Below are positions 1 to 64,000 of a stretch of 64,000 bases of DNA, piece after piece. How positions within the stretch are numbered: position 1 is the stretch's first letter; each line of letters opens with the position of its first letter. Source of the stretch: Escherichia phage vB_EcoM-ZQ3; sequence record MW630116.1; one strand, 5' to 3'. Both the position numbers and the translations under genes were made by a program. Below the pieces are notes generated by a model that worked only from the letters and a program-made list of their open reading frames with translations, made no database searches and was not told the origin of the DNA.

Positions 1-29
1 ATAAATAATCCATAACAAGAGGAAAAGTT

Positions 30-740
30 ATGGATTATTCTAAAATTTACAATAACCTTATTTCTAAAGCTAAGAACAGAAAATTAGATTGCTATACCGA
101 ATCACACCATATTATACCTCTGTGTATTGGTGGTTCTGATACAAAGGAAAACCTGGTAGATTTGACACCCGAAGAGCATTACATAGCTCATCAATTATTA
201 GTAAAGATATATCCAGATAATTATAAATTGGTATTTGCCGCTAATATGATGTGTGTTTATTCTGAAGATAATATTGAACGAAAGAACACCAATAAACGCC
301 ATGGGTGGCTTAGAAGAAAATTGGCTATTTCTGTATCTGAAAATAATAAAGGCAAACCAGCTTGGAACAAAGGTATTCCGGTAACTGACGAGCATAGAGA
401 AAAACTTCAAACAACTTGGGTATTTACTTTCCCAGACGGTCATGAAGAAATCCATAAAGGCCTAAGAGAATTTTGCGAACTACATTCACTCAATGCTTCG
501 GCAATGTCGGCCGTATGCAAAGGCAAAAGGTCTCAACATAAAGGCTTTAAGTGTCGAAAGCTTGATAATATCTCTGAAAACGATAATCAAGAATACGTCA
601 GTAAACCTCATCCAAAGGGATTAAAACCCCATAACTTAATTGCTGTAAAAATAAACGGTATAGAATATCAATCAATACATCGAGCATCTAAAGCTCTAGG
701 AATATCTCGAAAAAAGGTAGAAGAATTAAATGAATATTGA
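30..740 (+). CDS. HNH-family homing endonuclease (mobE-like), inserted inside nrdA
   Basis: 236 aa; HNH motif HHIIPLCIGGSDTKENLVDLTPEEHYIAH near N-terminus; basic HTH-like C-terminal tail; SD GAGGAAAA before ATG; TGA stop overlaps the ATG of the downstream nrdA fragment. Confidence 0.8.
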   Translation: MDYSKIYNNLISKAKNRKLDCYTESHHIIPLCIGGSDTKENLVDLTPEEHYIAHQLLVKIYPDNYKLVFAANMMCVYSEDNIERKNTNKRHGWLRRKLAISVSENNKGKPAWNKGIPVTDEHREKLQTTWVFTFPDGHEEIHKGLREFCELHSLNASAMSAVCKGKRSQHKGFKCRKLDNISENDNQEYVSKPHPKGLKPHNLIAVKINGIEYQSIHRASKALGISRKKVEELNEY

Positions 741-1719
741 TTATGAATTTGTAGATGAATTTTACGAAGATGATGAGTATACAACAATACAAGTTATTGA
801 AAACAAAGGTGAAGTGGGCCTCTGCACTCTTTCTGCCTTTGTTCTTGATAAATTTGATTGGCAAGACCAAGATAAAATTAATGAACTTGCTGAAGTACAA
901 GTACGTGCACTTGATAACCTGTTAGACTATCAAGATTATCCGGTTCCAGAAGCTTTAAAAGCTAAAAAGCGTCGAAACCTCGGGGTTGGTGTTACGAACT
1001 ATGCTGCATGGTTAGCTTCTAACTTTGCTTCATATGAAGACGCTAACGATTTGACTCATGAATTGTTTGAGAGATTGCAATATGGCCTTATCAAAGCTTC
1101 AATCAAACTCGCCAAAGAAAAAGGACCTTGTGAGTATTATTCAGACACTAAATGGTCTAGAGGCGAATTACCTATCGATTGGTACAATAAAAAGATTGAC
1201 CAAATCGCAGCCCCGAACTACGTCTGTGACTGGGAAGAACTTCGAGCTGAACTCAAAGAACATGGAATTCGTAACTCAACGTTGTCTGCACTCATGCCTT
1301 GTGAGTCAAGCAGTCAAGTATCAAACTCTACAAACGGGATTGAGCCCCCGCGCGGTCCGGTAAGTATTAAAGAATCTAAAGAAGGAAACTTCCGTCAGGT
1401 TGTTCCTAATATAGAACATAACATGAGTCTTTACGACTACGCGTGGAAACTTGCTAAGAAAGGTAATAAACCTTATTTGACCCAAGTTGCTATCATGTTG
1501 AAATGGGTGTGCCAATCTGCTTCTGCTAATACTTACTATGACCCTGCAGTATTTGAGAAAGGTAAAGTGCCAATGTCAGTAATGCTTGACGATCTGCTTT
1601 ACTTCTGGTACTTTGGCGGAAAAAACCTCTACTATCATAACACTCGTGATGGGTCAGGTACAGATGACTATGAATTAGAAACACCTAAAGCTGAAGATTG
1701 TTCTGCTTGTAAGCTTTAA
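730..1719 (+). CDS. nrdA: ribonucleotide reductase large subunit, C-terminal fragment (NrdA-b of an apparently split nrdA)
   Basis: 329 aa aligning to the C-terminal ~330 residues of class Ia NrdA: ENKGEVGLCTLSAF (E. coli Cys462 region), RNSTLSALMP, NGIEPPRG, YYHNTRDG, C-terminal CSAC redox pair; the NxCxE active-site loop must lie upstream of the window. Confidence 0.85.
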   Translation: MNIDYEFVDEFYEDDEYTTIQVIENKGEVGLCTLSAFVLDKFDWQDQDKINELAEVQVRALDNLLDYQDYPVPEALKAKKRRNLGVGVTNYAAWLASNFASYEDANDLTHELFERLQYGLIKASIKLAKEKGPCEYYSDTKWSRGELPIDWYNKKIDQIAAPNYVCDWEELRAELKEHGIRNSTLSALMPCESSSQVSNSTNGIEPPRGPVSIKESKEGNFRQVVPNIEHNMSLYDYAWKLAKKGNKPYLTQVAIMLKWVCQSASANTYYDPAVFEKGKVPMSVMLDDLLYFWYFGGKNLYYHNTRDGSGTDDYELETPKAEDCSACKL

Positions 1720-1774
1720 GACTTTTGATTATAATTTACTCATGGATGAGTTAATAACTAAGTGAGAAAATATA

Positions 1775-2953
1775 ATGAGTACAGTTTTTAACACACAACA
1801 AGTCGATGTTTTGAATGAACCAATGTTCTTTGGTTCTGGTCTTGGCCTCGCACGTTATGATATTCAGCGACATAAAGTTTTTGAAGAACTTATTGAAAAG
1901 CAATTGTCGTTTTTCTGGCGCCCAGAAGAGGTAAACTTGATGTTGGACTCTGCGCAGTTCAATAAGCTTCCTCAGTTCCAACAGGACATCTTTACAAACA
2001 ATCTTAAGTATCAATCATTATTAGATTCTATCCAAGGCAGGGCCCCATCTGCGGTACTTATGGCACTGATTTCCGACCCTTCATTAGATACGTGGGTTGC
2101 AACATGGACATTCAGTGAAACTATTCACTCTCGTTCGTACACTCATATTATGCGAAATCTTTATACCGATCCATCTAAGGTATTTGATGAAATTGTATTA
2201 GACGAAGCAATCATGAAACGAGCTGAATCAATAGGTAAATATTACGATGATGTTCTGGTTAAAACTCGTTATTGGGAAAACGCTAAAGCCGATATCGAAT
2301 ACCAAAAAGAAATTAATGCAGACGAAGACGTTATTGAAGATGCTATTGAGCATGAGACATATTGGAAGCGTGAGCTAATGAAATCTCTTTATCTTTGCCT
2401 TCATGTAATTAACGCCTTAGAAGCTATTCGTTTTTACGTATCATTTGCATGTACTTTCAACTTCCATAAAAATATGGAAATTATGGAAGGTAATGCAAAG
2501 ATTATGAAGTTCATTGCTCGTGACGAACAACTCCATCTCAAGGGTACTCAGTACATTATCCGTCAACTTCAATCTGGTACTGACGGTGATGAGTGGGTTC
2601 AAATTGCTAAAGAATGTGAACAAGAAGCAGTTGACATTTTTATGGAAGTAAATAGTCAAGAGAAGGAATGGGCTGCACACCTCTTTAAAGATGGTACATG
2701 TCCAGGTATCAATACGCAGAGTATGTGTGCTTTTGTTGATTACTTGACTGTGTCTCGTATGAAACAGTGTGGTTTGCCATGTCCAATTACTGATGCTCCG
2801 ACCAAGCATCCGTATCCTTGGATTCGTGAATATCTGAACTCTGATTTAGTTCAAGCAGCTCCTCAGGAAGTTGAAATCAGTTCTTATCTTGTCGCACAAA
2901 TTGATAATGATGTAGACCAAAATGTAATCAATTCATACAAAAAATATTTCTAA
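1775..2953 (+). CDS. nrdB: ribonucleotide reductase small subunit NrdB, uninterrupted (no intron)
   Basis: 392 aa (T4 NrdB ~388 aa); di-iron/radical helices (HSRSYTHI, ALEAIRFYVSF, ARDEQLHL); continuous reading frame. Confidence 0.9.
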   Translation: MSTVFNTQQVDVLNEPMFFGSGLGLARYDIQRHKVFEELIEKQLSFFWRPEEVNLMLDSAQFNKLPQFQQDIFTNNLKYQSLLDSIQGRAPSAVLMALISDPSLDTWVATWTFSETIHSRSYTHIMRNLYTDPSKVFDEIVLDEAIMKRAESIGKYYDDVLVKTRYWENAKADIEYQKEINADEDVIEDAIEHETYWKRELMKSLYLCLHVINALEAIRFYVSFACTFNFHKNMEIMEGNAKIMKFIARDEQLHLKGTQYIIRQLQSGTDGDEWVQIAKECEQEAVDIFMEVNSQEKEWAAHLFKDGTCPGINTQSMCAFVDYLTVSRMKQCGLPCPITDAPTKHPYPWIREYLNSDLVQAAPQEVEISSYLVAQIDNDVDQNVINSYKKYF

Positions 2954-2954
2954 G

Positions 2955-2979
2955 GACGGGACTTCGGTCCCACTTTATT
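2955..2979 (+). terminator. hairpin GGGAC-UUCG-GUCCC followed by U-rich tract after nrdB
   Basis: perfect 5-bp GC stem with UUCG tetraloop then ACTTTATT. Confidence 0.5.
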
Positions 2980-3390
2980 ATGAAAGATATCGCCGCCGAA
3001 TATTCCTTTATTAAATATACAGAATTGGAGCTATTAGAAGATGCAACAATTAAAACAGTTGATGTCCCTAATAAGAAAAATGTCATATATGCTATTGCTA
3101 TAGATGACGAACTTGTGTATATTGGTAAAACCAAGAATTTAAAGAAACGCATTAACTATTATCGAACAGCCATAAATCGAAAAGACCAGACTTCAGATTC
3201 AAGAAAATCACTTATGATTTTGGATGCCTTAATGCAAGGCAAAAAGGTTGAATTCTGGGCCCGCCAATGTTTTGACCTTTCAGTCACCAACGAACTTGGT
3301 TCAATGACCATCGCAACAATGGACCTTGAAGAACCACTTTTTATCAAAAAGTTCAACCCGCCTTGGAATATCCAACATAAGAAAAAGTAG
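2980..3390 (+). CDS. denA: endonuclease II (GIY-YIG family)
   Basis: 136 aa, same length as T4 DenA; GIY-YIG-like segment VIYAIAIDDELVYIGKTKNLKKRINYY; located between nrdB and rnlA as in T4. Confidence 0.8.
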   Translation: MKDIAAEYSFIKYTELELLEDATIKTVDVPNKKNVIYAIAIDDELVYIGKTKNLKKRINYYRTAINRKDQTSDSRKSLMILDALMQGKKVEFWARQCFDLSVTNELGSMTIATMDLEEPLFIKKFNPPWNIQHKKK

Positions 3391-3419
3391 TTTACATACC
3401 ACAAGGATTGTGGTACAAT
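3390..3419 (+). promoter_or_regulatory. T4-type early promoter
   Basis: GTTTACA (-35), 18-nt spacer, TG-extended TACAAT (-10), ~30 nt upstream of rnlA. Confidence 0.7.
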
Positions 3420-3437
3420 TTAAAAAAAACTAACTGA

Positions 3438-4571
<1,134 letters not shown>

Positions 4572-4573
4572 TG

Positions 4574-4603
4574 GTTTACAAACACCAAGGAAGGTGTTAC
4601 TAT
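4574..4603 (+). promoter_or_regulatory. T4-type early promoter
   Basis: GTTTACA, 18-nt spacer, TGTTACTAT. Confidence 0.7.
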
Positions 4604-4633
4604 GGTTTTTATCAACAACACGAGGAGAAAATT

Positions 4634-5134
4634 ATGAATATGCAATTGATTACTAACGATATGGTTGTGGCAGCATTTGGTGATTCTACAGATGGAATCC
4701 GAGTCTTTAAGAAAGGACGTCCAGTTGGTTATCTTACTGACCTACGTGTTACTCTAGCGAAAAATGCTAAAAAGAAGTTAAAGCAAAAGGAATATTCAAC
4801 ACGTTACACCGAAGAGAAACGTGAAGCGATGCCGGAAGCAGTTAATGCCATGGTAGAATTTCTTCAAAACAATTTGACTAAATATGACGCTAATGTGTTC
4901 ATTAATATTAGTCAACCAAATGTACATATCGCAGGTATAAAATTCTACATTATTTGCGACCCTCTTACCGACAAATTCAACCGCCTCGGAATTTCAAGTC
5001 CATATCATACAGCAGAAGAGTTGTGTGTATTGTTTGAATCGTACAAAATCCAGTGCGATGGTCCGAAAACCGTTCTTATCAATGGATTATCCCGAGATGA
5101 AATCATTGAGATTATTAAAACATGCTTAAAGTAA
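4634..5134 (+). CDS. alc: Alc-like protein (host transcription shutoff on cytosine DNA)
   Basis: 166 aa from ATG 4634 with SD GAGGAGA (ORF-track start 4571 lies upstream of the promoter -10); size and position immediately after rnlA match T4 alc; sequence identity not verifiable from memory. Confidence 0.6.
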   Translation: MNMQLITNDMVVAAFGDSTDGIRVFKKGRPVGYLTDLRVTLAKNAKKKLKQKEYSTRYTEEKREAMPEAVNAMVEFLQNNLTKYDANVFINISQPNVHIAGIKFYIICDPLTDKFNRLGISSPYHTAEELCVLFESYKIQCDGPKTVLINGLSRDEIIEIIKTCLK

Positions 5135-5478
5135 ATCCGATTTATGCTATAGTAGCAGCTTTTGCTCTAGTTTCTACGGTAACAATAGTTGTCTTAAACA
5201 ACAAAGTTGATTCGTTGAATACTGAATTAGCTTCTGTCAAAGAGACCGCTAAAAACAATGCTAAAGTATTAGACGACTTCAAGGTTCAATATCAGTCAAT
5301 CGAAGAAATGACTTATAAGAACCGTGTTTTAGTTGACCAACTTAAGGCCGAAAATGAAAAGCTCCGTAAGGATTCGAAGAAGAAGAACGTGGTGGCAAGT
5401 AAACCAGGATTGGTCGAAAAACAAATCAACAAGTCCTTCGATTCCTTTGCAGAAGACCTCAGGAAGCTCTCAGAATGA
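5122..5478 (+). CDS. i-spanin (inner-membrane spanin, pseT.3 position)
   Basis: 118 aa; N-terminal TM helix IYAIVAAFALVSTVTIVVL then coiled-coil periplasmic domain; followed by overlapping lipoprotein gene. Confidence 0.65.
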   Translation: MLKVNPIYAIVAAFALVSTVTIVVLNNKVDSLNTELASVKETAKNNAKVLDDFKVQYQSIEEMTYKNRVLVDQLKAENEKLRKDSKKKNVVASKPGLVEKQINKSFDSFAEDLRKLSE

Positions 5479-5765
5479 TTAAATTAACCGCAGTTGTATT
5501 ATCTATTAGTATTTTGGCTGGATGTGCCCAGGATGTGCCCTTAAGCCCTAAAGAAACTTTACATCCGCCATGGCCTGAATCTATTGTTGAATATAACCAG
5601 AAATGGCAAGTAAAGGTTATTGATGGTAATCCGTGGGTTGGAATGCCGTTTGAAGACTCTCAAGAATTTCGTATCTGGTTAAACGATGTAAAAAGATATG
5701 TACATGACCAGAAGACTATGATATGTTATTATCGTAGTGGTTTAAAAGAGGAAAAATGCCAATGA
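5475..5765 (+). CDS. o-spanin (outer-membrane lipoprotein spanin, pseT.2 position)
   Basis: 96 aa; signal peptide with lipobox LAGC; start overlaps i-spanin stop (ATGA). Confidence 0.65.
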   Translation: MIKLTAVVLSISILAGCAQDVPLSPKETLHPPWPESIVEYNQKWQVKVIDGNPWVGMPFEDSQEFRIWLNDVKRYVHDQKTMICYYRSGLKEEKCQ

Positions 5766-5980
5766 CTAAAGAACAACATGAATACATTAAAGGGCTTATC
5801 TATGAATCTGAAATGGCGGCTATGATTTATGGGCGCCAGATTCAACGATTAGAATCTTTGCCTCCGACTAATGACCGATTGTTAGTTCAGTCTCGTGCTA
5901 ATCTGAAAAATGAATATCAGAATAAGTGGGCAGTAGCGACTAAAGCTCTTCACGAGTATATTGAATCTTTAGTAAAATAG
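5756..5980 (+). CDS. hypothetical protein (pseT.1 position)
   Basis: 74 aa ORF, SD AAGAGGAAAA before ATG. Confidence 0.45.
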   Translation: MPMTKEQHEYIKGLIYESEMAAMIYGRQIQRLESLPPTNDRLLVQSRANLKNEYQNKWAVATKALHEYIESLVK

Positions 5981-6009
5981 TTTACAAACTCTCAGGAGCA
6001 GAGTATAAT
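5980..6009 (+). promoter_or_regulatory. T4-type early promoter
   Basis: GTTTACA, 18-nt spacer, GAGTATAAT. Confidence 0.7.
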
Positions 6010-6037
6010 GCTCCTATGGATAATTGAGGAAATCTAA

Positions 6038-6336
6038 ATGAAAACATTACTAGAGAATTACATCAAACGGTCTGATGAGTATATTGATATCTGTCGTGGA
6101 ATGTCACTCGGCAATTATGACAAAGATGCAGCAAAGGCACTAGATGAAGCAGGTAAAGCTCTTCGTAAAGCTGCTAAAGAAAAAGGGTTGGATTTGCAAC
6201 AACTCAAAAGTCATATGATTAAATTTATTTCTTCAAACGTTAGAAGTACGTCAATTAATAAAAACGTTGCTGAAATTAATAAAGACCGGCGCGAGCATAA
6301 CATTCGTATTCTTGAAATTTTCTTAGGAATAAAATA

Positions 6337-6337
<1 letters not shown>
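6038..6337 (+). CDS. hypothetical protein
   Basis: 99 aa ORF with SD GAGGAAA; own early promoter upstream. Confidence 0.45.
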
Positions 6338-7419
<1,082 letters not shown>

Positions 7420-7420
<1 letters not shown>

Positions 7421-7611
7421 TGAAACGATTATATGAAGTGATTGAGGCCATCGAACAGCATAAAGAATATTTGTTTGTAGCCTGGCCTTTAGTAAATGGA
7501 CAGTTCGGTATTGATGTGCTGGACTATGAGCATGAAGAACGTTTGGACGGTGGTATATTTGATAACGTCGACCAGGCAATTGAATGGTTAAATGAAAACT
7601 ATGTACGATAA
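7420..7611 (+). CDS. hypothetical protein (cd.x region)
   Basis: 63 aa ORF, ATG overlaps pseT stop. Confidence 0.4.
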
Positions 7612-7816
7612 ACATCATGAAATCGAAGATGAAGCATACAAAATGCTTCGTAAACTAGTGGGACTTAATATGAGTCCTACATTAATCAACAAACTCGCAG
7701 GAATTCGTAATGATCTGAATACTCGTTACAAAGGTGAATATCATGTAGAGTTTGTTCCTGTAGGTGAACCGACCGAGCGATTTGTTGTTCGAGTTAAAGT
7801 AAATACTGTACACTGA
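7592..7816 (+). CDS. hypothetical protein (cd.x region)
   Basis: 74 aa ORF; alternative in-frame ATG at 7601. Confidence 0.4.
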   Translation: MKTMYDKHHEIEDEAYKMLRKLVGLNMSPTLINKLAGIRNDLNTRYKGEYHVEFVPVGEPTERFVVRVKVNTVH

Positions 7817-7823
7817 GGTAATT

Positions 7824-8099
7824 ATGTTCCCAACTTATTCTGAAATTGTAAAGGTAGTCTTCAGTCAGATTATTGCTAATAATATGTTTGAAGTGCTTGA
7901 TAATGCAGCCGAACTCAGAGTTCATGCTCAACTAACTCATGTACTCAATGCTTTGCTCCCAGACCAAGTAGATTCTATTGCTATTACTCTTCTCCCTGGG
8001 TCTGCACACGTCATAGTGGTATTTGATCTTGACGGCGATTTAGTTATCCAATGTGATATCAATTTCGGTACACAAAAAATTGAATGCAAAGCAATTTAA
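7824..8099 (+). CDS. hypothetical protein (cd.x region)
   Basis: 91 aa ORF with SD GAGGTAA. Confidence 0.4.
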   Translation: MFPTYSEIVKVVFSQIIANNMFEVLDNAAELRVHAQLTHVLNALLPDQVDSIAITLLPGSAHVIVVFDLDGDLVIQCDINFGTQKIECKAI

Positions 8100-8101
8100 T
8101 G

Positions 8102-8131
8102 GTTTACAACATGGTGGAGTTGTGATACTAT
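8102..8131 (+). promoter_or_regulatory. T4-type early promoter
   Basis: GTTTAC, 18-nt spacer, TGTGATACTAT. Confidence 0.7.
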
Positions 8132-8159
8132 AACTCTACCAACAAATGAGGAAATAGAA

Positions 8160-8396
8160 ATGCTAAGTGAAAACCCAATTACAGTACACGAATTTCAGAT
8201 TAAAGTAAAAGAATTTGCTCAAGCACTCATCAATAAAGTGTCTGAACGTTTCCAAGATGCAACATTACGAGTTATTCAAGAATCTCCACGTTCTTTTCTC
8301 ATAATCGTTAATCCTAAAGATGGTGACCAAATTACTAATCTTAAATTAGGCAGTGATGGTCTTGTTGAAGCAACTCGAGTATATGGAACACTATAA
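8160..8396 (+). CDS. hypothetical protein
   Basis: 78 aa ORF with SD GAGGAAA. Confidence 0.45.
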   Translation: MLSENPITVHEFQIKVKEFAQALINKVSERFQDATLRVIQESPRSFLIIVNPKDGDQITNLKLGSDGLVEATRVYGTL

Positions 8397-8516
8397 TGAG
8401 AGCTATCTCATTACTATCGTGAATGGTCATAAATCTGAGCACTACCAACTTAGCCTGTCTAATCCGGTTAAAGGTATTGTTGAATCAGAATCTGTTTATA
8501 TCTCCTAAGGATTGTT

Positions 8517-9509
8517 ATGTTACCTGTCATCAGAAAACTTATTTCTCCAAAAGAACTGGCTGAGATTATTCCTTTGTCGGAAGCTTACGCATCACAAGTG
8601 GCTTCTCATCGCGAACAAGTTAATTCGATTATGAACGGTGAAGACCCACGCAAACTTATTGTTGTAGGTCCTTGTTCAATTCATGACCCTATTGCTGCTG
8701 TTGAATACGGCAAACGTCTGGCTGAACTTCAAACTCGTCTTCCTAATGTTCTGTTAGTGATGCGCGTTTATTTTGAAAAGCCTCGAACTACCGTAGGTTG
8801 GAAAGGTCTTGTAAATGATCCATATCTTGACGGAAGTTTTGATATGAACCACGGTCTTATAGTTGCACGAACATTGTGTCGTAAACTTCTACGTATGGGA
8901 CTTCCATTAGCAACTGAAGTATTAGACCCATTCACGATTAAGTATCTTTCTGGTATTTTCTCATGGGTTGCTATTGGCGCCCGTACGACTGAAAGTCAGA
9001 CACATCGTGAAATTGCTTCAGGTCTACCGATGTGCGTAGGCTTCAAGAACGCAACCAATGGTTCTATTAAAGTAGCTACAGACGCGATGTATAGTGCCGC
9101 CTGGCCTCATCGGTATATGGGTATGGACGTCGATGGTACTGTAGGCATTGTTGAAGCTGAAGGTAATCAGAATACGCATATCGTATTGCGTGGCGGGACT
9201 AACGGCCCGAACTATCATTCTTCTGATATTCAAGAAGCTTCTAACAAAGCAAGTGCATTAGGTCTGAATCATTATGTAATGGTTGACTGTAGCCATGCAA
9301 ACGCTGATGGGTATTATAGCAATCAAATTGGTATTGGTAAAAATTTAGCAGCTAATGATTTGGTCAAAGGAATTATGATAGAATCATTCCTACATGAAGG
9401 AAATCAAAAAATTTCTGATAATATGTCCTATGGCGTTTCCGTTACCGATGCGTGCATCGGTTGGGAACAAACTAAAGAGCTGTTAACTTATATTAATAAG
9501 GTTCAATAA
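8517..9509 (+). CDS. 3-deoxy-D-arabino-heptulosonate-7-phosphate (DAHP) synthase, class I (AroG/AroF/AroH-like)
   Basis: 330 aa; family signatures GPCSIHD, VMRVYFEKPRTTVGWKGL, WVAIGARTTESQTHRE, HIVLRGG, IESFLHEGNQ, TDACIGWE, corresponding to the metal-ligand Cys/His/Glu/Asp of E. coli AroG; SD TAAGGA; stop overlaps cd start. Confidence 0.85.
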   Translation: MLPVIRKLISPKELAEIIPLSEAYASQVASHREQVNSIMNGEDPRKLIVVGPCSIHDPIAAVEYGKRLAELQTRLPNVLLVMRVYFEKPRTTVGWKGLVNDPYLDGSFDMNHGLIVARTLCRKLLRMGLPLATEVLDPFTIKYLSGIFSWVAIGARTTESQTHREIASGLPMCVGFKNATNGSIKVATDAMYSAAWPHRYMGMDVDGTVGIVEAEGNQNTHIVLRGGTNGPNYHSSDIQEASNKASALGLNHYVMVDCSHANADGYYSNQIGIGKNLAANDLVKGIMIESFLHEGNQKISDNMSYGVSVTDACIGWEQTKELLTYINKVQ

Positions 9510-10090
9510 TGAAAGCTAGCACATATCTTCAAATTGCTTATTTGATTTCTCAAGAATCAAAATGTTGTTCATGGAAAGTTGGTGCCGTCATTGAAAAAGA
9601 TGGACGCATTATCTCTACTGGATATAATGGCTCACCCGCAGGTGGCGTTAACTGTTGTGAACATGCATCCGAAAATGGTTGGTTGAAGAATAAACCAAGC
9701 CCGGTCATCGTTGCTGGACATAAAGAAGGCACTACAGCATTTGGACGGGCAGATAATTTTGTTTTGGCTAAAGAACATCGGGCCGCTCATAGTGCATGGT
9801 CTGCCAATAACGAAATCCATGCGGAACTGAATGCAATTTTGTTTGCAGCTCGTAAAGGTAATTCTATTGAAGGTGCTACGTTATATACTACGCTTTCTCC
9901 ATGTCCTGATTGCACTAAAGCTATTACGCAGTCAGGTATTAAAAAGGTTGTATATGCAGAATTATATGACCGATCTCCTGAAAATTGGGCAGACATTCTT
10001 AAACAAGCTGGTATTGAAGTAATTCAGTACTCTCGTAATAATCTTCGTTCTCTGAATTGGGAACAAATCCGAAACTTTTGTGGTGAATAA
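9509..10090 (+). CDS. cd: dCMP deaminase
   Basis: 193 aa = T4 Cd length; zinc-binding deaminase motifs HAELNAI and PCPDC. Confidence 0.9.
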   Translation: MKASTYLQIAYLISQESKCCSWKVGAVIEKDGRIISTGYNGSPAGGVNCCEHASENGWLKNKPSPVIVAGHKEGTTAFGRADNFVLAKEHRAAHSAWSANNEIHAELNAILFAARKGNSIEGATLYTTLSPCPDCTKAITQSGIKKVVYAELYDRSPENWADILKQAGIEVIQYSRNNLRSLNWEQIRNFCGE

Positions 10091-10091
10091 T

Positions 10092-10388
10092 ATGATTTTA
10101 ACTGAACAAGAAACTATGGTTCTTCGTGAACGTATTAAAACTATTCTGTCTGTAGGCGTTCATTGTGTTGTATTTGAAAAGGCTAACGGTGATGTTCGTA
10201 CGATGTTTGCCTCCCGTGATGAACTTGAAGTCAAATACGAAAATAACAATCCGGCAACAGAAGTTCGTTATGAACCTCGTGAATCAGTTCGAGCATTCGA
10301 TACCAAGTTAGGCCAGTGGCGTTCTTTCCGCCTTGATAAAGTAATTTCGGTTGATGGTACTCCGGTAGAACGTTTGCTTCTTATGTAA
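10092..10388 (+). CDS. hypothetical protein (31.x position)
   Basis: 98 aa from ATG 10092 (ORF-track start 10080 is GTG inside the cd stop region). Confidence 0.4.
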   Translation: MILTEQETMVLRERIKTILSVGVHCVVFEKANGDVRTMFASRDELEVKYENNNPATEVRYEPRESVRAFDTKLGQWRSFRLDKVISVDGTPVERLLLM

Positions 10389-10390
10389 TA

Positions 10391-10415
10391 TGCTTTACGA
10401 ATAGTATGGTATTAT
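10391..10415 (+). promoter_or_regulatory. candidate MotA-dependent middle promoter
   Basis: MotA-box-like TGCTTTA, 12-nt spacer, TATTAT, ~30 nt upstream of gene 31. Confidence 0.45.
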
Positions 10416-10445
10416 TAATCTATCGTCAAACAACAAGGAAATAAG

Positions 10446-10778
10446 ATGTCTGAAGTACAACTCCCAATTCGTGCTATTGGTGAATATGTCATTCTGGTTT
10501 CTGAACCTGCTCAAGCAGGTGATGAAGAAGTTACCGAATCAGGACTTGTGATTGGTAAACGTGTTCAAGGTGAAGTTCCTGAACTATGCGTAGTTCATTC
10601 TGTAGGTCCTGATGTTCCTGAAGGTTTTGTTGAAGTAGGTGATTTGACTCCACTACCAGTTGGACAAATTCGAAATGTTCCACATCCATTTGTGGCTTTG
10701 GGACTTAAACAACCTAAAGAAATTAAACAGAAATTCGTAACATGCCACTATAAAGCTATTCCGTGTCTTTATAAGTGA
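10446..10778 (+). CDS. 31: co-chaperonin GroES analogue for capsid folding (gp31)
   Basis: 110 aa (T4 gp31 111 aa); position between cd and rIII. Confidence 0.85.
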
Positions 10779-10786
10779 TATAAATA
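10779..10786 (+). promoter_or_regulatory. candidate late promoter
   Basis: TATAAATA core directly after the gene 31 stop, upstream of rIII. Confidence 0.4.
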
Positions 10787-10902
10787 ACTATATGAAGAGA
10801 ACACTCTTCTAAGCGGTAGCCTACAACTGAGAGACTTGTCGAAAGAAGGTGAAATTCAGACGAACGTGGCTACTAAATATTATCTCGAATTGAGAATTTA
10901 AA

Positions 10903-11151
10903 ATGATTAAACAATTACAACACGCTCTTGAACTGCAACGCAACGCATGGAATAACGGTCACGAAAACTATGGCGCATCTATTGATGTTGAAGCCGAAGC
11001 TCTTGAAATCCTGCGTTATTTCAAACATCTGAACCCAGCACAGGCCGCACTGGCTACTGAACTGGAAGCAAAAGATGAACTGAAATATGCTAAGCCTTTG
11101 GCTTCAGCAGCTCGTAAAGCAGTACGTCATTTTATTATTACCCTGAAGTAA
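10903..11151 (+). CDS. rIII: lysis-inhibition accessory protein rIII
   Basis: 82 aa = T4 RIII length; position after gene 31. Confidence 0.75.
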   Translation: MIKQLQHALELQRNAWNNGHENYGASIDVEAEALEILRYFKHLNPAQAALATELEAKDELKYAKPLASAARKAVRHFIITLK

Positions 11152-11516
11152 GTTAAATCGAGGAGCCGTCGAACTGTCTGATTAATGATTTGCGAATCAT
11201 TATAGTTTTAAGACCCCGGCAGTTTTACGGTGTACCTCTTGAATGTTATTCTTATAGCGGCAAGTGCATGCTACCCCGAGGTGATGGCCAATCGGGAGTA
11301 CGCCTCAAGGCCTATATATCCATCAGTATATATCTTATCCTCGAGAAATCGAACCCGGAACCTTTAAGCTAACGGTGTGCAACAGATAAGAGCTATAAGG
11401 TATGATGACGGGTTTATGGTTATCCTGTCGTTAAATATCCGAAAACCTATGTTCCCCTTGAGGGCTTGCGCAGGCAATGTCAATAAGTCCTGCATTTTCA
11501 TTAAAGAGAATTTATA

Positions 11517-11696
11517 ATGGCAAAACAAGCTAAAGCAAAGAAAGCAGTTGAAAAGAAAGTTGATGGTACCTCTAAACGCGCTGGATACAAGCGTGGGTCG
11601 AACTCTCGTATTAATCAAACAGTTGAGAAGATCATGCGCAGAGCACGTGCAGTTCTTCGAGATGATGCTTCTCGTTTTGGAAAGGTTGTTGCATAA
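11517..11696 (+). CDS. small basic protein (30.9 position), not in ORF track
   Basis: 59 aa (MAKQAKAKKAVEKK...), weak SD AAAGAG; followed immediately by a strong terminator. Confidence 0.4.
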   Translation: MAKQAKAKKAVEKKVDGTSKRAGYKRGSNSRINQTVEKIMRRARAVLRDDASRFGKVVA

Positions 11697-11700
11697 TTTT

Positions 11701-11724
11701 AGGGAGACTTCGGTCTCCCTTTTG
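11701..11724 (+). terminator. rho-independent terminator
   Basis: GGGAGAC-UUCG-GUCUCCC hairpin followed by TTTTGTG. Confidence 0.75.
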
Positions 11725-11756
11725 TGCGTTTAGGGCAGAAAAAGTTTAAAAAAGAT

Positions 11757-11785
11757 GTTTACTCTCCTGTAGGATGTGTTACTAT
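11757..11785 (+). promoter_or_regulatory. T4-type early promoter
   Basis: GTTTAC, 17-nt spacer, TGTGTTACTAT. Confidence 0.7.
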
Positions 11786-11827
11786 AGACTTGTACCACCT
11801 AATCAATAAAAACAACCGGAGAATAAA

Positions 11828-12199
11828 ATGAACACTATCAATTTAAATGCTACAATTAAATGCCGTGACCATGATGGATATAAATCTCAAGTTGTTAACG
11901 AGTTACAGTGGATGGTTCGTTCAGTTCAAGGTGATGTGGTTTATTGTACAACTCCTGATGGCCCTTCAGACGATTTTTGTTATCATATCGAAATTGAAAA
12001 CTTTTTCACTGGTGAAATTTACCGTCTGAATTCTACAGTTTATGGTTGTATTCGTTCTAAAACTTACGAAGATGAAGAGACTGGTTACTCTGAAGATGTT
12101 GTATGGTACGAAAATGCCAGAAATCGTGCAGAGTCATTAATCGAGAAGATTAAAGCAAAAGGTGTTATTGATTCAGCTAAGTGGACAAAAATCAAATAA
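11828..12199 (+). CDS. hypothetical protein (30.x region)
   Basis: 123 aa ORF, SD GGAGAA. Confidence 0.45.
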   Translation: MNTINLNATIKCRDHDGYKSQVVNELQWMVRSVQGDVVYCTTPDGPSDDFCYHIEIENFFTGEIYRLNSTVYGCIRSKTYEDEETGYSEDVVWYENARNRAESLIEKIKAKGVIDSAKWTKIK

Positions 12200-12203
12200 A
12201 AAT

Positions 12204-12232
12204 GTTTACTTTGGTACAGGTTATGTTATTAT
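12204..12232 (+). promoter_or_regulatory. T4-type early promoter
   Basis: GTTTAC, 17-nt spacer, TATGTTATTAT. Confidence 0.65.
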
Positions 12233-12273
12233 AGACCTGTACCAACAAACAACTTAAACATCTGGAGAATAAA

Positions 12274-12639
12274 ATGAACTACACCAACTTCGAACGCAAA
12301 TATGTTTCTAACGGTATCGCTGGTTCTATCGATATGGTTTGTTTGTGGAAGCATAAAAATGGTTCAGTATGTGAAATTGAGCAGTGCATGGCTCCTAATT
12401 ATGTTTATATGCGATTTGAAAATGGCATCACGGTTTCAATCACGATGGAAGGTTCCAACTTCAAAATTGCATTAGATGACGATTTCCGTCAACGTGATTT
12501 AGGTACTCATCCTTGCTGGAACGGTGTTAATCGTAAACTTCTGGTTAAAACTTGGATTCGTCATATCCTGAGTAACCGAGCTAAACCTGAACACCTGGAA
12601 GCAATCTTTGATGTAGTTCTGAACGAATTCGACATCTAA
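12274..12639 (+). CDS. hypothetical protein (30.x region)
   Basis: 121 aa ORF, SD GGAGAA. Confidence 0.45.
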   Translation: MNYTNFERKYVSNGIAGSIDMVCLWKHKNGSVCEIEQCMAPNYVYMRFENGITVSITMEGSNFKIALDDDFRQRDLGTHPCWNGVNRKLLVKTWIRHILSNRAKPEHLEAIFDVVLNEFDI

Positions 12640-12674
12640 TTTAACTGGGAGCTTCGGCTCCCACTGAGGAAATT

Positions 12675-13289
12675 ATGTTTAAAGTTAATACTTTTTATAA
12701 AATGAATTTTAAAAATGGGGATATTACTCCACGCCTTAAAAACATGTTCTCATATGACCTTATCGAGCCTTTTGAAGTTTTAGAAGTTACTGATGCCGGC
12801 TCGGTTTGTGAAATTAGAACTTCTGAAGGTAAAATTTATCAGGCAGGTGTTGGTAAATTCAGTAATTGTTTTACTTTAATATTCTCGACCGATTTAGATG
12901 AGCATTTTATTGAATGTCCTAACCCTAAGGTCCACGAAGTTCCACATCAAGAAACTAAGAAAAATGGCCCGCACGAATATACGAAGGTTGAAACTCCTCA
13001 CGGCGTGATGTGGCGTCATAACTCTCCTTTTGGAAGTAAAGGAACATTTGCTCAACCGTCTAAACCGTATGACGATGAAAAATACATCGTCGTCTTTTTA
13101 TCTGAACAAGGTACTCAAGACCGTGGATGCCAGCGAAGTGGTTTACTAAGTGAACTTGAAGCTCATAACCAAGCACGTGAATTCGTTGAGAAAAATCCTG
13201 GTTCTGAAGCTCTAGTCATGAAAGCAATTACTCAATATATCACTGCTCAACCTGTTGTTCATCCGGTAGAAATTAATTTCGTTAAGTAG
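12675..13289 (+). CDS. hypothetical protein (30.x region)
   Basis: 204 aa ORF, SD GAGGAAA; preceded by GGGAGC-UUCG-GCUCCC hairpin at 12650-12665. Confidence 0.45.
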   Translation: MFKVNTFYKMNFKNGDITPRLKNMFSYDLIEPFEVLEVTDAGSVCEIRTSEGKIYQAGVGKFSNCFTLIFSTDLDEHFIECPNPKVHEVPHQETKKNGPHEYTKVETPHGVMWRHNSPFGSKGTFAQPSKPYDDEKYIVVFLSEQGTQDRGCQRSGLLSELEAHNQAREFVEKNPGSEALVMKAITQYITAQPVVHPVEINFVK

Positions 13290-13319
13290 TTTACATCCAA
13301 GGACGGATTAGAGTATAAT
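13289..13319 (+). promoter_or_regulatory. T4-type early promoter
   Basis: GTTTACA, ~19-nt spacer, GAGTATAAT. Confidence 0.6.
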
Positions 13320-13343
13320 GATTTCTTTAGTAAGTGGAAAAAT

Positions 13344-13541
13344 ATGAAATTTTTAATAGCACAAACAGTTCAATTAAAAGGTGTTGGAATTCCTGGGGTG
13401 ATTTTTAAAGTTCTCCCTGAATTTAAAACCGGCGCTGGAATTATCAATGAAGCGTATGCTGTTCAATGGGTTGATTGGACTTCTGACATACGTATGGGTA
13501 AAGAGTTATCTCCTATTAAAGGGTTGAAACATGTTGAATAA
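13344..13541 (+). CDS. hypothetical protein
   Basis: 65 aa ORF. Confidence 0.4.
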   Translation: MKFLIAQTVQLKGVGIPGVIFKVLPEFKTGAGIINEAYAVQWVDWTSDIRMGKELSPIKGLKHVE

Positions 13542-13743
13542 ATTAATCCAGAAATTGTTTGGTACGGAAATGATCGAAGTTACTTATCGTGTAACAGACT
13601 GCTCGCCTATTCATCCACAGGATGAACCGTTTATCAAGACAATTAAAATGCTTAAAAATGACGGTGGTTTATCTATTGAAGACCGTCTGCCTAGTTACGG
13701 ACATTGGGCTGATGTTGAAATTATAAGTGTTAAAGATGTCTGA
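13531..13743 (+). CDS. hypothetical protein
   Basis: 70 aa ORF overlapping neighbours. Confidence 0.4.
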   Translation: MLNKLIQKLFGTEMIEVTYRVTDCSPIHPQDEPFIKTIKMLKNDGGLSIEDRLPSYGHWADVEIISVKDV

Positions 13744-14194
13744 ATTAGAAATAAGAAGCAATTTCAAATGGCCGTCATGCGCATTAAGTAATTTTGCCCA
13801 GTGGCCTTTCGTTATGGATGGTATTCAATTCGGAGGTCTTGAAGGATTTCTCCAAGGATGTAAGGTGAAAAATGTTGAACAACAAAGACGTATATTTGGG
13901 CTGTCAGGACTGGCCGCACAGCAAGCTGGAAGGTCTTATGCAAGAGCTCAGGACCATGGGACTCTCTTCTGGTTAGGAGTTCCATTTTCAAGATACTCTG
14001 AAGCATGGAAAGAATTATATACAAATGCATATTTTGAAGCAGCGATCCAAAACAAGGGGTTTCGCGACGCCTTACAAGCCTCTAAAGGAAAAATTTTGAA
14101 GCACAGCATGGCCAGCCACCTAACAAAAGATGATACAATATTAACTGAAGCTGAATTTATTGATGTGTTAAACCTATTAAGAGACTCTTTATGA
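13736..14194 (+). CDS. NADAR / YbiA-like (DUF1768) domain protein
   Basis: 152 aa from ATG 13736; N-terminal signature LSNFAQWPFVMDG...LEGFLQGCKV resembles the FSNFxxWP...DG...EHYFQAxK core of E. coli YbiA. Confidence 0.55.
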   Translation: MSELEIRSNFKWPSCALSNFAQWPFVMDGIQFGGLEGFLQGCKVKNVEQQRRIFGLSGLAAQQAGRSYARAQDHGTLFWLGVPFSRYSEAWKELYTNAYFEAAIQNKGFRDALQASKGKILKHSMASHLTKDDTILTEAEFIDVLNLLRDSL

Positions 14195-15006
14195 AGCCTA
14201 CTATTTTGACTGATATTGATGGTGTATGTTTAAGCTGGCAATCTGGACTTCCTTATTTTGCCCAAAAATATAATCTTCCATTAGAACATATTTTAAAAAT
14301 GATTCAGGACGAAAAATTTATTTCTCCTGGTAAACTGTTCAATACCGACGATAACCTTGGTAAACAATTAATAGAAAAATATAATAGCTCTGATTTTATT
14401 CGTTACTTAGCGCCTTATTCGGATGCTCTTCGAGTTATCAATAAACTAAAAGAAGACTATAATTTTGTAGCCGTGACGGCGCTAGGTGATTCAATTGATG
14501 CTCGATTGAATAGACAATTTAATTTGAATGCTTTGTTCCCAGGCGCTTTTTCTGAAGTAATGATGTGTGGTCATGATTCGTCAAAGGAACAATTATTTGA
14601 ACTAGCTAAAACAAAATATAACGTGATTTGTTACGTTGACGATTTAGCTCATCATTGCGACCATGCAGCAGAAATTCTTAATGTACCGATTTATTGGTTG
14701 GCTCGTGGTGAACGTGATGCCATTCCTCGTACTGCACAACGTGTACACACGTGGGATGATATTGAATCTCGTTTGGTTCCACCCGAGCATAATTCAGATT
14801 CAGATCGTGAAGACCTTTTAAAACGATTGGCGGATTTGCTTAAAGAATCTGGTACAACAAGTCCAGGTGCATGGCCTAATCAAATTGGCGCTCCGTCGAA
14901 TCCGTATACCTGGCGAACCCAAGGACCAACCGATATGCGGCCATGGTGGACGATTCAAACCTTTCCTTTAGATTCGTCCAAATGGACTTGGTCTACAAAT
15001 TGTTAA
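14191..15006 (+). CDS. HAD-superfamily hydrolase (5'-nucleotidase-like)
   Basis: 271 aa; N-terminal HAD motif I ILTDIDGV; unusual W/P-rich C-terminal tail. Confidence 0.5.
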   Translation: MKPTILTDIDGVCLSWQSGLPYFAQKYNLPLEHILKMIQDEKFISPGKLFNTDDNLGKQLIEKYNSSDFIRYLAPYSDALRVINKLKEDYNFVAVTALGDSIDARLNRQFNLNALFPGAFSEVMMCGHDSSKEQLFELAKTKYNVICYVDDLAHHCDHAAEILNVPIYWLARGERDAIPRTAQRVHTWDDIESRLVPPEHNSDSDREDLLKRLADLLKESGTTSPGAWPNQIGAPSNPYTWRTQGPTDMRPWWTIQTFPLDSSKWTWSTNC

Positions 15007-15015
15007 GGGTTAATT

Positions 15016-15285
15016 ATGTTTGTAGTTCATGATATTACAGATGGCAAAAACACCACACGTGACTACGGTCATGTTAACATGTTCTTTCGAGACTGGCCGT
15101 TGTTTCGTTCAGTAAAAGACGCAGAAATATTTAAAGAGTGTGTTGAACAAGGGTTCATCTACATTTCAGAATACTATGTTGAAGGACTCGGTAAATGGAT
15201 TACCACTTATCAGAAAACGCTGAAATCGCTTCTAGATGAAGTGGCTTATAATAGAACCGTAACCAAAATCGAGGACATCAAATGA
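15016..15285 (+). CDS. hypothetical protein (30.1 position)
   Basis: 89 aa ORF; stop overlaps DNA ligase start. Confidence 0.4.
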   Translation: MFVVHDITDGKNTTRDYGHVNMFFRDWPLFRSVKDAEIFKECVEQGFIYISEYYVEGLGKWITTYQKTLKSLLDEVAYNRTVTKIEDIK

Positions 15286-16775
15286 TTTTAGATATTTTAA
15301 ACCAAATAGCTGCGATCGGTTCTACTAAAACAAAACAAGAAATCCTTAAGAAAAATAAGGACAACAAATTACTTGAACGTGTGTATCGTTTAACATATGC
15401 ACGTGGTATCCAGTATTATATTAAGAAATGGCCAGGACCAGGTGAAAGGTCTCAAGCGTATGGTCTTCTTGAATTAGATGACATGTTGGATTTTATTGAG
15501 TTCACATTAGCCACTCGTAAACTCACTGGTAATGCTGCAATTAAAGAGCTCATGGGTTATATCGCTGACGGTAAACCTGATGATGTAGAAGTCCTTCGTC
15601 GTGTAATGATGCGAGACCTTGAAGTAGGTGCTTCAGTGTCTATCGCGAATAAGGTGTGGCCTGGACTTATTCAATTGCAACCACAGATGTTAGCATCTGC
15701 ATATGATGAGAAATTGATTACTAAAAATATTAAATGGCCCGCATTTGCCCAATTAAAAGCAGATGGTGCTCGTTGTTTCGCTGAAGTTCGCGATGATGGT
15801 GTTCAATTCTTTTCTCGTGCCGGTAATGAATACCATGGTCTTACTCTATTAGCTGATGAACTAATGGAAATGACTAAAGAAGCTCGTGAAAGACACCCTA
15901 ATGGGGTTTTAATCGACGGTGAATTAGTTTATCATTCATTCGATATTAAAAAGGCTGTGAGCTCAGGAAATGACCTGTCGTTCTTATTTGGTGATAATGA
16001 AGAATCCGAAGAAGTACAAGTTGCAGACCGTAGCACTTCAAATGGTTTAGCAAATAAATCTCTTCAAGGGACTATTTCTCCTAAAGAAGCGGAAGGTATG
16101 GTTCTTCAAGCCTGGGACTATGTTCCTTTAGATGAAGTCTATTCTGACGGCAAAATTAAAGGTCAGAAATACGATGTTCGTTTTGCTGCTCTTGAAAATA
16201 TGGCTGAAGGCTTTAAGCGAATTGAGCCAATTGAAAATCAGTTAGTTCGTAATCTTGACGAAGCTAAAGTGGTTTATAAAAAATATGTTGACCAAGGTCT
16301 TGAAGGTATTATCCTTAAAAACCGTGATTCATATTGGGAAAACAAACGCTCTAAGAACCTAATTAAATTTAAAGAAGTTATTGATATCGCTTTAGAAGTT
16401 GTAGGATACTATGAACATTCTAAAGACACTAACAAATTAGGTGGTGTCGAACTCGTATCACGTTGTCGTCGTATTACAACCGATTGTGGTTCAGGGTTTA
16501 AAGATACAACTCATAAAACAGTTGATGGTGTAAAGGTTCTTATTCCTTTAGATGAGCGTCATGATTTGGACCGTGAACGATTAATGACCGAAGCTCGTGA
16601 AGGTAAATTGATTGGACGTATTGCTGATTGTGAATGCAATGGTTGGGTTCATTCTAAAGGACGTGAAGGCACTGTAGGTATTTTCCTTCCAATTATTAAA
16701 GGGTTCCGTTTTGATAAAACAGAAGCGGATTCGTTTGAAGACGTATTTGGACCGTGGTCCCAGACAGGTTTATAA
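15282..16775 (+). CDS. 30: ATP-dependent DNA ligase (gp30)
   Basis: 497 aa (T4 ligase 487 aa); adenylation motif KADGAR; closely colinear with T4 gp30 as recalled. Confidence 0.92.
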   Translation: MILDILNQIAAIGSTKTKQEILKKNKDNKLLERVYRLTYARGIQYYIKKWPGPGERSQAYGLLELDDMLDFIEFTLATRKLTGNAAIKELMGYIADGKPDDVEVLRRVMMRDLEVGASVSIANKVWPGLIQLQPQMLASAYDEKLITKNIKWPAFAQLKADGARCFAEVRDDGVQFFSRAGNEYHGLTLLADELMEMTKEARERHPNGVLIDGELVYHSFDIKKAVSSGNDLSFLFGDNEESEEVQVADRSTSNGLANKSLQGTISPKEAEGMVLQAWDYVPLDEVYSDGKIKGQKYDVRFAALENMAEGFKRIEPIENQLVRNLDEAKVVYKKYVDQGLEGIILKNRDSYWENKRSKNLIKFKEVIDIALEVVGYYEHSKDTNKLGGVELVSRCRRITTDCGSGFKDTTHKTVDGVKVLIPLDERHDLDRERLMTEAREGKLIGRIADCECNGWVHSKGREGTVGIFLPIIKGFRFDKTEADSFEDVFGPWSQTGL

Positions 16776-16963
16776 TGAAAGCTTATTTAGAAACAGTTAT
16801 TGTAGCTAAGAAGGATGGTGGAGATGTTTCCACCTCTTGCTCTCAGATTATATTAGATTTTCCTAATGAAAATTCGTATCGGGTTTTCGTAGATAACGTT
16901 AATGGGTACGAAAAAGGCCCTAATTTTGAAGTTTATCGTACTTTGCTCCCGATTGTGGATTAA
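16775..16963 (+). CDS. hypothetical protein
   Basis: 62 aa from ATG 16775 overlapping ligase stop (TAATG); ORF-track start 16754 is GTG. Confidence 0.35.
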   Translation: MKAYLETVIVAKKDGGDVSTSCSQIILDFPNENSYRVFVDNVNGYEKGPNFEVYRTLLPIVD

Positions 16964-16983
16964 GAGCCTTCGGGCTCTTTTTG
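16964..16983 (+). terminator. rho-independent terminator
   Basis: GAGCC-UUCG-GGCUC hairpin followed by TTTTT. Confidence 0.7.
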
Positions 16984-17018
16984 GCATAAATATAAATTAT
17001 TACTAAAAGGAAAACACT

Positions 17019-19106
17019 ATGTCTGAACAATTAAATGAAGTGTTTGAATCTGAAGGCGGTCTTCCTGTCGTCAATTTGAACCCTAAAGCTAAAGTTCCAC
17101 AAGTCTGGAAAATTGGTGATATCGATACAAACATCGTAGTTCGCTTATTCTCTTATCTTTCTGAAGGCGATGCTGTAAAACAAGTTAAACTTGGCGACAA
17201 ATATGCTCATGTTGTTATTATGAGTCTGTCTGAAAAGGGTAATCTCGCTGAATTGAAAAATGGCCTTGGTCCTGCTCCTATTGATGCAATCAACACTATT
17301 TTCAATACAGTATATGAACAGGTTAAAGCTCTTCGTATGGATGCAGTTCTGTTCCGGTTCCCTACCAAGAAATTGAAAGGACGTGGACAGCAGCTTCAAA
17401 CTCTTCTTGCTCGTTTAGTTTCTACTAAAACCGGTGGTCGTTTTAAAGTATTGTCGGCAATGTATCAATTCACAGGTAAACACACCTATGTGATGATGGT
17501 TCGTAAAAATGCTAACATTGAAGATATTAAAGGCATCCCTAACATTAACACAGAGTTGTACACGAAAGTAGATTCTGATGTTGGCGAAGTTTATGTGAGT
17601 AAAAAGACTGGCGAAACGGTCACCAAAGAAACAGCTATCGCTGGTTCTATTGCTGCTGTAGAAGAAAAACGTAAAGATAAGCCTGTTATTGCTCGTACTA
17701 AAATTTCTCGTCGTGCTATTGCAGCAAGTCAATCTTTAGAAGCTGACCGTCAAGAAGGTGAGTTATTCCAGAAATACGAAAATTCTGCTAAAGAAGTTAG
17801 TGGCCCAGCTACAGCCGAATTACTTCCTGAAGCATATGAAATCGTACTAGCCCAAGCATCGTCCACAGCAAAAGGCACTTTAGTTGCTGATATCGAAAAT
17901 AAGATTTATAATCGTATTGATGAATCCTTTAAATTTGCCGATGAAGTTTCTTATGGTAGTGTTATTAAGCCAACTTTAGAAAAGTTTGCTAAGAAAATTA
18001 AAACTGAAAAAACAACATCTGTTAAAGCATTAGCTGCTTTTGTTGAAGCTGCAAATGAAATTGCAGACTCTATTAAAGACGAATGGTTTGAAGATTTTAG
18101 ACGTGATAATTTCCAACTGCCCGACGACGTTTTAGCTGAAGTATCTGAAAGAACTTGGAAACAACGTAAATCAGCGTTCTTGTCTAATGTGATGTATACT
18201 TATGCACGGGAATCGGCTAGAGGCACCTTTAATATAACAATGAATCGGGACCCTAAACAATACTCTGTTGCTGAAAAACGAGCTATTCGTGAATATGCCT
18301 CTTCTGCGTATATCGATATCAATAATATGTTGTTAGGTCGTTATAAACCAGATTTTTACGATGTTGCAGATGAAGATGAAGTTAAACGCGCTATTGATGG
18401 TCTTGATTCGGCGTTTTTAAATGGAGACCGTTTACCTGAAGGACTAACGTTATATAGAGCTCAGTCTATCAGAATGCCTATTTACGAAGCAATGGTTAAA
18501 AATAAGGTATTCTACTTCAGAAACTATGTTTCCACTTCACTAGCTCCTATTATTTTCGGCGGGTTTAAAGAGAACGTTGCCCTTGGACTTGCTCCTGAAG
18601 AAGTTCGCAAAGAGCTTAACATTGATAATAATGACGAAGGTGTTACTATTTCTCCTAGTCAAGTAAGAACAGCTATGCATGCACCAGACCAAATCCGTGT
18701 TAACGTTGGATGGGCTATTGATGGCGCCCATAAAGTTAACGTGATTTATCCTGGACAGTTGAGTAATCACCCTAATGAGCAAGAAATTATTTTGCCTAGA
18801 GGCATTCTCTTGCAGATAAATAAAATTACAGATGCGTCATCTGACACTGGTGCAGGTTTAGAATCCAACCTTAAATTTATTCAAGCTGAAGTCATGTCCT
18901 CGGACCAGTTGGACGAAGCTGTCATTTACGACGGTGATGTTCTCATGGAAACAGGTGAGGTGGTTGCTATGACGGGTGAAATCGAATCAGATGAGCCGAT
19001 ATCGTTCTCCTCATTTGTAGAAAAAACTAGTGCTCCTAAAGGATTGAAATTGTTAGCATCTTTAATGGATTTAGAATCAGTTCCGTTTAAATTTGTCCAA
19101 GGATAG
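17019..19106 (+). CDS. alt: Alt ADP-ribosyltransferase (packaged, modifies host RNA polymerase)
   Basis: 695 aa (T4 Alt 682 aa); ART catalytic triad pattern R (YARESARG), S-T-S (YVSTSLAP), E-x-E (NEQEIILPRG) in C-terminal half. Confidence 0.8.
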   Translation: MSEQLNEVFESEGGLPVVNLNPKAKVPQVWKIGDIDTNIVVRLFSYLSEGDAVKQVKLGDKYAHVVIMSLSEKGNLAELKNGLGPAPIDAINTIFNTVYEQVKALRMDAVLFRFPTKKLKGRGQQLQTLLARLVSTKTGGRFKVLSAMYQFTGKHTYVMMVRKNANIEDIKGIPNINTELYTKVDSDVGEVYVSKKTGETVTKETAIAGSIAAVEEKRKDKPVIARTKISRRAIAASQSLEADRQEGELFQKYENSAKEVSGPATAELLPEAYEIVLAQASSTAKGTLVADIENKIYNRIDESFKFADEVSYGSVIKPTLEKFAKKIKTEKTTSVKALAAFVEAANEIADSIKDEWFEDFRRDNFQLPDDVLAEVSERTWKQRKSAFLSNVMYTYARESARGTFNITMNRDPKQYSVAEKRAIREYASSAYIDINNMLLGRYKPDFYDVADEDEVKRAIDGLDSAFLNGDRLPEGLTLYRAQSIRMPIYEAMVKNKVFYFRNYVSTSLAPIIFGGFKENVALGLAPEEVRKELNIDNNDEGVTISPSQVRTAMHAPDQIRVNVGWAIDGAHKVNVIYPGQLSNHPNEQEIILPRGILLQINKITDASSDTGAGLESNLKFIQAEVMSSDQLDEAVIYDGDVLMETGEVVAMTGEIESDEPISFSSFVEKTSAPKGLKLLASLMDLESVPFKFVQG

Positions 19107-19135
19107 TTTACAAACACATGGATGTGTGATACTAT
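19106..19135 (+). promoter_or_regulatory. T4-type early promoter
   Basis: GTTTACA, 18-nt spacer, TGTGATACTAT; lies at the 3' end of alt. Confidence 0.7.
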
Positions 19136-19164
19136 CATCCCATCAACAACATGAGGAAAACGTT

Positions 19165-19458
19165 ATGAAATCTATGCTTCGCTTTAATGGTCAAGAACTA
19201 GTAGTTGAAGATGTTATCCCAGCGGATGATGCTTTTAACGAAGCTGTGATTGACGAATTGAATCGAGTATTCCCAGGTGCATTCCATATTGCTATGGAAC
19301 CTCTTAAAAACTTTCGTGACCCTGAACACACCGATCAAATTTTTGTCGGTGTAGTGACGGGTCATTTAGAAACAGAGGTACCAATGGTCGTATTAGTTAA
19401 ATACTCTAAAGATGATACTCCATTCCGAGCACCAGCATTCCTTTCATTCCGTAAATAA
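19165..19458 (+). CDS. hypothetical protein
   Basis: 97 aa from ATG 19165 with SD GAGGAAAA; ORF-track start 19093 precedes the promoter. Confidence 0.45.
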   Translation: MKSMLRFNGQELVVEDVIPADDAFNEAVIDELNRVFPGAFHIAMEPLKNFRDPEHTDQIFVGVVTGHLETEVPMVVLVKYSKDDTPFRAPAFLSFRK

Positions 19459-19464
19459 ACCCCT

Positions 19465-19490
19465 AAAGGGAGACAACGTCTCCCTTTTTC
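19465..19490. terminator. bidirectional terminator between convergent early (+) and late (-) units
   Basis: GGGAGAC-AAC-GUCUCCC hairpin flanked by A-run upstream and T-run downstream. Confidence 0.7.
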
Positions 19491-19491
19491 T

Positions 19492-20454
19492 TTATAGTCC
19501 TAAAACTCTTGACGCAGAATTCACCACACCTGTCAATGTGTTTATATTAGACACACCTCCAGCAGTCCCACCTAATCTAGAAAGTCTTGATACTGCACTT
19601 CCTAGACCAGAATCATTCTGATTATTTCCAAACATTCCTGAAACACTACTAATAAGTCCTGATTCCAGCCATTCTAAAGCAGCCTGTCTATTTACAGCAC
19701 CTGATTGCATAACGCGATAAGCAAATGTTACATCAAAAACTGTTATCTGATTATCACCATCATATGTTAACTCAGGAGAAGAGACACTAACAGGAATACA
19801 TCCGGTGAACATGACAGCGGTATGTGGTAAGCCATTTCGTGCGTGTAAATTAACCTGAATATCTGCTTCGACGTCTTGTGGTAAAGCACGAAGACCTGTT
19901 ACAGGGTCTTGGACTGAGTTTACCCAGTCTTGCATTGCTCTAAAGTTAGATGCTTCGGAATCCATTCTAAAGCTTATTACTAACGGGTCCATTTCACGGC
20001 CGGTAATTCGGATGTTCGGGGAGTTATAGTTGAAATCCGTTTCATAAGATAATCGGTTCTCAGGCATTTTTACAGAATAAATCATTAAACCTGTATTATT
20101 ATATGCCATATTGAAGAAGTCTATCAAATAAGCTCCTACTGTGAACTCGCCTAACAAGCTTTGTACCGTACGTTGACTCATTGCTCCAATCAGATATTTA
20201 CTTACACCTGATTTTCGAATTAATTTCTGTGTCCCTGCTGTAATCAGGGTTGTTACGCCCTGATTGATATCACCTTGAGTCAATCCTAGCCAATCGGAAT
20301 CCAACCCTAAGTTATTATAAGCAAAACTACCAATTGACGAAATTAGTGAAGACGATTTGGTTGATGGTGTAGTAGCAAATACACAACTAAACATATTGTT
20401 TCGTTGGAAATCTGCATTTATAGCTTGGTTATTAAATTCTTCTAAAGAGTACAT
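19492..20454 (-). CDS. 54: baseplate tail-tube initiator (gp54)
   Basis: 320 aa = T4 gp54 length; synteny 54-48-29. Confidence 0.85.
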   Translation of the reverse strand: MYSLEEFNNQAINADFQRNNMFSCVFATTPSTKSSSLISSIGSFAYNNLGLDSDWLGLTQGDINQGVTTLITAGTQKLIRKSGVSKYLIGAMSQRTVQSLLGEFTVGAYLIDFFNMAYNNTGLMIYSVKMPENRLSYETDFNYNSPNIRITGREMDPLVISFRMDSEASNFRAMQDWVNSVQDPVTGLRALPQDVEADIQVNLHARNGLPHTAVMFTGCIPVSVSSPELTYDGDNQITVFDVTFAYRVMQSGAVNRQAALEWLESGLISSVSGMFGNNQNDSGLGSAVSRLSRLGGTAGGVSNINTLTGVVNSASRVLGL

Positions 20455-21563
20455 TAGAAAGTCCCCGCATAAAGTGAAGAACGGTTTAATGTAATAATTT
20501 CTCGCATTGTTATCTCTAACGTAAATGTTGACGGTAAGTTAGGAGCAATAGCGAGACCATTAAATTGACCATTTGGAGTTTTATCAAAACGTACGCTTTG
20601 AATTTGACATGGGCCAAATACGTCAGTTAATCCATCAAATTTAGACGTATAACCAAAGTTTTTAACCATCCAAATTGTAGGGTTGCTTACAACTAATACA
20701 TTTGTTAATGACGCAGTAATCTTTTCAAACAATGTCTTATTTTTTACTGCATCATCAGGCGTCATAGGCTCAATAAACGTTGAACGGTACCATTCGTCTA
20801 AATAACTTTTAATCTCTTGGGCGTACTGTGATTTACCGGTCTCACCATATGAGAAATAGTTAAAATACTGGTAAATGTTTATAATAGCCATAAGGTCTTC
20901 GGTTGAACGTGGAGTTAAATCCCATGTAAAGACTTTAGTACGGTTCTCAGCACCGCCATACATACTACGAGAAGTCGTATAAATCTGTTCGTTATTATCA
21001 GCCATAAGCCCTTGAGTAATAGAATCTAATGCACCAAAAACTGCAGTAGAAGCAATGTTACTTAAAACACCTGTAGCAGTACCTCCACCTTTAGTAATAA
21101 GACTATCACCGATATCATTAAAACGATGTGAAGTTGTATCAACGTCAGATTTGGAACGTGGCAAAAGTATATTAGCAACAGGAGTTTTGTTTATAGTAGG
21201 TTTATTAGCTCCGGCAGGAAGCAACCCATTAGAGAATTTAGTCACTGCATCTTTCACATTATCAGTTAAATCTGATATGATACCATTAGATGAAGTGCCG
21301 GCGTACGCCGGACGTAAATTCCTGAGGGATCCTGAATCGCGTGCAGACATATTGTACGCGGTAAATAATAATCCATTCTTATAAAGGTCCGTTACCTGGA
21401 AGTCTCCTGCGGAGTCATTTCCGGCTGCTCTTCCTGTAGGAAATTGAGCAACATAAGTTTTAGTAGTTGTTTCGGTTTTAGTGCTTTGCCCAGCACTTTC
21501 TGAGACTGGGATTGCTTTATTTAAATCCTTTGCATCTACTACTATTTCTTTTACACTAATCAT
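20454..21563 (-). CDS. 48: baseplate tail-tube cap (gp48)
   Basis: 369 aa (T4 gp48 ~364 aa); synteny. Confidence 0.85.
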   Translation of the reverse strand: MISVKEIVVDAKDLNKAIPVSESAGQSTKTETTTKTYVAQFPTGRAAGNDSAGDFQVTDLYKNGLLFTAYNMSARDSGSLRNLRPAYAGTSSNGIISDLTDNVKDAVTKFSNGLLPAGANKPTINKTPVANILLPRSKSDVDTTSHRFNDIGDSLITKGGGTATGVLSNIASTAVFGALDSITQGLMADNNEQIYTTSRSMYGGAENRTKVFTWDLTPRSTEDLMAIINIYQYFNYFSYGETGKSQYAQEIKSYLDEWYRSTFIEPMTPDDAVKNKTLFEKITASLTNVLVVSNPTIWMVKNFGYTSKFDGLTDVFGPCQIQSVRFDKTPNGQFNGLAIAPNLPSTFTLEITMREIITLNRSSLYAGTF

Positions 21564-21571
21564 AATAATCC

Positions 21572-23344
21572 TTAATTAACACCGGTGGCATGGAAAATTC
21601 CAGGAGCCGTTGTACTTGTTACAGGGGTCATATTCTGGACTACGGTATTCTTTTTGACGACATTATTTGTGTTACTAATCGCCGCTACCGGTTGTTGCTG
21701 TTTAGATTCAGAAGCACGTCCTTTCTCTATTGACTGAACTTGTTTTGCTTCAGGAGATTTAGTCGAAGATTCAGGCTTAACTGTTGTCTGAGCCTTTTTG
21801 GCTTCAGCCATTTTATTATTTAGCTTTTCAAATCTAGCATCTAATTCCTTTTTAACAACAGGAGTTTTATTAAGTTCAGGGTCTTTAATAAGTTTACTTA
21901 AATCGGCATAAGACTTCTCGACGTTTTTAGCATTTTCCGGATTAGACATATCGATTTTATCGATATAATCCTCAAATCTAACTAGTGCCGCACGAGTTTC
22001 ATTAGCTTTTATATACGCCTCTTTACGCTCCTCTTCAGGTAACTCTTTTAATTTTGCCGATTCCGCAGCACGCTCATCGCTTGTACTAAACTCTTCTTTA
22101 TTGTCATTACCACGAACCCAGTTAGTAACGAATGTTTTGCCGCGTTGTAACATATCAAGACCTTTAGAAACGGTTCCTAATTCCCCATCGTCACGCTTCA
22201 TTTGATATTTAGCGACTTTCTCTTGGTCTTCTTTCTTTAATTTGTTCCCAGTAGTTTCTTGGAATCCTTCCAAAGCACGTCCTTCTATTTCGTCCGCGGT
22301 ATCGCCAAAACCTATAGCACGCAATATAGACGCAGAGAGTTTAGCCATTCCTAATTGAATTAGTTCACCTAAGTTCATTAATGCTGTTCCTACACCTTTG
22401 ACAATAGCAACGGTTAAACCACCCCAGTCTCCAGCTTCCCACAATTGTTTTATAGAGTCAATAGAAGTGAATATATCACTTAAGAATTTACCCCACTCTT
22501 TAGCTTCATCGGAGAATTTAGTAAAGTTTTCATCAAATAAATCCCAGGCAGAAGTGAACTTGTCTGTCCAATATTTGAAATGGACTATCAATAAATCAAT
22601 ACCGATAACAATACCAAGAATAAGTGCGGCCATTTTTGCTGCTTCAATAGCAGCCGTTATAGTGTATTTGAAAAGCATTCCAGCAATTCTGTCCGAAATT
22701 GATATTGATTTATTAAACCCGGCTTGAACTGTTTTGGTGAGCATTGCAATTTTATCGCTCAATTTAAAGCTAATCCCGCCTTTAGAATCGGAAGTAGAAT
22801 TAGCACTTTCTTGAACCGGGGCTGGGAAGAAATCTTCGTCTGGCTTATTATCAATCTTTTCAGGTGTAGGTAATGCTTTAAACAGCTCATCATAAGTTTC
22901 ATTCTCAACCACTTTAACAGGTATTGCGTTCTCAATTACTTCAAGAGAGGTGCCTCCTGTATTTTGAATAGCGGTAGATGTTTGTAATTTTTGCTCTAAT
23001 AATGTAGCTAATCGGTCTAACTTGGAGCTTATTGCACTAGAAACTTCGTTTATACTTTTAGTGACTTCAGTTTGTTTTTCAATAACTTCTGCGATAAGCT
23101 CTGTGCCTTCAGCAGTATTATCTGTCGAATTCTTTAAGTCTCCAATTGATTCAATAATTCCATTGCCTTTATCTTCTACACTTTGTGATGTGAGTTCAGA
23201 CGCGGCTTGGACATCGTCTAGTTTTGATGAAATGTTATTCAATGCTTCTAATGAATCGGTAGCTGCATCAGCAGCTACTTTTTGTGGTTTATTATCGGCA
23301 ATGACCTTATTTCTACGCATGGATTTCATTTCTTCAGGTTTCAT
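21572..23344 (-). CDS. 29: tail tape-measure / baseplate hub protein (gp29)
   Basis: 590 aa = T4 gp29 length; synteny. Confidence 0.85.
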   Translation of the reverse strand: MKPEEMKSMRRNKVIADNKPQKVAADAATDSLEALNNISSKLDDVQAASELTSQSVEDKGNGIIESIGDLKNSTDNTAEGTELIAEVIEKQTEVTKSINEVSSAISSKLDRLATLLEQKLQTSTAIQNTGGTSLEVIENAIPVKVVENETYDELFKALPTPEKIDNKPDEDFFPAPVQESANSTSDSKGGISFKLSDKIAMLTKTVQAGFNKSISISDRIAGMLFKYTITAAIEAAKMAALILGIVIGIDLLIVHFKYWTDKFTSAWDLFDENFTKFSDEAKEWGKFLSDIFTSIDSIKQLWEAGDWGGLTVAIVKGVGTALMNLGELIQLGMAKLSASILRAIGFGDTADEIEGRALEGFQETTGNKLKKEDQEKVAKYQMKRDDGELGTVSKGLDMLQRGKTFVTNWVRGNDNKEEFSTSDERAAESAKLKELPEEERKEAYIKANETRAALVRFEDYIDKIDMSNPENAKNVEKSYADLSKLIKDPELNKTPVVKKELDARFEKLNNKMAEAKKAQTTVKPESSTKSPEAKQVQSIEKGRASESKQQQPVAAISNTNNVVKKNTVVQNMTPVTSTTAPGIFHATGVN

Positions 23345-23874
23345 TCAAGCAATCCAATAATTTCTGCTATACCCTTAATAGGGCCATTAGGGCCTGGAAT
23401 AGCAATAGTTGTCGAAAGGTCTTCTGCCCATTTGATTACAAAAGCAGGCATCTCAAGGAAAGAAATTTCTTTCTCTTCGTCATTAACTTTTATTAAGCAA
23501 TTTGATAGCATTTCACTGATTGTAGCGAATTGTTCAAATTTGCCTGGGGGTCTAAAATAAAAAGTATTACCTTGAAATTGGAATTCTGTTCGTTGGCATA
23601 CATAGACGTCATCTAGTTTATAAGTGAATCCATCTTTTTCAACTTCAGACTTAAGTTTGTTATTAAATTCCAATATGTGTAGACATGCAAAATCAAAATC
23701 TGCTGGACTCATATTTTTACAAATAGAATCAGCTAAGATTTTCATGTTTTCGTCAGGGCCTTTAACGTCCTTTAAAAGATTATAATGTTTGAGCCCTAAT
23801 TTGGGAATCATTACCTTTTTATTAGACTGTGGTAGAATTATTTTCTTTAGAGGTAGAATCAGATTTAAGTTCAT
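23341..23874 (-). CDS. 28: baseplate hub distal subunit (gp28)
   Basis: 177 aa = T4 gp28 length. Confidence 0.8.
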
Positions 23875-24994
23875 TTTTAACCTTAACTGGGTTAACAGGT
23901 TCTAACACCATTGAGTTGGTAAACATGTACAGATGAGTTTGTGAGTTGTTATTTGATAACTCATGAATAACTTCATCCACGTAAAATTCGGATTTGAATT
24001 GGTTCTTTTGGTCAACAAATATAATTTTAGTAGCAGGCGTTATGTTAAAATTACCTGTAGTAGTGCATTTAGCATATCCGTCGTATTGAGCCATTGTCTG
24101 AAGACGACTTGCTTCTTCAAATCCATTACGATAGGTCATTTCAGAATATCCACCTGATCTTGACACAAGAATAGCATTATCACCATCACCTGTAACAATA
24201 ACCGGAATAGATGTATCTAAAAATGAATGAGCGAATATCGTGGCGTTTTTAATAGGGTCTCTTGTAAATTGGTTAGCTTTAGTCATCCAGGTGAAATCCC
24301 ATACTAATGGATACTCAAGCTCTTGAATATACTGACCTACAGTATTTGGCTCGCCTACAACCATCTTAATGCCTTCCTGACCAATAAGAGTATCATAGTC
24401 AATCATGTTTACGCCTAAAATATCTTGCCATACGAATACGAACTTATCACTCGCTGTAGCAAGTCCTAATTCTCTGACATATGCCAAATAATCATCAAAT
24501 GTGCTTGTCCAAGGAATATCAGGAACATAAGCATTAATAGTGTTTATTGGCGGAGTAATTAACGTACGGTCTTTATATATGACACCTAACATTTCACGTA
24601 TAGATTCTCCTGCGTCTGAGAAGAATGGTCGCCCAAATTTAAGGTTCTCTATAGAATGTATTGTTCCAAGCTCAATTGCAATAATATTGTCACCTTTTGA
24701 GTCCACAGACACAGAATAATGTCTACATCCGTAAATTCGAGTTCTAACTTGGAGAGGTGTGTTTGAATTTGAAACAGAGATTTGGACTATCTGTCTACCA
24801 TCCATTTTAGTGTGGATGTTTTTAGTGTCATAAAATTGAAGAATCCCTTCATTTCTTCCATATAGCGAATCTCGCATGGTTAAAGTTGTTATTGTTGCTG
24901 CGAGTTCAACATATCTATTTTCTTGCCAAGCCGAATAATCTTGATATAATTTAACGCTTAAGTTAGGATATCCTGGACGTTGGAATACTGTCAT
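23822..24994 (-). CDS. 27: baseplate hub protein (gp27)
   Basis: 390 aa (T4 gp27 391 aa). Confidence 0.85.
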
Positions 24995-25743
24995 TTTTTA
25001 TGGTCCTTTTCTACTAATGTTAAAGCAATACCACGTTCAACAGGAATCATTTGCATAATAGAATCCAATGTGTATTGACTCTTTACTAGTGAATGGTTTA
25101 TCTGATAGAATGTAAAAATCTCATCAGGGTTAACTAACAATTTAAAAACCTCTAAGATATCAGTATATGTTTTAACATGACGTTCACAACAACCTAATCT
25201 AAGGGCCAAATTAATAGGGTTCATAGAAGCAATAACCTTCTCGAGCGAGTCAATGTCTATTGCTTCTATTACTTGGATTTGGTTCTCTTCAGTCAAATCA
25301 TTCCATGGGTACCATTCATCATTATAATATATTTCTTTTATGTTTTCGCTTATCATTAATGCTTTATTGTCATAAAACTTTTCAGGGAAAGAAAAACGTA
25401 TTTTTATACCAGCAACATCAAGTTCAGGTTCGACTAGTTCTTTTTGATATATCTCAAATGGTGCAGTTTTTTCTTTAGAGCATTTAGGGCAAGTGAAAAT
25501 AACGGGAACTTTTGTTTTGCCTATAGAGCCTGCAAAAACTTGCAGGAATATAAATGGTTGCCATGTTTTAGGGTACTCGCCAAAATAATCATCAATCAGA
25601 TCGGCAATTATTTCTTTTTGTTCTTGCGGCGAACGATGTTCGATATCATTTCTAACTAGTAAAAAGTCTCTATAATCCGCCACAGTGAACGGCTTAAAAC
25701 GATGAACACCATCCGGTAATTTACAACGAATTATATTAGCCAT
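24991..25743 (-). CDS. 51: baseplate hub assembly catalyst (gp51)
   Basis: 250 aa (T4 gp51 249 aa). Confidence 0.8.
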
Positions 25744-25760
25744 AATTACTCCTTTTCTAT

Positions 25761-25772
25761 TATTTATAAATA
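25761..25772. promoter_or_regulatory. overlapping divergent late promoters
   Basis: palindrome TATTTATAAATA reads TATAAATA on both strands, between divergent genes 51 (-) and 26 (+). Confidence 0.6.
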
Positions 25773-25790
25773 CACAATAAAGGAGTTAAC

Positions 25791-26417
25791 ATGTACAAAT
25801 ATACGTTTACCGTACGTTTAGGCGATAAAGAAGTGAATTGTAGAGCCTTTACTTTAAAAGAATATTTAGGACTCATAGGTGCGCGGGCTACCGGTACTAT
25901 TGAATCAGCAGTGAACAATATTATCACTAATTGCTCTAACGCTAAAAACTTGACTAAACAAGAAGCCGAGTTATTGTTGGTAAATCTGTGGGCACATTCA
26001 TTAGGTGAAGTGAATCAAGAACACACCTGGAATTGTTCCTGTGGGCATTCATTTCAAGTCTATATGAATTTATTGCACACTCAATTAGATGAACAGGCCG
26101 ATCCCTGGTATTCGTTCAGCGGTATTAAAATTAAGTTCCGTCAACCTAAATTATTTGACGATAAAAATATCGCATTAATGATTGCTTCATGTATTGAGGC
26201 CGTTTTTGTCAATGGAGAGTCCATCCCTGTTGAAGATTTAACTGAAGCAGAAATAAACGACCTTTACGGCCTTATAACAGAAGATGACATGATCAATATT
26301 AAAAATCTTTTAGTATCGCCATCAATTTATCTGGCAACCCCTATTAAATGTCCCAAATGTGGGGCGTCACACGTTCACACAATACGAGGCCTCAAAGAAT
26401 TCTTTGAGTTACTATAA
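25791..26417 (+). CDS. 26: baseplate hub subunit (gp26)
   Basis: 208 aa = T4 gp26 length. Confidence 0.8.
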   Translation: MYKYTFTVRLGDKEVNCRAFTLKEYLGLIGARATGTIESAVNNIITNCSNAKNLTKQEAELLLVNLWAHSLGEVNQEHTWNCSCGHSFQVYMNLLHTQLDEQADPWYSFSGIKIKFRQPKLFDDKNIALMIASCIEAVFVNGESIPVEDLTEAEINDLYGLITEDDMINIKNLLVSPSIYLATPIKCPKCGASHVHTIRGLKEFFELL

Positions 26418-26815
26418 TGTCTAATATCAATAAACTTTATTCAGATATCGACCCAGAAATGCGTATGGATTGGAACAAGGACGTTGCTCGTTCTGTAGGA
26501 CTTCGTTCTATTAAAAATAGTCTTCTTGGCATAGTGACAACTAGAAAAGGCTCACGCCCCTTCGACCCTGAATTTGGATGCGATTTGGTCGACGAACTTT
26601 TCGAGAACATGACACCACTTACAGCCGATACGATTGAGCGTAATATCCAGGCAGCTGTTCGTAACTATGAGCCACGCATCGACAAACTTTCTGTAAGTGT
26701 AACGCCAGTATATGATGACTATACGGTTATAGTAGAGATTAGATTTTCGGTCGTAGATAACCCTGACGATATTGAACAAATTAAACTTCAGTTAGCGTCA
26801 AGCAATAGAGTGTAA
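26417..26815 (+). CDS. 25: baseplate wedge subunit (gp25)
   Basis: 132 aa = T4 gp25 length. Confidence 0.85.
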   Translation: MSNINKLYSDIDPEMRMDWNKDVARSVGLRSIKNSLLGIVTTRKGSRPFDPEFGCDLVDELFENMTPLTADTIERNIQAAVRNYEPRIDKLSVSVTPVYDDYTVIVEIRFSVVDNPDDIEQIKLQLASSNRV

Positions 26816-26895
26816 TGCTTCAAGGCAACCTATGTATAATGGTTTTAGGTCCTTCCGATACAGCCGGGAGATTATTAGTTAAAAGAGAGAACATT

Positions 26896-27309
26896 ATGAA
26901 GCTGGAAGATTTACAGGAAGAGTTAGACGCAGACTTAGCTATTGATATGACAAAGTTGCAATATGAGACAGCGAATAATGTTAAGTTATACAGCAAATGG
27001 CTACGTAAGCACTCATTTATTCGTAAAGAAATGTTGCGTATAGAGACTCAGAAGAAAACTGCTCTAAAAGCAAGATTAGACTACTACTCGGGACGAGGTG
27101 ACGGTGATGAATTCAGTATGGACCGATACGAGAAATCTGAAATGAAAACTGTCCTGGCTGCAGATAAAGATGTGCTTAAAATAGAGACTACTTTACAATA
27201 CTGGGGAATTTTACTTGAGTTCTGTAGTGGTGCACTTGACGCAGTTAAGTCTCGTAGTTTTGCACTTAAACATATCCAGGATATGCGAGAATTTGAAGCG
27301 GGGCAATAA
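26896..27309 (+). CDS. uvsY: recombination mediator UvsY
   Basis: 137 aa from ATG 26896 = T4 UvsY length; sequence MKLEDLQEEL...YSGRGDGDEFSMDRYEKSEMK closely matches UvsY as recalled; ORF-track start 26815 is an upstream in-frame extension. Confidence 0.88.
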   Translation: MKLEDLQEELDADLAIDMTKLQYETANNVKLYSKWLRKHSFIRKEMLRIETQKKTALKARLDYYSGRGDGDEFSMDRYEKSEMKTVLAADKDVLKIETTLQYWGILLEFCSGALDAVKSRSFALKHIQDMREFEAGQ

Positions 27310-27533
27310 TGCGTTATTCAATTGAAGATGCCTTTAATAATGATGAAGAATTTGAAACTGAAATTAAATTCTTAATGGAAAAGTATCGTCTGCGTCGCCA
27401 GGATATTCGTATTCTGGCAGACCACCCTTGTGGCGAAGACGTCCTTTATATTAAAGGGAAGTTTGCCGGGTACATCGATGAGTATTTTTATACAAAAGAT
27501 ATGGGTATCGATATGTGCATGCGAGTGGTATAA
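27309..27533 (+). CDS. hypothetical protein (uvsY.-1 position)
   Basis: 74 aa ORF, TAATG overlap with uvsY. Confidence 0.45.
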   Translation: MRYSIEDAFNNDEEFETEIKFLMEKYRLRRQDIRILADHPCGEDVLYIKGKFAGYIDEYFYTKDMGIDMCMRVV

Positions 27534-27565
27534 ATAGATATGTAATTTCAACTTAGGAGGCAATC

Positions 27566-27733
27566 ATGTCAGATAAGATTTGTGTTGTCTGTAAAACTCC
27601 AATCGATTCTGCATTGGTTGTTGAAACAGACAAAGGACCAGCACATCCTGGCCCTTGTTATAATTATGTCCAACAAATGCCGGTTTCAGAAAGTTCAGAA
27701 GAGCAATTGAACGAAACCCAACTTTTACTATAG
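27566..27733 (+). CDS. small Cys-containing protein (uvsY.-2 position), not in ORF track
   Basis: 55 aa, SD AGGAGG 7 nt upstream; CxxC...H...C pattern suggests a zinc ribbon. Confidence 0.45.
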   Translation: MSDKICVVCKTPIDSALVVETDKGPAHPGPCYNYVQQMPVSESSEEQLNETQLLL

Positions 27734-27757
27734 TGTTACCTTTTTGCCTATGGTTTT

Positions 27758-27787
27758 GGCCCTTCCAAAAAGGTCGGGCCTTTTTTT
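27758..27787. terminator. bidirectional terminator
   Basis: GGCCC...GGGCC hairpin followed by TTTTTTT; lies between convergent + and - units. Confidence 0.6.
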
Positions 27788-27789
27788 AA

Positions 27790-28023
27790 TTAGAAGTCTT
27801 CTTCCTCATCCTCATCATCGTCGCCTTCAAGTTCGGCACGCTTACCTGCTAAGGCATCCCTGACAGAAATATCATCTGTATCTTTTAATTCCGTTTCTTT
27901 TATACGTTTCTTATAATAAGCTTCCAATTCTTCAAGCCCTTCTAAGGTATGACAACTAGCAATTTTACCCATGAATTCGTCAATAGATGCTTCGTATAAA
28001 AATTGTTTAAATTCAAGTACCAT
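27790..28023 (-). CDS. UvsW.1 small acidic protein
   Basis: 77 aa, acidic C-terminus, immediately downstream of uvsW. Confidence 0.6.
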   Translation of the reverse strand: MVLEFKQFLYEASIDEFMGKIASCHTLEGLEELEAYYKKRIKETELKDTDDISVRDALAGKRAELEGDDDEDEEEDF

Positions 28024-28048
28024 TTTTATCTCCTAAGGGCCGAAGCCC

Positions 28049-29563
28049 TTATAAATTAATTGTTTTCATTACATAGTTAAATTTCTCATCAGCGTAACGT
28101 TGGATACGATCAATACCGTGTTTTAACAAGTAATTAAGATGAGTATACTTCTTTTTAGTATTTAATGATTTAGGTTTTACACCTGCGTCATCGATGAGAT
28201 CCCAAACTGTAGCAATAGCTTTAGAACCATGCTTACGAAGCACGCGACCTACGGTTTGAAGTACGATAATTTTTGATTTAACACCATGGGCAAAAATAAC
28301 ATGATGAAGATTCTTGACTGAAATACCAGTAGAGAATACTCCATACGATGCGACAATAATAATGCCTTTGCCATTTTCTGCCATGACTTTAAGCGCGTTA
28401 CGTGTTTCAGTATCAACTTCACCTGATACGTAATAAACTTTTTCGTATCCAAGCTCTTTAATAGCTTCAAATATTTCTTTACCGTGTGTAACGTGTTTAA
28501 ACATTACAAAGGCGTTCTCGTCTTTCTTAGCCAATTTGACTGAAAGTTGAGCAATCCACTTTGTACGTCGTTTTAGTCCGGTAATAATTTTAACTTCTTC
28601 TTGGTATGTTTTACCTTTTAATTTAACAGTGAATTCGTCCGGATAACGAAGGAAAATACTATTAATCTTAAGCTCAGTTACCTGTCCGTCTTCCATTAAT
28701 TTAGACGTGCTAACAGGACGGAAGATTTCACCGAACATACCTACATACTGCATTACATTGGCTTTTCCATCTCTTAATGAGCCAGATAAACCGAATTTAA
28801 ACATGCAATTATTTAATCCCGAGATGATTGAAGAAATACTTTTGCCTGTTGCTAAGTGGCATTCATCATTCATCATCATACCGAACTGAGAGAACCATTC
28901 TTTAGGCTGCTTAACTACGGTTTGCCATGTGCCAACAATAATTGGAGCATCGTTTTTAGATTTGTCTGCTTTATCAGCACCACCACCAATTTTCTTAATC
29001 ATCGAATGGCTAAACAAGCGATAATCAACAAAATCATTAGCCATCTGGGTTGTCAATGCTGTTGTAGGGACGATAATGAGAATTTTACCTTCATAGTTCT
29101 CTAGATAATATCGAGCTAAAAGTGCTTGGATTAGTGATTTACCTGCTGATGTCGGAAGGTTTAAAATTCGACGACGATTAACTAGTCCTTCATATACTGC
29201 ATCTTTTTGATACCAATGTGGTTCGATTTTGGAGTTGCCTGAATAAATTTCTTGTTTAGAAAGCCATGCGTCAAAATCTTCCCTGGTAAGGTCTTCGGTC
29301 TCAAAGATTTTAGGGTCAATCCATACAGAATAACTCATATTGTTACAGAACTTTTTTATTTGTCCTACAAGTCCATATGGTAACAAACGATTGTAATCTA
29401 AAAGTCGAATTCTACCATCCCAGTTCCCATATTTGTAACGCGGGTTGAATTTGTACCCATCGGCTTCAAAGCTAAAAAAGTCACGAAGTTCGTAAAACGT
29501 ACTTTCGTCGCATTCAATGCGCACGTGACTAAAATCATAAAAATGTACTTTAATGTCAGTCAT
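28049..29563 (-). CDS. uvsW: UvsW SF2 DNA helicase
   Basis: 504 aa; Walker A LNLPTSAGKS, DECH box, position and size as T4 UvsW. Confidence 0.88.
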   Translation of the reverse strand: MTDIKVHFYDFSHVRIECDESTFYELRDFFSFEADGYKFNPRYKYGNWDGRIRLLDYNRLLPYGLVGQIKKFCNNMSYSVWIDPKIFETEDLTREDFDAWLSKQEIYSGNSKIEPHWYQKDAVYEGLVNRRRILNLPTSAGKSLIQALLARYYLENYEGKILIIVPTTALTTQMANDFVDYRLFSHSMIKKIGGGADKADKSKNDAPIIVGTWQTVVKQPKEWFSQFGMMMNDECHLATGKSISSIISGLNNCMFKFGLSGSLRDGKANVMQYVGMFGEIFRPVSTSKLMEDGQVTELKINSIFLRYPDEFTVKLKGKTYQEEVKIITGLKRRTKWIAQLSVKLAKKDENAFVMFKHVTHGKEIFEAIKELGYEKVYYVSGEVDTETRNALKVMAENGKGIIIVASYGVFSTGISVKNLHHVIFAHGVKSKIIVLQTVGRVLRKHGSKAIATVWDLIDDAGVKPKSLNTKKKYTHLNYLLKHGIDRIQRYADEKFNYVMKTINL

Positions 29564-29592
29564 GTCAAATTACCATGTAATAAATATAGTTA

Positions 29593-29600
29593 TATTTATA
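29593..29600 (-). promoter_or_regulatory. late promoter
   Basis: TATAAATA on - strand ~30 nt upstream of uvsW start. Confidence 0.5.
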
Positions 29601-29613
29601 ATGAGGAAATACC

Positions 29614-30282
29614 ATGATCGATAAAGACTATATTGAAGAGTTACGTGCTCTTTCTGATAAAAAGGAAGCCAAAGCTAAACTGTTTGAATATGCGGAACAA
29701 TTTGGCATTAGTGTTAAGAAAACAAAATCATTCGATAATATTGTTATTGATATCGAAGAAGCTCTTAACGCACTGGCTGATGAACCATTACCTGAAACTG
29801 ATGGATTATCTATCACCGATTTAATTACTGCCGCAGATGATGTAGACGGTGTTAATTTCACCAACGAAGAAGTTAAAGAAGAAGCTATTCTGTTGTTTGA
29901 TTCTCCAACAGAACAAGTTGAAGTATTAGAAGTTGTCGAACAAGAAAAAGAATTCGACCATGATAAATTCGAAGAAGCAATTACTCAGGTTATTGAATCA
30001 GAAAAAGAGCCCGAGGCAGAGGTAAATAAAGAAGTAAAATTTGTTCTGCCTGAAAATTTTAGTCCTACACTCATTAAATTAGGCAAAAGCCCGGGATATG
30101 TTACTGTTCCTTGGTGGATTTATCAATGGATAGCCGAAACGCCTGATTGGAAATCTCGCCCAACTAGTTTTGTGCATGCTTCTGCTCACCAAACATTATT
30201 TAGCTTAATTTATTATATTAATCGCGATGGATCAGTTCTAATTCGTGAATCTCGTAATTCTTCTTTCGTAACATTAAAATAA
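29614..30282 (+). CDS. probable Inh (prohead protease inhibitor)
   Basis: 222 aa acidic protein at the position of T4 inh (226 aa) immediately upstream of hoc; assignment by synteny only. Confidence 0.5.
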   Translation: MIDKDYIEELRALSDKKEAKAKLFEYAEQFGISVKKTKSFDNIVIDIEEALNALADEPLPETDGLSITDLITAADDVDGVNFTNEEVKEEAILLFDSPTEQVEVLEVVEQEKEFDHDKFEEAITQVIESEKEPEAEVNKEVKFVLPENFSPTLIKLGKSPGYVTVPWWIYQWIAETPDWKSRPTSFVHASAHQTLFSLIYYINRDGSVLIRESRNSSFVTLK

Positions 30283-30291
30283 GGATAACTT

Positions 30292-31422
30292 ATGGCTTTT
30301 ACAGTTGATATAACTCCTAAAACCCCTACTGGAGTTATAGATGAGACTAAGCAGTTTACTGCTACTCCCAGTGGTGAAACTGGAGGTGGAACTATTACCT
30401 ATGCATGGAGTGTAGACGGTGCTCCTCAAGTAGGATCGGCAGAAACTTTTGATTATGTGTTAAAAGGACCTGCTGGAACAAAAACAATTAAAGTTGTTGC
30501 AACAAATACTATTCCTGACTCTGAAGCTGAAACAGCTGAAATTAGTACAACTATTACAGTTCAAAACAAGACACAGACAACTACCTTGGCAGTAACTCCC
30601 AATAGTCCTGCTGCTGGAGTAATTGGAACCCCGGTTCAATTTACTGCTGCATTAGCTTCTCAACCTGACGGAGCGTCTGCTACGTATCAGTGGTATGTAG
30701 ATGATTCACAAGTTGGTGGAGAAACTAACTCTACATTTAGCTATACTCCAACTACAAGTGGAGTAAAAAGAATTAAATGCGTAGCCCAAGTAACTGCAGA
30801 AAATTACAATGAAAAGGAAGTTACTTCGAATGAAGTATCATTGACAGTTAATAAGAAGACAATGAATCCACAGGTTACATTGACTCCTCCTTCTATTAAC
30901 GTTCAGCAAGATGCTTCGGCTACATTTACTGCTAATGTTACTGGCGCACCTGAAGCAGCACAAATTACTTACTCATGGAAGAAAGATTCTTCTCCTGTAG
31001 AAGGGTCAACTAACGTATATACTGTCGATACCTCATCTGTTGGAAGTCAAACTATTGAAGTTACTGCAACTATTACTGCAACTGATTACGATAGCAAAAC
31101 TATTACAGCAGAAGGTCAAGTTCAGGTAACTGATAAAGTTGCTCCAGAACCAGAAGGTGAACTACCTTATGTTCATCCTCTTCCACATCGCACTTCAGCT
31201 TATATCTGGTGCGGTTGGTGGGTTATGGATGAAATCCAAAAAATGACTGAAGAAGGTAAAGATTGGAAAACTGAAGATCCGGATAGTAAATACTACCTGC
31301 ATCGTTACACTCTTCAGAAGATGTTGAAAGACTATCCAGAAGTTGATGTTCAAGAATCACGTAATGGATACATCATCCATAAAACTGCTTTGGAAACTGG
31401 TATCATCTATACCTATCCATAA
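30292..31422 (+). CDS. hoc: Hoc, highly immunogenic outer capsid protein
   Basis: 376 aa = T4 Hoc length; tandem Thr/Val-rich Ig-like repeats. Confidence 0.85.
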   Translation: MAFTVDITPKTPTGVIDETKQFTATPSGETGGGTITYAWSVDGAPQVGSAETFDYVLKGPAGTKTIKVVATNTIPDSEAETAEISTTITVQNKTQTTTLAVTPNSPAAGVIGTPVQFTAALASQPDGASATYQWYVDDSQVGGETNSTFSYTPTTSGVKRIKCVAQVTAENYNEKEVTSNEVSLTVNKKTMNPQVTLTPPSINVQQDASATFTANVTGAPEAAQITYSWKKDSSPVEGSTNVYTVDTSSVGSQTIEVTATITATDYDSKTITAEGQVQVTDKVAPEPEGELPYVHPLPHRTSAYIWCGWWVMDEIQKMTEEGKDWKTEDPDSKYYLHRYTLQKMLKDYPEVDVQESRNGYIIHKTALETGIIYTYP

Positions 31423-31425
31423 TCG

Positions 31426-31455
31426 TAAGGGGCTTCGGCCCCTTTCTTCGTTTTT
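31426..31455 (+). terminator. rho-independent terminator
   Basis: AGGGGC-UUCG-GCCCCU hairpin then TTCTTCGTTTTT. Confidence 0.7.
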
Positions 31456-31521
31456 AAAGCATACAAAACACATCTTGAGATTGATGTATAATGGCACAAA
31501 CCAAATAATACAGGATTGATT

Positions 31522-31716
31522 ATGAGAGCTGAAGTTGAAGTTTATACATTACATGAGGCGGGATTTTCATTCGTAGAAATTGCTCAAAAAATCGGTTTAC
31601 AACCTAAAGAAGTTGGATTACTATGGACTAAAGCCGAGACAGCTCGGTCAAAGTTTAAAGCAAAAGAAAAAGTTGTATACCGTAAACGTTTTATTAACAA
31701 AAAGGTGAAGAAATGA
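31522..31716 (+). CDS. hypothetical protein (24.3 position)
   Basis: 64 aa from ATG 31522 (ORF-track start 31516 is TTG); possible HTH segment. Confidence 0.4.
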   Translation: MRAEVEVYTLHEAGFSFVEIAQKIGLQPKEVGLLWTKAETARSKFKAKEKVVYRKRFINKKVKK

Positions 31717-31964
31717 GTTTTGCACAGGAATTAAGAGAAAGGGCGCTGGCCACTAAAGCCAATTTGTTGAAAGATTTTATTACTAACTTCTCTGTGATGG
31801 CAGAGAAAGCCGCTGACAAAGGCCAGACACAATTTACATACTATCCGTCAAAGAATGATTTAACTATCACCGAGCAAATCGACCAGTGGTTCCGTGATAA
31901 CGGCTTTCAGTACAAAATTAATCACGACCAGCGTGATGGGCACTGGATAGAAATCAAGTTCTAG
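31713..31964 (+). CDS. hypothetical protein (24.2 position)
   Basis: 83 aa ORF. Confidence 0.4.
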   Translation: MSFAQELRERALATKANLLKDFITNFSVMAEKAADKGQTQFTYYPSKNDLTITEQIDQWFRDNGFQYKINHDQRDGHWIEIKF

Positions 31965-31966
31965 TA

Positions 31967-31991
31967 TGCTTTACATTTTTTGATGGTATAA
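31967..31991 (+). promoter_or_regulatory. candidate MotA-dependent middle promoter
   Basis: TGCTTTACA MotA-box-like, ~11-nt spacer, TGGTATAAT. Confidence 0.45.
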
Positions 31992-32083
31992 TGAATCTAG
32001 GTTCTATCCATTCAAATTAAACATTGGGCCGGAGATAGAGTCTCTGCTAATTATTTTGATATTATTATTTATAATGGTGATTT

Positions 32084-33082
32084 ATGTTTAAGAAATACAG
32101 CAGTCTTGAAAACCACTACAACTCTAAGTTTATTGAAAAACTCTACACTAATGGTTTGACTACTGGTGTTTGGGTAGCACGTGAGAAAATCCATGGGACT
32201 AACTTCTCGTTAATAATTGAACGTGACAACGTCACATGCGCCAAGCGCACAGGCCCTATTCTTCCAGCAGAAGATTTTTATGGTTATGAAGTCGTACTCA
32301 AGAAGTATGATAAAGCTATTAAAGCCGTTCAGGAATTAATGCACACAGTTCGAGCCGTATCATATCAAGTATTCGGTGAATTCGCTGGCGGTGGAATCCA
32401 GAAAGGTGTTGACTACGGTGAAAAAGATTTTTATGTGTTCGATATCCTTATCAATACAGAAAGTGGTGATAATACGTATTTGACCGATTACGAAATGCAA
32501 GATTTTTGTAATGAATTCGGTTTTAAAATGGCACCAATGCTTGGTCGTGGAACATTTGATTCTCTTATCATGATTCCAAATGACCTTGATTCCGTCTTAG
32601 CCGCTTATAATGCTACTGCGTCAGAAGACCTTGTAGAAGCAAATAATTGTGTATTTGATGCTAATGTTATTGGCGATAATACGGCAGAAGGTTATGTTCT
32701 GAAGCCTTGTTTCCCTAAATGGCTGCCAAACGGTACTCGTGTAGCTATTAAGTGCAAGAACTCTAAATTCAGTGAAAAGAAAAAGTCAGATAAGCCTATT
32801 AAAACTCAGGTTCCATTATCCGAAATTGACAAAAACTTGCTTGATGTTCTAGCTTGTTATGTTACATTAAATCGTGTTAATAATGTGATTTCTAAGATTG
32901 GGACTGTAACGCCAAAAGATTTTGGCAAAGTGATGGGATTGACTGTTCAAGATATTCTGGAAGAAACTTCTCGTGAAGGTATTGTATTAACATCATCTGA
33001 TAATCCGAATCTTGTTAAGAAAGAATTAGTCCGAATGGTGCAAGATGTTCTGCGTCCTGCATGGATTGAATTAGTATCATAA
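32084..33082 (+). CDS. rnlB: RNA ligase 2
   Basis: 332 aa (T4 Rnl2 334 aa); nucleotidyltransferase motif I KIHGTN. Confidence 0.85.
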
Positions 33083-33086
33083 CGAA

Positions 33087-33112
33087 AAAGGGACCTTACG
33101 GTCCCTTTGTTT
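33087..33112. terminator. bidirectional terminator between rnlB (+) and gene 24 (-)
   Basis: AAAGGGAC-CUUAC-GGUCCCUUU hairpin flanked by A-run and T-run. Confidence 0.7.
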
Positions 33113-34395
33113 TATTCATCAATAATAATTTTTGGTAGCTTAACACCTAATAAAACAGACAAATCTGAACGTCCTGCCATTTTATCCATGTCCCCACCAT
33201 CAATTACTCTCGCTTCTTTTTCATCTTTTGCTACTGTGTAAGGATTCGCAGATAAAGCATATCTAACCAATAATCCGATAGATGGTTGCAAGCTTTCTGG
33301 ATCAACTACGACTTTAAATGCACCGACATGTTCCGGGTCATCTAAATCTACTCCTTCAGTGTATGGAGCATAAAAGATGGACCCCACAATTTCTTTTTCG
33401 CCGATATTTTCTACAACACCCACAATAACATAATCTAACGGACTGTTGGTATCGCAGTAAAGAGGTAATCCATTTGCCAAGAATCCATAAGCATTTTGTG
33501 AAAGATACTTGTCATCTTCTGGCTTATGTTTTAACCAACCAGAAGCAGCAAGAATAGCAGCTGCACGAGCTGAGGCTACACAAAACGTTGCAGTATAAGT
33601 TGTCTCTTTTTGAATGTGTGATACCATTTCACACACCATTCGATATAATGAACGACCTGCTTCTGGAGCGGATGCATAGCTCAAGTCAATAAATCCGGTG
33701 TCAGTAATTCCAGTAACTTTATAACGTTTCGATACAGTAATTAAAGACTGAAGAATATCTTTATTAATTTCATCAGCCATTTCAGTAGCAAGCAAATCTT
33801 CTAAGAAGTTAGGGGCATCAAATCCATTCGCTTCCAAATCTTGCGCTAATTCAACCGTGAGGCCAGTTTTAAGTTTACGAGATTTGACTGAAGTTTGCCA
33901 TTTATTAATCTGGAATCTTGCATCAGAAATTTCGCTATCAGAGCTTTCAAATTTGCTTGTTACCGCTGCATCTGAAAATAACCGTACCTTTAAATGAACG
34001 ATTGCAATCTGAAGAGCTAATTCTAGATCACTTTCTTGAATATCTGCAAATGGTGTATCTTCTAACACTTTATAGACGATATTATTATATTTGAAAAAAT
34101 CGCCTTTATTTAGTGTGACTTTTGATTCTTCTGTGAGCTCAGTAATTTTTTCTCGGTCTACATATCCAACTTCGCCCGCATAAGTAGCACCAGTTTTAAA
34201 TGTGAATTCGTTATCTGGGTTAAGATATTTGATACCATAAAAAGCAGCAACAGGTTGATTAGTTCTTTGTGTTGCTACAATGTCAGAATATATTAATTTA
34301 GTCGTAGCGCGAGTCAAAGCAACGAGATTTGGGCGACCAATTGAGTTGCTAATAGACGTTGTAGATTCACGCAATAATTTTTGGATTTTACTCAT
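33112..34395 (-). CDS. 24: head vertex protein (gp24)
   Basis: 427 aa = T4 gp24 length; capsid-like fold paralogous to gp23. Confidence 0.88.
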   Translation of the reverse strand: MSKIQKLLRESTTSISNSIGRPNLVALTRATTKLIYSDIVATQRTNQPVAAFYGIKYLNPDNEFTFKTGATYAGEVGYVDREKITELTEESKVTLNKGDFFKYNNIVYKVLEDTPFADIQESDLELALQIAIVHLKVRLFSDAAVTSKFESSDSEISDARFQINKWQTSVKSRKLKTGLTVELAQDLEANGFDAPNFLEDLLATEMADEINKDILQSLITVSKRYKVTGITDTGFIDLSYASAPEAGRSLYRMVCEMVSHIQKETTYTATFCVASARAAAILAASGWLKHKPEDDKYLSQNAYGFLANGLPLYCDTNSPLDYVIVGVVENIGEKEIVGSIFYAPYTEGVDLDDPEHVGAFKVVVDPESLQPSIGLLVRYALSANPYTVAKDEKEARVIDGGDMDKMAGRSDLSVLLGVKLPKIIIDE

Positions 34396-34422
34396 TGCAT
34401 TTTTTCCTTATGTGATATAGAT

Positions 34423-34430
34423 TATTTATA
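34423..34430 (-). promoter_or_regulatory. late promoter
   Basis: TATAAATA on - strand 28 nt upstream of gene 24 ATG. Confidence 0.55.
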
Positions 34431-34436
34431 AAGATT

Positions 34437-34466
34437 GTTTACAACGTATTTGGTATGTGATACTAT
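34437..34466 (+). promoter_or_regulatory. T4-type early promoter
   Basis: GTTTACA, 18-nt spacer, TGTGATACTAT. Confidence 0.7.
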
Positions 34467-34496
34467 AGACTTATCAACTACAGAGGAGTAAACAAA

Positions 34497-34766
34497 ATGA
34501 CTAAAGCACGTTTCTTACGAGACACTTTAAAAGTTCTGGAAGCTGAAGCAGTTAAGTTGGTAGAAAAATATGGTGCAAAAGTTAATGGTAATGCCTTCAA
34601 CAAAGTATGGATGAAAGTTGATTCTGAAGCTCGAGCTAAAGGTTATTGGGCCACTGATAAACTTGCATCATTCAAAAACAAAGATGGTTCTCCTGCATAT
34701 GTCCAAGAAGGTATGCCTAATTGGCAAAATATTTTGAAAACTTACATCGAAATTGCGCAGAAATAA
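34497..34766 (+). CDS. hypothetical early protein embedded between late genes 24 and 23
   Basis: 89 aa ORF, SD GAGGAG; early promoter upstream, hairpin terminator downstream. Confidence 0.5.
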   Translation: MTKARFLRDTLKVLEAEAVKLVEKYGAKVNGNAFNKVWMKVDSEARAKGYWATDKLASFKNKDGSPAYVQEGMPNWQNILKTYIEIAQK

Positions 34767-34775
34767 AACCAAAAA

Positions 34776-34795
34776 TGGGAGACCGAAGTCTCCCA
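34776..34795. terminator. hairpin terminator (T-run on - strand; terminates gene 23 transcripts)
   Basis: UGGGAGAC-CGAA-GUCUCCCA; on - strand followed by TTTTTGGTTTT. Confidence 0.7.
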
Positions 34796-34818
34796 AAATA
34801 AGATTTAATCAATTAAGA

Positions 34819-36387
34819 TTAGATGCCTTTTACATATACACGGCGGAAGTAAGCGTTCTTACCAAGACTGTTCAGGATAGACGGCATACCGGACTGGATG
34901 CGAGCACCTGGAGCCTGCAGGGAACTTTCAGCAAACGGGTTAACACCGATACCGTAACGAGTTTTAAAGCCCATTACCGGCTGGAAGTTCTTAGGATCGG
35001 AACCACGCAGTGGGGTAAGTGCAACGTAAGGAGCATAGTAAATACCTGCATCCATTTCGTTAGCGCCTTTGTAACCAACGGTGAAGTAATCCTGTTTAGC
35101 ATACTGGTCGATGTATACGCGGTATTTACCACCAAGTACACCGGCAAATACAGACTTAGTAGTGTCGGTATTAAAACCAGAAGCCAGACCCTGTGCAGCG
35201 TAAGAAATACCAGTATCAACCGAAGCCAGTACGTTAACTACGTTACGGGAAGCGATAATGAAGTTACCTTCACCACGACCGGTTTGACGAGCAATTTCAA
35301 CTGCTTCTTTATCAATCTGGAACAACAGAGCTTTAAAGCTTTCACCGGCCCAACGAGCACCACGGATATCAATCGGGTCCTGGAAGTCAAATACACCAGC
35401 TTTAGAACCAACGATATTAGTCATACCAGATTTACCAACCTGAGCGGAGTAGTTAATCCAGTCAACAACTTCACGGTTGATTTCCAGCATAATTTCAGTA
35501 GCAAGAATACCGCTCAGTTCAGCATCAGCATCCATACCATGTACTGCACGGAGGTCTTGTGCCAATTCGATGGAGTAAGCTGCTTTCAACTGACGAGATT
35601 TAGCTTCAATAACTTGTTTGTCGATACGGAAGCCCATTTCGTTCCACGGGTTGTCGGTAGAACCATTGAAGCCTTCCTGAAGTTCAGCGATAGAAGTAGC
35701 CATACCTTCAGCGATTTCTACCAGTGCACCAGCTTCCATTTGTTTCTTAATTTCAGCATCTAATTTAGTTGCATCGGTAGCGCTAGCATCAATTGTTACT
35801 ACAGCGGAAGCTTGTAGATACACAGTACCGGTGTCCTGGAAGAAGTGAGTATAGATATCACCTACAACGGTTTGTGTGCTAGCAGCCAGAGCTGGGAATT
35901 TCTTAGCAGCACCCTGACCAGAGAACATCGCGTCTGGAGCATACATCGGATGGAAAGCTTCTTTAGCGTCAGCAGCGATAGGGTCTTTACCATATACTGC
36001 ACGGAGAGCAAATACCTGACCGGTAGGGCTGTTCATAGGCTGAACACCACAAATATCAAAAGCGATCAGATTAGGAATAGCACGACGAACCATACCCATA
36101 ACTGCCGGCCCAATTTGGGTTACTGCACCAGAGGTTTGACCTGCTGCGATGTTCTGAGCATTATAACCATGGTCCCCACCAATTTCAGCTTCGGTCAAGA
36201 AAGAACCAAATGCCTGAGCGATTTTCTCGTCTTTATATTCAGGGGATACTTCGAAATCTTTTTCCTGGTTTTCGAAGATTTTAGCGATAATAGCCTGCTT
36301 GCTATTAGCGATTTCCGGCAGGCCTTCACCTTCCAGCAGTTCTTTCCATTTGTCTACGAGCTGAGCTTTAGTTTTGATAGTAGTCAT
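34819..36387 (-). CDS. 23: major capsid protein (gp23)
   Basis: 522 aa (T4 gp23 521 aa); high-expression codon bias leaving long spurious antisense ORFs. Confidence 0.92.
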   Translation of the reverse strand: MTTIKTKAQLVDKWKELLEGEGLPEIANSKQAIIAKIFENQEKDFEVSPEYKDEKIAQAFGSFLTEAEIGGDHGYNAQNIAAGQTSGAVTQIGPAVMGMVRRAIPNLIAFDICGVQPMNSPTGQVFALRAVYGKDPIAADAKEAFHPMYAPDAMFSGQGAAKKFPALAASTQTVVGDIYTHFFQDTGTVYLQASAVVTIDASATDATKLDAEIKKQMEAGALVEIAEGMATSIAELQEGFNGSTDNPWNEMGFRIDKQVIEAKSRQLKAAYSIELAQDLRAVHGMDADAELSGILATEIMLEINREVVDWINYSAQVGKSGMTNIVGSKAGVFDFQDPIDIRGARWAGESFKALLFQIDKEAVEIARQTGRGEGNFIIASRNVVNVLASVDTGISYAAQGLASGFNTDTTKSVFAGVLGGKYRVYIDQYAKQDYFTVGYKGANEMDAGIYYAPYVALTPLRGSDPKNFQPVMGFKTRYGIGVNPFAESSLQAPGARIQSGMPSILNSLGKNAYFRRVYVKGI

Positions 36388-36404
36388 TTGTGTTAACCTT
36401 TAAA

Positions 36405-37217
36405 TTAGAAACGAGATGCGACTTTCGCATATAAACTTACATTAGAATTCTGTTCTACCTGAGTTGTGGTAGTGTCAACTGCTTCGGCAACAAAATTAAG
36501 ACCGGCAGCGTCATTGTCAACTGTATTTATATTTTCGGTAATAGCGGCTTCTTCTTTAGTAGAACCTTTAACCATTTCTACAATAGCAGTTAACTTAGTA
36601 CCAAATGCGTCAGAATAATCCATACCTTCAACCAGGCCAATAACTTTTTCTTTCTGAGATTCAGTCAGGTCTTTTACGCTTTCATTAATAGCGGTTTCAC
36701 GCTGAACGTAATTGATATATGCATCACGTTTGGTAACTTCTTCGAACAAACGAGCGGTTTCTTCTTTATGTTCGGCCAGCTCTTCTTCCATTTCTGCTAC
36801 AACATCTACAGATTCTTCTGGAACAACAACGTTATGTTCAACAAACAGTTCTTTCAGACCACCAAGCATGGATTCGAACAAATCAGCTTTAATGCCTTTA
36901 TCAACTGCGATTTGGTTTTCTGCGAGCCATTCTTTTGCAAGATGGTCTAGGAATTTAGAAGCTTGTTCAGCCAATTTTTTATCAGCTTTCTCTTCAGCAT
37001 CTTCTTTGGCCTTTTCAACTTCTTCTTCGGCCTTTTCGGCGATGGCTTTGATATGAGATTCAGCCAGTTTGACTGCTTCCTGCTTAACGGTGGCTTCGAA
37101 TACAGTGCTGAAATTAGCTTTAACGTCCGGAGACAGTTCTACTGATTCGAAAACACTATTAAGAGCAACTGAAGTCTCGATGTTTTGAGCTTCTTTCAAA
37201 AGTTGTTCTTTGATCAT
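36405..37217 (-). CDS. 22: prohead core scaffold protein (gp22)
   Basis: 270 aa (T4 gp22 269 aa); Ala/Glu/Lys-rich coiled-coil composition. Confidence 0.85.
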   Translation of the reverse strand: MIKEQLLKEAQNIETSVALNSVFESVELSPDVKANFSTVFEATVKQEAVKLAESHIKAIAEKAEEEVEKAKEDAEEKADKKLAEQASKFLDHLAKEWLAENQIAVDKGIKADLFESMLGGLKELFVEHNVVVPEESVDVVAEMEEELAEHKEETARLFEEVTKRDAYINYVQRETAINESVKDLTESQKEKVIGLVEGMDYSDAFGTKLTAIVEMVKGSTKEEAAITENINTVDNDAAGLNFVAEAVDTTTTQVEQNSNVSLYAKVASRF

Positions 37218-37247
37218 TTTAGTGTCCTGTGGTTTAGATTACATTAT

Positions 37248-37255
37248 TATTTATA
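37248..37255 (-). promoter_or_regulatory. late promoter
   Basis: TATAAATA on - strand ~31 nt upstream of gene 22, overlapping gene 21 stop. Confidence 0.5.
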
Positions 37256-37898
37256 ATGCTTTTAAACTCTCTGCGAGAGCTTTAAATGCTTCATCAGCAC
37301 TGTTTTTGGTGGTTTCCACCGAATTTTCTGATTCTGATTCTGATATTTGTTTAGGAGTAACCCAAGCATCTGGAGCAGAAGGTCCCCATACGGCATCTAC
37401 GCCGACGGTTAATTTAAATCCTTCGTTCACGATACGGTACCCTTTATTGGTGTCGGTTAAAGAACCAAGACCACGAGAGGAAACACCTGGAATCCAACCA
37501 GCTCGTATATTAGCAGCTAATTTATCACCGGGACCATGGTCGCCTTCAATAATTCTAGCACGTCCATATACATCGTTTCCTTTCCACCACATATCTTCAA
37601 TAATGATAGCGGCTTGCATGGGGTCAACATTTGCACGAGGTGGATGGTTTAATTCTCCAAGGGCTTGTTTGGTTTCGACTTGTTCTTTAATATAGTCACT
37701 TACTGCTTTTTCCAAAACGCGTTTAGGATATAAACGTTTATTTCGGTTAACAACCTCTGCCTGAAGAAAAATACCTTCTATATAAAGCCCTGGTTTTAAG
37801 CCAGAATCTTTTCCATCATGAGATTCCAACATTGGAACGCCATCAATAATCTCACCGGGTTGACCCCAAGTTTCAATAAGTAACTCGGGTTTATTCAT
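37251..37898 (-). CDS. 21: prohead protease (gp21)
   Basis: 215 aa (T4 gp21 212 aa); synteny 20-67-68-21-22-23. Confidence 0.85.
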   Translation of the reverse strand: MNKPELLIETWGQPGEIIDGVPMLESHDGKDSGLKPGLYIEGIFLQAEVVNRNKRLYPKRVLEKAVSDYIKEQVETKQALGELNHPPRANVDPMQAAIIIEDMWWKGNDVYGRARIIEGDHGPGDKLAANIRAGWIPGVSSRGLGSLTDTNKGYRIVNEGFKLTVGVDAVWGPSAPDAWVTPKQISESESENSVETTKNSADEAFKALAESLKAL

Positions 37899-38323
37899 TA
37901 GCTTAATCCTAATGCTTTACGACGTTTAAGAGCTTTTTTACGCTTACGCAAGCCTTTAACTTGGCCTGAAGGGTTAGCTTTTTTAGCTTTAACGACCTTA
38001 CGAGCGATTTGTCTACGTTTTGCTTTAGAAAGACCAGTTGTTTGGAACGCGTTACGTTCACGAGTTTTACGGTCTTTAGTGCGGGTGACTTCACCACGAG
38101 AAGAAACATGTTTAACGATAAACTCATTTAACTGCTCTTCATTAATAATGGAAGCCATTGCAACAGCTAAATCCGTTTCAGTTTCAAGCATGTTCTCGAT
38201 AATAGTATTTATATCGTCAATATCGAGAGCGGAAGACAATGCATCGATTCGGCCCTGTGCTTCAGGAATAAGTGCTTCGACATTTTCGAGTACCAATTCA
38301 TAAGATTCAGGGATAAGATACAT
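37898..38323 (-). CDS. 68: prohead core protein (gp68)
   Basis: 141 aa = T4 gp68 length; basic C-terminus. Confidence 0.8.
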
Positions 38324-38562
38324 TATTCATCGTCCTCATCATCTTCGTCTTCGTCGTCATCGCCTTCATCAGCATTGTCTTCCGAAGCTTTAGCTTTCTT
38401 TTCTTCTTCTTCAGGTTCTTCGCCTTCAATCAAAAATTGAGAAGCGATTTCTGCTTTGCGTGCTTCAATCAAACGAACCGTTTTTTCTGCCATTGCACTT
38501 TCAAAAAACTTTCGAGTAGCAACGAGGTCGTTTGATTTAATAGCTTGAATTAAATCGTCCAT
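38323..38562 (-). CDS. 67: prohead core protein (gp67)
   Basis: 79 aa (T4 gp67 80 aa); poly-acidic C-terminus. Confidence 0.8.
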
Positions 38563-40133
38563 TAAAAATCCTCTTGTTCTTGGTCGGGGTCTTGGAAACG
38601 AGCCTCTTTCGACTCTTCTTCAATTTGCTTAGCCTCTTGTTCAATTTCCTCGTCAGACATCTGAAGAATATCTTTCATAGCTGTTCTGTGAGAAATATAT
38701 TTACCAATAAATGGTTCGGCCATCTGAAGCATATTAATGCGACGCTCCAGAATCTCAGCATCCTTTAATTCCGAGAAATAACTATCCCGATGAAATTTTA
38801 TCTTAATATTATTTATTTCATCATTCCACTCATCTTCTGTAATAATTCCTTTAAGAATTAAATTAGTTTTAAGCGGGTCTAGGAATATCTCTTCAAATTT
38901 ATGTTGCAGCTCACGAATAAATTTACCAAATGACAATTCATCTCGTGTAATAGAAGTACCAGCATCAAACTGTATACCACCTTGGTCACTTGGAATACGG
39001 GTAATAGGAATACGTAAAGCCATATAAAGCGCATTACGGAACCAACGTACATCTTCCATATTTCCAGTATTATCTGCACCTGGTAATGTGTCAACTTCTG
39101 TTACTGCTTTACCATCACGTCGTTGTAACCAATAATCTTCGGTCATCGACATAATATGCTGCTGGTTTTTAATCTTGCCTGTAGTAGCATCATATGCAAT
39201 ACGGTTTTTCATCGTATTCATAACATGTTGCATATGTTCTGCTGCTTTTCTTGAAGGCATATTACCTGTATCAACGTACCATACACGACGATCGGGAGCA
39301 CGAGTAATACGATAAATTACGACGGCATCTTCAAGAAGTTTTAATTGGTTCGCTGGCTTAATAGCCCGATGCAAATAACCGATGATATTTTTACCACAGC
39401 AATCAACTAAACCAGAATGGGCATAAACAATCGCGGCTTTAGGGATTTTTATTTTTGTGCCAGCTTCATATATGCGACCATCACAAGCATAAGATTCGTG
39501 TGACGTGTCATAAATGAAATATTCTTTATAACCCTTGACTATTTTAACACCGGCTTCAGTGGTTGTAATAACTTCACGGACATATTGAACTTGACGTGGG
39601 TCTAAACGACGAAGCTCTTTAATACCTTCTTTAGGGCGTTTAGGGTCAATAATTTTATGGAAGAAAATTCGAGAATCCACATACCAACGTCTAAAATGAT
39701 CTGAACCTTTACGTTGGAAAGATAAATGATTTAACACTTCATTAAATTCATCCAACATCATTGATTTGATATTTGGACTAAATTTTGTGTTGTCTAAATT
39801 TATAGAAACGACTTCTGTATCATCTTCATACACGATAGCATCGGAAACTATTTCAGAGACCGCGTTATCCACTTCATAGTTCGTCATCAAATTTCGATAC
39901 GTATCGATTAATTCACGGGTTGATTTGAGCCCTGGTTCTTGACTACCGAACATTCTCTGAAACATAGCATTATATGTTTGCTGTGCTTCATTTTCAGATA
40001 CTTCGTATTCTTTAGCGCCGTCGTCTAATTTTGGTGTGGTGATAGATTCTAAATTTTCTTTTTCTTGGTCTTTGTAATCACGTTCGTCCATTTTTGCCCA
40101 TGGAGCAAACAAACTTAAGATATTAAATTTCAT
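38562..40133 (-). CDS. 20: portal vertex protein (gp20)
   Basis: 523 aa (T4 gp20 524 aa). Confidence 0.9.
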
Positions 40134-40161
40134 TGTATTCTCCGAATGGGAATTATAGTTA

Positions 40162-40169
40162 TATTTATA
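40162..40169 (-). promoter_or_regulatory. late promoter
   Basis: TATAAATA on - strand 29 nt upstream of gene 20 ATG. Confidence 0.55.
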
Positions 40170-40217
40170 TGGACTTCTCCGTCATCACGGGAAGCTGGGG
40201 ATTTCTCCCCAACCAGA

Positions 40218-40709
40218 TTATTCCCACCAATCAAGAGCAAGAGTTACTTCGAACGTTTCAATCTCGTTATTGCTGTCCCAGTCAAGAGATACTTCACCAA
40301 CGTTAGTAGGCCACAAGCCAACAATTTCAACTTCTTTAGTGACCGTTTTAGCATCACGAGCAAATTGACGAACGATAGCAGTCTTTTTATATTCAGCAGG
40401 TTTACCACCGGTAATTTCATTACCTTGTCCTGCTGCAATACCTTGCCAATCAACAAATTTCTGACGAATGCTATGAGCATCATCGTTCATTACTGTAATA
40501 GTCCAATCATCGAATGTACGATCACCAGCCACGTTAATTTTACGGTTCATATAAGAAACAGGAACCTTTTCAACGATCGCAGCAGGAAGAGCCGTAGCAC
40601 GACACTGGAAGCTAAAGTTTTGCCCAAGATAAGAGATTTCTACTTCGAACAGGTTAGGGCGAGCGAAATCACCAGATTCGAAGGCACGAGTTACGTCATC
40701 TACAAACAT
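40218..40709 (-). CDS. 19: tail tube protein (gp19)
   Basis: 163 aa = T4 gp19 length. Confidence 0.88.
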   Translation of the reverse strand: MFVDDVTRAFESGDFARPNLFEVEISYLGQNFSFQCRATALPAAIVEKVPVSYMNRKINVAGDRTFDDWTITVMNDDAHSIRQKFVDWQGIAAGQGNEITGGKPAEYKKTAIVRQFARDAKTVTKEVEIVGLWPTNVGEVSLDWDSNNEIETFEVTLALDWWE

Positions 40710-40821
40710 ATTAGCCTCTGTAGTAATATGGGCTTAGGATTAACCGGATGCCCATAGAATTAATTTTTAAACGATATAGTATATTTATATGGGCTACCGA
40801 AATAGCCCATCAGACGTCTTA

Positions 40822-42804
40822 TTAACCACCTACAGCACCAATCAGTTCGTCGAAATCAGCACCAGTTGCTGTTGCTACAAAGTTCAACGTAATATAATTT
40901 ATCGAGCGGGAAGGTTGTAAGTAGAAAGTAGCTACAAATTCATTACGGTCGATAACTGCTGGGGTGTTATTGGTAGTATCACAAACAACTTTAAAGTTAT
41001 ATACACCACCGAGAGCTTTAATACCCTGTAGATATTGAGAAGTCTCTGTACGGAAAGAAGAACGGGTAAATGCGTTGTTCAATTCAAACAGGCGATATTT
41101 AGATGCTGAACCAATGTTCGTTTTAACCATATTGAACAAACGACGAACGTTAATACGGTCAAATGGTGAAGGAACGGAAGTGGCAGTTTTATCACCATAC
41201 AGAACATATCCATCACCGCCGGTACCAGTAACAGGGTTAATAGCTTCCTGATACAAACGATCACGTTGTGGTTGACGAGTTTCAATTGCAAGCTTAATAA
41301 CGTTAAGAATTTGTCCACGGTTATAACCGGCCGGAGACATCCAAGGCTGAGAAATATTGTCTGTGCGAGCACAAAGACCTGCAATATCAGCAGCTAACGG
41401 AACCCAACGATTCACGTCATTATATTTGTCATATTGATATTTATAGTTACCGTCAATAGCAGCATAAGTAGAACTTACATTAAAGTTATTATCAGTGTAA
41501 GTTCCTGATGCAGTACGCCAATCAACCAGATTATCAACTGCACGATTAACAGGAATACCGACTATAGTTGAACGTGGTGGTGAGCAAAGAACCAAGCAAT
41601 CTTGGCGAGAATCACCAATTGCTACAACATGTTTCTGAACTGTAGAAGCAACTTCTAAAGATTCACCTGCACAAGAACCGGCAATAAACAACTGCGCATT
41701 AACAGATTCGCGGTCAGCAAACAAATCCCAAGCTTCCATTAAATCACCAGCGTCAACCGTTTCATTAGATGATAAGCCACCACCCAGTTTGATTACGCCA
41801 GAGAAACCTTTTGGCCAACCTTGCGCAGTAGCGAAAATATAATTGCTTGCGCCTTTAGCAAAGAAATCATCAATGAAGATATTGCTACCATAAATATCTC
41901 GTTCACCACGTTTAGTAGAAAGAACTACGCTCTGGACTACAGCATCGTTACGACGAACGATAATTGCATATTGGTCATCAGTTTGTGGGCCATATCCAAA
42001 GATTGCTTTAGCAGTAGATGCACGAGTACCGCCATCAGGATAAATTTTTAACTGAGCTGAAGCACCTTTGTCATAGTCTGCTTTAGATACGATTTCAATT
42101 TCGAGCTGGTCGCCAAGTTCACCAGGATAAAGAGCAACTACGCCTGGGACACCATATTTTTTAATAGATTCTTGGAAAGTTAGAGAAGTAATAGCTTCTT
42201 CAGAAGTTTCAACTTCAGTTAACAGAATACCCGAATCGGTTACGATAGAACCAATTGTAATAACACCAGAAAGTCCAGAAGAAGAACTGGCAACTTCGGC
42301 GGTCCAATTAGAACCCAATGCCGGATATTCATTAATTTCTTTTGCACGAGCAATAATTTTACCGGTTGGGATGTAAATGTTAAGAATTTTACCATCGACA
42401 TCAACTGAAGTGACATAACCATCTGCTTCAACAGTTTCGGTCAAATACTTAACGATAATTTTATCACCAACTGCATAGTTACTACCAGTAGCAGAGATTG
42501 TGAATTCAATATTGCCTGCTACAGGAGATGAGTTCTTAGCAGTAGCACGATCAACTGCGCGTACAACACGAAGGTCATTACCATATTGAAGGAAGTTCAT
42601 AGCAGACATGAAATAATCTGCTGTATCCGTATTAGGAGTACCAAACATATCAACTAATGCAACTTCATCAGTGATTTGTTTAATCTGGAATGCCGGTCCC
42701 CATTGGAATTTTCCAGCCAGGGCAGCGGTACCAGTGGAGTTATTAACTACAGTACTCTGTACGGTAGTTTCTTTGAGCTCAACGCCCGGAGAGAGAAGTG
42801 CCAT
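40822..42804 (-). CDS. 18: tail sheath protein (gp18)
   Basis: 660 aa (T4 gp18 659 aa). Confidence 0.9.
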   Translation of the reverse strand: MALLSPGVELKETTVQSTVVNNSTGTAALAGKFQWGPAFQIKQITDEVALVDMFGTPNTDTADYFMSAMNFLQYGNDLRVVRAVDRATAKNSSPVAGNIEFTISATGSNYAVGDKIIVKYLTETVEADGYVTSVDVDGKILNIYIPTGKIIARAKEINEYPALGSNWTAEVASSSSGLSGVITIGSIVTDSGILLTEVETSEEAITSLTFQESIKKYGVPGVVALYPGELGDQLEIEIVSKADYDKGASAQLKIYPDGGTRASTAKAIFGYGPQTDDQYAIIVRRNDAVVQSVVLSTKRGERDIYGSNIFIDDFFAKGASNYIFATAQGWPKGFSGVIKLGGGLSSNETVDAGDLMEAWDLFADRESVNAQLFIAGSCAGESLEVASTVQKHVVAIGDSRQDCLVLCSPPRSTIVGIPVNRAVDNLVDWRTASGTYTDNNFNVSSTYAAIDGNYKYQYDKYNDVNRWVPLAADIAGLCARTDNISQPWMSPAGYNRGQILNVIKLAIETRQPQRDRLYQEAINPVTGTGGDGYVLYGDKTATSVPSPFDRINVRRLFNMVKTNIGSASKYRLFELNNAFTRSSFRTETSQYLQGIKALGGVYNFKVVCDTTNNTPAVIDRNEFVATFYLQPSRSINYITLNFVATATGADFDELIGAVGG

Positions 42805-42831
42805 TTTAATTCCTCTTAATTTGCTTTATTT

Positions 42832-45157
<2,326 letters not shown>

Positions 45158-45982
45158 TTATTGTTTTCTAGGACCAGGAGGGGTTGGTGGAGTCGGGATT
45201 GGAATATCATGAGTATAAGTTTGTTCAACTTCACCATTCCAATCTTGGGCTTCAACGTCTCTCGGTTTAATTTCTGTATCAACTGATTCAAAAACGCTGG
45301 CGGCTGTTTGAAGGTCTCGTTCATTAGCATGAAAATCAAGATAAGTCGTTTTAATAAGGCCTTCAGCTGCGCCTACCGGAGGATACATCCATCCATTTAC
45401 TTCAAATGTTAATGACCACTCTAAACGTCGACGGGATAAATTATCACCGTCTATTTGTTCATCCATTGCTGCTGCCATCCATACGACTTTAATATCCCTT
45501 TCAAATGGAATATCCTGCCCATATTGCTCAATCATAGTCGTATTAAAATGCGGCTGAAAATATGGAATAATTTGCTCAACGATTTGGAACATATCATCTT
45601 CATAACGAGTAAAGATGCTCAGTTCAAAAATCATTTTAATTGGTGATGGGTTGTATTGGTCTACAATATCCTTAGTCGATTTACTCAAAAGAGAGTTATT
45701 CAATATATTCGTTTTAAACGTCGGGTTATAAACGAAATCTACCATTTGGAGATTTATACGTGGTAGAATAGTTTCGACTTTAGCCACATCTTCTTGTGAG
45801 TTTATAGAGGTCCATTTATTAAGTTTCATCATAAAGTGCTCTTTAGATGCATACGTAATAGGAACTCTAATTAATTTATTGCCTGTAGACAATTGACGGT
45901 TAACTTGGATATTTGAAAACAAATCGCCCATCATTGTGATATATCGCCTGAACGACGAGTTGTAAAAATAGCCAAACATCAT
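45158..45982 (-). CDS. 15: tail sheath stabiliser / tail terminator (gp15)
   Basis: 274 aa (T4 gp15 272 aa; start may be the second ATG). Confidence 0.85.
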   Translation of the reverse strand: MMFGYFYNSSFRRYITMMGDLFSNIQVNRQLSTGNKLIRVPITYASKEHFMMKLNKWTSINSQEDVAKVETILPRINLQMVDFVYNPTFKTNILNNSLLSKSTKDIVDQYNPSPIKMIFELSIFTRYEDDMFQIVEQIIPYFQPHFNTTMIEQYGQDIPFERDIKVVWMAAAMDEQIDGDNLSRRRLEWSLTFEVNGWMYPPVGAAEGLIKTTYLDFHANERDLQTAASVFESVDTEIKPRDVEAQDWNGEVEQTYTHDIPIPTPPTPPGPRKQ

Positions 45983-46031
45983 TTCTCCTAACCGGCCTTT
46001 CGACCGGTGTTTGCTTTATCTTATCTATTTA

Positions 46032-46796
46032 TTAATTCATAAACCCATCGTCAAACGGTGAATTTTGTCTACCACGGTTGTTAACTACTACGTATGGTTC
46101 AACGTATTCACTTGCCTCTGAATTGATTTGCTCAACTTCAGAATATTCATCGATATTAATGTCATGGATACCGTCAAGATTTCTAACAGGGTTAAGTTCC
46201 AAGTCACTAAATTCAGGTATATTGATACCTTCATTTTTCTGAAGCACCGGATTGATTTCTTCACCAGAGTAAATAAACTTGCCTGCAGTAATTTTACGAA
46301 TTGCATTTTTACCTACTTGATAGAATGGGTCATATGGTTCAACCCAGTTAATCTCAAACAAACTGTTGTCCATTGGGAAGTATATTAAATCACCTTCCTT
46401 AGGCTCCTGATTGTTGACCTGGTGTTTGAAAAGACCTGGGTTAATAGATAATGTAACTTCGTCTTGAACTTGCATTCCGAAGTTGCTGAAGAACGATTTC
46501 GCTCCTTCATAACCTTCAAATGAGTTCAGATATGCTGCAAATTTCCATGCTTTAGTAAATTTATTTTTAAGGTCCTCGCCAAAGATAAGGTCCACAGCAA
46601 CATATTCACGTGGAACATAAAAACATTCAATACCACGCATCTGTATGCTTTCTGCCACTAGAACATCGGCTAATGTCTGGCTATTCTCATAGTTATTAAA
46701 ATTGACAAATGGATTGAGGATTTCAGTCTCATTTGTCTGAGAATACCCACCACGATTTTCCAGCTTGGCGAAAAGATTTTTATCATAAGTAGCCAT
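46032..46796 (-). CDS. 14: neck protein (gp14)
   Basis: 254 aa (T4 gp14 256 aa). Confidence 0.85.
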
Positions 46797-46797
46797 A

Positions 46798-47724
46798 TTA
46801 ACCTACCAAAATACCTGCAGGAGGGTCCAGTAAATATAACTCTTCTCGTAAAGCTTCTTTCTCTAAACGAGCTTCTTCAATTAATCGAACACCATCAACA
46901 GTGACGCCACCAGGTAACATCATACCTTGATGTTTAGCAAGAATTTGTCCATTAAGCTCTTTAGCTAATGCAGTTGCATAATCTTTAACCCAGCGGTTGT
47001 TATATGCGCCTTGTTTAGTTGCAGGATCTTCACCAACTCGGCGTCCGACCAAATTATGGTCTGGATTATCATAACGTTCAGAAATAGACCATGAATCACG
47101 AGGACCTACCTGTCCGTACCCTACTGTATTTCCTACCATCTTATGGGTCTCGATATAAGAGCGAACATACGATTCAACGATAATGACATCTTTCTGTCTA
47201 AAGTTACCCATTACTTTTAATTGCTCGTTTGCAGAGTTAAACCAAAAATCTGGAAGAGGAGCAATCATATCTTGAAGCATACCCATATAAGATACTAATT
47301 GAGAATAATACCCGAGATCAGCGCCAAAAGCGTTCGGGCCGTAGAATTTACCGCAATTACTACCCATACCACCTGAAACACCTGCCATTCCTAAAAGGAA
47401 ATCAGTGAACCATGGATAAGTTGCATTACCATCCATTGAAGTAATAGAGCCAACGTTTGTTCTTATAATTCTTGTTACAGCAAATACGTTAGAACCACGC
47501 ATATCAAATACGCCGTGACGGTATTTTTCTTCGTCATCAACAAAAAATACGTGGAAACCTTTATTCAACCCGTCAAAATGGTATTCGCCATAAAGTTCTA
47601 ACGCTCGTGAAATACAATCATAAATTTGATCTGTAGTTAATTCAACATTTACAATAGGAGCGCCTAAACGACGTAATATTACGTCCTTTAATTCTTTAGG
47701 GTTTTGTGCATTATAACCTGACAT
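46798..47724 (-). CDS. 13: neck protein (gp13)
   Basis: 308 aa (T4 gp13 309 aa). Confidence 0.85.
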
Positions 47725-47756
47725 ATAAATCCTTTAGGGCCCGAAGGCCCTTTTCA

Positions 47757-49205
47757 TTAAGCTGTAGGAAGTTCAACCCATGCACCGTCTTTGCGAACAT
47801 AGAATTTACCGTCTGAAGGAGCATCTTCAATATATCCAGCTTCCTTAAGAGTTTGGATTTCAGCTTCTGCGGCGGCCAAATCAGTTTCAAGAGTAGCAAT
47901 TCTAGAAGTTAAACCATTAATTGTCGTATCGTGACTTTTAACTGTAGGCAATATACCACGTTCTTCAACAGTCGAACCATTTGGGTTGGTGCCGTTTATA
48001 AGAGTATTTAATGTGTTTACAGAACCCTTAATCCCTGTGGTATTAGTCCCAACATCAGTTTGAATGTTCTGAATGTCATTACTCATCTCACCGATAGATC
48101 CTTCAAGCGCTCGAGTACGATAAAGCAAAGAGCCGGCTGGTTCCGGTTTCCCACCTGAAGCGTCAACACCAACTACGTTATTTAACCATGACACATTAAA
48201 ACGCAATCCTGACGAAGAATCAGAGCCGACAACAGTGTTCAATGCTCCGATAGCATCAGTATTGAGTTTAATACGTCCTTGGATTGTAGTAGGCAAATCA
48301 TCGGTGCCAATGGCAGTTTCTACTGTAGTCAAACGAGGTTTAATACCACCTGATTGATTGAGCTCAAGATTAATGTCGTTTATTGCTGAACTATTCGCAT
48401 TAGTTGTAGTAATAATAGAAGTCGTATTAGGATACCCAATAGACTGTTTAATGCCATCTAAGTCAGCATTTTGACGCGACAAAGTTAAATCAATACCGGA
48501 AAGACGACTAAATACTGGAGTAGTGAAAGAAGTGCGAGGTCCCATTTCTTCGCGTAAGTGTTCGACTTCATTAGTTAAAGAGCCGACGTCAGAATCAGCA
48601 AATTTAGTTTCTAGATCAGTTAATCGAACACCGTGGTCAACAATCACGGAGCTATTAGTCATAATACGGCGTTTCATACCAGTGCTATCATTTCCTGGAG
48701 TAGGAACCCCATTAATATCTTGACCAGTATATTGTCCTAATTCATTTTTAATCCAAAGCAGGTCGTTACGAACGGTTCTATAAACTGAATCTGTTTCCTG
48801 ATTATAAACACCAATATCATCAGTATTCGCATCAATATGTTCATTCAAATCATTCAATTCACTAGCATGGGTTTGAACTGTGACTTTAATGACATCAATA
48901 TCTTGGGTGTTCTGACCAATCTGTGCAAGTGCTTCGACGTCCCCGGAAACATCTAAAATACCTTGAATAACTTTTATATCTTCATTGGCTGTATTCAAAG
49001 AAGATGCTATAGTTTTAATATTAGTATCTAACGCTTCTACGTTACGTTGAACTTCAACAATAGGACGGTTCATTACACCTTCAGAACCGTATTTTGTATC
49101 AGCACCGGTAATTTCTTCGTCGTTTTTAATCCATTCAATACGACTCTGACCCGCGTCTGGCGGGCCGTCAACATATGGTAAATCTACCAGAGTTATATCA
49201 GCCAT
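47757..49205 (-). CDS. wac: fibritin (whisker antigen control)
   Basis: 482 aa; long coiled-coil; C-terminal foldon-like GYIEDAPSDGKFYVRKDGAWVELPTA. Confidence 0.9.
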   Translation of the reverse strand: MADITLVDLPYVDGPPDAGQSRIEWIKNDEEITGADTKYGSEGVMNRPIVEVQRNVEALDTNIKTIASSLNTANEDIKVIQGILDVSGDVEALAQIGQNTQDIDVIKVTVQTHASELNDLNEHIDANTDDIGVYNQETDSVYRTVRNDLLWIKNELGQYTGQDINGVPTPGNDSTGMKRRIMTNSSVIVDHGVRLTDLETKFADSDVGSLTNEVEHLREEMGPRTSFTTPVFSRLSGIDLTLSRQNADLDGIKQSIGYPNTTSIITTTNANSSAINDINLELNQSGGIKPRLTTVETAIGTDDLPTTIQGRIKLNTDAIGALNTVVGSDSSSGLRFNVSWLNNVVGVDASGGKPEPAGSLLYRTRALEGSIGEMSNDIQNIQTDVGTNTTGIKGSVNTLNTLINGTNPNGSTVEERGILPTVKSHDTTINGLTSRIATLETDLAAAEAEIQTLKEAGYIEDAPSDGKFYVRKDGAWVELPTA

Positions 49206-50788
49206 TATTTTACCTTAATAATATAGTTTAAAGAAATATTCCATGGACGAGTTTCATTTCCAATTAATTCTGGACGATTCATGGTATATTTAGAGTTACG
49301 CTGAGACGCTGGATCAATTTCATATCCTTCGTTAGTAAAATATGAACGGTTATCCCAGTCAAGTCCTTTACGAGTACCAACAAAGTTTGAACGACGAGTA
49401 TTACCAAATGCACCGGAATCATTGTGTTCGCCAAAACCACCAGCATGTTTATGATATGACATCTGTTGTTTTTGCACTTCACCGACATATCCACCAGTAC
49501 AACCAACTCCTAAACGAGGTTTACCAAATTGGTCATTACCATTAACATTAGGGTTAGTTAAATGTGTACCACGACCTGAGCCGCGAACAAATAATCCACG
49601 CATATCAGGCAAGCCCGGGTTAGAAGAGCTACCACCATATCGTGTCCCAATTCTGGAAGCATATACCGGACATTCTGAAGCAGAAACGGTCCCACCGTGA
49701 CAGAAGCGCCAGTCAGAACTCGGTAAACTATCTGCAGCCCACATTGTAATAGAGCCAACAGGAAGAATTCGGTCTAATTCATTTTGAGTCACAATACGAT
49801 TGCCTTGAATATAACCACCAGTCATATTGACATTACCAGTTATATTAGCTCCACCAGAACCAACCGTCAACGTATTATTAATGCGAAGCGTGCCGTTAAT
49901 AGTTTGTCCACCTCGTTGGTGGATAACATCAGCATTCCAAGCAAGGGCAGAAGAACCATCACCACCTGATTGGCTACCAGCTTGTGTAGTTAAACGAACA
50001 ACTCCACGTAAAGAAGTTGTAGCCCCACGCCCGTTTAATGTTGCGCCTGTCACTACAGCTGAAGAGTTGTTACTATTTACTTCAGTCTGTGTCCCTAGTT
50101 TAACGACGCCTTTATTAGTTTCTGATGCTACTGAATTCATAAAGGTATAAGGTGAAATTGCATAGCCTTCACGCAGGGTGCCTTGTTGTGCTTGAGCAAC
50201 TGTAGCCAAACGAACAACACCTGTAATAGATTCGGTGGCGTCACTATTATTTGGAGCAATTTGTGAAATAAGTTTAATTGCTAATTGTTGCGTTTTTAAC
50301 GGAGTCATTGCCGTTGTATCGTCAGAACCAGCTAATGCCGCAGCAGAAGTTGAAATTTTAATTACACCATTTGTTGCTTCTGTTGACACTTTTGTCTGAA
50401 ATACATTGTCTATTTTTTGATTCAATTTAAGCGGAGTAATTGATGCATCGTCAATAGCTCCGGTTACTGCTTCATCTTCAGTAGCATAACGAGTTAAACC
50501 ATATTGTGTTTCGGTTGCATTAGGATATTGTAGACGAGCATTCAGTGTTGCCGGAGTAACAGCTTTACTATTATCTAATCCATCAATAACTTCTTGTGGA
50601 GTAGCTATTTGAATAATTCCTGGTGTAGTAGTTGTTGCTTCCGGTACGCCATTAACACCTGAAGGAGAAATAGCAGCTAATGCGGCTTGGACATTAGTGA
50701 CTGTATCTGGAAAATTCGACCCCGTAGGGTCGAATTCAACGTAAACGGATTCGTTTGAAACGTGTTGGTATGTATTGTTATTACTCAT
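49205..50788 (-). CDS. 12: short tail fibre (gp12)
   Basis: 527 aa = T4 gp12 length. Confidence 0.88.
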
Positions 50789-51444
50789 GAGGCTCTCACA
50801 AAGTGGTAGAAAACGGTAGGAGTATCATGGTTATCAAGAGTAACCGTTTGGGCACCCAATAAATTCCATGTTCCGTATCCGGATTTTGCTTCAGACAAAA
50901 TTTCTTGCGAAATTGTTACACCAAACGAAGCATATGTTGGCAACACATGACGTTGGTTATCTAAATATGTCACCTGAAGTTTATTACCTTCAGACGGATG
51001 GTCTTTATAAGAAGAAATAGCGATTTGATTAGCAATGGCTTCTTGTAAAGCTATACGAACTTGTGCCGTTAATTCGTTATCAGTCATACCGATTGTTGCT
51101 TTAACAGCAAGTCCAAATACGTTAATAACGACTGGCGTTCCAGTGTCCAAAGTATCGTCGAGAACATCACCAGAAAAAGTCCAATAATCAACTTGTGCTG
51201 TACCTTCAGGCGATATGCCTGAAGTGTTTGTGACAACAGTACCAATATCGGCTCGTGCCATATTATGGACATCATTTATTGCAGATTCTACGTTAGCATC
51301 ATAAAAACCGCGAGCTAACTGAGAAATAGTTACGGAACCTACAGCTTGGTTGTTTAAAACATCAATTTGAGCTGGGTTTTTTCTGTAATTCAAAAAATCA
51401 GCATGACGGGAAATAACTCCCGCCTTTGTATTAAGTACAGTCAT
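50785..51444 (-). CDS. 11: baseplate wedge / short tail fibre attachment (gp11)
   Basis: 219 aa from ATG at 51444 (ORF-track 225 aa extension); N-terminus [12 protein letters not shown] resembles T4 gp11; TAATG overlap with gene 10. Confidence 0.85.
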
Positions 51445-53249
51445 TATGCAATCCTTACCCAACGGTATACAGTTATAGATGGCTGAATATTAGTTATAGA
51501 ACGCGCTGGAACATGAGATCCATTAGTCTTTGCATAGTCTTCACGATATTTAGTGTAAATAGGACCTTCTTCATCTGGGTCATATTGGCAACCGCCTATA
51601 ATTACTGTACCATTATCATCAGAAATAAGAACCTTTTCGTCGGTTTGTGTAGCTGGTAAATCAGCATTTTCTAATGTGATGGTTGTTACACCAACGGTAC
51701 CACCTGCGGTATGAGTAGGGTTACCATTGACGTCAAGGTCATTATTATTTAATGCAAAATTAGGATCCGACGCGTCGTCATTCCAACCTGCTAATACTTT
51801 GCCTTGTCCCCAAATTTTCCACGAACCAAAACCTAAATAAGTTGCCGGATTATTAGGGTTAACCGCATTTTCGTAAATAGTCCCAACAGGATAAATTGTA
51901 TCAAATATTGCTGAGATAGTCGAGAATTCACGTTCATACTTAGGAACAGGTTCTACATTAGGCCATCCAATTTTATCGAAATCGGTTAATGCAACGTCAC
52001 CAGTAATTTCAACGTTAGACCCTTGAGAAACATATTTCTCATCAGCGACATCAAGGATTTCTTCCATTTCAAGAAGAGTTCCTAAATCGTTATTAAACCA
52101 TGTGATGGTAATAATGTCTTGGTCTTCAAATTGACGGTCAAACAGAATTGCGCTAGGGATATTATCAGTATATTCAATCGCATAATCTGTGTACGATTGA
52201 GTCCATGTCCCACCGAGATTAGCGCATGACTCTTCAGAATCGGCATCCACACCTTCGCAACGGAAAATAGGAGTTCCAACAGTACCAGCTAATTCTTGGA
52301 GAATACCGTTGAAGCGAACTTCTAACGAATTAGGGTTAGGTGGTTCCGTAGGATTAATACCAAATGCTGTAAATGGAATAGACCGGAACGTACTCAAATC
52401 AGTGACGTAAATACTTCCATCAATAGACTTTTTAGCAGTCAATTTACTATCTAAAATGCGAACTTGGCGACGAGTATATGAACTACGCCACTGAGAAACA
52501 CCATCTAGGAATGTCTCAATTTGTACAGTGTCCCCAACATTACATGGTTGGCGTAATCTAATATTAAATCCATCAAGTGCAACCAGTTCACCAGGATTAG
52601 CGCCTGGAGAACCAAAATCACTATTATCACTGAATACATCACCATAATACAATTCGTTGCCACGATGTTTTACACGAATGTTGTTAACGTTATAAGAAGT
52701 CCCGTTAAAAACATCCATGAAATCGGTCTGACCTTGTGTTTCAACCAGATATTCTCTACGAGCAACATTACTAATGTCAGAGCTAACTATTTTATCAATT
52801 TGTTTGTTCTTGATGTATTCCCAACGTCCAGGAGCACAATAAACTAATTCTAAATCAGAGAACTGAACGTTAATTTCTACCGGAGATGAAGAACCTTTAA
52901 TAGTGTCTCCGTTTGCCGGAATTAAAGTAACAGGGTTAATGTTCCAAGTTGCAAATACGTCACGAGCACGAATAACTTTATTATAGTCTGCAATTGTCCC
53001 TTTAGGAAGATTTACCGAAACTCGTCCAGAAGTAGTATTAATTGCATAAGATTTACCCCAAGCGGCATTAAGATTAAGACCATCAGCCGCATCATAAGTC
53101 TTCCATGCGCCAGCGGAATAAGGAACTTCACCATCACCTAATTCATAATAGATTTCGTCAAAGTTCTCATTTATTTTTTCACCACCTCGACGAAGGTAAT
53201 CGCCTTGTCCGTCATCAACGACGTTACCAATTTTAATATTTTGTTTCAT
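51444..53249 (-). CDS. 10: baseplate wedge protein (gp10)
   Basis: 601 aa (T4 gp10 602 aa). Confidence 0.88.
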
Positions 53250-54121
53250 TATTGAGCGACCCCAATTTTCTGAGTTGAGATAATTTTAACTGCTGAACGT
53301 AATCCAATAATATCAGATGTAATCGTCATAGTAGCAAAGTTGTTAATAATACTAAAGCTAATATTAGCAATCTCGTCGGTTTCATCTACATTACCAACTC
53401 GCATTACTGCAAATTCGGTAGAAAGAACTTCTGAGTTAATTGTATCTATTAGAATATTTATTTCGCATGTTTTTATTTTTCTACCGTCGGCGGATTGGCA
53501 TGTAACAAGCAATTTAGCCATGTTATAATCCGTGCGATAAAACAGAGGAATAGAAACTGTGTTTCCTGTAAGACTCCAAGTCCCATCGACAGGAGATTCT
53601 TTCTGCCCAAACATGCTATCAGTAGAATAATTCCATACTGAAGTTGGCCCATTAAGTTCAATACAACGAAGAACAACATGGGTATAAGGGGTGGAAATAA
53701 CAAGATTATTAAGAACGCCTTTAATTGAACCATCGGTTACTTGGATACTTAAAGGATTGTTAACAGAAATAGACCCATTAGAGTTTATGAATTCTACAGA
53801 GTCACCTAATTCAGGACGGTCAATAATAACAATCACACCACCATCAGAAGCATCAATATCATGCATGGTGCCTGGTTTAATAGGAGTTTGATAATCGACA
53901 GCCTTTCCTTTTTGATAATAGCCTGTGGCATGAATAGTTTGACCTGTAGGTCCGGTTCCATCTGCTACAGCCATTTTACGTTGATCGCCAAATGCATTGT
54001 AAATAGCGTTGATATCGTCATTTATTTTATTACCACCGTCGAATAAGATATCACCTGTTGAGGCATTACCAATTTCGCCGGTATCGATTAATTGTTTAGG
54101 AGTTTGCTTAAAAAATGCCAT
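53249..54121 (-). CDS. 9: baseplate wedge / long tail fibre socket (gp9)
   Basis: 290 aa (T4 gp9 288 aa). Confidence 0.85.
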   Translation of the reverse strand: MAFFKQTPKQLIDTGEIGNASTGDILFDGGNKINDDINAIYNAFGDQRKMAVADGTGPTGQTIHATGYYQKGKAVDYQTPIKPGTMHDIDASDGGVIVIIDRPELGDSVEFINSNGSISVNNPLSIQVTDGSIKGVLNNLVISTPYTHVVLRCIELNGPTSVWNYSTDSMFGQKESPVDGTWSLTGNTVSIPLFYRTDYNMAKLLVTCQSADGRKIKTCEINILIDTINSEVLSTEFAVMRVGNVDETDEIANISFSIINNFATMTITSDIIGLRSAVKIISTQKIGVAQ

Positions 54122-54153
54122 AATTCTGCCTTTTGTTGTCCGATATTATATTC

Positions 54154-54161
54154 TATTTATA
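54154..54161 (-). promoter_or_regulatory. late promoter
   Basis: TATAAATA on - strand 33 nt upstream of gene 9 ATG. Confidence 0.55.
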
Positions 54162-54166
54162 GATAC

Positions 54167-54190
54167 AAAAATGGGAGCCCGAAGGCTCCC
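54167..54190 (-). terminator. rho-independent terminator after gene 8
   Basis: GGGAGCC-UUCG-GGCUCCC hairpin followed on - strand by ATTTTTG. Confidence 0.7.
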
Positions 54191-54193
54191 TAA

Positions 54194-55198
54194 TTAAAAC
54201 ATAAACAAAATGTTAATTTCTTCTGTTTGGTCCATTGCCATAATAACAGGTGGTCGGTTTTCCATATAAATCATTTCACCGGAATGACGCTGCAGATCTC
54301 TAGGGTCGTAATAATCCTTTTCTGCTTTAACATTAGGGTCATTTGGATTTTTCTTAGCTTCTAACGGGTTTGTGATAATTGATATCTGTCTAAAACCCTT
54401 GTTACCAGGCAAAGCTGCCTCAGGGAAATAAACAGAATCAAAATATGCTTTAAACCGCATCGTATTAGCTTTAACACGGTAAATCAAGCCGTAGTCATCT
54501 TGTTGCCAAGTTAAGTTATTTTCATATCCCCAACGGGCGGGGTCTTCTTTAATTTCTTCCGGCCATGGAACTACAAGATATTCGTTAGTGCAACGGTTAA
54601 TTGACACATCGGCAGGAATCTCATAAAGATACTCCCAAATATATCCATCACCGGTTTCGATAACCCCATTAGCATCGCCTCTGCCTTCAGGAGGAGACAT
54701 AGAACGAACAGACGGAGTCCATTTACCACCTAATTTAAGACATTCATCTTTATTATCTAAAGATTCTATTGAACAGAGCCCTACATCAGGGACATCTAAA
54801 CAACGGTAAATTAACCAACCAGCTCCAACTTCTGTCGCGTTGTACGGAGCAGTATTACATGCGACTATATCGTTAATTCTAAACGTGTAAGGGTCTGGAT
54901 ATCGCACATCTCCCCAATCACGTCTAGGAATAACAGAATCTAACATTGAAGGTAAAACTTTAACTGTACCCATCATATGGGTCCACATATCAGTAACACC
55001 AAGAACAGAATCTGTAGGATAAGGCGGGGCGAAGCCCACCTCATTTTCATTTGACGCCCAAGGCTCTGAACGTCCAAACGTAATATAAATGGAGTTCTTA
55101 TCATCTCCATCCCCAACTGAATTATAAAAATTCAGCATTTTCTCTGTTCTAAATTTTGATGTAACTATTGCACGATAGATAACACTTGAATCATTCAT
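54194..55198 (-). CDS. 8: baseplate wedge protein (gp8)
   Basis: 334 aa = T4 gp8 length. Confidence 0.88.
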   Translation of the reverse strand: MNDSSVIYRAIVTSKFRTEKMLNFYNSVGDGDDKNSIYITFGRSEPWASNENEVGFAPPYPTDSVLGVTDMWTHMMGTVKVLPSMLDSVIPRRDWGDVRYPDPYTFRINDIVACNTAPYNATEVGAGWLIYRCLDVPDVGLCSIESLDNKDECLKLGGKWTPSVRSMSPPEGRGDANGVIETGDGYIWEYLYEIPADVSINRCTNEYLVVPWPEEIKEDPARWGYENNLTWQQDDYGLIYRVKANTMRFKAYFDSVYFPEAALPGNKGFRQISIITNPLEAKKNPNDPNVKAEKDYYDPRDLQRHSGEMIYMENRPPVIMAMDQTEEINILFMF

Positions 55199-58100
55199 CT
55201 AATTTAACCTGTGGTGGATTCACGGGGTCTCTTGGATTTCCTACATTATCGATTAACCGTTGTTCAACCAAATCTCTAAATCTAGAGAATGTTGTTCCGG
55301 ACGCATCAAATAATGGGCTCATCAGTTTACGTCGTTCCGATGGAAGTTGACCTTGAAATATGGAGTTATTGTTTTCAGCGTTATAATCTTCAGGCAATGG
55401 ATAATCTTGACCAGCCATAGGGCCTATTTCATATATCGCTTCACCTGTAATAGGGTCAAACTCAACATTTCCTTGTGGGTCTAATTTAGCCACTCGGTCT
55501 GCATATTTAGTCGGTAATCCAGAATCCCACTTATAGTTTTTGTATTTATTAATAATGGTTTCAACATGTTTAAGTGTTAATCCGGTGTTAATAAACATTG
55601 TGAGAAGGGTAATTGCGATAAATCCAAATCCAACCGGATGAACAAAACGTAATACGTCTGATTTCCAACGAGATGATGGAAGTTTAGATTTAATCTTCAT
55701 TACGTAGTATGCTCTACCACGATTTATGTAATCGATGTTGTTCTGAGAAAGCTCCTTACCTTTAATACCACGAACAATTTCACCTTCAAAACTAGGGAGT
55801 CTTTCAGCTTTAACTTCCTGACCTTGAATTAAACGACCTAAGAGGTTGTGAATTGTTACAGTCCATTGTAATTTACCTTTAGAGTAACTTCTCTCGATAT
55901 ACGTTACATTACAACGTCCTGTAGCGGTGTATATGGTTTGTCCGACCAAATCTTCTGTCAACGAATCAGATTCAATGATGATATCATATTCGGTCCCGGA
56001 ACTAGATTCAATTTCAATTTCAACATCTTCGTTATAAAGCACTTTAAACAAGAATTTATATGATGCTTCAGTTCCTTTAGTTGAATAGAAGTCATAACTT
56101 CTTGATTCAAAGAAACGAGACACTAAATCGCGTTTTTCAGCGTTTAAGTAAATGTTTCGTTTATAAATCTCAGACCATAAATATTCCCACGCATGCTCTT
56201 CGCGCGGATATTGATTTTTAATAAGATTTAAAAGGTTGTTATAATGGGTCCCATAGCCGTCAGAAAGATACTGAATATAAGCCTCGCAGAATGCTTCGAA
56301 GTTTGTATTATCTAAAAGATAAGACTCTGGCATCATTGTAGTGAGCAATGGACGTAAATCCGGGTCCGCAATACCATTCTCTTCCACAGGAGTCCATGTG
56401 GTATCTTTTTCTTGGTTTTGTAATGATGCTGTTAAGAATATATTAGTAGGCTTCCAAATTATAGAAACATTATCTCTAACACGATAACTAAAATCATAAT
56501 AAGAAATAATCTCACCTGATGCTTTATAGAAAATCATGCCAGATGCATATTTTTTAAATCCGGTGAAATCTACGTTAGGCATCACTATTGTACAGTCACC
56601 GTCATTCCAATATTCATGAACTTCACGGTCTGAAGAACTAAGTGGATGATTCTCAATAACCTTAGTGTAAAGTAAATCAGAATAAATTACAACGGCTTTG
56701 TCTGAGTTATTAATCCAACACCGAGTACCAGACTTTCTAGAATAACTAAAGAATGGCTCAGCATAGTATTCCATCGGTTGAGGAGTGAACGATTCCCATT
56801 GAGAGTCTTCAGTTGAAATAAATGACATCATATGATAATGTTTATCAGCCAACCATTCGCGAGGATACTCGTATTTAACAGCACCGATTAAACCGTACTT
56901 GACTTGTGTTTTTGGGTCATCAACAATATCTGATTCTAAAAATTTAAAATTACTAGATGAAATAGATAACTCAACACCATCAGTAGACATACTGGTGTAC
57001 CCAGGTTCAATACGACGGCGTTCTTCTTCAGTATTACCAAACACACGTTTAAATGTGCCAGCGTCATGGTCTAGAACGTAAACACCCTTATCAACAGAAT
57101 CAACAATAGGAGTGGTCCTCGGGTCGTCGTTAAGATTAACAACTTCGCCGATAATCAGTGCAAATATTTTACCACCGACAGAATCCATTTTATAGCAAAC
57201 TGCCTTAGGGTTACCTGTGATGTTAAATGTTTCTTGTTCAAACAAACGTTCGGAATATGTCGGAGATAATGGGTCTGAATCAATAGGGGCATTACTAGTT
57301 TTAATAAAACGAACTTTATCTCGAGCAGCAACGTATACATAATCGTCATTGCAAACGATAGCTTCTGCAATACGTGATACGTTAGCAGGTAATGATGCAT
57401 AGTTACCAAATATTTCTACATCAAATCCTAAATTTAACTGGTCACCAATTTTAGCAAATGTTATATCTTGAGAACTAAATCTCACATCATCAGCAGACCA
57501 ACGAACGTCAGTTGATTTACGGCCGTAAAATAATTTATCATACCCAAGAACATACGTGGTGTGATCTGTCTGGTAATACACTGTTCTTGATACAGGGTAC
57601 CCTACACGGTCATTAAACAATTTAACCGATTTCCAGGTTTGTCCCTTATCATTAGAGACTTTAACCACAGGCTGATACCGTTCAAACAAATAAAGAATTC
57701 CTTCGGATTCCATCAAATAAACACGGTTTATATCATGACACACCTGTTGAATCGAACCTTGAATTTCATGATACTCATTTTCGCCAATAATGAAATTTTT
57801 AATAGATGAAATATCAGCATAAGCAGGGCTAAATTGGAACGATTCATTCATTAGAGCTGCCATTATAGTGTCGTTATTAAAATCGACATAAGCCATGTTG
57901 TTATTTGTAAATTTTTCTCTAATAAAAGTGTTAGCCAATTGCATTTCAATCATATGTTGAAATGTATAAGCGTTGGTCTGAAATGATTCAAATATTTCGG
58001 TATATACCCAATCAGATCTCTCGAAGCCTTCAGCGGCAGTTGATACACGAATAATATAAGAAGTTAATGGGTCTAAGCTATTTTCGAACCAGTCGCTATT

Positions 58101-58289
58101 AGGAGTATATCCTAAATTTACCCATCTGTAGCTGGCAGGGGGAATTATTTCCCCGTCTGCCGTTTTAGTCTCAGCGATTTCTACGAAATAGTAGAAATTA
58201 GCACCAACGTCATCCCAGCGTATTTGAACTTGGTTAGCGGACAACTTGGATATTCTGAGACTTGTGACTGCTGGCGCTTTTACTGTCAT
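55191..58289 (-). CDS. 7: baseplate wedge initiator (gp7)
   Basis: 1032 aa = T4 gp7 length. Confidence 0.9.
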   Translation of the reverse strand: MTVKAPAVTSLRISKLSANQVQIRWDDVGANFYYFVEIAETKTADGEIIPPASYRWVNLGYTPNSDWFENSLDPLTSYIIRVSTAAEGFERSDWVYTEIFESFQTNAYTFQHMIEMQLANTFIREKFTNNNMAYVDFNNDTIMAALMNESFQFSPAYADISSIKNFIIGENEYHEIQGSIQQVCHDINRVYLMESEGILYLFERYQPVVKVSNDKGQTWKSVKLFNDRVGYPVSRTVYYQTDHTTYVLGYDKLFYGRKSTDVRWSADDVRFSSQDITFAKIGDQLNLGFDVEIFGNYASLPANVSRIAEAIVCNDDYVYVAARDKVRFIKTSNAPIDSDPLSPTYSERLFEQETFNITGNPKAVCYKMDSVGGKIFALIIGEVVNLNDDPRTTPIVDSVDKGVYVLDHDAGTFKRVFGNTEEERRRIEPGYTSMSTDGVELSISSSNFKFLESDIVDDPKTQVKYGLIGAVKYEYPREWLADKHYHMMSFISTEDSQWESFTPQPMEYYAEPFFSYSRKSGTRCWINNSDKAVVIYSDLLYTKVIENHPLSSSDREVHEYWNDGDCTIVMPNVDFTGFKKYASGMIFYKASGEIISYYDFSYRVRDNVSIIWKPTNIFLTASLQNQEKDTTWTPVEENGIADPDLRPLLTTMMPESYLLDNTNFEAFCEAYIQYLSDGYGTHYNNLLNLIKNQYPREEHAWEYLWSEIYKRNIYLNAEKRDLVSRFFESRSYDFYSTKGTEASYKFLFKVLYNEDVEIEIESSSGTEYDIIIESDSLTEDLVGQTIYTATGRCNVTYIERSYSKGKLQWTVTIHNLLGRLIQGQEVKAERLPSFEGEIVRGIKGKELSQNNIDYINRGRAYYVMKIKSKLPSSRWKSDVLRFVHPVGFGFIAITLLTMFINTGLTLKHVETIINKYKNYKWDSGLPTKYADRVAKLDPQGNVEFDPITGEAIYEIGPMAGQDYPLPEDYNAENNNSIFQGQLPSERRKLMSPLFDASGTTFSRFRDLVEQRLIDNVGNPRDPVNPPQVKLDE

Positions 58290-60259
58290 TGTGAAATAGG
58301 CTCCAAATCTATAGTTAAGTACTGAGGACGTAAGTCATTTTCGAATACGATTAAAGAACCATCCTTTGTAAAAATAATATCATCTGCAGGGTCGGAATAA
58401 AGTTCAATTGTTTGAACTTCAAAACGGTCTGAAGTGAGGTCAATTTTAGCAATGTTCCAATAAATCGAATCGGCGGGATAATTCACTTCACCAATTGAAT
58501 AGTATTTGTTTCGTCCGTCAGTAACAGTAAGTTTATTAAAATCATTACCTGTATAAGGTTGTATATTTTCGTTTTCAACAACATCGCCGTCTGCAAATGG
58601 ACCGATAATAACTTGACCTATGCCACGGTCATTACGGTCAGAAGATACTATGCGAACACCATATTTAATAGTTTCGTTTGCATTTTCTGGATTAGGTCTG
58701 TGCGAATCAAACGAGAATATATTAGATTCCATCGATCTATCTTTAATCTGATTATTGTATTTAATACCGGCCTCAGGCGTTTTATAGAAGTTTTGTACTT
58801 CGCGAACCATTTGAATAGTAGCTGAAGAACCAATAATAGAAATATCTGCATCATCGACATAAGTTAGCATTTTAGATTTTGCAAATGATGAGTTAAAAAT
58901 TTCTACATCTTCAATATAATAACGGTCTATTTTATTAATAATCTGCCCTTCAAGATATTGTTCTGATTCTTGGAGTTTATTCAACGCGTACGTAACTTTG
59001 ATATTCATTTTGATAAACAAATAATCAGGCGAAATAACAACAGGTGTAATAGTCCCTAAGTTATAATCATTTAAATAGTTTTTGATATCATCACGTTGAA
59101 CAGAAGTCAAATACAACCCAGACTTAGGTTTAGCAGCAATAAATGCGTACCCTGGTTTAGATGAATCTGTGAATGTTTGAACCGCTTGAATAATAGAACC
59201 AAACCGCTCAGAGACGAATGTGTCATAGTCGGAAGCTGTTACACAACGTTGTTGAGTTTCGCGTTTAATTGTGCCTAATTCGCGGATACGTTCAATATCT
59301 TCAGGGTCGCCACCACCATCAGCCCCAACAAAGTCTGGGTTATTGCTAGGATTCTCGTTAATACCGATTACCGTGATATTAGCTAATGTATCAGCATAAG
59401 AAAATCCTACAGCACCGTTAGCATCTGCGCCGTTAGTAGAAATATACTCAATTACGATTTTAGAACCCTGAACAGGTTTAAGGCCGCCAATGTAGTTAGA
59501 TGTTAACGCACCTTCTGATGTGTTAATAGAGATTTCGCCTTCACCAAAATAAAATTCAGTGTTCCCATCAACTGTTTCACGCATATAATAGATTGTTGAC
59601 GTAGAACCAGCGTGAACCATCGACTTACGAGTCCAGTTAATCCATTCTGCTCCGTCAACATACAACTTAACCAAATTACGGTCAATATTCTTATCACGAA
59701 TAATGATAGGTTTTAATCTATCAAATGTTAATTCAGTGCGAACAATACGTCCTTGAGCTAATCGAAGACGTGGAAAATATTGGTTATTTTTGTCTTTAAC
59801 TACAATGACATCTTCAGTAGAAACAAAGTTATACGGGTTAACAGAAGTATCTTTAGCGTATGCTAAGAAACGAGTGCCACGTGGAATGGTGATATAGTTT
59901 CTATTTAATGCATCCGTACATGTGAGCATAATTTCTGTTTGTGCTGCTGATTTAGATGAAGGCAGATATCCGTTATCTTGAGCCGCTTGTACAACAGAAC
60001 TACGCAAGTTTGCAGTACGCATAAAACTTTCATACACTGCACTATTACTGAACTGTTGGATGTAAAGAGTGTTATATGCTAAAAGGTCACATAATACGTT
60101 TAAACGCGAACCTTCAAAATCATAATCAAGAAATTCATTCTGTCCATTGAGCCATTCGATAATGTTCTGTTTGATTTCGGCAAATGTGCCCCCGATAAAA
60201 ATCTCGGGAATAGCATTCGCTGTTCGGGTTAATTGATAATTTACAGGAGTGTTTGCCAT
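58286..60259 (-). CDS. 6: baseplate wedge protein (gp6)
   Basis: 657 aa from ATG 60259 with SD AGGA (T4 gp6 660 aa); ORF-track 676-aa extension would overlap gene 5.4. Confidence 0.88.
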   Translation of the reverse strand: MANTPVNYQLTRTANAIPEIFIGGTFAEIKQNIIEWLNGQNEFLDYDFEGSRLNVLCDLLAYNTLYIQQFSNSAVYESFMRTANLRSSVVQAAQDNGYLPSSKSAAQTEIMLTCTDALNRNYITIPRGTRFLAYAKDTSVNPYNFVSTEDVIVVKDKNNQYFPRLRLAQGRIVRTELTFDRLKPIIIRDKNIDRNLVKLYVDGAEWINWTRKSMVHAGSTSTIYYMRETVDGNTEFYFGEGEISINTSEGALTSNYIGGLKPVQGSKIVIEYISTNGADANGAVGFSYADTLANITVIGINENPSNNPDFVGADGGGDPEDIERIRELGTIKRETQQRCVTASDYDTFVSERFGSIIQAVQTFTDSSKPGYAFIAAKPKSGLYLTSVQRDDIKNYLNDYNLGTITPVVISPDYLFIKMNIKVTYALNKLQESEQYLEGQIINKIDRYYIEDVEIFNSSFAKSKMLTYVDDADISIIGSSATIQMVREVQNFYKTPEAGIKYNNQIKDRSMESNIFSFDSHRPNPENANETIKYGVRIVSSDRNDRGIGQVIIGPFADGDVVENENIQPYTGNDFNKLTVTDGRNKYYSIGEVNYPADSIYWNIAKIDLTSDRFEVQTIELYSDPADDIIFTKDGSLIVFENDLRPQYLTIDLEPISQ

Positions 60260-60267
60260 TTTAATTC

Positions 60268-60561
60268 CTATTTTATAAAGACTTTTGACGAGGCCTGAGA
60301 AACAGTATCCCCGCATGAAATTGGGTCAGCCATTTGAACAGCCTTTTTACCGGTGACGTATACTTTAGATGTACGAGGTTCAGTAACACCTCCATGAGTC
60401 TCGTATGGTTTTTTAATTTCTGTATGAGGTGTTATTTGGTCTCCTGCCACAAGAACAGGAATACCGCCGGTGAATACTTTAGATTGGGAAGCATTTATTA
60501 CAGTAGGAGGCCATGCTTCATGACCTGTTGTAACGCACTTGTCGTAACTTAAGCCAGACAT
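60268..60561 (-). CDS. 5.4: PAAR-like spike tip protein (gp5.4)
   Basis: 97 aa from ATG 60561 with SD GAGG = T4 gp5.4 length; Cys/His/Gly-rich small beta-protein between genes 5.1 and 6. Confidence 0.75.
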
Positions 60562-60563
60562 TT

Positions 60564-61079
60564 TCACGGCCTCACATAAACATAGTTTCGTAATTGTTGA
60601 GCCCATTTGCTCCAATTTCCTACTATAGTTTTTGTATAAACCTTAGTAAGAGTTTTTTGTACTGGAGCCGGTGGAGGTTCTGTACCAGAGGCACTTCTAG
60701 AATCGCCTGATGAACTTTCTTCTTGGTAGTTATAAATCATTTCAACCGTATAACTAAACACTTTACGAAGATTCTGAGGAGCTCTCCACAAATATAACTG
60801 TGTGGATTCATCTTTTGGTAAATCATCCCATGAAGATGCGGTTTCAAAATCGTCATTTAATCGGTATTTCAATGCATCTGAAGAAAAGCTAAACACACTT
60901 TCATATGTTCCATATAAACGATTACCATCTACCGTAATGCCTTGTGTCGGTTCATAATCTGTTATATTTATTGACACTAAAGTTTCGGTTGTTTCTAACT
61001 GTGGAGTAAAAAGGACGTCAATAGACGCCCCTTCCATGTCTTCTCCTAAGTCGGTATTTAAAGGAAGTATATTAGCCAA
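60564..61079 (-). CDS. 5.1: gp5.1-like protein
   Basis: 171 aa ORF between seg-like gene and 5.4; assignment by synteny. Confidence 0.6.
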
Positions 61080-61935
61080 TTACTGAATTCTCCAATGGTG
61101 TAAATTTATAATCACATTTTTTCAATGCTTTTAAAATTGCGTTATAACTTACATCCGGTAGATTATGTTCAATTGCTTTTTCTCTAAACCATTTATATTT
61201 CTGCGGATGAGGTTTTCCCAAATCCTCCCAAAGTTTTTTGACTTTTTCAATACTAATCCAAGGTTCAACTGATCTTAGTTTTTTATTTCTAGTATCTAAT
61301 CTTGATTTTCTTATTAAAGGATTATTCCAGGATTTTTTCGTTCCTTCTATTTTTCCTGGATGATTAATTAATTTGTTTCTATATTCATCGGATTTCCATA
61401 AAGATTTGACAGTATTAGAAATACGAATTTTTAATGTGGGATCATTTTCAAAAGCAGTTTTCATCGCATTACTCATTTTCTTTCGATATTCCGATTCCGA
61501 ACATCTAAGTTTATTAATTTTTGAAATTTTTTCTGAAAATTCTTTTGTAGATTTTCCTTTTGCCAAAGCTTTAAGTTGAGTTTCTCGATACTCAGGATTA
61601 GACCACATTCGTTTTAAATCGTTTGAAGAAAATCCATCTCCACCGTCTTTTATATTAACACACTGGCCTGTTTTTCTATATTCAGATATCCAAAATTTTT
61701 CTCTTTCATTTAAAACATCGAGTGTTGAAACGAATTCGATAATTTCGAAATCTATAGCATAGCCTGGTTTGTTTTTAATCTTTTGTATATAATCCCCGCT
61801 TCCTACGTAATTATCATCCTCTAGATTAAAATATCTGGATTCATGCTTTCCTATATATATTCGAACCAACCCCTTTGGGTTGGTTACTGTTGATTTATAA
61901 ATGTAACGGAATTGTATGGTTTTGGATTTCTTCAT
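61072..61935 (-). CDS. GIY-YIG (Seg-type) homing endonuclease
   Basis: 287 aa; N-terminal GIY-YIG-like motif FRYIYKSTVTNPKGLVRIYIGK; Lys/Ser-rich NUMOD-like repeats (SEKISKINK, MSNAMKTAF, RISNTVKSLWK) in C-terminal half; inserted between genes 5 and 5.1. Confidence 0.7.
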   Translation of the reverse strand: MKKSKTIQFRYIYKSTVTNPKGLVRIYIGKHESRYFNLEDDNYVGSGDYIQKIKNKPGYAIDFEIIEFVSTLDVLNEREKFWISEYRKTGQCVNIKDGGDGFSSNDLKRMWSNPEYRETQLKALAKGKSTKEFSEKISKINKLRCSESEYRKKMSNAMKTAFENDPTLKIRISNTVKSLWKSDEYRNKLINHPGKIEGTKKSWNNPLIRKSRLDTRNKKLRSVEPWISIEKVKKLWEDLGKPHPQKYKWFREKAIEHNLPDVSYNAILKALKKCDYKFTPLENSVIG

Positions 61936-61951
61936 AATTTACCTCTGGAAT

Positions 61952-61959
61952 TATTTATA
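61952..61959 (-). promoter_or_regulatory. candidate late promoter overlapping gene 5 stop
   Basis: TATAAATA on - strand 17 nt upstream of seg-like ATG. Confidence 0.35.
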
Positions 61960-63691
61960 ACCCGACATCCACACGGCTACCATCAATTGTGTATTGTCCT
62001 GAAGCTACTGAGCTCATTGTAGACATTGTTTCCGCCCAATCCCCAGCAACAGTCATATCAACATTACCATTAACAGTCCATTTAACGTTTCCGTTGACTG
62101 TGTAATCATGATTCCCTTCGACCTGAGTTTTAGCATCGCCTTTAACAAGAATATCTGCATTTCCGTCAACAACTATTTTGATATTACCCTTAACGTAAAG
62201 AGTTCCATCGCCTTCAACAGTTTTAGATTGGTTACCACGAATAAAGATTGTATCATTGCCGTCTATTTGATGGAGGCGGTCTGCCATGTTATAATATATT
62301 TCATTAGCACCAACGTTAACAAGCTTATCGCCAGAAATCAAGAAGTTCCCATCGCCATTAGTGATGTCAAAAAGGTCTTCTACAGTTTTACGAGTACGTC
62401 GCCCAGACGGAGAAACTTCCTCATATGACCCTGTTGGATGAACTAAGCGATAACGTTCATTACCTGGAGTATCGTCAAATTCTTGGATATGACCGCTTTC
62501 TGTTTCCATAGCATGAACGTATGGATACTCACCACGATAACTTGATTCAGGTTCTTTAAAAAGGATACGTGAATCTAACGGAACAGGAGGACCAGCTGGG
62601 TCTTCTGGATCGGTATTTCTAGTAACTAAATCGGCACCAACTCCTGGTGAAGGTGGTGTTTTAACAGGAACGCCATATGATTCCATGTTACCGGTTAAAA
62701 TAATTGTTGTTACACGTGAAGCACGCCCTTTAGTCTGTTGGAACCATAATGAATCACGTCCGGATTTGTATGCGGTTTTCCAATCACCTGTGGCCATTGC
62801 TTTAAGCATAGTATTGAATTTTGCTACACCACCAACGCCCATCTGGAAGCACATGTTTTCTAATGCCATTTGGCGAGATCTGTTCATTTTAGCATAAACA
62901 GGACCTACTTTAGAATTAGAACGAATGTCTTTCTGCATCTTAGCAAGGTCCTTCTCAAATAACGCTGTTGCTTCTTCTAATGTAATAGTTCCCGGATTTC
63001 CTGTTACTTCACGCCCTACTTGATCAGATAACAATTTATTAATTCGAGACATATCTCGGGTTTTTTCCATTACTATAAGATGTCCAATACCTACTGTAGG
63101 ATACCCGAGATGGTCCCAATACACTTTATCACGAAGACCTTCGTCACGACGTAACATTTCTGTTATTGTAAAATTAGGGTCATCATCTTCTGGAATATTT
63201 GCTAAATCTGTATCGTCTGGGTTTATACCATAATCCAAGTTGTTATCTTGAATTACGTTAGAGTTCGAATAATAACCAGCTTCACCACCTTGGTTTAGTA
63301 CGTTCGTATCATTACCTAAACGTCGCGGATACTGGCCTGTCGGGTCTGAAAAACCTTCAAGTCTATTAGGCTTTTCACGTACTATTCCGCCATATGTACC
63401 AAGTACAATCCCGTTTGTTTTCCATTTGTCTAAGAAATGACCATATACTCGAGTTCCTTCAACAGGACCTGTAACAGAACCACCAATACCTGACATTGAT
63501 GCAGACGTAATAGGTTGAATAACAGTCATCCATGGAAGTTTTTCTGTAGGAATACCTTGTACATCACCTTGTGTTCTCTGCGCCGGATGAAGACCAACGA
63601 CTCGAACTCGAACTCGCCCTTGTTTTAATGGGTCCATTCTGTCCTCGACAACACCCACGAACCAATTAAGGCTACTGCTAATCATTTCCAT
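61955..63691 (-). CDS. 5: baseplate hub + tail lysozyme, cell-puncturing device (gp5)
   Basis: 578 aa (T4 gp5 575 aa); internal lysozyme domain EMLRRDEGLRDKVYWDHLGYPTVGIGHLI resembling T4 lysozyme N-terminus; C-terminal VxGxxxV beta-helix repeats. Confidence 0.92.
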   Translation of the reverse strand: MEMISSSLNWFVGVVEDRMDPLKQGRVRVRVVGLHPAQRTQGDVQGIPTEKLPWMTVIQPITSASMSGIGGSVTGPVEGTRVYGHFLDKWKTNGIVLGTYGGIVREKPNRLEGFSDPTGQYPRRLGNDTNVLNQGGEAGYYSNSNVIQDNNLDYGINPDDTDLANIPEDDDPNFTITEMLRRDEGLRDKVYWDHLGYPTVGIGHLIVMEKTRDMSRINKLLSDQVGREVTGNPGTITLEEATALFEKDLAKMQKDIRSNSKVGPVYAKMNRSRQMALENMCFQMGVGGVAKFNTMLKAMATGDWKTAYKSGRDSLWFQQTKGRASRVTTIILTGNMESYGVPVKTPPSPGVGADLVTRNTDPEDPAGPPVPLDSRILFKEPESSYRGEYPYVHAMETESGHIQEFDDTPGNERYRLVHPTGSYEEVSPSGRRTRKTVEDLFDITNGDGNFLISGDKLVNVGANEIYYNMADRLHQIDGNDTIFIRGNQSKTVEGDGTLYVKGNIKIVVDGNADILVKGDAKTQVEGNHDYTVNGNVKWTVNGNVDMTVAGDWAETMSTMSSVASGQYTIDGSRVDVGL

Positions 63692-64000
63692 TATGCAATC
63701 TCCATCTCACGAATCAAATCTGTGATAAACGAGTTTATATCTTCTTTTGCAACAATTTTTATTTTACGAAGTTTTTCATTATCTAATACTGCCGCTTCAT
63801 AAGTATCTACTGCAGCTAAAGGTCCTTTATATTGCGGATACTTACGAGCTTCATCACCTTTATCGTACCACACTAAAGGCTCGTCCGGATATGAAACCAA
63901 ATTGTAAAATTTCTCACGGTTTTCATTAATATGATAAAGAATTTGGTCGCCGCCAGCATTAGCATATTTCTGAATAGACGCTTGATATGCTGCTTCCTGA
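63691..64000 (-). CDS. 53: baseplate wedge protein (gp53), 3' part only; gene start lies beyond window end
   Basis: open frame runs to window edge; position upstream of gene 5 as in T4; synteny only. Confidence 0.55.
   Translation of the reverse strand, partial: QEAAYQASIQKYANAGGDQILYHINENREKFYNLVSYPDEPLVWYDKGDEARKYPQYKGPLAAVDTYEAAVLDNEKLRKIKIVAKEDINSFITDLIREMEIA

Follow-up and report, generated by a model that had tools for sequence, protein, structure and literature searches.

In the Escherichia phage vB_EcoM-ZQ3, a MobE-type cassette has very probably split nrdA, which encodes the large subunit of class Ia ribonucleotide reductase (RNR), into two separately translated genes whose products assemble with NrdB unspliced, the cassette itself spreading by homing. 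This split nrdA adds one more case to a phenomenon already known. An earlier note on this DNA is supported in each element of its reading but had overrated the novelty: 27 deposited phage genomes have the arrangement in their annotation, and such nrdA insertions are mentioned as unpublished, in "Aeh1 and several others", in a preprint (bioRxiv 10.1101/2022.08.31.505936). The window (the whole stretch of DNA analysed, 64,000 nucleotides of record MW630116.1) begins inside the locus and holds the following features.

1..29, plus strand: 3' portion of the spacer between nrdA-a and mobE (a spacer of 45 nt in relatives); 100% identity with nine relatives
4..39, plus strand: RNA hairpin whose perfect stem of 13 bp joins 4-16 to 27-39, from folding against shuffles
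30..740, plus strand: free-standing gene for an HNH homing endonuclease of the mobE type, 236 aa, from Aeh1 MobE homology and Pfam
730..1719, plus strand: nrdA-b, class Ia RNR large-subunit C-terminal fragment, 329 aa, from Pfam and the E. coli NrdA match
730..795, plus strand: acidic leader at the N terminus of NrdA-b (aa 1-22, MNIDYEFVDEFYEDDEYTTIQV), without a counterpart in intact NrdA
796..847, plus strand: right end of the mobile cassette, with the recoded native loop and the Cys462 codon (IENKGEVGLC...), from split/intact DNA alignment
1627..1638, plus strand: radical-transfer Tyr-Tyr of NrdA-b (LYYH, aa 300-303; Tyr730/731)
1699..1710, plus strand: C-terminal redox Cys pair of NrdA-b (CSAC, aa 324-327)
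1775..2953, plus strand: nrdB, RNR small subunit (392 aa, uninterrupted) and partner of the split large subunit (Pfam Ribonuc_red_sm, E 1e-37; annotated nrdB in relatives)

In the proposed mechanism, nrdA would have been invaded by a mobile cassette some 0.95 kb long, within the loop that separates Glu441 from Cys462 (E. coli numbering). The cassette would have brought a MobE-family HNH homing endonuclease gene with a short coding extension on each side. The two NrdA polypeptides would be translated separately, without RNA or protein splicing, and would combine into an (a/b)2 large subunit working with NrdB, for which the biochemistry of the homologous Aeh1 cassette is the precedent. The oppositely charged tails would serve as assembly domains and, upon co-infection, the cassette would home into intact nrdA alleles. 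By analogy with Aeh1, the split reductase of the enterobacterial members would be enzymatically active and its tails would have a role in that activity.

Two complementary pieces of NrdA

The ORF at 730-1719 is, as first read, a free-standing C-terminal fragment of NrdA, extending from the Cys462 region through the C-terminal Cys pair. It matches positions 219-523 of the Pfam Ribonuc_red_lgC profile (E 5e-65) and residues 453-751 of E. coli NrdA (E 4e-93), and its Cys32 (codon 823-825) corresponds to E. coli Cys462. This ORF lacks the NxCxE loop; the earlier note had assigned it to a separate upstream polypeptide, where it is indeed seen in nine relatives. These relatives, which are identical to the window over positions 1-29 and whose cassettes are 89-100% identical to the window's, each carry an nrdA-a ORF of 474-477 aa. 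The N-terminal ORF anticipated upstream thus exists in all nine, but it does not end at the TAA triplets at positions 2-8, its own TAA lying 17-19 nt upstream of position 1 (20-22 in BYEP01). Because the window stops 17 nt short of nrdA-a, it is these relatives that point to the gene being present and intact in vB_EcoM-ZQ3. There, it would be an ORF of about 474 aa ending NDVNSQQTRLIKIKKSDVAKFYEANPGGIIQSK-TAA, 17 nt before position 1, and would comprise NrdA residues 1-446, Cys225 and the N437/C439/E441 loop among them, followed by a basic tail of 29 aa.

The two pieces are complementary. The N-fragment of phage F2 contains the ATP-cone, the lgN domain, SNLCCEI and positions 1-221 of the Pfam barrel profile, of which the C-fragment takes up positions 219-523. 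The class Ia NrdA features (ATP-cone, all-alpha and 10-stranded barrel domains, C225, N437/C439/E441, C462, Y730/Y731 and the Cys pair) are divided between the relatives' N-fragment and the window ORF. In the relatives, nrdA-a stops after DVN(S/G), at the equivalent of E. coli residues 450-453, and the C-fragment begins at residue 453; alignment of split and intact alleles places the junction after DVN-S/G and before GEVGLC. On the right-hand side, identity to intact Mosigvirus nrdA returns at ~823-847 (megablast boundaries of intact-nrdA records at 823, 832 and 847), and the cassette's right-end segment is shared with phage HY01 up to ~830.

Here and in the relatives the layout reads nrdA-a of 474-477 aa, a 45-nt gap, mobE of 236 aa, an 11-nt overlap and nrdA-b of 329 aa, with all three ORFs intact in nine of nine relatives. 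In 34 GenBank records (27 enterobacterial T4-like phages) and five diverged metagenomic contigs, the cassette always occupies the same nrdA site, and ORF lengths are unchanged across the 34 phage records. Since the arrangement recurs in these records and on independent metagenome contigs, it is neither chance nor an assembly artefact. A chimeric join or frameshift mimicking a split has nothing specific in its favour beyond the window beginning inside the locus, with the upstream half out of view, and its probability is negligible: independently sequenced phages are identical over 1-29 and at least 99.7% identical over 30-816, and metagenome contig L006 encodes the identical 329-aa protein. An exact-protein look-up of that ORF returned a 2-kb metagenome contig, beginning within mobE, as its sole match, and none of the phage records agreed with the window at 100%; nrdA-a was taken from the relatives. 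The earlier note had placed the structural genes very close to T4; the backbone of the window is T4-like but not close to T4 itself, and it belongs to Mosigvirus (RB69/JS09-like, 98% identity).

The phage could alternatively have lost a functional nrdA, both ORFs being remnants and nucleotide reduction being left to the host NrdAB and the phage's own anaerobic NrdDG. T4 nrdA is dispensable in laboratory hosts, which makes such a loss conceivable, and both fragments are left out of the HY01 RefSeq annotation. The dN/dS values, 0.005-0.09 for the NrdA cores and 0.02-0.07 for nrdA-b, are low, but they are no clean proof of selection after the split because the divergence may partly precede cassette acquisition in each lineage. 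Against inactivation, the fragments are intact and unchanged in length in the nine relatives (where nrdA-b is of constant length), in Aeh1 and in the five metagenomic loci, where each ORF lying wholly inside its contig is intact. Every catalytic residue is kept. Although confined to the split state, the tail motifs are conserved, charge complementarity included, across members with MobE proteins 48-67% identical, and the two-piece Aeh1 enzyme is fully active (PMC3045599). We therefore regard inactivation as improbable. As for a full-length nrdA elsewhere, tblastn with the N-fragment found no second nrdA in F2, JM17, AV111 or PTE-Eco05, with one nrdA place per record.

The endonuclease gene and its translation start

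The ORF at 30-740 was correctly taken for an HNH endonuclease gene. It carries the HNH motif HHIIPLCIGGSDTKENLVDLTPEEHYIAH, with a weak Pfam HNH match and an I-HmuI NUMOD-like match, and its product is homologous to MobE of Aeh1 over its full length (229 aa, 48% identity, E 3e-61). T4 MobE is 46% identical over the N-terminal 126 aa (E 4e-32). A full-length C-terminal DNA-binding half is confined to Aeh1 and the 34 enterobacterial records with the nrdA insertion. Between two coliphage alleles, mobE has a dN/dS of about 0.2. MobE would be expected to cleave intact nrdA near AATGATGTGAATGGTCCTGATGCTGAAATTGG. The reported overlap with the 329-aa ORF is confirmed, at 11 nt (ATGAATATTGA), but not in the form of a TGA overlapping an ATG, as the mobE TGA lies at 738-740 and the nrdA-b ATG at 730-732. 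The Shine-Dalgarno sequence of nrdA-b, AAGG at 12 nt upstream, is weak.

Upstream of mobE, TAA stops at 2-4, 6-8 and 13-15 close all three frames, as the earlier note had observed, and belong to the intergenic region. The possibility it had raised of a 730-1719 ORF continuous in frame with upstream sequence is not borne out, these all-frame stops separating the pieces. The same region forms the hairpin at 4-39, with the Shine-Dalgarno sequence AAGAGGAAAA in its loop and the mobE AUG (30-32) in its 3' arm. Its folding energy is -13.8 kcal/mol (z -5.6), and none of 200 shuffles folded equally well. Aeh1 and five of five metagenomic members possess a corresponding hairpin, and compensatory changes are found in three of 12 pairs. 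The hairpin is predicted from folding to block mobE translation on read-through transcripts; mobE would thus stay silent on early and middle read-through transcripts, its start codon being buried. The late-promoter-like AATAAATA at positions -1 to 7 matches the T4 late promoter TATAAATA at seven of eight positions, and the exact TATAAATA stands at the same place only in the diverged members L016 and L019. We infer a late-promoter logic for mobE, which would probably be expressed late from this element within the 5' arm of the hairpin. A scan of window positions 1-3500 for sigma-70 promoters and terminators returned sites no commoner than chance.

Charged tails and the case against splicing

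Both NrdA fragments end at the junction in a tail that is absent from intact NrdA. The acidic leader of NrdA-b has a net charge of -8 and a pI of 4.1 (scored with a 23-aa boundary); tail A of NrdA-a, as seen in relatives, has a net charge of +4 and a pI of 10.0. In six diverged members, tail A ranges from +4 to +7 (pI ~10) and the leader from -6 to -11 (pI 4.1), and the leader motif YED[DE]EYTT does not vary among eight diverged members. Both tails align to the homologous tails of Aeh1, which are essential for the activity of that enzyme (Crona et al., PMC3045599).

The tails bear on whether the interruption is removed by splicing. If it were a group I intron, its removal by RNA splicing would give back an uninterrupted nrdA mRNA and one undivided NrdA polypeptide. 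Precedents are at hand, as T4-like phages have endonuclease-containing group I introns in td, nrdB and nrdD, and in JM17 and AV111 such introns lie on both sides of the split locus. However, permissive Rfam scans for Intron_gpI detected none at the insertion in F2 and JM17 (E<=1) or in window positions 1-4000 (E<=5), and they did recover the td and nrdB introns of JM17 as positive controls (35 and 34 bits). The sequences adjoining both junctions are open reading frame, and the tails they encode are conserved at the protein level across members with MobE only 48% identical. In Aeh1, the fragments remain separate and mass spectrometry finds the tails in the mature proteins (PMC3045599). An intron is thus very improbable.

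The tails could otherwise be the halves of a split intein, in which case protein trans-splicing would join the fragments, as it does for the "fractured genes" known from marine metagenomes. An endonuclease gene between the halves that overlaps the downstream one, together with oppositely charged extensions, is a feature of fractured genes (PMC2677866), and Crona et al. considered a degenerate-intein origin of the tails (PMC3045599). Yet the tails total about 51 aa, far less than a Hint fold, and their concatenation has no Pfam match to Hint or intein domains at E<=5. The leader lacks both a C-terminal His-Asn and a +1 Cys/Ser/Thr (...VIENKGEVGLC), the pieces are separated by stops in all frames, and the common NrdA intein site, directly N-terminal to Cys439, is a different one (PMC2677866). 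The Aeh1 fragments, moreover, stay unjoined and retain their tails. All of this counts against present-day splicing only. Trans-splicing we consider just as improbable as an intron, although the tails may have intein ancestry.

Two unspliced fragments thus remain the preferred reading. We lean slightly towards the view that the tails belong to the mobE element itself and travel with it, and are not lineage-specific repairs, making the whole a self-contained "split-and-stitch" module. Such a module would comprise tail A (TxLIKIKKSDVxxF), the hairpin-controlled mobE, the leader (YEDxEYTT) and the recoded copy of the target loop. A query with the fused junction for contiguous NrdA bearing both tails (from a long loop in the ancestor, or from renewed fusion once the endonuclease gene was lost) yielded only ordinary NrdA pieces without tails, a weak negative because only 34 candidates were collected. 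By our own reasoning, the tails could extend two adjacent barrel strands into a putative intermolecular, charge-zippered beta-ribbon. If the module reading is true, a homing endonuclease has colonised the active-site loop of an essential enzyme without intron or intein, and the module persists across T4-like phages with NrdA cores only 50-60% identical.

Mobility and comparison with known systems

The window cassette is 99.7-100% identical to those of Tequatrovirus HY01 and of IME537, and the flanking C-core is 78-79% identical. A cassette near-identical to that of HY01 beside an adjoining nrdA of only 78% identity indicates recent transfer of the cassette between genera. This is evidence that the element is still mobile between genera, and the cassette may still be moving between Tequatrovirus and Mosigvirus. 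The "genes-in-pieces" reductase of Aeh1 is no one-off, as cassette and tails occur in at least 27 sequenced T4-like phages of Escherichia, Shigella, Yersinia and Salmonella, as well as in diverged metagenomic phages. Together, these provide a natural alignment of the assembly tails, in which motifs and charge complementarity are conserved. With the system now in genetically tractable coliphages, the questions of Crona et al. can be addressed, including tail rescue of activity, tail origin and the MobE target. As short natural tags by which a split enzyme is put back together, the tails may also attract protein engineers.

Several known systems share parts of this arrangement. T4 MobE (Wilson and Edgell, 2009; PMC2790892) has the related N-terminal HNH nuclease domain and resides in the same RNR operon. 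However, it has 141 aa and lacks the C-terminal half present here; its gene lies between nrdA and nrdB, it targets nrdB, and it neither splits a gene nor adds tails. The T4 MobA element in topoisomerase gene 39/60 (bioRxiv 10.1101/2022.08.31.505936) also involves a related HNH endonuclease gene, with out-of-frame CTE/NTE flanks that end up on the split products and a recoded parental copy adjoining the junction ("homR"), as is also seen here at positions 796 to ~830. It differs in its target gene and in a 50-nt translational bypass cassette, to which nothing here is comparable. In the fractured genes (Dassa et al., 2009; PMC2677866), an endonuclease gene likewise stands between two gene halves and overlaps the downstream ORF, with a 5' hairpin or late-promoter motif ahead of it; the host proteins include NrdA. 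Those genes have full split inteins, GIY-YIG or Vsr-like endonucleases and the Cys439 site, whereas here there is no intein, the endonuclease is of the HNH type and the site is ~13 residues downstream.

The closest counterpart is the nrdA-a/mobE/nrdA-b locus of Aeh1 (Friedrich et al., 2007, PNAS, as presented in citing papers; Crona et al., 2011, NAR, PMC3045599); the content of Friedrich et al. (2007) and of Gibb and Edgell (2007) is given here as relayed in PMC3045599, PMC2988022 and PMC2677866. The two differ in several respects. Aeh1 is a Cinqassovirus, unlike the enterobacterial Mosigvirus studied here, and its nrd operon lies elsewhere in the genome (41.5-44.6 kb), whereas the present operon has the T4-type td-nrdA-nrdB-denA-rnlA context. 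The NrdA cores are only ~50-60% identical; the hairpin of Aeh1 pairs the Shine-Dalgarno sequence, whereas the one here buries the AUG and leaves the Shine-Dalgarno sequence in the loop; and the biochemistry is that of Aeh1. The likenesses extend to gene order and strand, to a hairpin that covers the point where mobE translation begins and contains, in its 5' arm, a sequence resembling a late promoter, and to a near-identical layout (473 aa, a 46-nt gap, 237 aa, a 14-nt overlap and 323 aa in Aeh1). The kinship with Aeh1 proposed in the earlier note is therefore one of true homology beyond analogy, because MobE is 48% identical over its full length, both cassettes occupy one site, between E441 and C462, and the basic and acidic tails are homologous (L.K.KKS.V.KF; YED.EYTT).

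Anatomy of the interrupted nrdA locus

The earlier note had observed that nrdA is split by an HNH endonuclease gene, and this observation is confirmed, two small points aside. The features concerned are listed below, with window coordinates on the given strand.

2-4, 6-8, 13-15: TAA codons in all three frames, intergenic
30 (ATG) to 738-740 (TGA): HNH endonuclease ORF, 236 aa, HNH motif HHIIPLCIGGSDTKENLVDLTPEEHYIAH
730-1719: nrdA-b ORF, 329 aa, second half of the RNR barrel domain
823-825: Cys32 codon of NrdA-b, aligned with Cys462 (E. coli numbering)
1627-1638: LYYH of NrdA-b, aligned with Tyr730/731
1699-1710: CSAC of NrdA-b, C-terminal redox pair
1775-2953: nrdB, uninterrupted, downstream of nrdA-b
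2980-3390: denA, downstream of nrdB
3447-4571: rnlA, downstream of denA

The 236-aa ORF gives an I-HmuI NUMOD-like match and a weak HNH match in Pfam, and shares 11 nt (ATGAATATTGA) with the 329-aa ORF; contrary to the earlier note, the TGA itself does not lie on the ATG at 730. As claimed, the 329-aa ORF corresponds only to the C-terminal part of NrdA, from Cys462 to the Cys pair (E. coli residues 453-751, E 4e-93; RNR barrel profile positions 219-523 only, E 5e-65), and the NxCxE loop was not found in it. The gene order nrdB, denA, rnlA is T4-type, and the backbone is that of a Mosigvirus (~98% identical to phi25-307, F2, HX01, and JS09), with no exact match to the window among deposited phages. 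The 136-aa GIY-YIG ORF at 2980-3390 is denA, which encodes endonuclease II and belongs to the T4 core genes, and so is no further homing endonuclease. A sigma-70-like TTGTAA-17-TATAAT site (10/12) at 1707-1735 overlaps the end of nrdA-b just 5' of nrdB, in a promoter scan whose total sites were not above chance. T4 has a separate nrdB promoter, with which the placement of this putative site is consistent.

Window positions 1-830 are present in 34 phage records (27 distinct phages) at 89-99.8% identity, nine of which were fetched (F2, JM17, HY01, IME537, AV111, fPS-90, Manna, F26, and BYEP01). Over positions 1-29, each of these matches the window at 100% identity, and each carries, directly upstream, an intact nrdA ORF of 474-477 aa, the separate NxCxE-bearing piece that had been predicted and of which the window stops short. 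The TAA of this ORF precedes window position 1 by 17-19 nt (20-22 in BYEP01) and is separated from the endonuclease ATG by 45 nt (48 nt in BYEP01, 3 nt longer). Thus, the TAA codons at 2-15, at which nrdA-a had been expected to end, are intergenic. Compared with intact Mosigvirus NrdA (751 aa), the N-fragment comprises residues 1-446, with the N437/C439/E441 loop as SNLCCEI, and ends in a 29-aa extension (tail A), (G/S)QQTRLIKIKKSDVAKFYEANPGGIIQSK, which starts at the equivalent of residue 446. In the window ORF, a leader (MNIDYEFVDEFYEDDEYTTIQV) precedes the part that runs from IENKGEV-GLCTLSAF... to the C-terminus. Pfam assigns barrel profile positions 1-221 to the N-fragment and 219-523 to the C-fragment, so the split is exactly complementary. 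No second or full-length nrdA was found in F2, JM17, AV111, or PTE-Eco05, and the interpretation as a split nrdA is supported. A search for the exact 329-aa protein returned a single hit, a 2-kb contig that begins inside the endonuclease gene. In the HY01 RefSeq record (NC_027349), both nrdA fragments are intact but unannotated ORFs (1151-2584 and 3330-4319), an omission that could mislead gene-content comparisons.

Integrity of the fragments and mobility of the cassette

An assembly or sequencing artefact is excluded by the independent records. Against the fragments being pseudogene remnants, both are intact and unchanged in length in all nine relatives, as is every fragment lying wholly on its contig in five metagenomic loci and in Aeh1. 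NrdA core dN/dS (0.005-0.09) also speaks against this reading, although it is not clean proof of post-split selection, since some divergence may predate cassette acquisition; stronger evidence is that the tails, found only in split forms, have been kept though MobE diverged to about 50%. As for a group I intron, permissive Rfam scans were blank at the insertion in F2, JM17, and the window, whereas the same scans detected the introns in td and nrdB in JM17. As for an intein or split intein, the tails together span about 51 aa, have no Hint match, lack a His-Asn/+1 nucleophile, and sit ~13 residues off the usual NrdA intein site adjoining Cys439 (PMC2677866).

The split nrdA also bears marks of a mobile cassette. 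Positions 1-816 are 99.7-100% identical to the Tequatroviruses HY01 and IME537, whereas the adjoining nrdA-b core is 78-79% identical to these phages and 97% identical to the Mosigviruses AV111 and JM17; from about 823-847 on, it is 98.6-98.9% identical to intact Mosigvirus nrdA. Two cassette alleles, with mobE about 11% apart, each occur in both genera. The near-identical cassette, the diverged core, and the distribution of the alleles indicate that the cassette moved recently between genera and that the co-conversion tract to its right was very short. At its right end (796 to about 830), the cassette brings along a recoded loop and Cys462 codon (IENKGEVGLC), with many synonymous and some non-synonymous differences from the parental GCTGAAATTGGTTTATGC. 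This recoded segment is comparable to the "homR" of the related MobA element (bioRxiv 10.1101/2022.08.31.505936) and would protect the invaded allele from re-cleavage. Directly right of the insertion, a mostly synonymous patch relative to intact Mosigvirus nrdA (805-847) is common to HY01 until about 830 and beyond that is found in the window only; it is probably a cassette edge or co-conversion boundary plus the recoded target site. Between the two alleles, mobE has a dN/dS of about 0.2; this value and the intact HNH motif suggest that MobE is active or recently active. The 87-nt tail-A segment and 45-nt gap are (near-)identical between alleles (fetched loci L001 3897-4029 vs L002, L007, and L010) that are about 11% apart in mobE (dS 0.33); this sameness could reflect RNA-level constraint or recent recombination.

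Other sites in the operon are also occupied in cassette-bearing phages. JM17, AV111, and BYEP01 have an nrdB insertion (5775-8049, 4375-6005, and 4371-5853 of their fetched loci), with a homing endonuclease gene there too in JM17 and AV111 and a below-threshold Intron_gpI match (Rfam) in JM17; window nrdB is uninterrupted. As the same nrdA cassette accompanies nrdB both with and without an insertion, homing endonuclease content varies independently per site. Some phages carry a further endonuclease gene in the nrdA-b/nrdB spacer, where mobE classically lies in T4 (fetched loci L008 4319-5050, L015 4269-4910, L011 4336-5928, and L012 4360-5928); in Manna and F26, an ORF of 523-530 aa occupies this place, and the window spacer is only 55 nt (1720-1774).

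Probable reductase assembly and mobE control, and relation to Aeh1

NrdA-a and NrdA-b would form an a/b heterodimer, which would then dimerise and bind NrdB. The tails project from two adjacent barrel strands, with alternating beta-type patterns and opposite charge, and for these reasons may pair as an intermolecular ribbon. The two-piece reductase as such has good backing in its homology to a relative with known biochemistry; for ZQ3, whose nrdA-a lies just outside the window, we infer it.

Upstream of mobE, positions 4-16 pair perfectly with 27-39 in a 13-bp hairpin (-13.8 kcal/mol, z -5.6), with the Shine-Dalgarno in the loop and the mobE AUG in the 3' arm. An equivalent hairpin occurs in Aeh1 and every metagenomic member, with compensatory changes in 3/12 pairs. 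Most of these have a late-promoter-like motif, [TA]ATAAATA, within the 5' arm or directly ahead of it (in Aeh1, TCTAAATA), and in two the motif is exactly TATAAATA. In the model described for mobE of Aeh1 and for intron endonucleases of T4, read-through transcripts are not translated and late stem-initiated ones are (PMC2988022; PMC2677866). The window hairpin fits this model, in which mobE translation would be off on read-through transcripts and on from late transcripts initiating within the stem; the late-promoter step is presumptive in the coliphage allele, which matches at only 7/8.

In 2010-2011, the split nrdA of Aeh1 was called unique among 1200 nrdA sequences, and its tails, used as database queries, gave no matches (PMC3045599). 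GenBank annotation routinely names both nrdA pieces and the homing endonuclease, and a 2022 preprint refers to unpublished insertions of this kind in "Aeh1 and several others", labelled MobE_split in its supplementary alignment (bioRxiv 10.1101/2022.08.31.505936); no paper analysing enterobacterial split-nrdA cases was found in the open-access literature searched. Given these records and the homology to Aeh1, the window locus is a further case of a known arrangement. Its value is confirmatory and practical, as a tractable coliphage version of the split-reductase system, and the tails and regulatory hairpin can now be compared across the family.

The window endonuclease is 48% identical to Aeh1 MobE over its full length (E 3e-61) and 46% identical to T4 MobE in the N-terminal nuclease domain only. 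The C-terminal half, presumably the DNA-binding half, was found full-length only in the 34 nrdA-inserted enterobacterial records and Aeh1. Full-length MobE homologues in a large protein collection are graded in identity (67, 61, 57, 54, and 51%), and all five traced to contigs lie within split nrdA at the same site. Across members, tail A reads [TK]xL[IVF]K[IV][KR]K[SKC][DE][IV]xxF (net +4 to +7, pI about 10) and the leader YED[DE]EYTT[ILV]x[IV] (net -6 to -11, pI 4.1), in agreement with the pI of 10.4 and 3.8 reported for the Aeh1 tails (PMC3045599), with which the coliphage tails can be aligned (L-K-KKS-V-KF in tail A, YED-EYTT in the leader). The Aeh1 layout (nrdA-A 473 aa, 46-nt gap, mobE 237 aa, 14-nt overlap, nrdA-B 323 aa) is almost the same as that of the window and its relatives (474-477 aa, 45 nt, 236 aa, 11 nt, 329 aa), and the split position is the same relative to NLCxEIAxPT and LCTL. 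Judged by these comparisons, the window locus is, as had been proposed, the nrdA-a/mobE/nrdA-b arrangement of Aeh1, by homology and beyond mere analogy.

Follow-up and report, generated by a model that had tools for sequence, protein, structure and literature searches.

A resident DAHP synthase gene of T4-like phages with a remodelled feedback-inhibition site

The DNA analysed here, called the window throughout, is a stretch of 64,000 nucleotides from Escherichia phage vB_EcoM-ZQ3 (sequence record MW630116.1), a Mosigvirus. It carries, in this order, pseT, homologues of cd.3 and cd.2, an ORF of 41 residues, a DAHP synthase (DAHPS) gene, cd and gene 31 (Table 1). The ATG at 8517 is the first possible in-frame DAHPS start after the upstream stop codon, and the TAA stop (9507–9509) shares its last base with the ATG of cd (9509–9511), creating a one-nucleotide TAATG overlap. 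The first-pass annotation of this DNA, made from the sequence by eye and ORF list, had taken this junction for translational coupling to cd. The overlap itself stands, but not as a conserved feature: cd has an SD-like AAGG of its own, 8–11 nt upstream of its start, and in other phage genera the two genes abut, have 2 nt between them or, as in Winklervirus and Bragavirus, enclose one or two further ORFs. DAHPS–cd coupling is thus no conserved trait. The 41-residue ORF lies mostly within the segment that is absent from phage RB69; a weak PHROG match (E=1.5e-4) would make it a duplicated piece of cd.2, and the two gave no alignment by BLASTP.

Table 1. Genes and sequence elements in and around the DAHPS locus of the window.
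Feature	Position	Strand	Basis and remarks
Early-promoter-like site TTTACA-17-TG-a-TACTAT, cd.3/cd.2 gap	8103..8131	+	Alignment with T4 Pe133295 region
cd.2 homologue (78 aa, DUF7320)	8160..8396	+	PF24005, E=1.5e-35; phrog_1504; same place as T4 cd.2
41-aa ORF, hypothetical protein in SSE1	8383..8508	+	phrog_15876, E=5e-32
Direct repeat, left copy, ATAATGAGAGCTA	8393..8405	.	RB69 alignment breaks here
Shine-Dalgarno AAGGA of DAHPS	8507..8511	+	5 nt before the ATG; read from sequence
DAHPS ORF (type I-alpha DAHP synthase, 330 aa)	8517..9509	+	ATG start; ORF listing and profile matches
Direct repeat, right copy, ATAATGAAAGCTA	9506..9518	.	Spans DAHPS stop and cd start
cd, dCMP deaminase (193 aa)	9509..10090	+	Pfam dCMP_cyt_deam_1, E=1.5e-26; SSE1 annotation

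The pseT–cd interval is variable among T4-like phages. Comparison with the T4 record bore out the earlier statement that T4 has only cd.x ORFs in this stretch: cd.1–cd.5 occupy the locus, with cd.1 in the spot of DAHPS, and there is no DAHPS. Nor does RB69 carry the gene; there, cd.2 abuts cd. The segment absent from RB69 measures 1113 bp. Imperfect direct repeats of 13 nt flank it in the window, and RB69 has a single copy, ATAATGAAAGCTA. This difference is a clean indel, which reads most simply as a deletion in the RB69 line. Among the Mosigvirus-level records with a near-identical cd, ~139 of 150 (about 93%) carry DAHPS and about 7% are without it. Since RB69, T4 and this ~7% lack the gene, any benefit that it might bring to the phage would be conditional.

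Where present, the gene is widespread and its place is kept. An identical gene (100% DNA identity) occurs in Shigella phage SSE1 (Mosigvirus JS09), where the product is annotated as ‘phospho-2-dehydro-3-deoxyheptonate aldolase’ (QBZ71100.1). Megablast matches to the DAHPS gene fall in 145 phage records, of which 139 reach ≥95% over most of the length; tblastn extended the homologues to 212 records, from phages of Escherichia, Shigella, Klebsiella, Enterobacter, Edwardsiella, Serratia, Erwinia, Proteus and other host genera. The order pseT, small ORFs, DAHPS, none to two small ORFs, cd, 31 is kept across five genera, namely Mosigvirus, Kanagawavirus (PEi26, Entb_45), Marfavirus (F48), Winklervirus (X20) and Bragavirus (PM2), and is also seen in a metagenomic T4-like contig with a basal member of the clade. 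The majority of the matched records bear a DAHP synthase or aroF label, and PHROGs devotes a separate family to it, 5045, filed under ‘moron, auxiliary metabolic gene and host takeover’. The gene as such is thus no new find, and the novelty implied by the first-pass annotation falls away: well over 100 phage records, in addition to PHROGs, annotate the gene as DAHP synthase. Two genome papers name the DAHPS domain in passing, one on phage phiC120 (PMC8022965) and one on Klebsiella phage KLB31, which also offers an AMG hypothesis (PMC11845039). In the full-text literature searched, no biochemical, genetic or expression experiments on any phage DAHPS were found.

The window interval 8517–9509 encodes a type I-alpha DAHP synthase. 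Its product matched Pfam DAHP_synth_1 (PF00793) with E=1.8e-74 and 250.5 bits (cutoff 25.5), and exceeded the cutoffs of the NCBIfam aroFGH equivalog TIGR00034 (426.8 bits, cutoff 173.2) and of the subfamily PRK12755 (454.1 bits, cutoff 343); it fell below those of the AroG/AroH equivalogs NF006723 and NF009396 (364.4 vs 568 and 384.3 vs 463, respectively). The match to phrog_5045 is nearly full length (E=2.3e-181, residues 1–330 on profile positions 8–337 of 341). Alignment with AroF, AroG and AroH of E. coli MG1655 gave identities of 51, 48 and 45%, and the top sequence match among solved structures is the Tyr-sensitive E. coli AroF (E=4e-104). The earlier description as ‘AroG-like’ is right about the family and needs correcting as to the isozyme, AroF being the nearest. 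An AF2 model built on 51 sequences (pLDDT 91.9) superimposes on E. coli AroG and N. meningitidis DAH7PS with TM 0.94–0.96 and rmsd 1.4–1.6 Å; for AroG (8e0u/1kfl) the values are 0.96 and 1.4 Å. The model displays a (beta/alpha)8 barrel with N-terminal helices and the beta6a/beta6b hairpin (strands 198–203 and 209–214). Relative to AroG, the phage protein is indeed some 20 residues shorter and lacks 8 residues at the N-terminus, as first proposed, but only about 5, and not 10, at the C-terminus; the remainder of the shortfall comes from 5 internal residues (AroG 289–293) and a few single or double gaps. Deletions at AroG E86 and 289–293 are specific to the phage clade. The C-terminal length is ordinary among cellular homologues, whose range is equally wide, and truncation at this end was rejected as a distinctive trait.

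The catalytic apparatus is complete. We take the metal ligands of AroG to be Cys61, His268, Glu302 and Asp326 (structure PDB 1QR7); their phage equivalents are C53, H260, E289 and D311. All four motifs originally reported for the 330-residue ORF (GPCSIHD, HIVLRGG, ESFLHEGNQ and TDACIGWE) are found, and the Cys, Glu and Asp of the original ligand assignment hold. On these ligand identities, the histidine of HIVLRGG (H221, AroG H230) was misassigned, the ligand being in DCSHAN (H260); both histidines are invariant, so the conclusion that the enzyme looks competent is unaffected. None of the 25 phage-clade proteins or 98 cellular homologues departs from these ligands, and only DAHPS models were matched. 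The residues for PEP and E4P (R83, K88-P89-R90-T91, G154-A155-R156, K177 and R225) are likewise present, the PEP residues and KPRT being kept in 25/25 phage-clade proteins and invariant in the 98 cellular homologues. Profiles, alignment, catalytic residues and AF2 model thus agree on a complete class I DAHP synthase, apparently competent.

The gene bears the marks of long residence in phage genomes. Its GC3 of 0.29 equals the mean of 50 long ORFs of the window (0.286, sd 0.05), compared with 0.50–0.57 for E. coli aroF/G/H, in keeping with the A/T-rich third positions noticed at first reading. Among 5.8 billion proteins, the nearest cellular ones are only 50–55% identical and belong to various Planctomycetota, Kiritimatiellota and Gammaproteobacteria. 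Neighbour-joining on 123 sequences united the 25 phage proteins in a single group in 100/100 bootstraps, and pairwise identity within this group goes down to 53% (53–65%). Between genera, dN/dS is 0.14–0.24, close to that of the neighbouring cd and to be read as an upper-level indication only, because dS is saturated at this distance (1.2–2.0); the least saturated pair, PEi26/Entb_45 (dS 0.62), gives 0.16. Pairwise identities of DAHPS and cd correlate across six phages (r=0.76). Recent capture from the host was rejected on GC3, on the 45–51% identity to the E. coli isozymes and on the monophyly of the clade. By these measures, DAHPS is an old resident phage gene under purifying selection and no host fragment; the view of an ameliorated resident gene is upheld by composition, distance to cellular proteins, monophyly and dN/dS alike.

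Upstream, the cd.3/cd.2 gap of the window aligns nearly base for base with the T4 gap that bears the annotated early promoter Pe133295, so that the early promoter first suggested from the letters of the DNA has an annotated homologue in T4. A consensus scan counted sigma-70-like sites in the region at a level not above shuffles, and the promoter call accordingly draws on the T4 homology and takes nothing from the scan. No + strand terminator-like site was found downstream of 8103–8131. Together with the promoter homology, this makes early co-transcription of DAHPS with cd likely, the site being the probable start of a transcript that would read cd.2, the 41-residue ORF, DAHPS and cd.

What sets the phage proteins apart from their cellular relatives is the feedback-inhibition site. 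A structure-blind scan of the 25 phage and 98 cellular sequences searched for positions that are ≥96% conserved in the phage clade and ≥90% conserved in the cellular set, with differing residues. Only 6 of 330 positions qualify: in AroG numbering, P150 is replaced by I (phage I141), Q151 by K (K142), D155 by G (G146), S180 by P (P171), F209 by Y (Y200) and T223 by A (A214). Five of the six (P150, Q151, D155, S180 and F209) belong to the 9 cell-conserved positions that the literature assigns to the inhibitor site or to resistance (hypergeometric p=3.7e-6). These five pocket residues are replaced in 24–25 of 25 phage sequences and are 92–98% conserved in the 98 cellular ones; one basal clade member retains Pro150. 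The F209Y exchange, taken by itself, is a conservative one.

The functional weight of these positions is known from work on the bacterial enzymes. In AroG, Gln151/152 and Ser180/181 hold the backbone of the bound Phe or Tyr, the salt bridge of Asp155 stabilises the inhibitor site, P150L gives full resistance, and S180F and F209A/S too make the enzyme feedback-resistant (PMC9529685). Asp6 and Asp7 of AroG form part of the Phe site in 1KFL, and variants such as D6G-D7A resist inhibition by Phe (PMC6520568); in AroF, deletion of Ile11 is a classical feedback-resistant allele (PMC10729320). The phage proteins differ in this N-terminal segment as well. Ahead of the AroG-P19 column, 25/25 have 8–12 residues, whereas 98/98 cellular homologues have at least 16, so that phage DAHPS is without D6-D7-L8, that is, the (D/E/Q/N)-(N/D)-(L/V/I) motif. 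The phage protein thus does not have the aromatic-amino-acid inhibitor site in the form conserved in cellular type I-alpha DAHPS. The first-pass annotation had raised deregulation on the strength of the N-terminus; the five pocket substitutions strengthen that suggestion beyond the original argument. In the literature searched, clade-wide remodelling of the feedback site has not been described before; the gene itself is known.

On the reading that we favour and hold to be fairly probable, the gene encodes a DAHP synthase that is expressed early, is constitutively active and drives carbon towards chorismate in the infected cell. The T4-like lineage would have acquired it once, in the distant past, and purifying selection would have held it since then in one spot between pseT and cd. 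The protein would be made early in infection from the T4-type early promoter. Its catalytic machinery is that of cellular AroF/G/H. Its feedback site has been dismantled or rebuilt: the N-terminal segment, which in cellular enzymes closes the inhibitor pocket on the adjacent subunit, is gone, and the main inhibitor contacts (P150, Q151, D155, S180 and F209 of AroG) are exchanged for I, K, G, P and Y. The predicted consequence is a DAHP synthase that ignores Tyr, Phe and Trp, and such insensitivity would let carbon continue into the shikimate pathway and chorismate at a time when the host isozymes may be feedback-inhibited and no longer made. The phage would gain aromatic amino acids for its virion proteins and possibly also pABA/folate, to supply the enzymes of thymidylate and hydroxymethyl-dCMP synthesis, which are encoded nearby. 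The proximity to cd is no evidence for the pABA/folate role, as the locus is simply a variable slot.

The rebuilt pocket is itself strongly conserved, as fits a site still in use. Within the phage clade, at 53–65% identity overall, 11 of 12 literature pocket positions are ≥96% conserved, against a background of 41% (p=4e-4), and the AF2 model retains the regulatory beta6a/beta6b hairpin together with the N-terminal helices. Such a site need not be dead and may instead have been locked or retuned; like the conservative F209Y exchange and the Pro150 of one basal member, this weighs against the favoured reading. We raise, as a less probable possibility, that the pocket was rebuilt and then kept unchanged in five or more genera, either to hold the enzyme in its active state or to respond to a non-aromatic, infection-specific signal. 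The narrower proposition of retuned regulation, in which the pocket (DPFTIK...G...P...Y...A) would accommodate a different effector, or a side chain of the enzyme itself (K142, for example), and provide infection-relevant control, appears unlikely: it draws on the pocket conservation and the retained hairpin, but there is no candidate ligand, the conservation fits the needs of a dimer interface or locking of the active state equally well, and loss of the N-terminal lid takes away part of the pocket.

The phage enzyme could also be an ordinary extra copy, a Tyr-sensitive AroF-type enzyme that raises DAHPS dosage after shut-off of host transcription. The position separating Tyr from Phe specificity is AroG S211, and here the phage protein has Gly, like AroF, which points to an ancestor that was probably a Tyr-type enzyme; AroF is the nearest E. 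coli isozyme, and P138 (AroF P148) is kept. A Tyr-sensitive enzyme would nevertheless be hard to reconcile with the inhibitor-contact Gln and Ser, the Pro, the salt-bridge Asp and the N-terminal segment all being changed or absent in 24–25 of 25 phage proteins, at inhibitor-site residues that are 92–98% conserved in the 98 cellular sequences. We regard this alternative as improbable.

A change of chemistry, in which PEP would be joined to another aldose phosphate (e.g. arabinose-5-P) to yield a sugar for DNA or envelope modification, was part of the original note, which thought of a different phosphosugar on account of homology with KDO8P synthase. The two enzymes share one Pfam family, and Mosigviruses such as RB69 arabinosylate hmC. 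KDO8P synthases, however, have a KANRS-type motif where DAHPS has KPRT, and in 25/25 phage proteins KPRT and all E4P and PEP residues are of the DAHPS type; among the NCBIfam matches there was no KDO8PS model, DAHPS models alone being matched and the equivalog cutoff passed. KDO8P-synthase-like chemistry was rejected on the motif and on these matches. A link to arabinosyl-hmC DNA modification was rejected as well, RB69 being without the gene and arabinose not being a product of the reaction. Altered chemistry as a whole is, in our judgement, very improbable. Equally far-fetched is a non-catalytic use, in which the protein would serve as a decoy for host DAHPS or poison its subunits, or a passenger without function brought in by recent host transfer, for which the dispensability of the gene in RB69 and T4 speaks in no specific way, and against which stand the invariance of all catalytic residues, a dN/dS of about 0.15–0.2 over deep divergence, a phage-like GC3 and 45–51% identity to the E. 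coli isozymes.

Phage metabolic genes have been well studied for nucleotides and photosynthesis, but hardly for amino-acid biosynthesis in enteric T4-like phages. The genera that carry DAHPS include phages infecting Klebsiella, Serratia, Proteus, Edwardsiella and Erwinia, and many of these phages are therapy candidates. With the gene already known, the remaining interest lies in the specific prediction that the enzyme is naturally insensitive to feedback. With a constitutively active enzyme, the phage would override the one valve that controls the shikimate pathway, which would make a simple case of metabolic takeover and a possible medium-dependent determinant of fitness; the protein would also be a naturally feedback-resistant DAHPS scaffold, usable in metabolic engineering. 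If the pocket is rebuilt so as to be locked or retuned, the gene would be a dedicated device for seizing the entry point of the shikimate pathway. If it is ordinarily regulated, it is merely a correctly annotated auxiliary gene.

Set beside known systems, the window gene is the same as the annotated phage DAHPS of PHROG 5045 (SSE1, JS09, HX01, ST0, F2, PEi26, vB_Kpn_F48, X20 and PM2), adjoining cd. A DAHP_synth_1 protein of Aeromonas phage HJ05, a 79-kb non-T4 phage, shares the Pro at the S180 position and likewise lacks the Gln of Q151, but is only 38% identical, 387 residues long with a long N-terminal extension, and placed in another genomic context; judged by sequence and context, it is an independent lineage. 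With AroF, AroG and AroH of E. coli, phage DAHPS shares the fold (TM 0.96), the metal, PEP and E4P residues and the regulatory hairpin; it differs in missing the first ~8 residues (Asp6/Asp7; Asn8 in AroF) and, relative to AroG, in having I-K for P-Q, G for D155, P for S180, Y for F209 and A for T223. The engineered resistant alleles (aroG P150L, S180F, F209A/S and D6G-D7A; aroF delta-Ile11) are altered at the same positions or segments as the phage proteins. Unlike in these alleles, the phage substitutions are non-identical (P150I, S180P, F209Y and Q151K), D6 and D7 are deleted rather than substituted, and all of the changes occur together in one enzyme.

The DAHP synthase gene (DAHPS) lies in a 1113-bp cassette flanked at both edges by 13-nt imperfect direct repeats, which contain the start codon context of the dCMP deaminase gene cd. 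In RB69, a Mosigvirus, the cassette is absent and a single copy of the repeat is found (L012 7240-7260); the DAHPS cassette is a clean presence/absence polymorphism inside the genus. It takes in most of a 41-aa ORF (phrog_15876), which may be a scar of its insertion. The ORF weakly matches the C-terminal part of phrog_1504, the cd.2 family (E=1.5e-4), and BLASTP gives no alignment between it and the window's own cd.2.

Across Mosigvirus records, the adjacent cd is less uniform than the DAHPS gene: DAHPS is found at at least 99% identity in 91 records and at 95-99% in 48, whereas for cd the corresponding counts are 0 and 123, with a further 27 at 90-95%. The cassette may have spread recently through recombination, which could account for the greater uniformity of DAHPS, or the gene may be more tightly constrained.

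Features in and around the DAHPS cassette (window coordinates)
Feature	Position	Strand	Remark
pseT, in two ORFs	6525-7420		58-aa P-loop and 237-aa phosphatase
pseT break	near 6685-6690		4-nt deletion in run ACTAAAAAGAAAGAAAG vs Shigella phage SSE1
41-aa ORF	8383-8508
13-nt repeats	8393-8405, 9506-9518		imperfect, direct
DAHPS	8517-9509	plus
Sigma-70-like site	9313-9341	minus	TTTACC-17-TG-TATAAT; inside DAHPS, antisense
cd	9509-10090	plus

Two further observations concern this region. The polynucleotide kinase/phosphatase gene pseT is split because of the 4-nt deletion, which occurs in 0/175 phage records matching that stretch. It must thus be a frameshift private to this phage, or else an error in the sequencing. 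The antisense sigma-70-like site is the region's top match (10/12), and such sites are no more numerous in the region than in shuffles.

Variants of the enzyme were also seen elsewhere. P0022, the most divergent member of the phage clade, retains Pro150 (AroG numbering), and its gene, carried by metagenomic contigs L014/L015, lies on a T4-like contig where cd does not adjoin it and the neighbours are a Zeta_toxin-like ORF (a faint match) and DUF2828/DUF7788: the same gene in a different genomic context. In two cellular homologues, P0091 and P0096, the pocket shows a third signature: QPMAAG...P...H replaces DPxxPQ...S...F. These two may represent another subgroup with different regulation.

A DAHPS-like protein is also encoded by the 79-kb, non-T4 Aeromonas phage HJ05 (L010 2899-4062). 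This 387-aa protein, annotated as hypothetical, shows 38% identity and belongs to an unrelated lineage. Like the phage-clade DAHPS, it has Pro at the position of AroG S180 and lacks Gln151, hinting that the feedback site may have been lost convergently in phages.

Follow-up and report, generated by a model that had tools for sequence, protein, structure and literature searches.

The 365-bp gap between rIII and a 30.9-like open reading frame (ORF) in Escherichia phage vB_EcoM-ZQ3 contains, at positions 11251-11399 of the 64,000-nucleotide stretch that we analysed (hereafter the window), what is in all probability a genuine structured RNA, under selection, encoded on the sense strand and belonging to a new, uncatalogued family. 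From sequence comparisons we also incline, with much less assurance, to the fuller statement that this would be a new family of accessory structured RNAs that share a transcript with rIII and 30.9 and act as an independent, partner-binding module; taken separately, the independent, partner-binding accessory mechanism is put forward tentatively, with more doubt than confidence. A structured small RNA had been among the candidates of the initial annotation of this gap, which had also suggested folding it and comparing it with related T-even phages. That comparison brought out a conserved covarying structure at 11251-11399. The proposal of a structured RNA is thus strongly supported, but the RNA is defined by helices and invariant strands that had not been noted, and neither by the AT-rich hairpin nor by the 8-mer pairing described there; the feature that stands far beyond chance, a 149-nt covarying multi-helix element, had been missed.

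The window phage is an RB69-like (Mosigvirus) T-even whose flanking genes are 97% RB69-like. Genes in this region follow the order cd, 31.1-like, 31, rIII, the 365-bp gap, the 30.9-like ORF and 30.8, all on the + strand. Conceptual translations of the gap (11152-11516) gave no Pfam or PHROG match, and the view that no credible gene lies between rIII and the 30.9-like ORF holds; the accompanying statement that no ORF starts with ATG does not, given a 34-codon ORF at 11268-11372, which does lack a Shine-Dalgarno sequence as had been said. The gap is a mosaic of modules, in which two flanks (11152-~11246 and ~11400-11516) that occur in T4, RB69 and most T-evens enclose a middle segment (11251-11399), here called the core, placed in the rIII 3′ untranslated region. 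The features of the region are:

10903..11151, + strand: rIII (82 aa), the upstream gene, from the ORF list and annotated as rIII in matching records including RB69 and T4
11160..11243, + strand: long imperfect hairpin of 25 pairs in the rIII 3′-UTR, from the single-sequence fold and from RNAalifold on 13 distinct sequences
11251..11399, + strand: core, a self-contained structured RNA of ~149 nt, from block presence/absence, conservation and covariation
11268..11372, + strand: 34-codon ATG ORF inside the core, not a gene (truncated in many members, no family match)
11407..11429, + strand: 'module A' hairpin (GACGGG / CCUGUC), followed by GUUAAAUA, from flank comparison
11454..11502, + strand: 30.9 leader modules, directly before the 30.9 ribosome-binding site
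11517..11696, + strand: 30.9-like ORF (59 aa, basic), the downstream gene, from the ORF list and a phrog_1427 match (E=2e-31)
11702-11726, after the 30.9-like ORF: hairpin with U-run, GGGAGAC-UUCG-GUCUCCC-UUUU, by sequence

Weak terminator-type Rfam alignments were obtained at 11698-11730, and the transcription unit probably ends at the 11702-11726 hairpin and U-run, which a simple terminator scan missed. On the 3′ side of this hairpin, GTTTAC-N17-TACTAT at 11757-11785 fits the published PST/T4 PeSL terminator-promoter cassette. A separate observation concerns a 330-aa ORF at 8517-9509, directly upstream of the dCMP deaminase gene, that resembles DAHP synthase (phospho-2-dehydro-3-deoxyheptonate aldolase) and would be an auxiliary gene of the aromatic-amino-acid pathway. 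The phage EcS1 record annotates a DAHP synthase gene at the equivalent position, and no such ORF was found in the T4 record region inspected.

The core was delimited by its distribution. BLAST of the 365-bp gap against 50,697 phage records matched 993 of them (994 places), with at least 80% of the query covered in only 179. T4, T2, RB14 and most other T-evens matched only query positions ~1-99 and ~250-365, and Klebsiella, Enterobacter, Kosakonia and Salmonella phages only ~105-241, at 91-96% identity. Used alone as query, the middle segment matched 410 records, 395 of them near full length, so that carriers make up about 40% (~410 of ~990) of the flank-sharing records. T4 lacks exactly the middle segment in the alignment. 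RB69 and its closest relatives also lack the core, and RB69 has ~50 unrelated bases (ATTTTGTACTATCACGCGTCAGAAAAAGGTTATCTGTCTAAGTCGTGGTTG; RB69 locus ~1346-1400) where the window has the 149-nt RNA, which points to a replacement hotspot rather than a simple insertion or deletion. Conversely, the middle segment stands directly after rIII in Jiaodavirus, Kanagawavirus and Moonvirus, where the flanking DNA is unalignable. Across genera core identity was 91-100%: it was 91-95% in Jiaodavirus, Moonvirus, Karamvirus and Kanagawavirus, whose neighbouring DNA does not align, and the window core is 100% identical to copies in many T-even records, including Escherichia-, Shigella- and Yersinia-named phages. 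All carriers, JS98, SP18, vB_EcoM_JB75 and Klebsiella JD18 among them, are T4-like phages of Enterobacterales, with Escherichia, Shigella, Klebsiella, Enterobacter, Yersinia, Salmonella, Citrobacter, Serratia, Raoultella, Erwinia and Edwardsiella as hosts, and the orientation is always sense to rIII or to uvsY, the second locus described below. Taken together, this pattern fits gain and loss of the core by recombination in conserved intergenic flanks.

Among close relatives, presence of the core was all-or-none. In IMG/VR it occupied 10 of 29 rIII loci and 2 of 11 Pseudotevenvirus-type uvsY loci, with no intermediate or weak scores. A covariance model, R1, built from the 31-sequence alignment described below, matched the window once in its 64 kb, at 11247-11403 with 183 bits, in keeping with the one copy per genome given by BLAST (994 places in 993 records), and found nothing in the T4 rIII locus, the RB69 rIII locus or T4 1-50 kb. 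In Klebsiella phage vB_KpnM_17-11 the model gave two partial matches on opposite strands (locus coordinates 1490-1609 on the + strand, 91 bits, and 1653-1791 on the - strand, 66 bits), which points to an inversion or rearrangement inside the element or to an assembly artefact. No core match was found in 5,426 E. coli genomes. Three bacterial genomes carried the invariant 18-mer with all other motifs missing, so that these matches were attributed to chance and a bacterial origin was discarded. Likewise, the extra matches of a degenerate pattern (GGCAAGNGCATG...ACCCGGANCC) in IMG/VR (loci L031-L037) proved to be GC-rich coding sequence and not members of the family.

The fold of the core was derived from 31 distinct copies taken from GenBank phages, IMG/VR and metagenomes (29 in an earlier version of the alignment). 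RNAalifold combined with explicit pair counting gave 41 pairs arranged in six main helices, with 97.8% of the cells paired across the 31 sequences. Both sides had changed at 23 of the 41 pairs, compared with 10.6±2.0 in column shuffles, a control that overstates the significance because most members are closely related and only ~8-10 lineages are really distinct; the argument is therefore carried by the independent lineages and by a second control, in which sliding the 3′ partners by 1-3 columns left only 28-44% paired. The minimum-energy fold of the window copy alone gave the same helices, which are, all on the + strand:

11251-11258 / 11392-11399: P1, the closing stem, CUUAUAGC with GCUAUAAG; 5 of 5 scored pairs changed on both sides
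11259..11312: P1b arm (GGC 11259-61 / GCC 11310-12), predicted; encloses the invariant AAG.GCAU strand and P2
11270-11282 / 11287-11303: P2, a long bulged hairpin; 5-6 pairs changed on both sides, G·U frequent
11313..11332: P3 hairpin (UAUAUAU / loop / GUAUAUA); the stem covaries
11333..11391: P5 (UCUUAUC 11333-39 / GAUAAGA 11385-91); 5 of 6 pairs changed on both sides
11341-44 / 11349-52: P4, with a GAAA loop, inside P5; 3 of 3 pairs changed on both sides
11353-57 / 11373-78: P6 (ACCCG / CGG.GU), inside P5; one compensatory exchange

The sequence of P1 differs in nearly every lineage while its complementarity is kept, the variants being CUUAUAGC/GCUAUAAG, UAAAC/GUUUA, ACAC/GUGU, CAUAC/GUAUG, UUAG/CUAA and GUAG/CUAC. 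In P3, AU pairs are exchanged for GC or UA (alignment columns 74-76/85-87), and the loop sequence is not conserved. P6 is invariant save in the uvsY-locus copies of CYPEBC003 and Kp_GWPR59, where a C-G pair becomes U-A. P1b is only a prediction, and comparison is uninformative about it because its GGC/GCC strands are invariant. P5 also encloses the invariant strand GCUAAC.GUGUGCAAC.G. Since P1, P1b/P2, P3 and P5 join without linker bases, the closing stem and the three arms form a four-way junction in this fold. About 55 positions are invariant, clustered in GGCAAG.GCAUG, CCU..GGCCUAU, AACC.GGA.CC and GCUAAC.GUGUGCAAC.G, and those that are unpaired form two clusters, one in the P1b/P2 internal loop and the other in the P4/P6 multiloop within P5. 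The pairs also tell which strand is folded: G·U cells number dozens (for example 10, 9, 26 and 9 sequences at four pairs) against ~3 A·C cells, which identifies it as the + strand, the sense of rIII and 30.9. A candidate UGCAU/GUGCA pseudoknot was contradicted on inspection of the alignment by an uncompensated U-to-G change at column 19, and pairwise column covariation, computed to look for pseudoknots, was swamped by the phylogenetic signal of the few divergent lineages.

Two other complementarities had been described in the gap before. The 8-bp hairpin exists one base away from where it had been placed (TAATGATT at 11183-11190, TGCG, AATCATTA at 11195-11202, then TAGTTTT); it forms the tip of the longer 11160-11243 hairpin and is conserved, two of its covarying pairs being among the 5 (of 25 in the longer hairpin) that changed on both sides in the 13 sequences. 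The longer hairpin is present in T4 and RB69 and is thus independent of the core; it is possibly a weak terminator or a processing site. On the other hand, the long-range pairing of CCTCAAGG with CCTTGAGG did not survive the comparison. Its partners lie at 11303-11310, 10 bases from the place first given, and at 11456-11463. The segment holds three inverted 8-mer pairs against a mean of 1.4 in the other 365-bp tiles of the window, and since at least three occur in 15% of the tiles, such a match is unremarkable. In addition, T4 keeps the 3′ partner without the 5′ partner, and the variants of the latter (CCTCATGG, CCTTCTGG and CCTAATGG) show no compensating change.

Around the core, the flanking modules are shuffled. 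The 30.9 leader comprises a small GC hairpin, CCCCUUGAGGG (which contains CCTTGAGG), followed by a hairpin whose sequence varies (GCAGG 11470-74 / CCUGC 11489-93) and then by a U-rich run; all the genera compared have these modules, whether the core is there or not. Module A shows one A-U to G-C exchange by eye. The core precedes module A in the window and in Moonvirus, follows it in Jiaodavirus, PS2 and PEi26, and stands directly after the small GC hairpin in EcL8g and EcS1. More generally, the rIII-30.9 region of T4-like phages consists of short conserved modules whose mutual order depends on the genus (window 11400-11502; locus L001 2383-2500 and 2636-2760; flanks of L007, L008 and L057). 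In Moonvirus P1 begins 5 bases after the rIII stop codon, too close for a promoter to fit in between, so that transcription must enter the element from rIII. Scanning and inspection of the upstream sequence found no sigma-70, MotA-box or TATAAATA motif consistent across lineages. Promoters of all three classes, early, middle and late, drive rIII in T4 (PMC9409239). With no consistent promoter of its own and rIII read from three promoter classes, the core would be made throughout infection.

A second locus carries the RNA in a different setting. Divergent copies (116-121 bits) were found in Yersinia phage JC221, Enterobacter phage CYPEBC003 and the Pseudotevenvirus Kp_GWPR59, in sense orientation after uvsY.-2-like genes, where the uvsY operon ends on its 3′ side; a bidirectional terminator follows ~170 nt further on, and no same-strand gene lies between the copy and the terminator. 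The small GC hairpin GUACCCnnnnGGGGCUUG accompanies the RNA at this locus too. In phages without the RNA, the uvsY locus holds a different ORF-free block of ~130 nt (…GGACAAACUUACGGAUAGCCUAACGCCGAGGUGAGAACGUUAACUUUUGUCCGAGGCGGG…; L092 ~2160-2300, alignment columns ~340-500), which in JC221 lies upstream of the RNA copy (L010 ~1285-1365). The GGACAAACUUACGGAUAGCCUAACGCCGAGGUGAGAACGUUAACUUUUGUCCGAGGCGGG block is internally complementary and is a candidate for another structured RNA.

The core was compared with known RNA families. A covariance scan, as the initial annotation had advised, gave no match in the interval: none of the 4227 models of Rfam 15, which cover riboswitches, ribozymes, sRNAs, group I introns and RNase P among others, matched within 11152-11516, either at gathering thresholds (whole window) or at E<=10 (10000-13000), and the most divergent members had no match at E<=5. 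ARAGORN predicted no tRNA or tmRNA gene anywhere in the window. T4 rnaC and rnaD (species 1 and 2 RNAs) are small T-even non-coding RNAs (~120-140 nt), of function not known, that are excised from longer transcripts; unlike the core they sit in the tRNA cluster, T4 has both of them while lacking the core, and the T4 tRNA/rnaC/rnaD region gave nothing with R1 at E<=10. The closest likeness in kind is to orphan structured-RNA motifs of the Weinberg/Breaker type, mostly in Rfam, that share with the core an intergenic block conserved beyond its surroundings, a compensatory multi-helix fold, invariant junction nucleotides and a function that is not known; the core differs in falling outside all the Rfam 15 models and in its restriction to T4-like Enterobacterales phages. 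Exact-sequence and keyword literature searches found no description of the element, and the main text of a large phage-RNA catalogue does not mention T4-like phages (PMC10690425).

Could the conservation have a cause other than the RNA itself? A decayed gene or a small protein gene is scarcely credible. It would be either the 34-codon ORF, annotated as a 34-aa 'hypothetical protein' in several GenBank records, or the frame (phase of 11152) that had been described as open save for a single TAA and is indeed open from ~11212 to 11516 save for one TAA, at 11365-11367 rather than at 11369-11371. The latter frame crosses the boundary of the insertion missing in T4 and RB69. In the former, the ATG is part of the invariant GCAUG, yet the frame is cut to 3-11 codons in many members; the common GGCC-to-GGCU variant, which makes a G·U pair in P2, also creates a stop codon, and the substitutions mostly change the amino acid, the compensatory changes of P3 among them. 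It matched neither PHROG nor Pfam, and neither a conserved frame nor a synonymous bias was found, so the suggestion of a pseudogene was dropped. An element acting as DNA, be it a PeSL-like recombination cassette, a miniature transposon or a signal for replication or packaging, is very improbable. It would account for a block inserted or deleted in a hyperplastic intergenic region, for the inverted termini of the window copy (CTTATAGC/GCTATAAG) and for identical cores in phages of different genera; however, the 'terminal repeats' differ by lineage and remain complementary, which indicates selection for pairing and not transposon ends, and the asymmetry between G·U and A·C designates one single strand, of coding sense. 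In a PeSL, a stem-loop is followed by an early promoter of sigma-70-like type (TTTACW-N17-TAYWAT) and then by the next gene's ribosome-binding site (PMC4122927). Such cassettes of T4-type phages (PMC2839356, PMC4122927) resemble the core in occupying a plastic intergenic region with modules shuffled by recombination, whereas the core is ~3 times longer, has a complex fold rather than a stem-loop plus promoter, and contains neither correctly spaced promoter hexamers nor a promoter-plus-stem-loop of the published type (PMC4122927); no promoter-like site was found on the + strand within 11152-11516. Covarying termini, a single copy per genome, no target-site duplication at the T4 junction and no copies in bacteria or in E. 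coli genomes likewise disagree with a miniature transposon. The DNA-level cassette and the decayed gene are both effectively excluded, which leaves a structured RNA whose role has to be weighed.

As a cis-acting RNA, the core might be a riboswitch or another leader controlling 30.9 and the 30.x genes, which we regard as quite improbable. Some riboswitch aptamers, such as the yybP-ykoY Mn2+ class, are four-way junctions with docking conserved loops, and the core resembles them in size, in its linker-free junction, in its variable helices and in the invariant nucleotides of its internal loops; like an aptamer, it has a conserved covarying part with invariant junction nucleotides, and at the rIII locus it always lies upstream of 30.9, with a hairpin and a U-rich run before the 30.9 ribosome-binding site. 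In contrast, it has no match to an Rfam riboswitch, no conserved expression platform and no consistent downstream gene: T4 and ~60% of relatives express 30.9 without the core, spacing and order relative to the putative platform differ by genus, and copies lie in 3′-UTRs, those at the uvsY locus with no same-strand gene downstream, rather than in a constant 5′-UTR place before related genes. The regulatory leader for the 30.x genes that had been proposed for the gap fails on the same module order and uvsY-locus copies. We give equally little credence to a passive cis element, a stable fold that would shield the upstream mRNA (rIII, uvsY operon) from 3′ exonucleases or would serve as an RNase entry or blocking site. 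Its position agrees with such a role, being 3′ of the last or penultimate gene of the transcription unit at both loci and among other hairpins, but a simple stabiliser does not need ~55 invariant nucleotides and 91-95% cross-genus identity, and neighbouring hairpins already provide structure, also in phages without the core. A self-cleaving ribozyme, or another processing element that would cut the transcript of rIII-30.9 or of the uvsY operon at one fixed place, is improbable as well. Small ribozymes typically are compact junctions with concentrated invariant nucleotides and occur sporadically, and the core, with its compact multi-helix junction, its ~55 invariant nucleotides concentrated in two loops and its sporadic, context-independent occurrence in phage intergenic regions, would fit that description. 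In its four-way-junction form, the hairpin ribozyme has two arms with conserved internal loops, which the core recalls. No Rfam 15 ribozyme family matched even at E<=10, however, and on inspection the core motifs of hammerhead, twister, pistol, hatchet and hairpin ribozymes could not be placed on the covarying helices; one copy per genome also speaks against a ribozyme. From the hairpin ribozyme in particular the core differs in loop size and sequence, in lacking any sequence or covariance-model similarity and in carrying its conserved loops on non-adjacent arms.

The reading that we prefer is that of an accessory structured RNA that acts on its own. Judging from its position, the core would be transcribed within the rIII-30.9 message (or the uvsY-operon transcript) and may be trimmed from the mRNA at the AU-rich flanks of P1. 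It would then act as an independent module and not as a switch for the neighbouring gene, with the variable helices serving as a scaffold and the two invariant loop clusters as a putative specific binding or active site. The putative partner would be conserved across Enterobacterales or T-even phages; proteins, other RNAs and small molecules are all conceivable, and the sequence itself favours no particular protein or ligand. Because the core is dispensable and patchy among close relatives, its role would be accessory, and host take-over or counter-defence fits better than core replication. A bolder version, which is unlikely and is offered as a conjecture, sees in the core a functional RNA of a new class whose specific binding pocket or active site would make it a metabolite or second-messenger aptamer, or a ribozyme. 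Its accessory use to T-even phages would be in counter-defence or host takeover, for instance as an RNA 'sponge' or a decoy for an Enterobacterales-conserved target, and it would have gone unnoticed as T4 and RB69 lack it. When the E. coli rrnH operon was searched for sequences that the core might pair with as an antisense RNA or might mimic, no convincing complementarity to rRNA or the adjoining tRNAs emerged. The best match, 11 nt of perfect complementarity (ACGCCUCAAGG) between window 11300-11310 and 16S rRNA ~840-850, was within the range of shuffled controls and in a lineage-variable part of the element, and is probably due to chance; a 9-nt match to the T-arm of tRNA-Asp also involves a non-conserved part.

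Few genomes in biology have been studied as well as those of T-even phages; Rfam nevertheless lacks this element. Many phages of Klebsiella, Enterobacter, Shigella and E. coli that serve in therapy work are among its carriers. Strong selection on the core is indicated by its near-identity from genus to genus, by its complex, covarying fold and by its being present in some close relatives and absent from others, and the existence of RB69-like and T4-like phages with and without it, that is, natural isogenic pairs, makes its function directly testable. If the proposed accessory role is correct, host take-over or counter-defence in this model system would gain an RNA-based layer, through a phage RNA bound to a conserved factor of host or phage; a fold that proved to be a new aptamer or ribozyme would be interesting in its own way.

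Follow-up and report, generated by a model that had tools for sequence, protein, structure and literature searches.

NADAR enzymes and phage counter-defence against DarTG1

NADARs of the YbiA type are N-glycosidases that act on riboflavin intermediates. E. coli YbiA is a housekeeping N-glycosidase encoded in a LexA-controlled operon, and it gave no protection against DarT1 in vivo (PMC11125620). The NADAR antitoxin of the DarTG1 system, DarG1, belongs to the BC4488 subfamily, with 8bat and the E. coli C7 NADAR as examples, and its reported chemistry is on guanine-N2-ADP-ribose (PMC11543638). The third catalytic position differs between subfamilies and is Glu in YbiA, Asp in the DarT1-associated NADARs (DarG1) and His in the phage NADARs (gp30.3) (PMC11543638, PMC11125620).

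Gp30.3 of phage T4 was renamed AdfN by Johannesman et al. (Nat Commun 2025; PMC11825919). AdfN was both necessary and sufficient for T-even phages to withstand the DarTG1 toxin-antitoxin defence, it removed ADP-ribose from DarT1-modified DNA, and the phenotype of the adfN deletion was DarTG1-specific (PMC11825919). The substitutions E36A and K43A each impaired AdfN-T4, and C-terminal truncation lowered its activity (PMC11825919). Counter-defence against DarTG1 during infection was demonstrated for the T4 and T2 alleles only (PMC11825919). In vitro, T4 gp30.3 hydrolysed guanosine-ADP-ribose in DNA and did not hydrolyse thymidine-ADP-ribose (Toxins 2024, PMC11125620) or cytidine-ADP-ribose (PMC12945103); it also removed guanosine-ADP-ribose from RNA, more weakly than the E. 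coli C7 NADAR (PMC11833690). The construct of the Toxins 2024 study, "T4 phage NADAR (gp30.3)", was given as residues 1–208 (PMC11125620); T4 30.3 in NC_000866 encodes 152 aa.

In uninfected E. coli, AdfN-T4 gave no rescue from DarT1 toxicity (PMC11825919, PMC11125620), so its in vivo mechanism involves more than the isolated enzyme. It was fully effective only during T-even infection (PMC11825919), which implies a further phage co-factor. AdfN-Bas32 and AdfN-Bas60, the NADARs of T5-like phages and Vequintavirinae, are likewise phage-borne orphan NADARs that counter DarTG1; according to the published description they differ in belonging to other NADAR clades, in having been acquired independently and in neutralising DarT1 even in uninfected cells (PMC11825919). 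Of the T-even phages in that study only RB69 was sensitive, since its 30.3 gene carries an additional T at nt 411 that shortens the protein by 15 residues (PMC11825919).

The fold, chemistry and biological role of adfN are already known from work published in 2023–2025. The points specific to the DNA analysed here, a 64,000-nucleotide stretch of Escherichia phage vB_EcoM-ZQ3 (MW630116.1; the window), are an adfN allele that is intact, unlike that of RB69, and a few neutral-looking substitutions. Very probably, the ORF at 13736–14194 is gene 30.3, the ortholog of adfN, in an RB69-like Mosigvirus; the T4 product of this gene removes DarT1-placed ADP-ribose from phage DNA. The identity, family and fold of its product, the conserved catalytic residues and the intactness of the allele were established by the comparisons below.

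The 30.3 locus and its gene order

The coordinates of the adfN ORF (13736–14194, + strand) are exactly those of the initial annotation. It starts with ATG, ends with TGA and consists of 152 codons plus stop; from its sequence it is predicted to encode a phage-type NADAR ADP-ribosylglycohydrolase. The ORF listing placed the start further 5', at GTG 13727. The ATG was preferred because it agrees with the annotated starts in T4, RB69 and 348Ecol098PP. The motif of the translation reads L17-S18-N19-F20-A-Q-W23-P24, followed by D28-G29 and then by E36-G-F38-L-Q40-G-C-K43. The NADAR core reported by the initial annotation was present; its "FSNF" was a misquotation, as adfN reads "LSNF" and FSNF is the form found in E. 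coli YbiA.

The gene 30.4 homolog upstream (13531–13743, + strand) was identified by PHROG 2042 (E=1e-34) and by synteny with T4 and RB69, and its last 8 nt, stop included, are shared with the start of adfN. At the other end, the TGA of adfN overlaps the ATG of gene 30.2 as ATGA (14191–14194), and the same overlap is found in T4. The order of genes in the window was 30.8, 30.7, two or three small ORFs, 30.4, 30.3, 30.2, 30.1, DNA ligase, alt.1 and alt. This is the order of the "30.x" early block of T4, after which comes the convergent late gene 54, and the synteny 30.4, 30.3, 30.2, 30.1, ligase and alt is common to the window and T4. The ORF thus lies at the orthologous position of Phage_30_3/AdfN within the early block of T-even phages (30.4, 30.3, 30.2, 30.1, ligase).

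A consensus scan found a T4-early-like promoter candidate at 13290–13319 (+ strand; TTTACA-18-TATAAT, 11/12), as a pattern match only. The series of overlapping ORFs follows downstream, and the candidate could drive the 30.5-like ORF, 30.4, 30.3 and 30.2. An ORF of 204 aa (12675–13289; PHROG 17531, no Pfam match) sits between 30.7 and the 30.5-like ORF. T4 and RB69 hold the gene 30.6 of ~95 aa in this place instead, and 12675–13289 appears to be a slot for variable accessory genes in the early block.

In T4, an out-of-frame ORF of 75 aa, 30.3', is annotated inside 30.3 (T4 locus 6403–6630). An equivalent as a second product of adfN was rejected, since the longest ORF in the alternative + strand frames within adfN (13794–14099) was 34 aa. 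T4 30.3' is not conserved in the window and is unlikely to be a real gene.

Megablast of positions 13000–16000 matched 687 phage records, the best matches being Escherichia phages vB_EcoM_JQD51 (99.5%), F2 and JS09. Among the close matches, 348Ecol098PP (97.2%) belongs, like RB69, to the genus Mosigvirus, and its GenBank record already labels the 30.3 ortholog "ybiA-like protein" and the neighbour "HAD-like protein". The 30.2, 30.1 and ligase proteins of the window shared 97–99% aa identity with those of RB69. The window is from an RB69-like Mosigvirus.

Assignment of gp30.3 to the NADAR family

Comparison of the adfN protein with Pfam gave a full-length match to PF08010, Phage_30_3 (E=4e-69, 231 bits, gathering cut-off 36), residues 11–150 aligning with positions 1–138 of the 138 in the profile. 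The match to PHROG 652 had E=1e-51. The match of the protein to its family is far beyond chance. In a search against representatives, the best 150 matches were all close family members; the gp30.3 family comprised 1680 representatives when clustered at 50% identity.

The single protein gave no match to the Pfam NADAR profile PF08719 at E<=1, none to the PDB sequences by phmmer at E<=10, and none to the NCBIfam and PADLOC models, so NADAR membership rests on profile and fold evidence. Two other Phage_30_3 members matched PF08719 weakly (E=1.6e-4 and 3.8e-4, both below the gathering score), and one family protein (P0081) bears both Pfam labels, Phage_30_3 and NADAR. A family alignment and profile were built from 50 diverse gp30.3 homologs. 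When the PDB sequences were searched with this profile by hmmsearch, the top match was E. coli YbiA, 2b3w (E=0.0012). Profile-profile comparison with E. coli YbiA by hhalign gave a probability of 94.3% (E=9.6e-8, 91 columns).

The AlphaFold2 model of the adfN protein had a mean pLDDT of 93.7 and a pTM of 0.89. In this model, strands 3–5/25–27/30–32 and 76–79/82–85/120–122 lie around helices, giving a predicted helical core flanked by two small beta-hairpins, as in the NADAR fold. The top three Foldseek matches in the PDB were 2b3w, 8bau and 8bat, all NADARs, and the remaining matches had E>7. The best structural match was YbiA (2b3w; E=3e-4, TM 0.66); 8bau is the Phytophthora NADAR (PnNADAR) with ADP-ribose, and 8bat is a DarG1-type NADAR of Geobacter lovleyi.

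The residues predicted to be catalytic were invariant among the 50 homologs. E36 (codon GAA, 13841–13843, + strand) aligns with the Glu of "SEHYFQAQK" in YbiA, and K43 (codon AAG, 13862–13864, + strand) aligns with the YbiA Lys; this putative pair corresponds to the catalytic Glu/Lys of NADARs, E88/K95 in the E. coli C7 NADAR. H123 (codon CAC, 14102–14104, + strand) directly follows the final modelled beta-strand (residues 120–122), at the predicted third catalytic position. The residue at this position is the His of the phage NADAR subfamily and not the Glu of the YbiA subfamily.

Three independent lines, namely the profile, the fold and the invariant catalytic residues, support Phage_30_3 as a divergent branch of the NADARs, and the NADAR/YbiA-like domain proposed by the initial annotation was borne out. 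The check proposed there, an HMM search against NADAR/DUF1768, was less clear. Taken on its face it would indicate a different family, since the adfN protein misses PF08719 and Pfam files it under Phage_30_3; the family profile did match YbiA.

Comparison with YbiA showed that both are minimal single-domain NADARs and that YbiA is the best match by structure and by profile; the two proteins differ in sequence (18% identity) and in the residue at H123, which is Glu in YbiA. DarG1 shares the fold and the Glu/Lys catalytic pair with the adfN protein. In contrast to DarG1, adfN has no adjacent DarT toxin gene, its neighbours being 30.4 and 30.2 and the only nearby ADP-ribosyltransferase being Alt (PF03496), 2.8 kb off. 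The adfN protein also consists of the core only (152 aa, compared with 219 in 8bat) and lacks the N-terminal extension, and it has His where DarG1 has Asp at the third catalytic position. Neither the adjacent DarT1 gene nor the combination of Asp and N-terminal extension that marks DarG1 was found, and T4 AdfN is unable to replace DarG1 in uninfected cells (PMC11825919).

Long multi-domain proteins with a gp30.3-type domain were also surveyed among metagenomic and genomic representatives. The 10 proteins scanned (including P0206, P0254, P0281, P0316, P0329 and P0341) showed fusions to BspA-type LRRs, SLOG (YpsA), Lgt and an FtsW-like membrane region, as well as tandem copies. The gp30.3-type NADAR domain thus extends beyond stand-alone phage proteins.

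The adfN allele compared with those of T4 and RB69

The adfN protein was identical to T4 gp30.3 at 146 of 152 residues (96%). The two proteins share the length of 152 aa, E36/K43/H123, the C-terminal helix, the place of the gene between 30.4 and 30.2 and the ATGA overlap; T4 is a Tequatrovirus, whereas the window phage is a Mosigvirus. The six substitutions from the window to T4 were K11R, H74R, E89P, I120V, M125I and H128G, and none of them touches an invariant or nearly invariant column of the family alignment. Five residues past H123, in a variable loop, residue 128 is H in the window and G in both RB69 and T4.

The aa identity between the window and T4 was 96% for adfN, 93% for 30.7 and 40–64% for 30.8, 30.4, 30.2, 30.1, ligase, alt.1 and alt. 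The adfN protein was the most conserved of the early block (11828–19106). The adfN codons differed from those of T4 by 37 synonymous and 6 non-synonymous changes, which indicates that the gene has been under strong purifying selection. Recent horizontal transfer was rejected as the cause of the high similarity, since 37 synonymous differences have accumulated.

The state of the allele is of interest because the window phage is a relative of RB69, whose gp30.3 is a natural loss-of-function allele in the closest genomic background. The first 137 aa of RB69 gp30.3 were 96% identical to those of the window; RB69 gp30.3 is frameshifted and has lost the last 15 aa, whereas the window allele has no insertion. 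The extra T of RB69 (column 411 of the DNA alignment) is absent from the window and from T4, and would fall after base 14145 of the window. In the window, the adfN frame stays open up to the stop codon used in T4 and still encodes the C-terminal helix, which is modelled at residues 138–151 (14147–14188, + strand) and is lost from the RB69 allele. A 71-nt probe across the RB69 insertion (RB69 10236–10306) matched 608 phage records, among which the extra base occurred only in the two records of RB69, both of the same genome. The RB69 insertion looks like a lesion specific to a lineage or a laboratory stock. Because the RB69-type insertion is absent and the C-terminal helix is kept, the window adfN is predicted to be functional and the phage resistant to DarTG1.

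The chemistry and the anti-DarTG1 role are carried over from the published experiments on the 96%-identical T4 protein, and from its sequence we infer that the window allele behaves in the same way. AdfN would be a stand-alone, minimal NADAR-fold enzyme produced early in infection. Host DarT1, the toxin of the DarTG1 defence, would ADP-ribosylate the phage DNA, and AdfN would cut the N-glycosidic bond between the guanine N2 of the DNA and C1'' of ADP-ribose; replication would be restored once the ADP-ribose had been stripped. E36 and K43 would hold the distal ribose, H123 would supply the third catalytic group, and the C-terminal helix, intact in the window allele, would be needed for full activity.

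The initial annotation had suggested that the protein could reverse DNA ADP-ribosylation by a DarT-type toxin, and experiments on AdfN, its T4 ortholog of 96% identity, demonstrated this activity (PMC11825919; in vitro, PMC11125620). The correct function was recovered by reading the sequence alone. The state of adfN is useful in the prediction of host range and in the choice of therapy phages, and the present phage is predicted to plate on E. coli carrying DarTG1. The case also touches on the question of which T-even protein potentiates AdfN.

Neighbouring enzymes and alternative roles of adfN

Gene 30.2 (14191–15006, + strand), directly downstream of adfN, had been annotated initially as a HAD-type phosphatase that might form a small nucleotide-processing module with adfN. 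The HAD part of this claim held. The motif residues D8, D10, G11, K132, D150 and D151 of gp30.2 were invariant and T96 nearly so. The Pfam matches to Hydrolase, HAD_2 and NT5C were all sub-threshold, and the NCBIfam search gave only a far sub-threshold match to HAD_type_II (E=0.093). The PADLOC models gave no match. The HAD assignment needed the predicted structure, because the gp30.2 profile found only chance-level matches among the PDB sequences. The AF2 model had a pLDDT of 84, and Foldseek against the PDB gave 95 matches at E<=1e-3. The best 50 of these 95 were all HAD-fold proteins, including two designed esterases, and the best match was 2jao, a 5'(3')-deoxyribonucleotidase (E=8e-8). Membership of the HAD superfamily (motifs I–IV: DxD, T/S, K, DD; Rossmannoid HAD fold) was confirmed on the predicted structure; gp30.2 is a predicted HAD-fold hydrolase, and a phosphatase activity is plausible. 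The C-terminal tail of ~45 residues is Trp/Pro-rich and disordered, with pLDDT <50 over most of 227–271, and many gp30.2 homologs of ~200 aa are without it.

The two genes might form a two-enzyme unit for nucleotide processing, in which, for example, the HAD protein dephosphorylates a ribosyl or ADP-ribose product set free by the NADAR, or gp30.2 is the factor that AdfN needs. The ATGA overlap, which T4 also has, is consistent with such a unit, as are the HAD fold with its four motifs and nearest relatives among the 5'(3')-deoxyribonucleotidases, the reported need of AdfN-T4 for a further T-even factor (PMC11825919), and the occurrence of each gene in about 1,450-1,500 phage records. This co-occurrence is, however, confounded by shared descent, and 30.3 and 30.2 are not neighbours in KVP40, RB43, Rhizobium phage N34 and Ralstonia phage RSP15. 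No 30.2 was found within 4 kb of 30.3 in KVP40, N34 and RSP15, and in RB43 three ORFs lie between 30.3 and 30.2, the latter staying with ligase. The rates of evolution were also unequal (96% aa identity to T4 for 30.3 and 64% for 30.2), a HAD domain was present in 0 of the 10 gp30.3-domain fusion proteins, and free ADP-ribose, the reaction product, would not be an obvious substrate of a HAD nucleotidase. The module as a whole is therefore considered very unlikely. Since AdfN needs a further T-even factor and 30.2 is its translationally coupled neighbour, gp30.2 was kept as a lead of low probability: that it is the factor needed for full in vivo activity, the 30.3-30.2 pair acting as a two-component anti-DarT unit, has a very slim chance of being correct.

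The placing of an Alt ADP-ribosyltransferase at 17019–19106 (+ strand) by the initial annotation agreed with the match to PF03496 (E=1.7e-27) and with 91.6% aa identity to RB69 Alt. Alt modifies protein arginines. The alt gene lies 2.8 kb from adfN with four genes between, in the same early block, and Iyer et al. 2022 (PMC9503650) had noted early expression of T4-like NADAR genes together with those for ADP-ribosyltransferases. These observations would fit an adfN that mainly reverses or tunes the phage's own ADP-ribosylation (by Alt, ModA and ModB) of host proteins or RNA; the initial annotation had offered the tuning of phage-driven ADP-ribosylation. This role is extremely improbable, for the modification made by Alt is on protein arginines, whereas the T4 NADAR is active only on guanine-ADP-ribose and not on thymidine- or cytidine-ADP-ribose (PMC11125620, PMC12945103), and the published deletion phenotype is DarTG1-specific (PMC11825919). 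The linkage is not conserved either, as no ADP-ribosyltransferase gene adjoins the 30.3 homologs of KVP40, Rhizobium phage N34 and Ralstonia phage RSP15. In the literature surveyed, no work on protein arginine-ADP-ribose as a substrate of AdfN was found.

It was also considered whether adfN acts mainly on soluble or RNA substrates, such as riboflavin intermediates, ADP-ribose-derived immune signals or guanosine-ADP-ribose in RNA, with DNA as a secondary target. YbiA-type NADARs do act on riboflavin intermediates, and a fusion with a SLOG domain occurs in one protein of the family. A preference of phage NADARs for soluble ADP-ribose derivatives was proposed by Iyer et al. (PMC9503650), and the T4 NADAR can remove guanosine-ADP-ribose from RNA in vitro, more weakly than the C7 enzyme (PMC11833690). 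However, the adfN protein has H123 in place of the Glu characteristic of the YbiA subfamily (PMC11543638), T4 AdfN is tied to DarT1-modified DNA by both genetics and biochemistry (PMC11825919), and no soluble substrate was reported in the literature for the phage NADAR clade. A main role on such substrates is unlikely, and removal of ADP-ribose from DarT1-modified phage DNA is the preferred reading of adfN.

At the end of the early block, a strong terminator-like hairpin at 19465–19487, with a 10-bp stem followed by a T run, separates the alt.-3/DUF5498 homolog (19093–19458) from the convergent late gene 54.

Follow-up and report, generated by a model that had tools for sequence, protein, structure and literature searches.

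The interval between capsid genes 24 and 23 of Escherichia phage vB_EcoM-ZQ3 is best explained, with a probability of roughly 0.6, as a variable accessory locus in its endonuclease-free state, which T-even phages keep between these two genes and which would here encode an early, host-directed binding protein. The separate parts of this reading carry their own weights: the anatomy of the cassette at 34423-34795 is assigned with high confidence, and its 89-aa product is very probably an accessory early protein, judging from the sequence.

The window (64,000 nucleotides of record MW630116.1) belongs to a Mosigvirus, i.e., an RB69-like T-even phage, a classification taken from that of the retrieved records PhAPEC2, RB69, and mogra. 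The ORF-bearing interval recurs at a DNA identity of at least 90% in 144 phage records, and those sampled are Escherichia and Shigella phages.

Anatomy of the interval between genes 24 and 23

The left neighbor of the cassette is gene 24, which encodes the capsid vertex protein (33112-34395, minus strand; ORF list, with a gp24 homolog annotated in PhAPEC2), and the right neighbor is gene 23, which encodes the major capsid protein (34819-36387, minus strand; ORF list and comparison with PhAPEC2). Because these two genes and gene 22 (36405-37217) occupy the minus strand and the early gene rnlB (32084-33082) the plus strand, the plus strand of the window is the early strand. The preliminary description had placed a small cassette antisense to the late genes in a gap of about 420 bp; the gap measures 423 bp, and every element that had been described is present at its position. 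Two features lie close by. A bidirectional terminator-like hairpin (33087-33108), annotated on both strands in PhAPEC2, sits between the convergent rnlB and gene 24, and a tandem duplication of gene 24 is present in JS98, VR7, S16, and two metagenomic T4-like contigs and absent from the window.

A predicted T4-type early (sigma-70) promoter spans 34437-34466 on the plus strand, directly upstream of the ORF. The promoter scan finds TTTACA and TACTAT with a TGn element at 34438-34466, preceded by the G at 34437 that completes a GTTTACA -35 element; 9 of the 12 hexamer positions match, in addition to the TG. The promoter was thus correctly recognized beforehand, while the 18-nt spacer then given applies only when the count starts from GTTTAC, the distance between TTTACA and TACTAT being 17 nt. 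Across the window, 12 matches to GTTTAC-N16-19-TANNNT are found versus 3.9 expected; all of them are on the plus strand, and several share the -10 region GTGATACTAT. In an alignment of six lineages, the -35 element, the -10 element, and the Shine-Dalgarno sequence are kept while the spacer and leader vary. From this strong promoter, transcription would start near 34473, and immediate-early expression is predicted. The Shine-Dalgarno sequence GAGGAG (34483-34488, plus strand), assigned from the sequence and the alignments, stands 8 nt ahead of the ATG, and the ORF (34497-34766), which begins 31 nt past the -10 element, is indeed the Shine-Dalgarno-preceded 89-aa frame previously noted.

An A/T-rich, UP-like region upstream of -40 is a feature of T4-type early promoters (PMC1524935; PMC2988021). 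The corresponding segment here, 34418-34436, reads ATAGATTATTTATAAAGATT and includes the late promoter of gene 24. The latter, TATAAATA, was located by motif search at 34423-34430 on the minus strand (the plus strand reads TATTTATA) and is invariant in eight phages, including one, T2, in which the site is empty. Its position, about -50 to -43 relative to the early promoter, falls in the UP-element zone, which sets the two promoters back to back and suggests that 34423-34430 may act as an UP element for the early promoter. The cassette had originally been drawn from 34423; this stretch is the gene 24 late promoter and does not belong to the early promoter.

The hairpin GGGAGAC-CGAA-GTCTCCC at 34776-34795 (-13.5 kcal/mol, z = -4.6) is stable on both strands and, read on the plus strand, lies 10 nt past the ORF stop. 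The scan calls it a terminator on the minus strand only, where the whole element (34766-34795) consists of an 8-bp stem, a UUCG loop, and the tail TTTTTGGTTT, 23 nt past the gene 23 stop; the plus-strand tail, AAAATAAG, has no U-tract. The hairpin is conserved across lineages and is found in T4 and in the empty T2 interval. It is the terminator of gene 23 and not a proper terminator of the 89-aa ORF. Since it belongs by polarity to gene 23 and exists even in empty T2, the cassette is not fully self-contained, contrary to the initial view; the GC hairpin counted among its parts is real, but it does not terminate the ORF. Rfam gives nothing above threshold for the 23-24 interval, and its two sub-threshold matches both fall on this hairpin. 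Elsewhere in the window, 54166-54208 (plus strand) and 11698-11732 (minus strand) match the hairpin region (about 34764-34812) with 81-86% identity and are probably other terminators of the UUCG-loop type.

The early promoter, the late promoter, and the gene 23 terminator are signals already predicted for RB69 by Nolan et al. in 2006 (PMC1524935). Their early promoter Pe:109605 (PMC1524935 supplementary files) matches the 34437-34466 element, their late promoter Pl:109573 (PMC1524935) matches the 34423-34430 element, and TransTerm placed the RB69 23/188c terminator on the strand of gene 23 (PMC1524935 supplementary files).

The 89-aa protein and its family

The plus-strand ORF encodes a soluble, hydrophilic protein of 10.1 kDa with a pI of 9.6. 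It matches phrog_6003 with E = 2.1e-45 over residues 1-89 of the 90-position profile, which 24/24 relatives also match, and is a member of this known, uncharacterised family, which also includes RB69ORF188c/189c, JS98 orf173, and VR7ORF190c. The gene is already annotated yet uncharacterised, and ordinary in kind. The pI lies between 9.2 and 9.9 in 23 of the 24 relatives; a basic pI is by itself a weak sign of nucleic-acid binding. Residues M1, K3, F6, G31, N32, N35, and Q70 are invariant in the family.

Structure prediction, suggested beforehand as a check, yields a confident AlphaFold2 model when built from 24 sequences (pLDDT 94.4, pTM 0.81), which supersedes a mediocre first model built from 4 sequences (pLDDT 77). 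The predicted fold comprises helices 3-25, 31-48, and 76-88 and a beta-hairpin formed by 52-60 and 66-70, but Foldseek finds no structural relative in the PDB and returns from BFVD one family member only. A sequence profile search of the PDB and a PADLOC search with the protein likewise give no match. Pfam contributes a sub-threshold match to DUF4859, nothing above threshold, and no family common to the 24 members. Homology searches find no characterised T4 relative, and comparison with known host-takeover and anti-defence protein families turns up no characterised protein that it resembles in sequence or fold. Paralogs of the ORF were sought within the window, and none was found. A 655-aa repeat protein (P0013), whose repeats presumably resemble cytochrome-b5-like domains, matches residues 49-70 five times and was rejected as a relative, the shared W-T-x-K-L-A...G-x-P-A-Y motif being judged a chance one. 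Two family members bear odd names, “NADPH-dependent curcumin reductase CurA” (P0006, from JGI) and “glycosyl hydrolase family 25” (PQ341120, EAWsc9), both of which are probably annotation errors.

Codon comparisons indicate purifying selection on the ORF: relative to PhAPEC2, it has 5 synonymous and 0 non-synonymous changes, and deeper comparisons give a pS of 0.6-0.8 versus a pN of 0.2-0.47. The ORF also diverges much faster than its neighbor genes: its identity to Dhakavirus-type alleles is about 33-37%, whereas gp24, over its first 120 residues, reaches 66-69%.

The family is narrow, since an exhaustive HMM search of 1.84 billion representative proteins recovers only 8. JS98 (Dhakavirus) and VR7 (Gaprivervirus) have homologs with 31-38% identity, similarly placed and oriented. 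The ORF is found at this locus in three metagenomic T4-like contigs as well, with identities of 61-70% in two and 34% in the third (P0012). Family members are also found within long one-directional arrays of small ORFs in (i) Acinetobacter phage ABPH49, classified in Vequintavirinae, (ii) a contig related to Klebsiella phages of roughly 48 kb, where the gene adjoins a primase-polymerase, and (iii) other large phage contigs. The occurrence of homologs in the arrays of unrelated phages argues for an accessory early function and against a capsid-specific role. The Klebsiella-phage-like contig also encodes, 2.3 kb upstream of the family member, a 301-aa protein (776-1681) with T5orf172 and MUG113 domains, both of which are GIY-YIG-like.

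The copy in the RB69 reference (NC_004928, 6211-6633 of the locus) has a +1 and a -1 frameshift together with a cluster of substitutions and is annotated as ORF188c and ORF189c, fragments of 41 and 29 aa. Because this reference copy is split by two frameshifts, the intact protein and its family went unrecognised in RB69. In phage mogra, the gene has lost 1 nt from an A5 run. Both phages are viable isolates, and sequencing error is possible as a source of these frameshifts. With the RB69 reference copy frameshifted, the gene looks dispensable, and in nature it probably is. A literature search with ORF188c, the accessions, and phrog_6003 returned nothing about the 89-aa gene and no transcriptome for the phage or the gene.

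A variable locus shared with segD

Comparison of the 23-24 interval across T-even genomes bears out the earlier suggestion that this site accepts inserts. The interval is found (i) empty, at 81-109 bp with the hairpin and late promoter only, in T2, Klebsiella phage Roth04, S16, Acj9, and Margaery, (ii) with segD alone in T4, where it lies antisense between genes 23 and 24 as had been noted, and in Gaprivervirus TH15, directly behind a GTTTACA promoter, (iii) with the ORF alone in the window phage, JS98, and VR7, and (iv) with the ORF followed in tandem by a segD homolog in Dhakavirus IME08 and Mosigvirus LF82-9. Within the interval, the ORF family is thus represented in Mosigvirus, Dhakavirus, and Gaprivervirus. 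The idea that the small ORF stands in place of segD fits the window but is too simple in general, since IME08 and LF82-9 carry both. The two Gaprivervirus phages VR7 and TH15 share one sequence up to and including the late promoter and GTTTACA and diverge after it, each having its own -10 region; the cargo of VR7 is the ORF and that of TH15 is segD alone. In Krischvirus ECD7, the interval measures 736 bp (747-1482); the only ORF annotated in it encodes 50 aa on the late strand, long ORFs are absent, and its content could be a decayed insert.

The exchange of cargo is seen most sharply in LF82-9 (PV660452), whose two flanks share 94.6% and 93.3% identity with the window. Identity rises to 100% over the first 93 nt of its interval, a stretch that begins at the gene 24 start codon and takes in both promoters as far as the Shine-Dalgarno sequence. 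Beyond this point, 933 bp (locus 2094-3026) are unrelated to the window, and similarity returns at the hairpin. The cargo comprises an ORF that is 93% identical to JS98 orf173 and a SegD homolog that is 57% identical to T4 SegD. Its junctions are sharp, one at the Shine-Dalgarno sequence, so that the element at 34483-34488 doubles as the left recombination junction, and the other just ahead of the terminator. The whole cargo appears to have been replaced between genera, which is the pattern expected of endonuclease-driven co-conversion. A Mosigvirus backbone with a Dhakavirus-type ORF allele and a segD homolog is also present in ATK47 and LF82-4/-35.

The same comparison yields a candidate promoter for segD of T4 (NC_000866), for which a 2010 review reported that bioinformatic searches had failed to find a specific one (PMC2988022). 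The gene is preceded on the minus strand, at about 107253-107281, by TTTACA-17-TATTAT with TGn. This site has 10 of 12 hexamer matches, is the best in the region, and holds a position homologous to that of the early promoter described here.

The linkage to segD admits a different account, which we consider improbable, in which the ORF matters mainly within a segD mobile unit and its own biochemical role is secondary. The ORF would then be either (a) a resident gene that SegD parasitises for its expression, with the endonuclease-free allele holding the cleavage site, or (b) cargo that travels with the endonuclease and favors its retention. In IME08 and LF82-9, the two genes are indeed only 3 nt apart and segD has no Shine-Dalgarno sequence of its own, the entire ORF allele has been replaced along with segD in the Mosigvirus backbone, and in Gaprivervirus the two genes serve as alternative cargos at one promoter position. 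However, the ORF is present in about 240 phage records versus only about 38 with the SegD variant (at least 80% identity), and its homologs in the early arrays of unrelated phages have no adjacent endonuclease. Purifying selection on the protein also speaks against this account, as does the absence of homology between the ORF and SegD. Alignment to the SegD profile by hhalign gives a probability of 1.3% and Pfam no match, which separates the protein from the Seg family of GIY-YIG homing endonucleases; an origin of the ORF from a SegD domain was rejected on the hhalign result.

It is quite doubtful that the product of importance is instead an RNA that runs antisense into gene 23 and damps premature capsid gene expression. 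Such “anti-late” RNA is known in T4 from the older literature, and with no terminator on the plus strand, where the hairpin has no U-tract, transcripts from the early promoter would continue into gene 23 in antisense; the promoter is, moreover, kept with any cargo (ORF, segD, or both). Against this reading, T2, S16, Acj9, Roth04, and Margaery have no such promoter in the interval, constraint on the ORF is seen at the level of the protein, whose fold is predicted with confidence, its homologs elsewhere do not lie opposite late genes, and Rfam offers no match above threshold.

A part in head assembly, e.g., in chaperoning or regulating gp23 or gp24, is very improbable: the position between genes 23 and 24 is conserved in three genera and three members weakly match phrog_8765 “internal virion protein” below threshold, but the promoter is early-type rather than late and on the opposite strand, the ORF is missing in T4 and T2 and in most T4-like genera with the same capsid genes, unrelated phages carry its homologs well away from capsid genes, and viable RB69 has a broken copy.

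Proposed function and comparison with known systems

According to the preferred reading, that of an endonuclease-free accessory locus, the ancestral interval would have contained the terminator of gene 23, the late promoter of gene 24, and nothing else. A strong sigma-70 early promoter lying between them in the opposite direction would drive one gene, the product of which would be a basic, cytoplasmic protein of 10 kDa with three helices and a beta-hairpin, synthesised within the first minutes after infection. It is likely to be non-essential, and it evolves fast yet is under purifying selection. Since phrog_6003 members occur in the early-gene arrays of unrelated phages, it would act independently of capsid assembly. 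Its most likely mechanism is binding to an acidic partner macromolecule, nucleic acid or host protein, so as to aid host takeover or counter a defence. Genes for SegD-type GIY-YIG homing endonucleases would land at the locus directly after the ORF and could carry the ORF allele along between phage genera.

A role in host takeover or anti-defence, for which the protein had earlier been named a candidate, fits the early expression signals, the patchy distribution, and the dispensability, and we regard it as plausible, if tentative; nucleic-acid binding specifically is less probable than that. Should the protein turn out to act on the host or against its defences, it would introduce a small family of new fold, one that T-even phages, phages classified in Vequintavirinae, and Klebsiella-type phages of roughly 48 kb have in common. 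A bolder and rather unlikely proposal is that phrog_6003 is an unrecognised early effector with a new fold that neutralises a defence or a nucleic-acid/protein target shared among Gammaproteobacteria. Such an effector, if real, would explain both the exchange of the gene among at least three unrelated phage lineages and its adoption by a homing endonuclease as a carrier gene. Screens built on homology to T4 miss the phrog_6003 family by design. A toxicity screen of 45 early proteins in Mosigvirus AV110 picked its candidates by T4 homology, and the 89-aa gene could therefore not enter it. Whatever the function, the locus provides a clean natural series (empty, segD, ORF, ORF + segD) in which to follow the transfer of a neighboring allele between phage genera by a free-standing homing endonuclease.

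The closest known system is the segD locus of T4, which has the same interval, the same antisense orientation, and the same order of elements, from the late promoter to TTTACA-17-TAnnAT with TGn, the cargo, and the UUCG-loop terminator. Unlike SegD, the 89-aa protein is a third of the size and has no GIY-YIG motif, SegD homology, or nuclease features. RB69ORF188c/189c, listed by Nolan et al. in 2006 among “novel ORFs” with their own early promoters (PMC1524935), is the same gene, but its two fragments in RB69 correspond to a single intact frame in the window.

As in the morons of lambdoid phages, a single accessory ORF with its own promoter is wedged between two late structural genes and would be expressed separately from both. 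The likeness ends there, as the only terminator is off-strand, the GC content of the ORF (35.9% versus 38.0% for the window) is not atypical, the phage is lytic, and nothing points to a host origin; the cassette is thus not a moron in the lambdoid sense.

The small early proteins that T4 uses for host takeover or anti-defence include AsiA, Arn, Dmd, and Acb2/Vs.4, among others. The 89-aa protein resembles no solved structure in sequence or fold, those solved for members of this group presumably included, but it shares with them a size class of about 60-100 aa, early signals, dispensability, and a patchy distribution.
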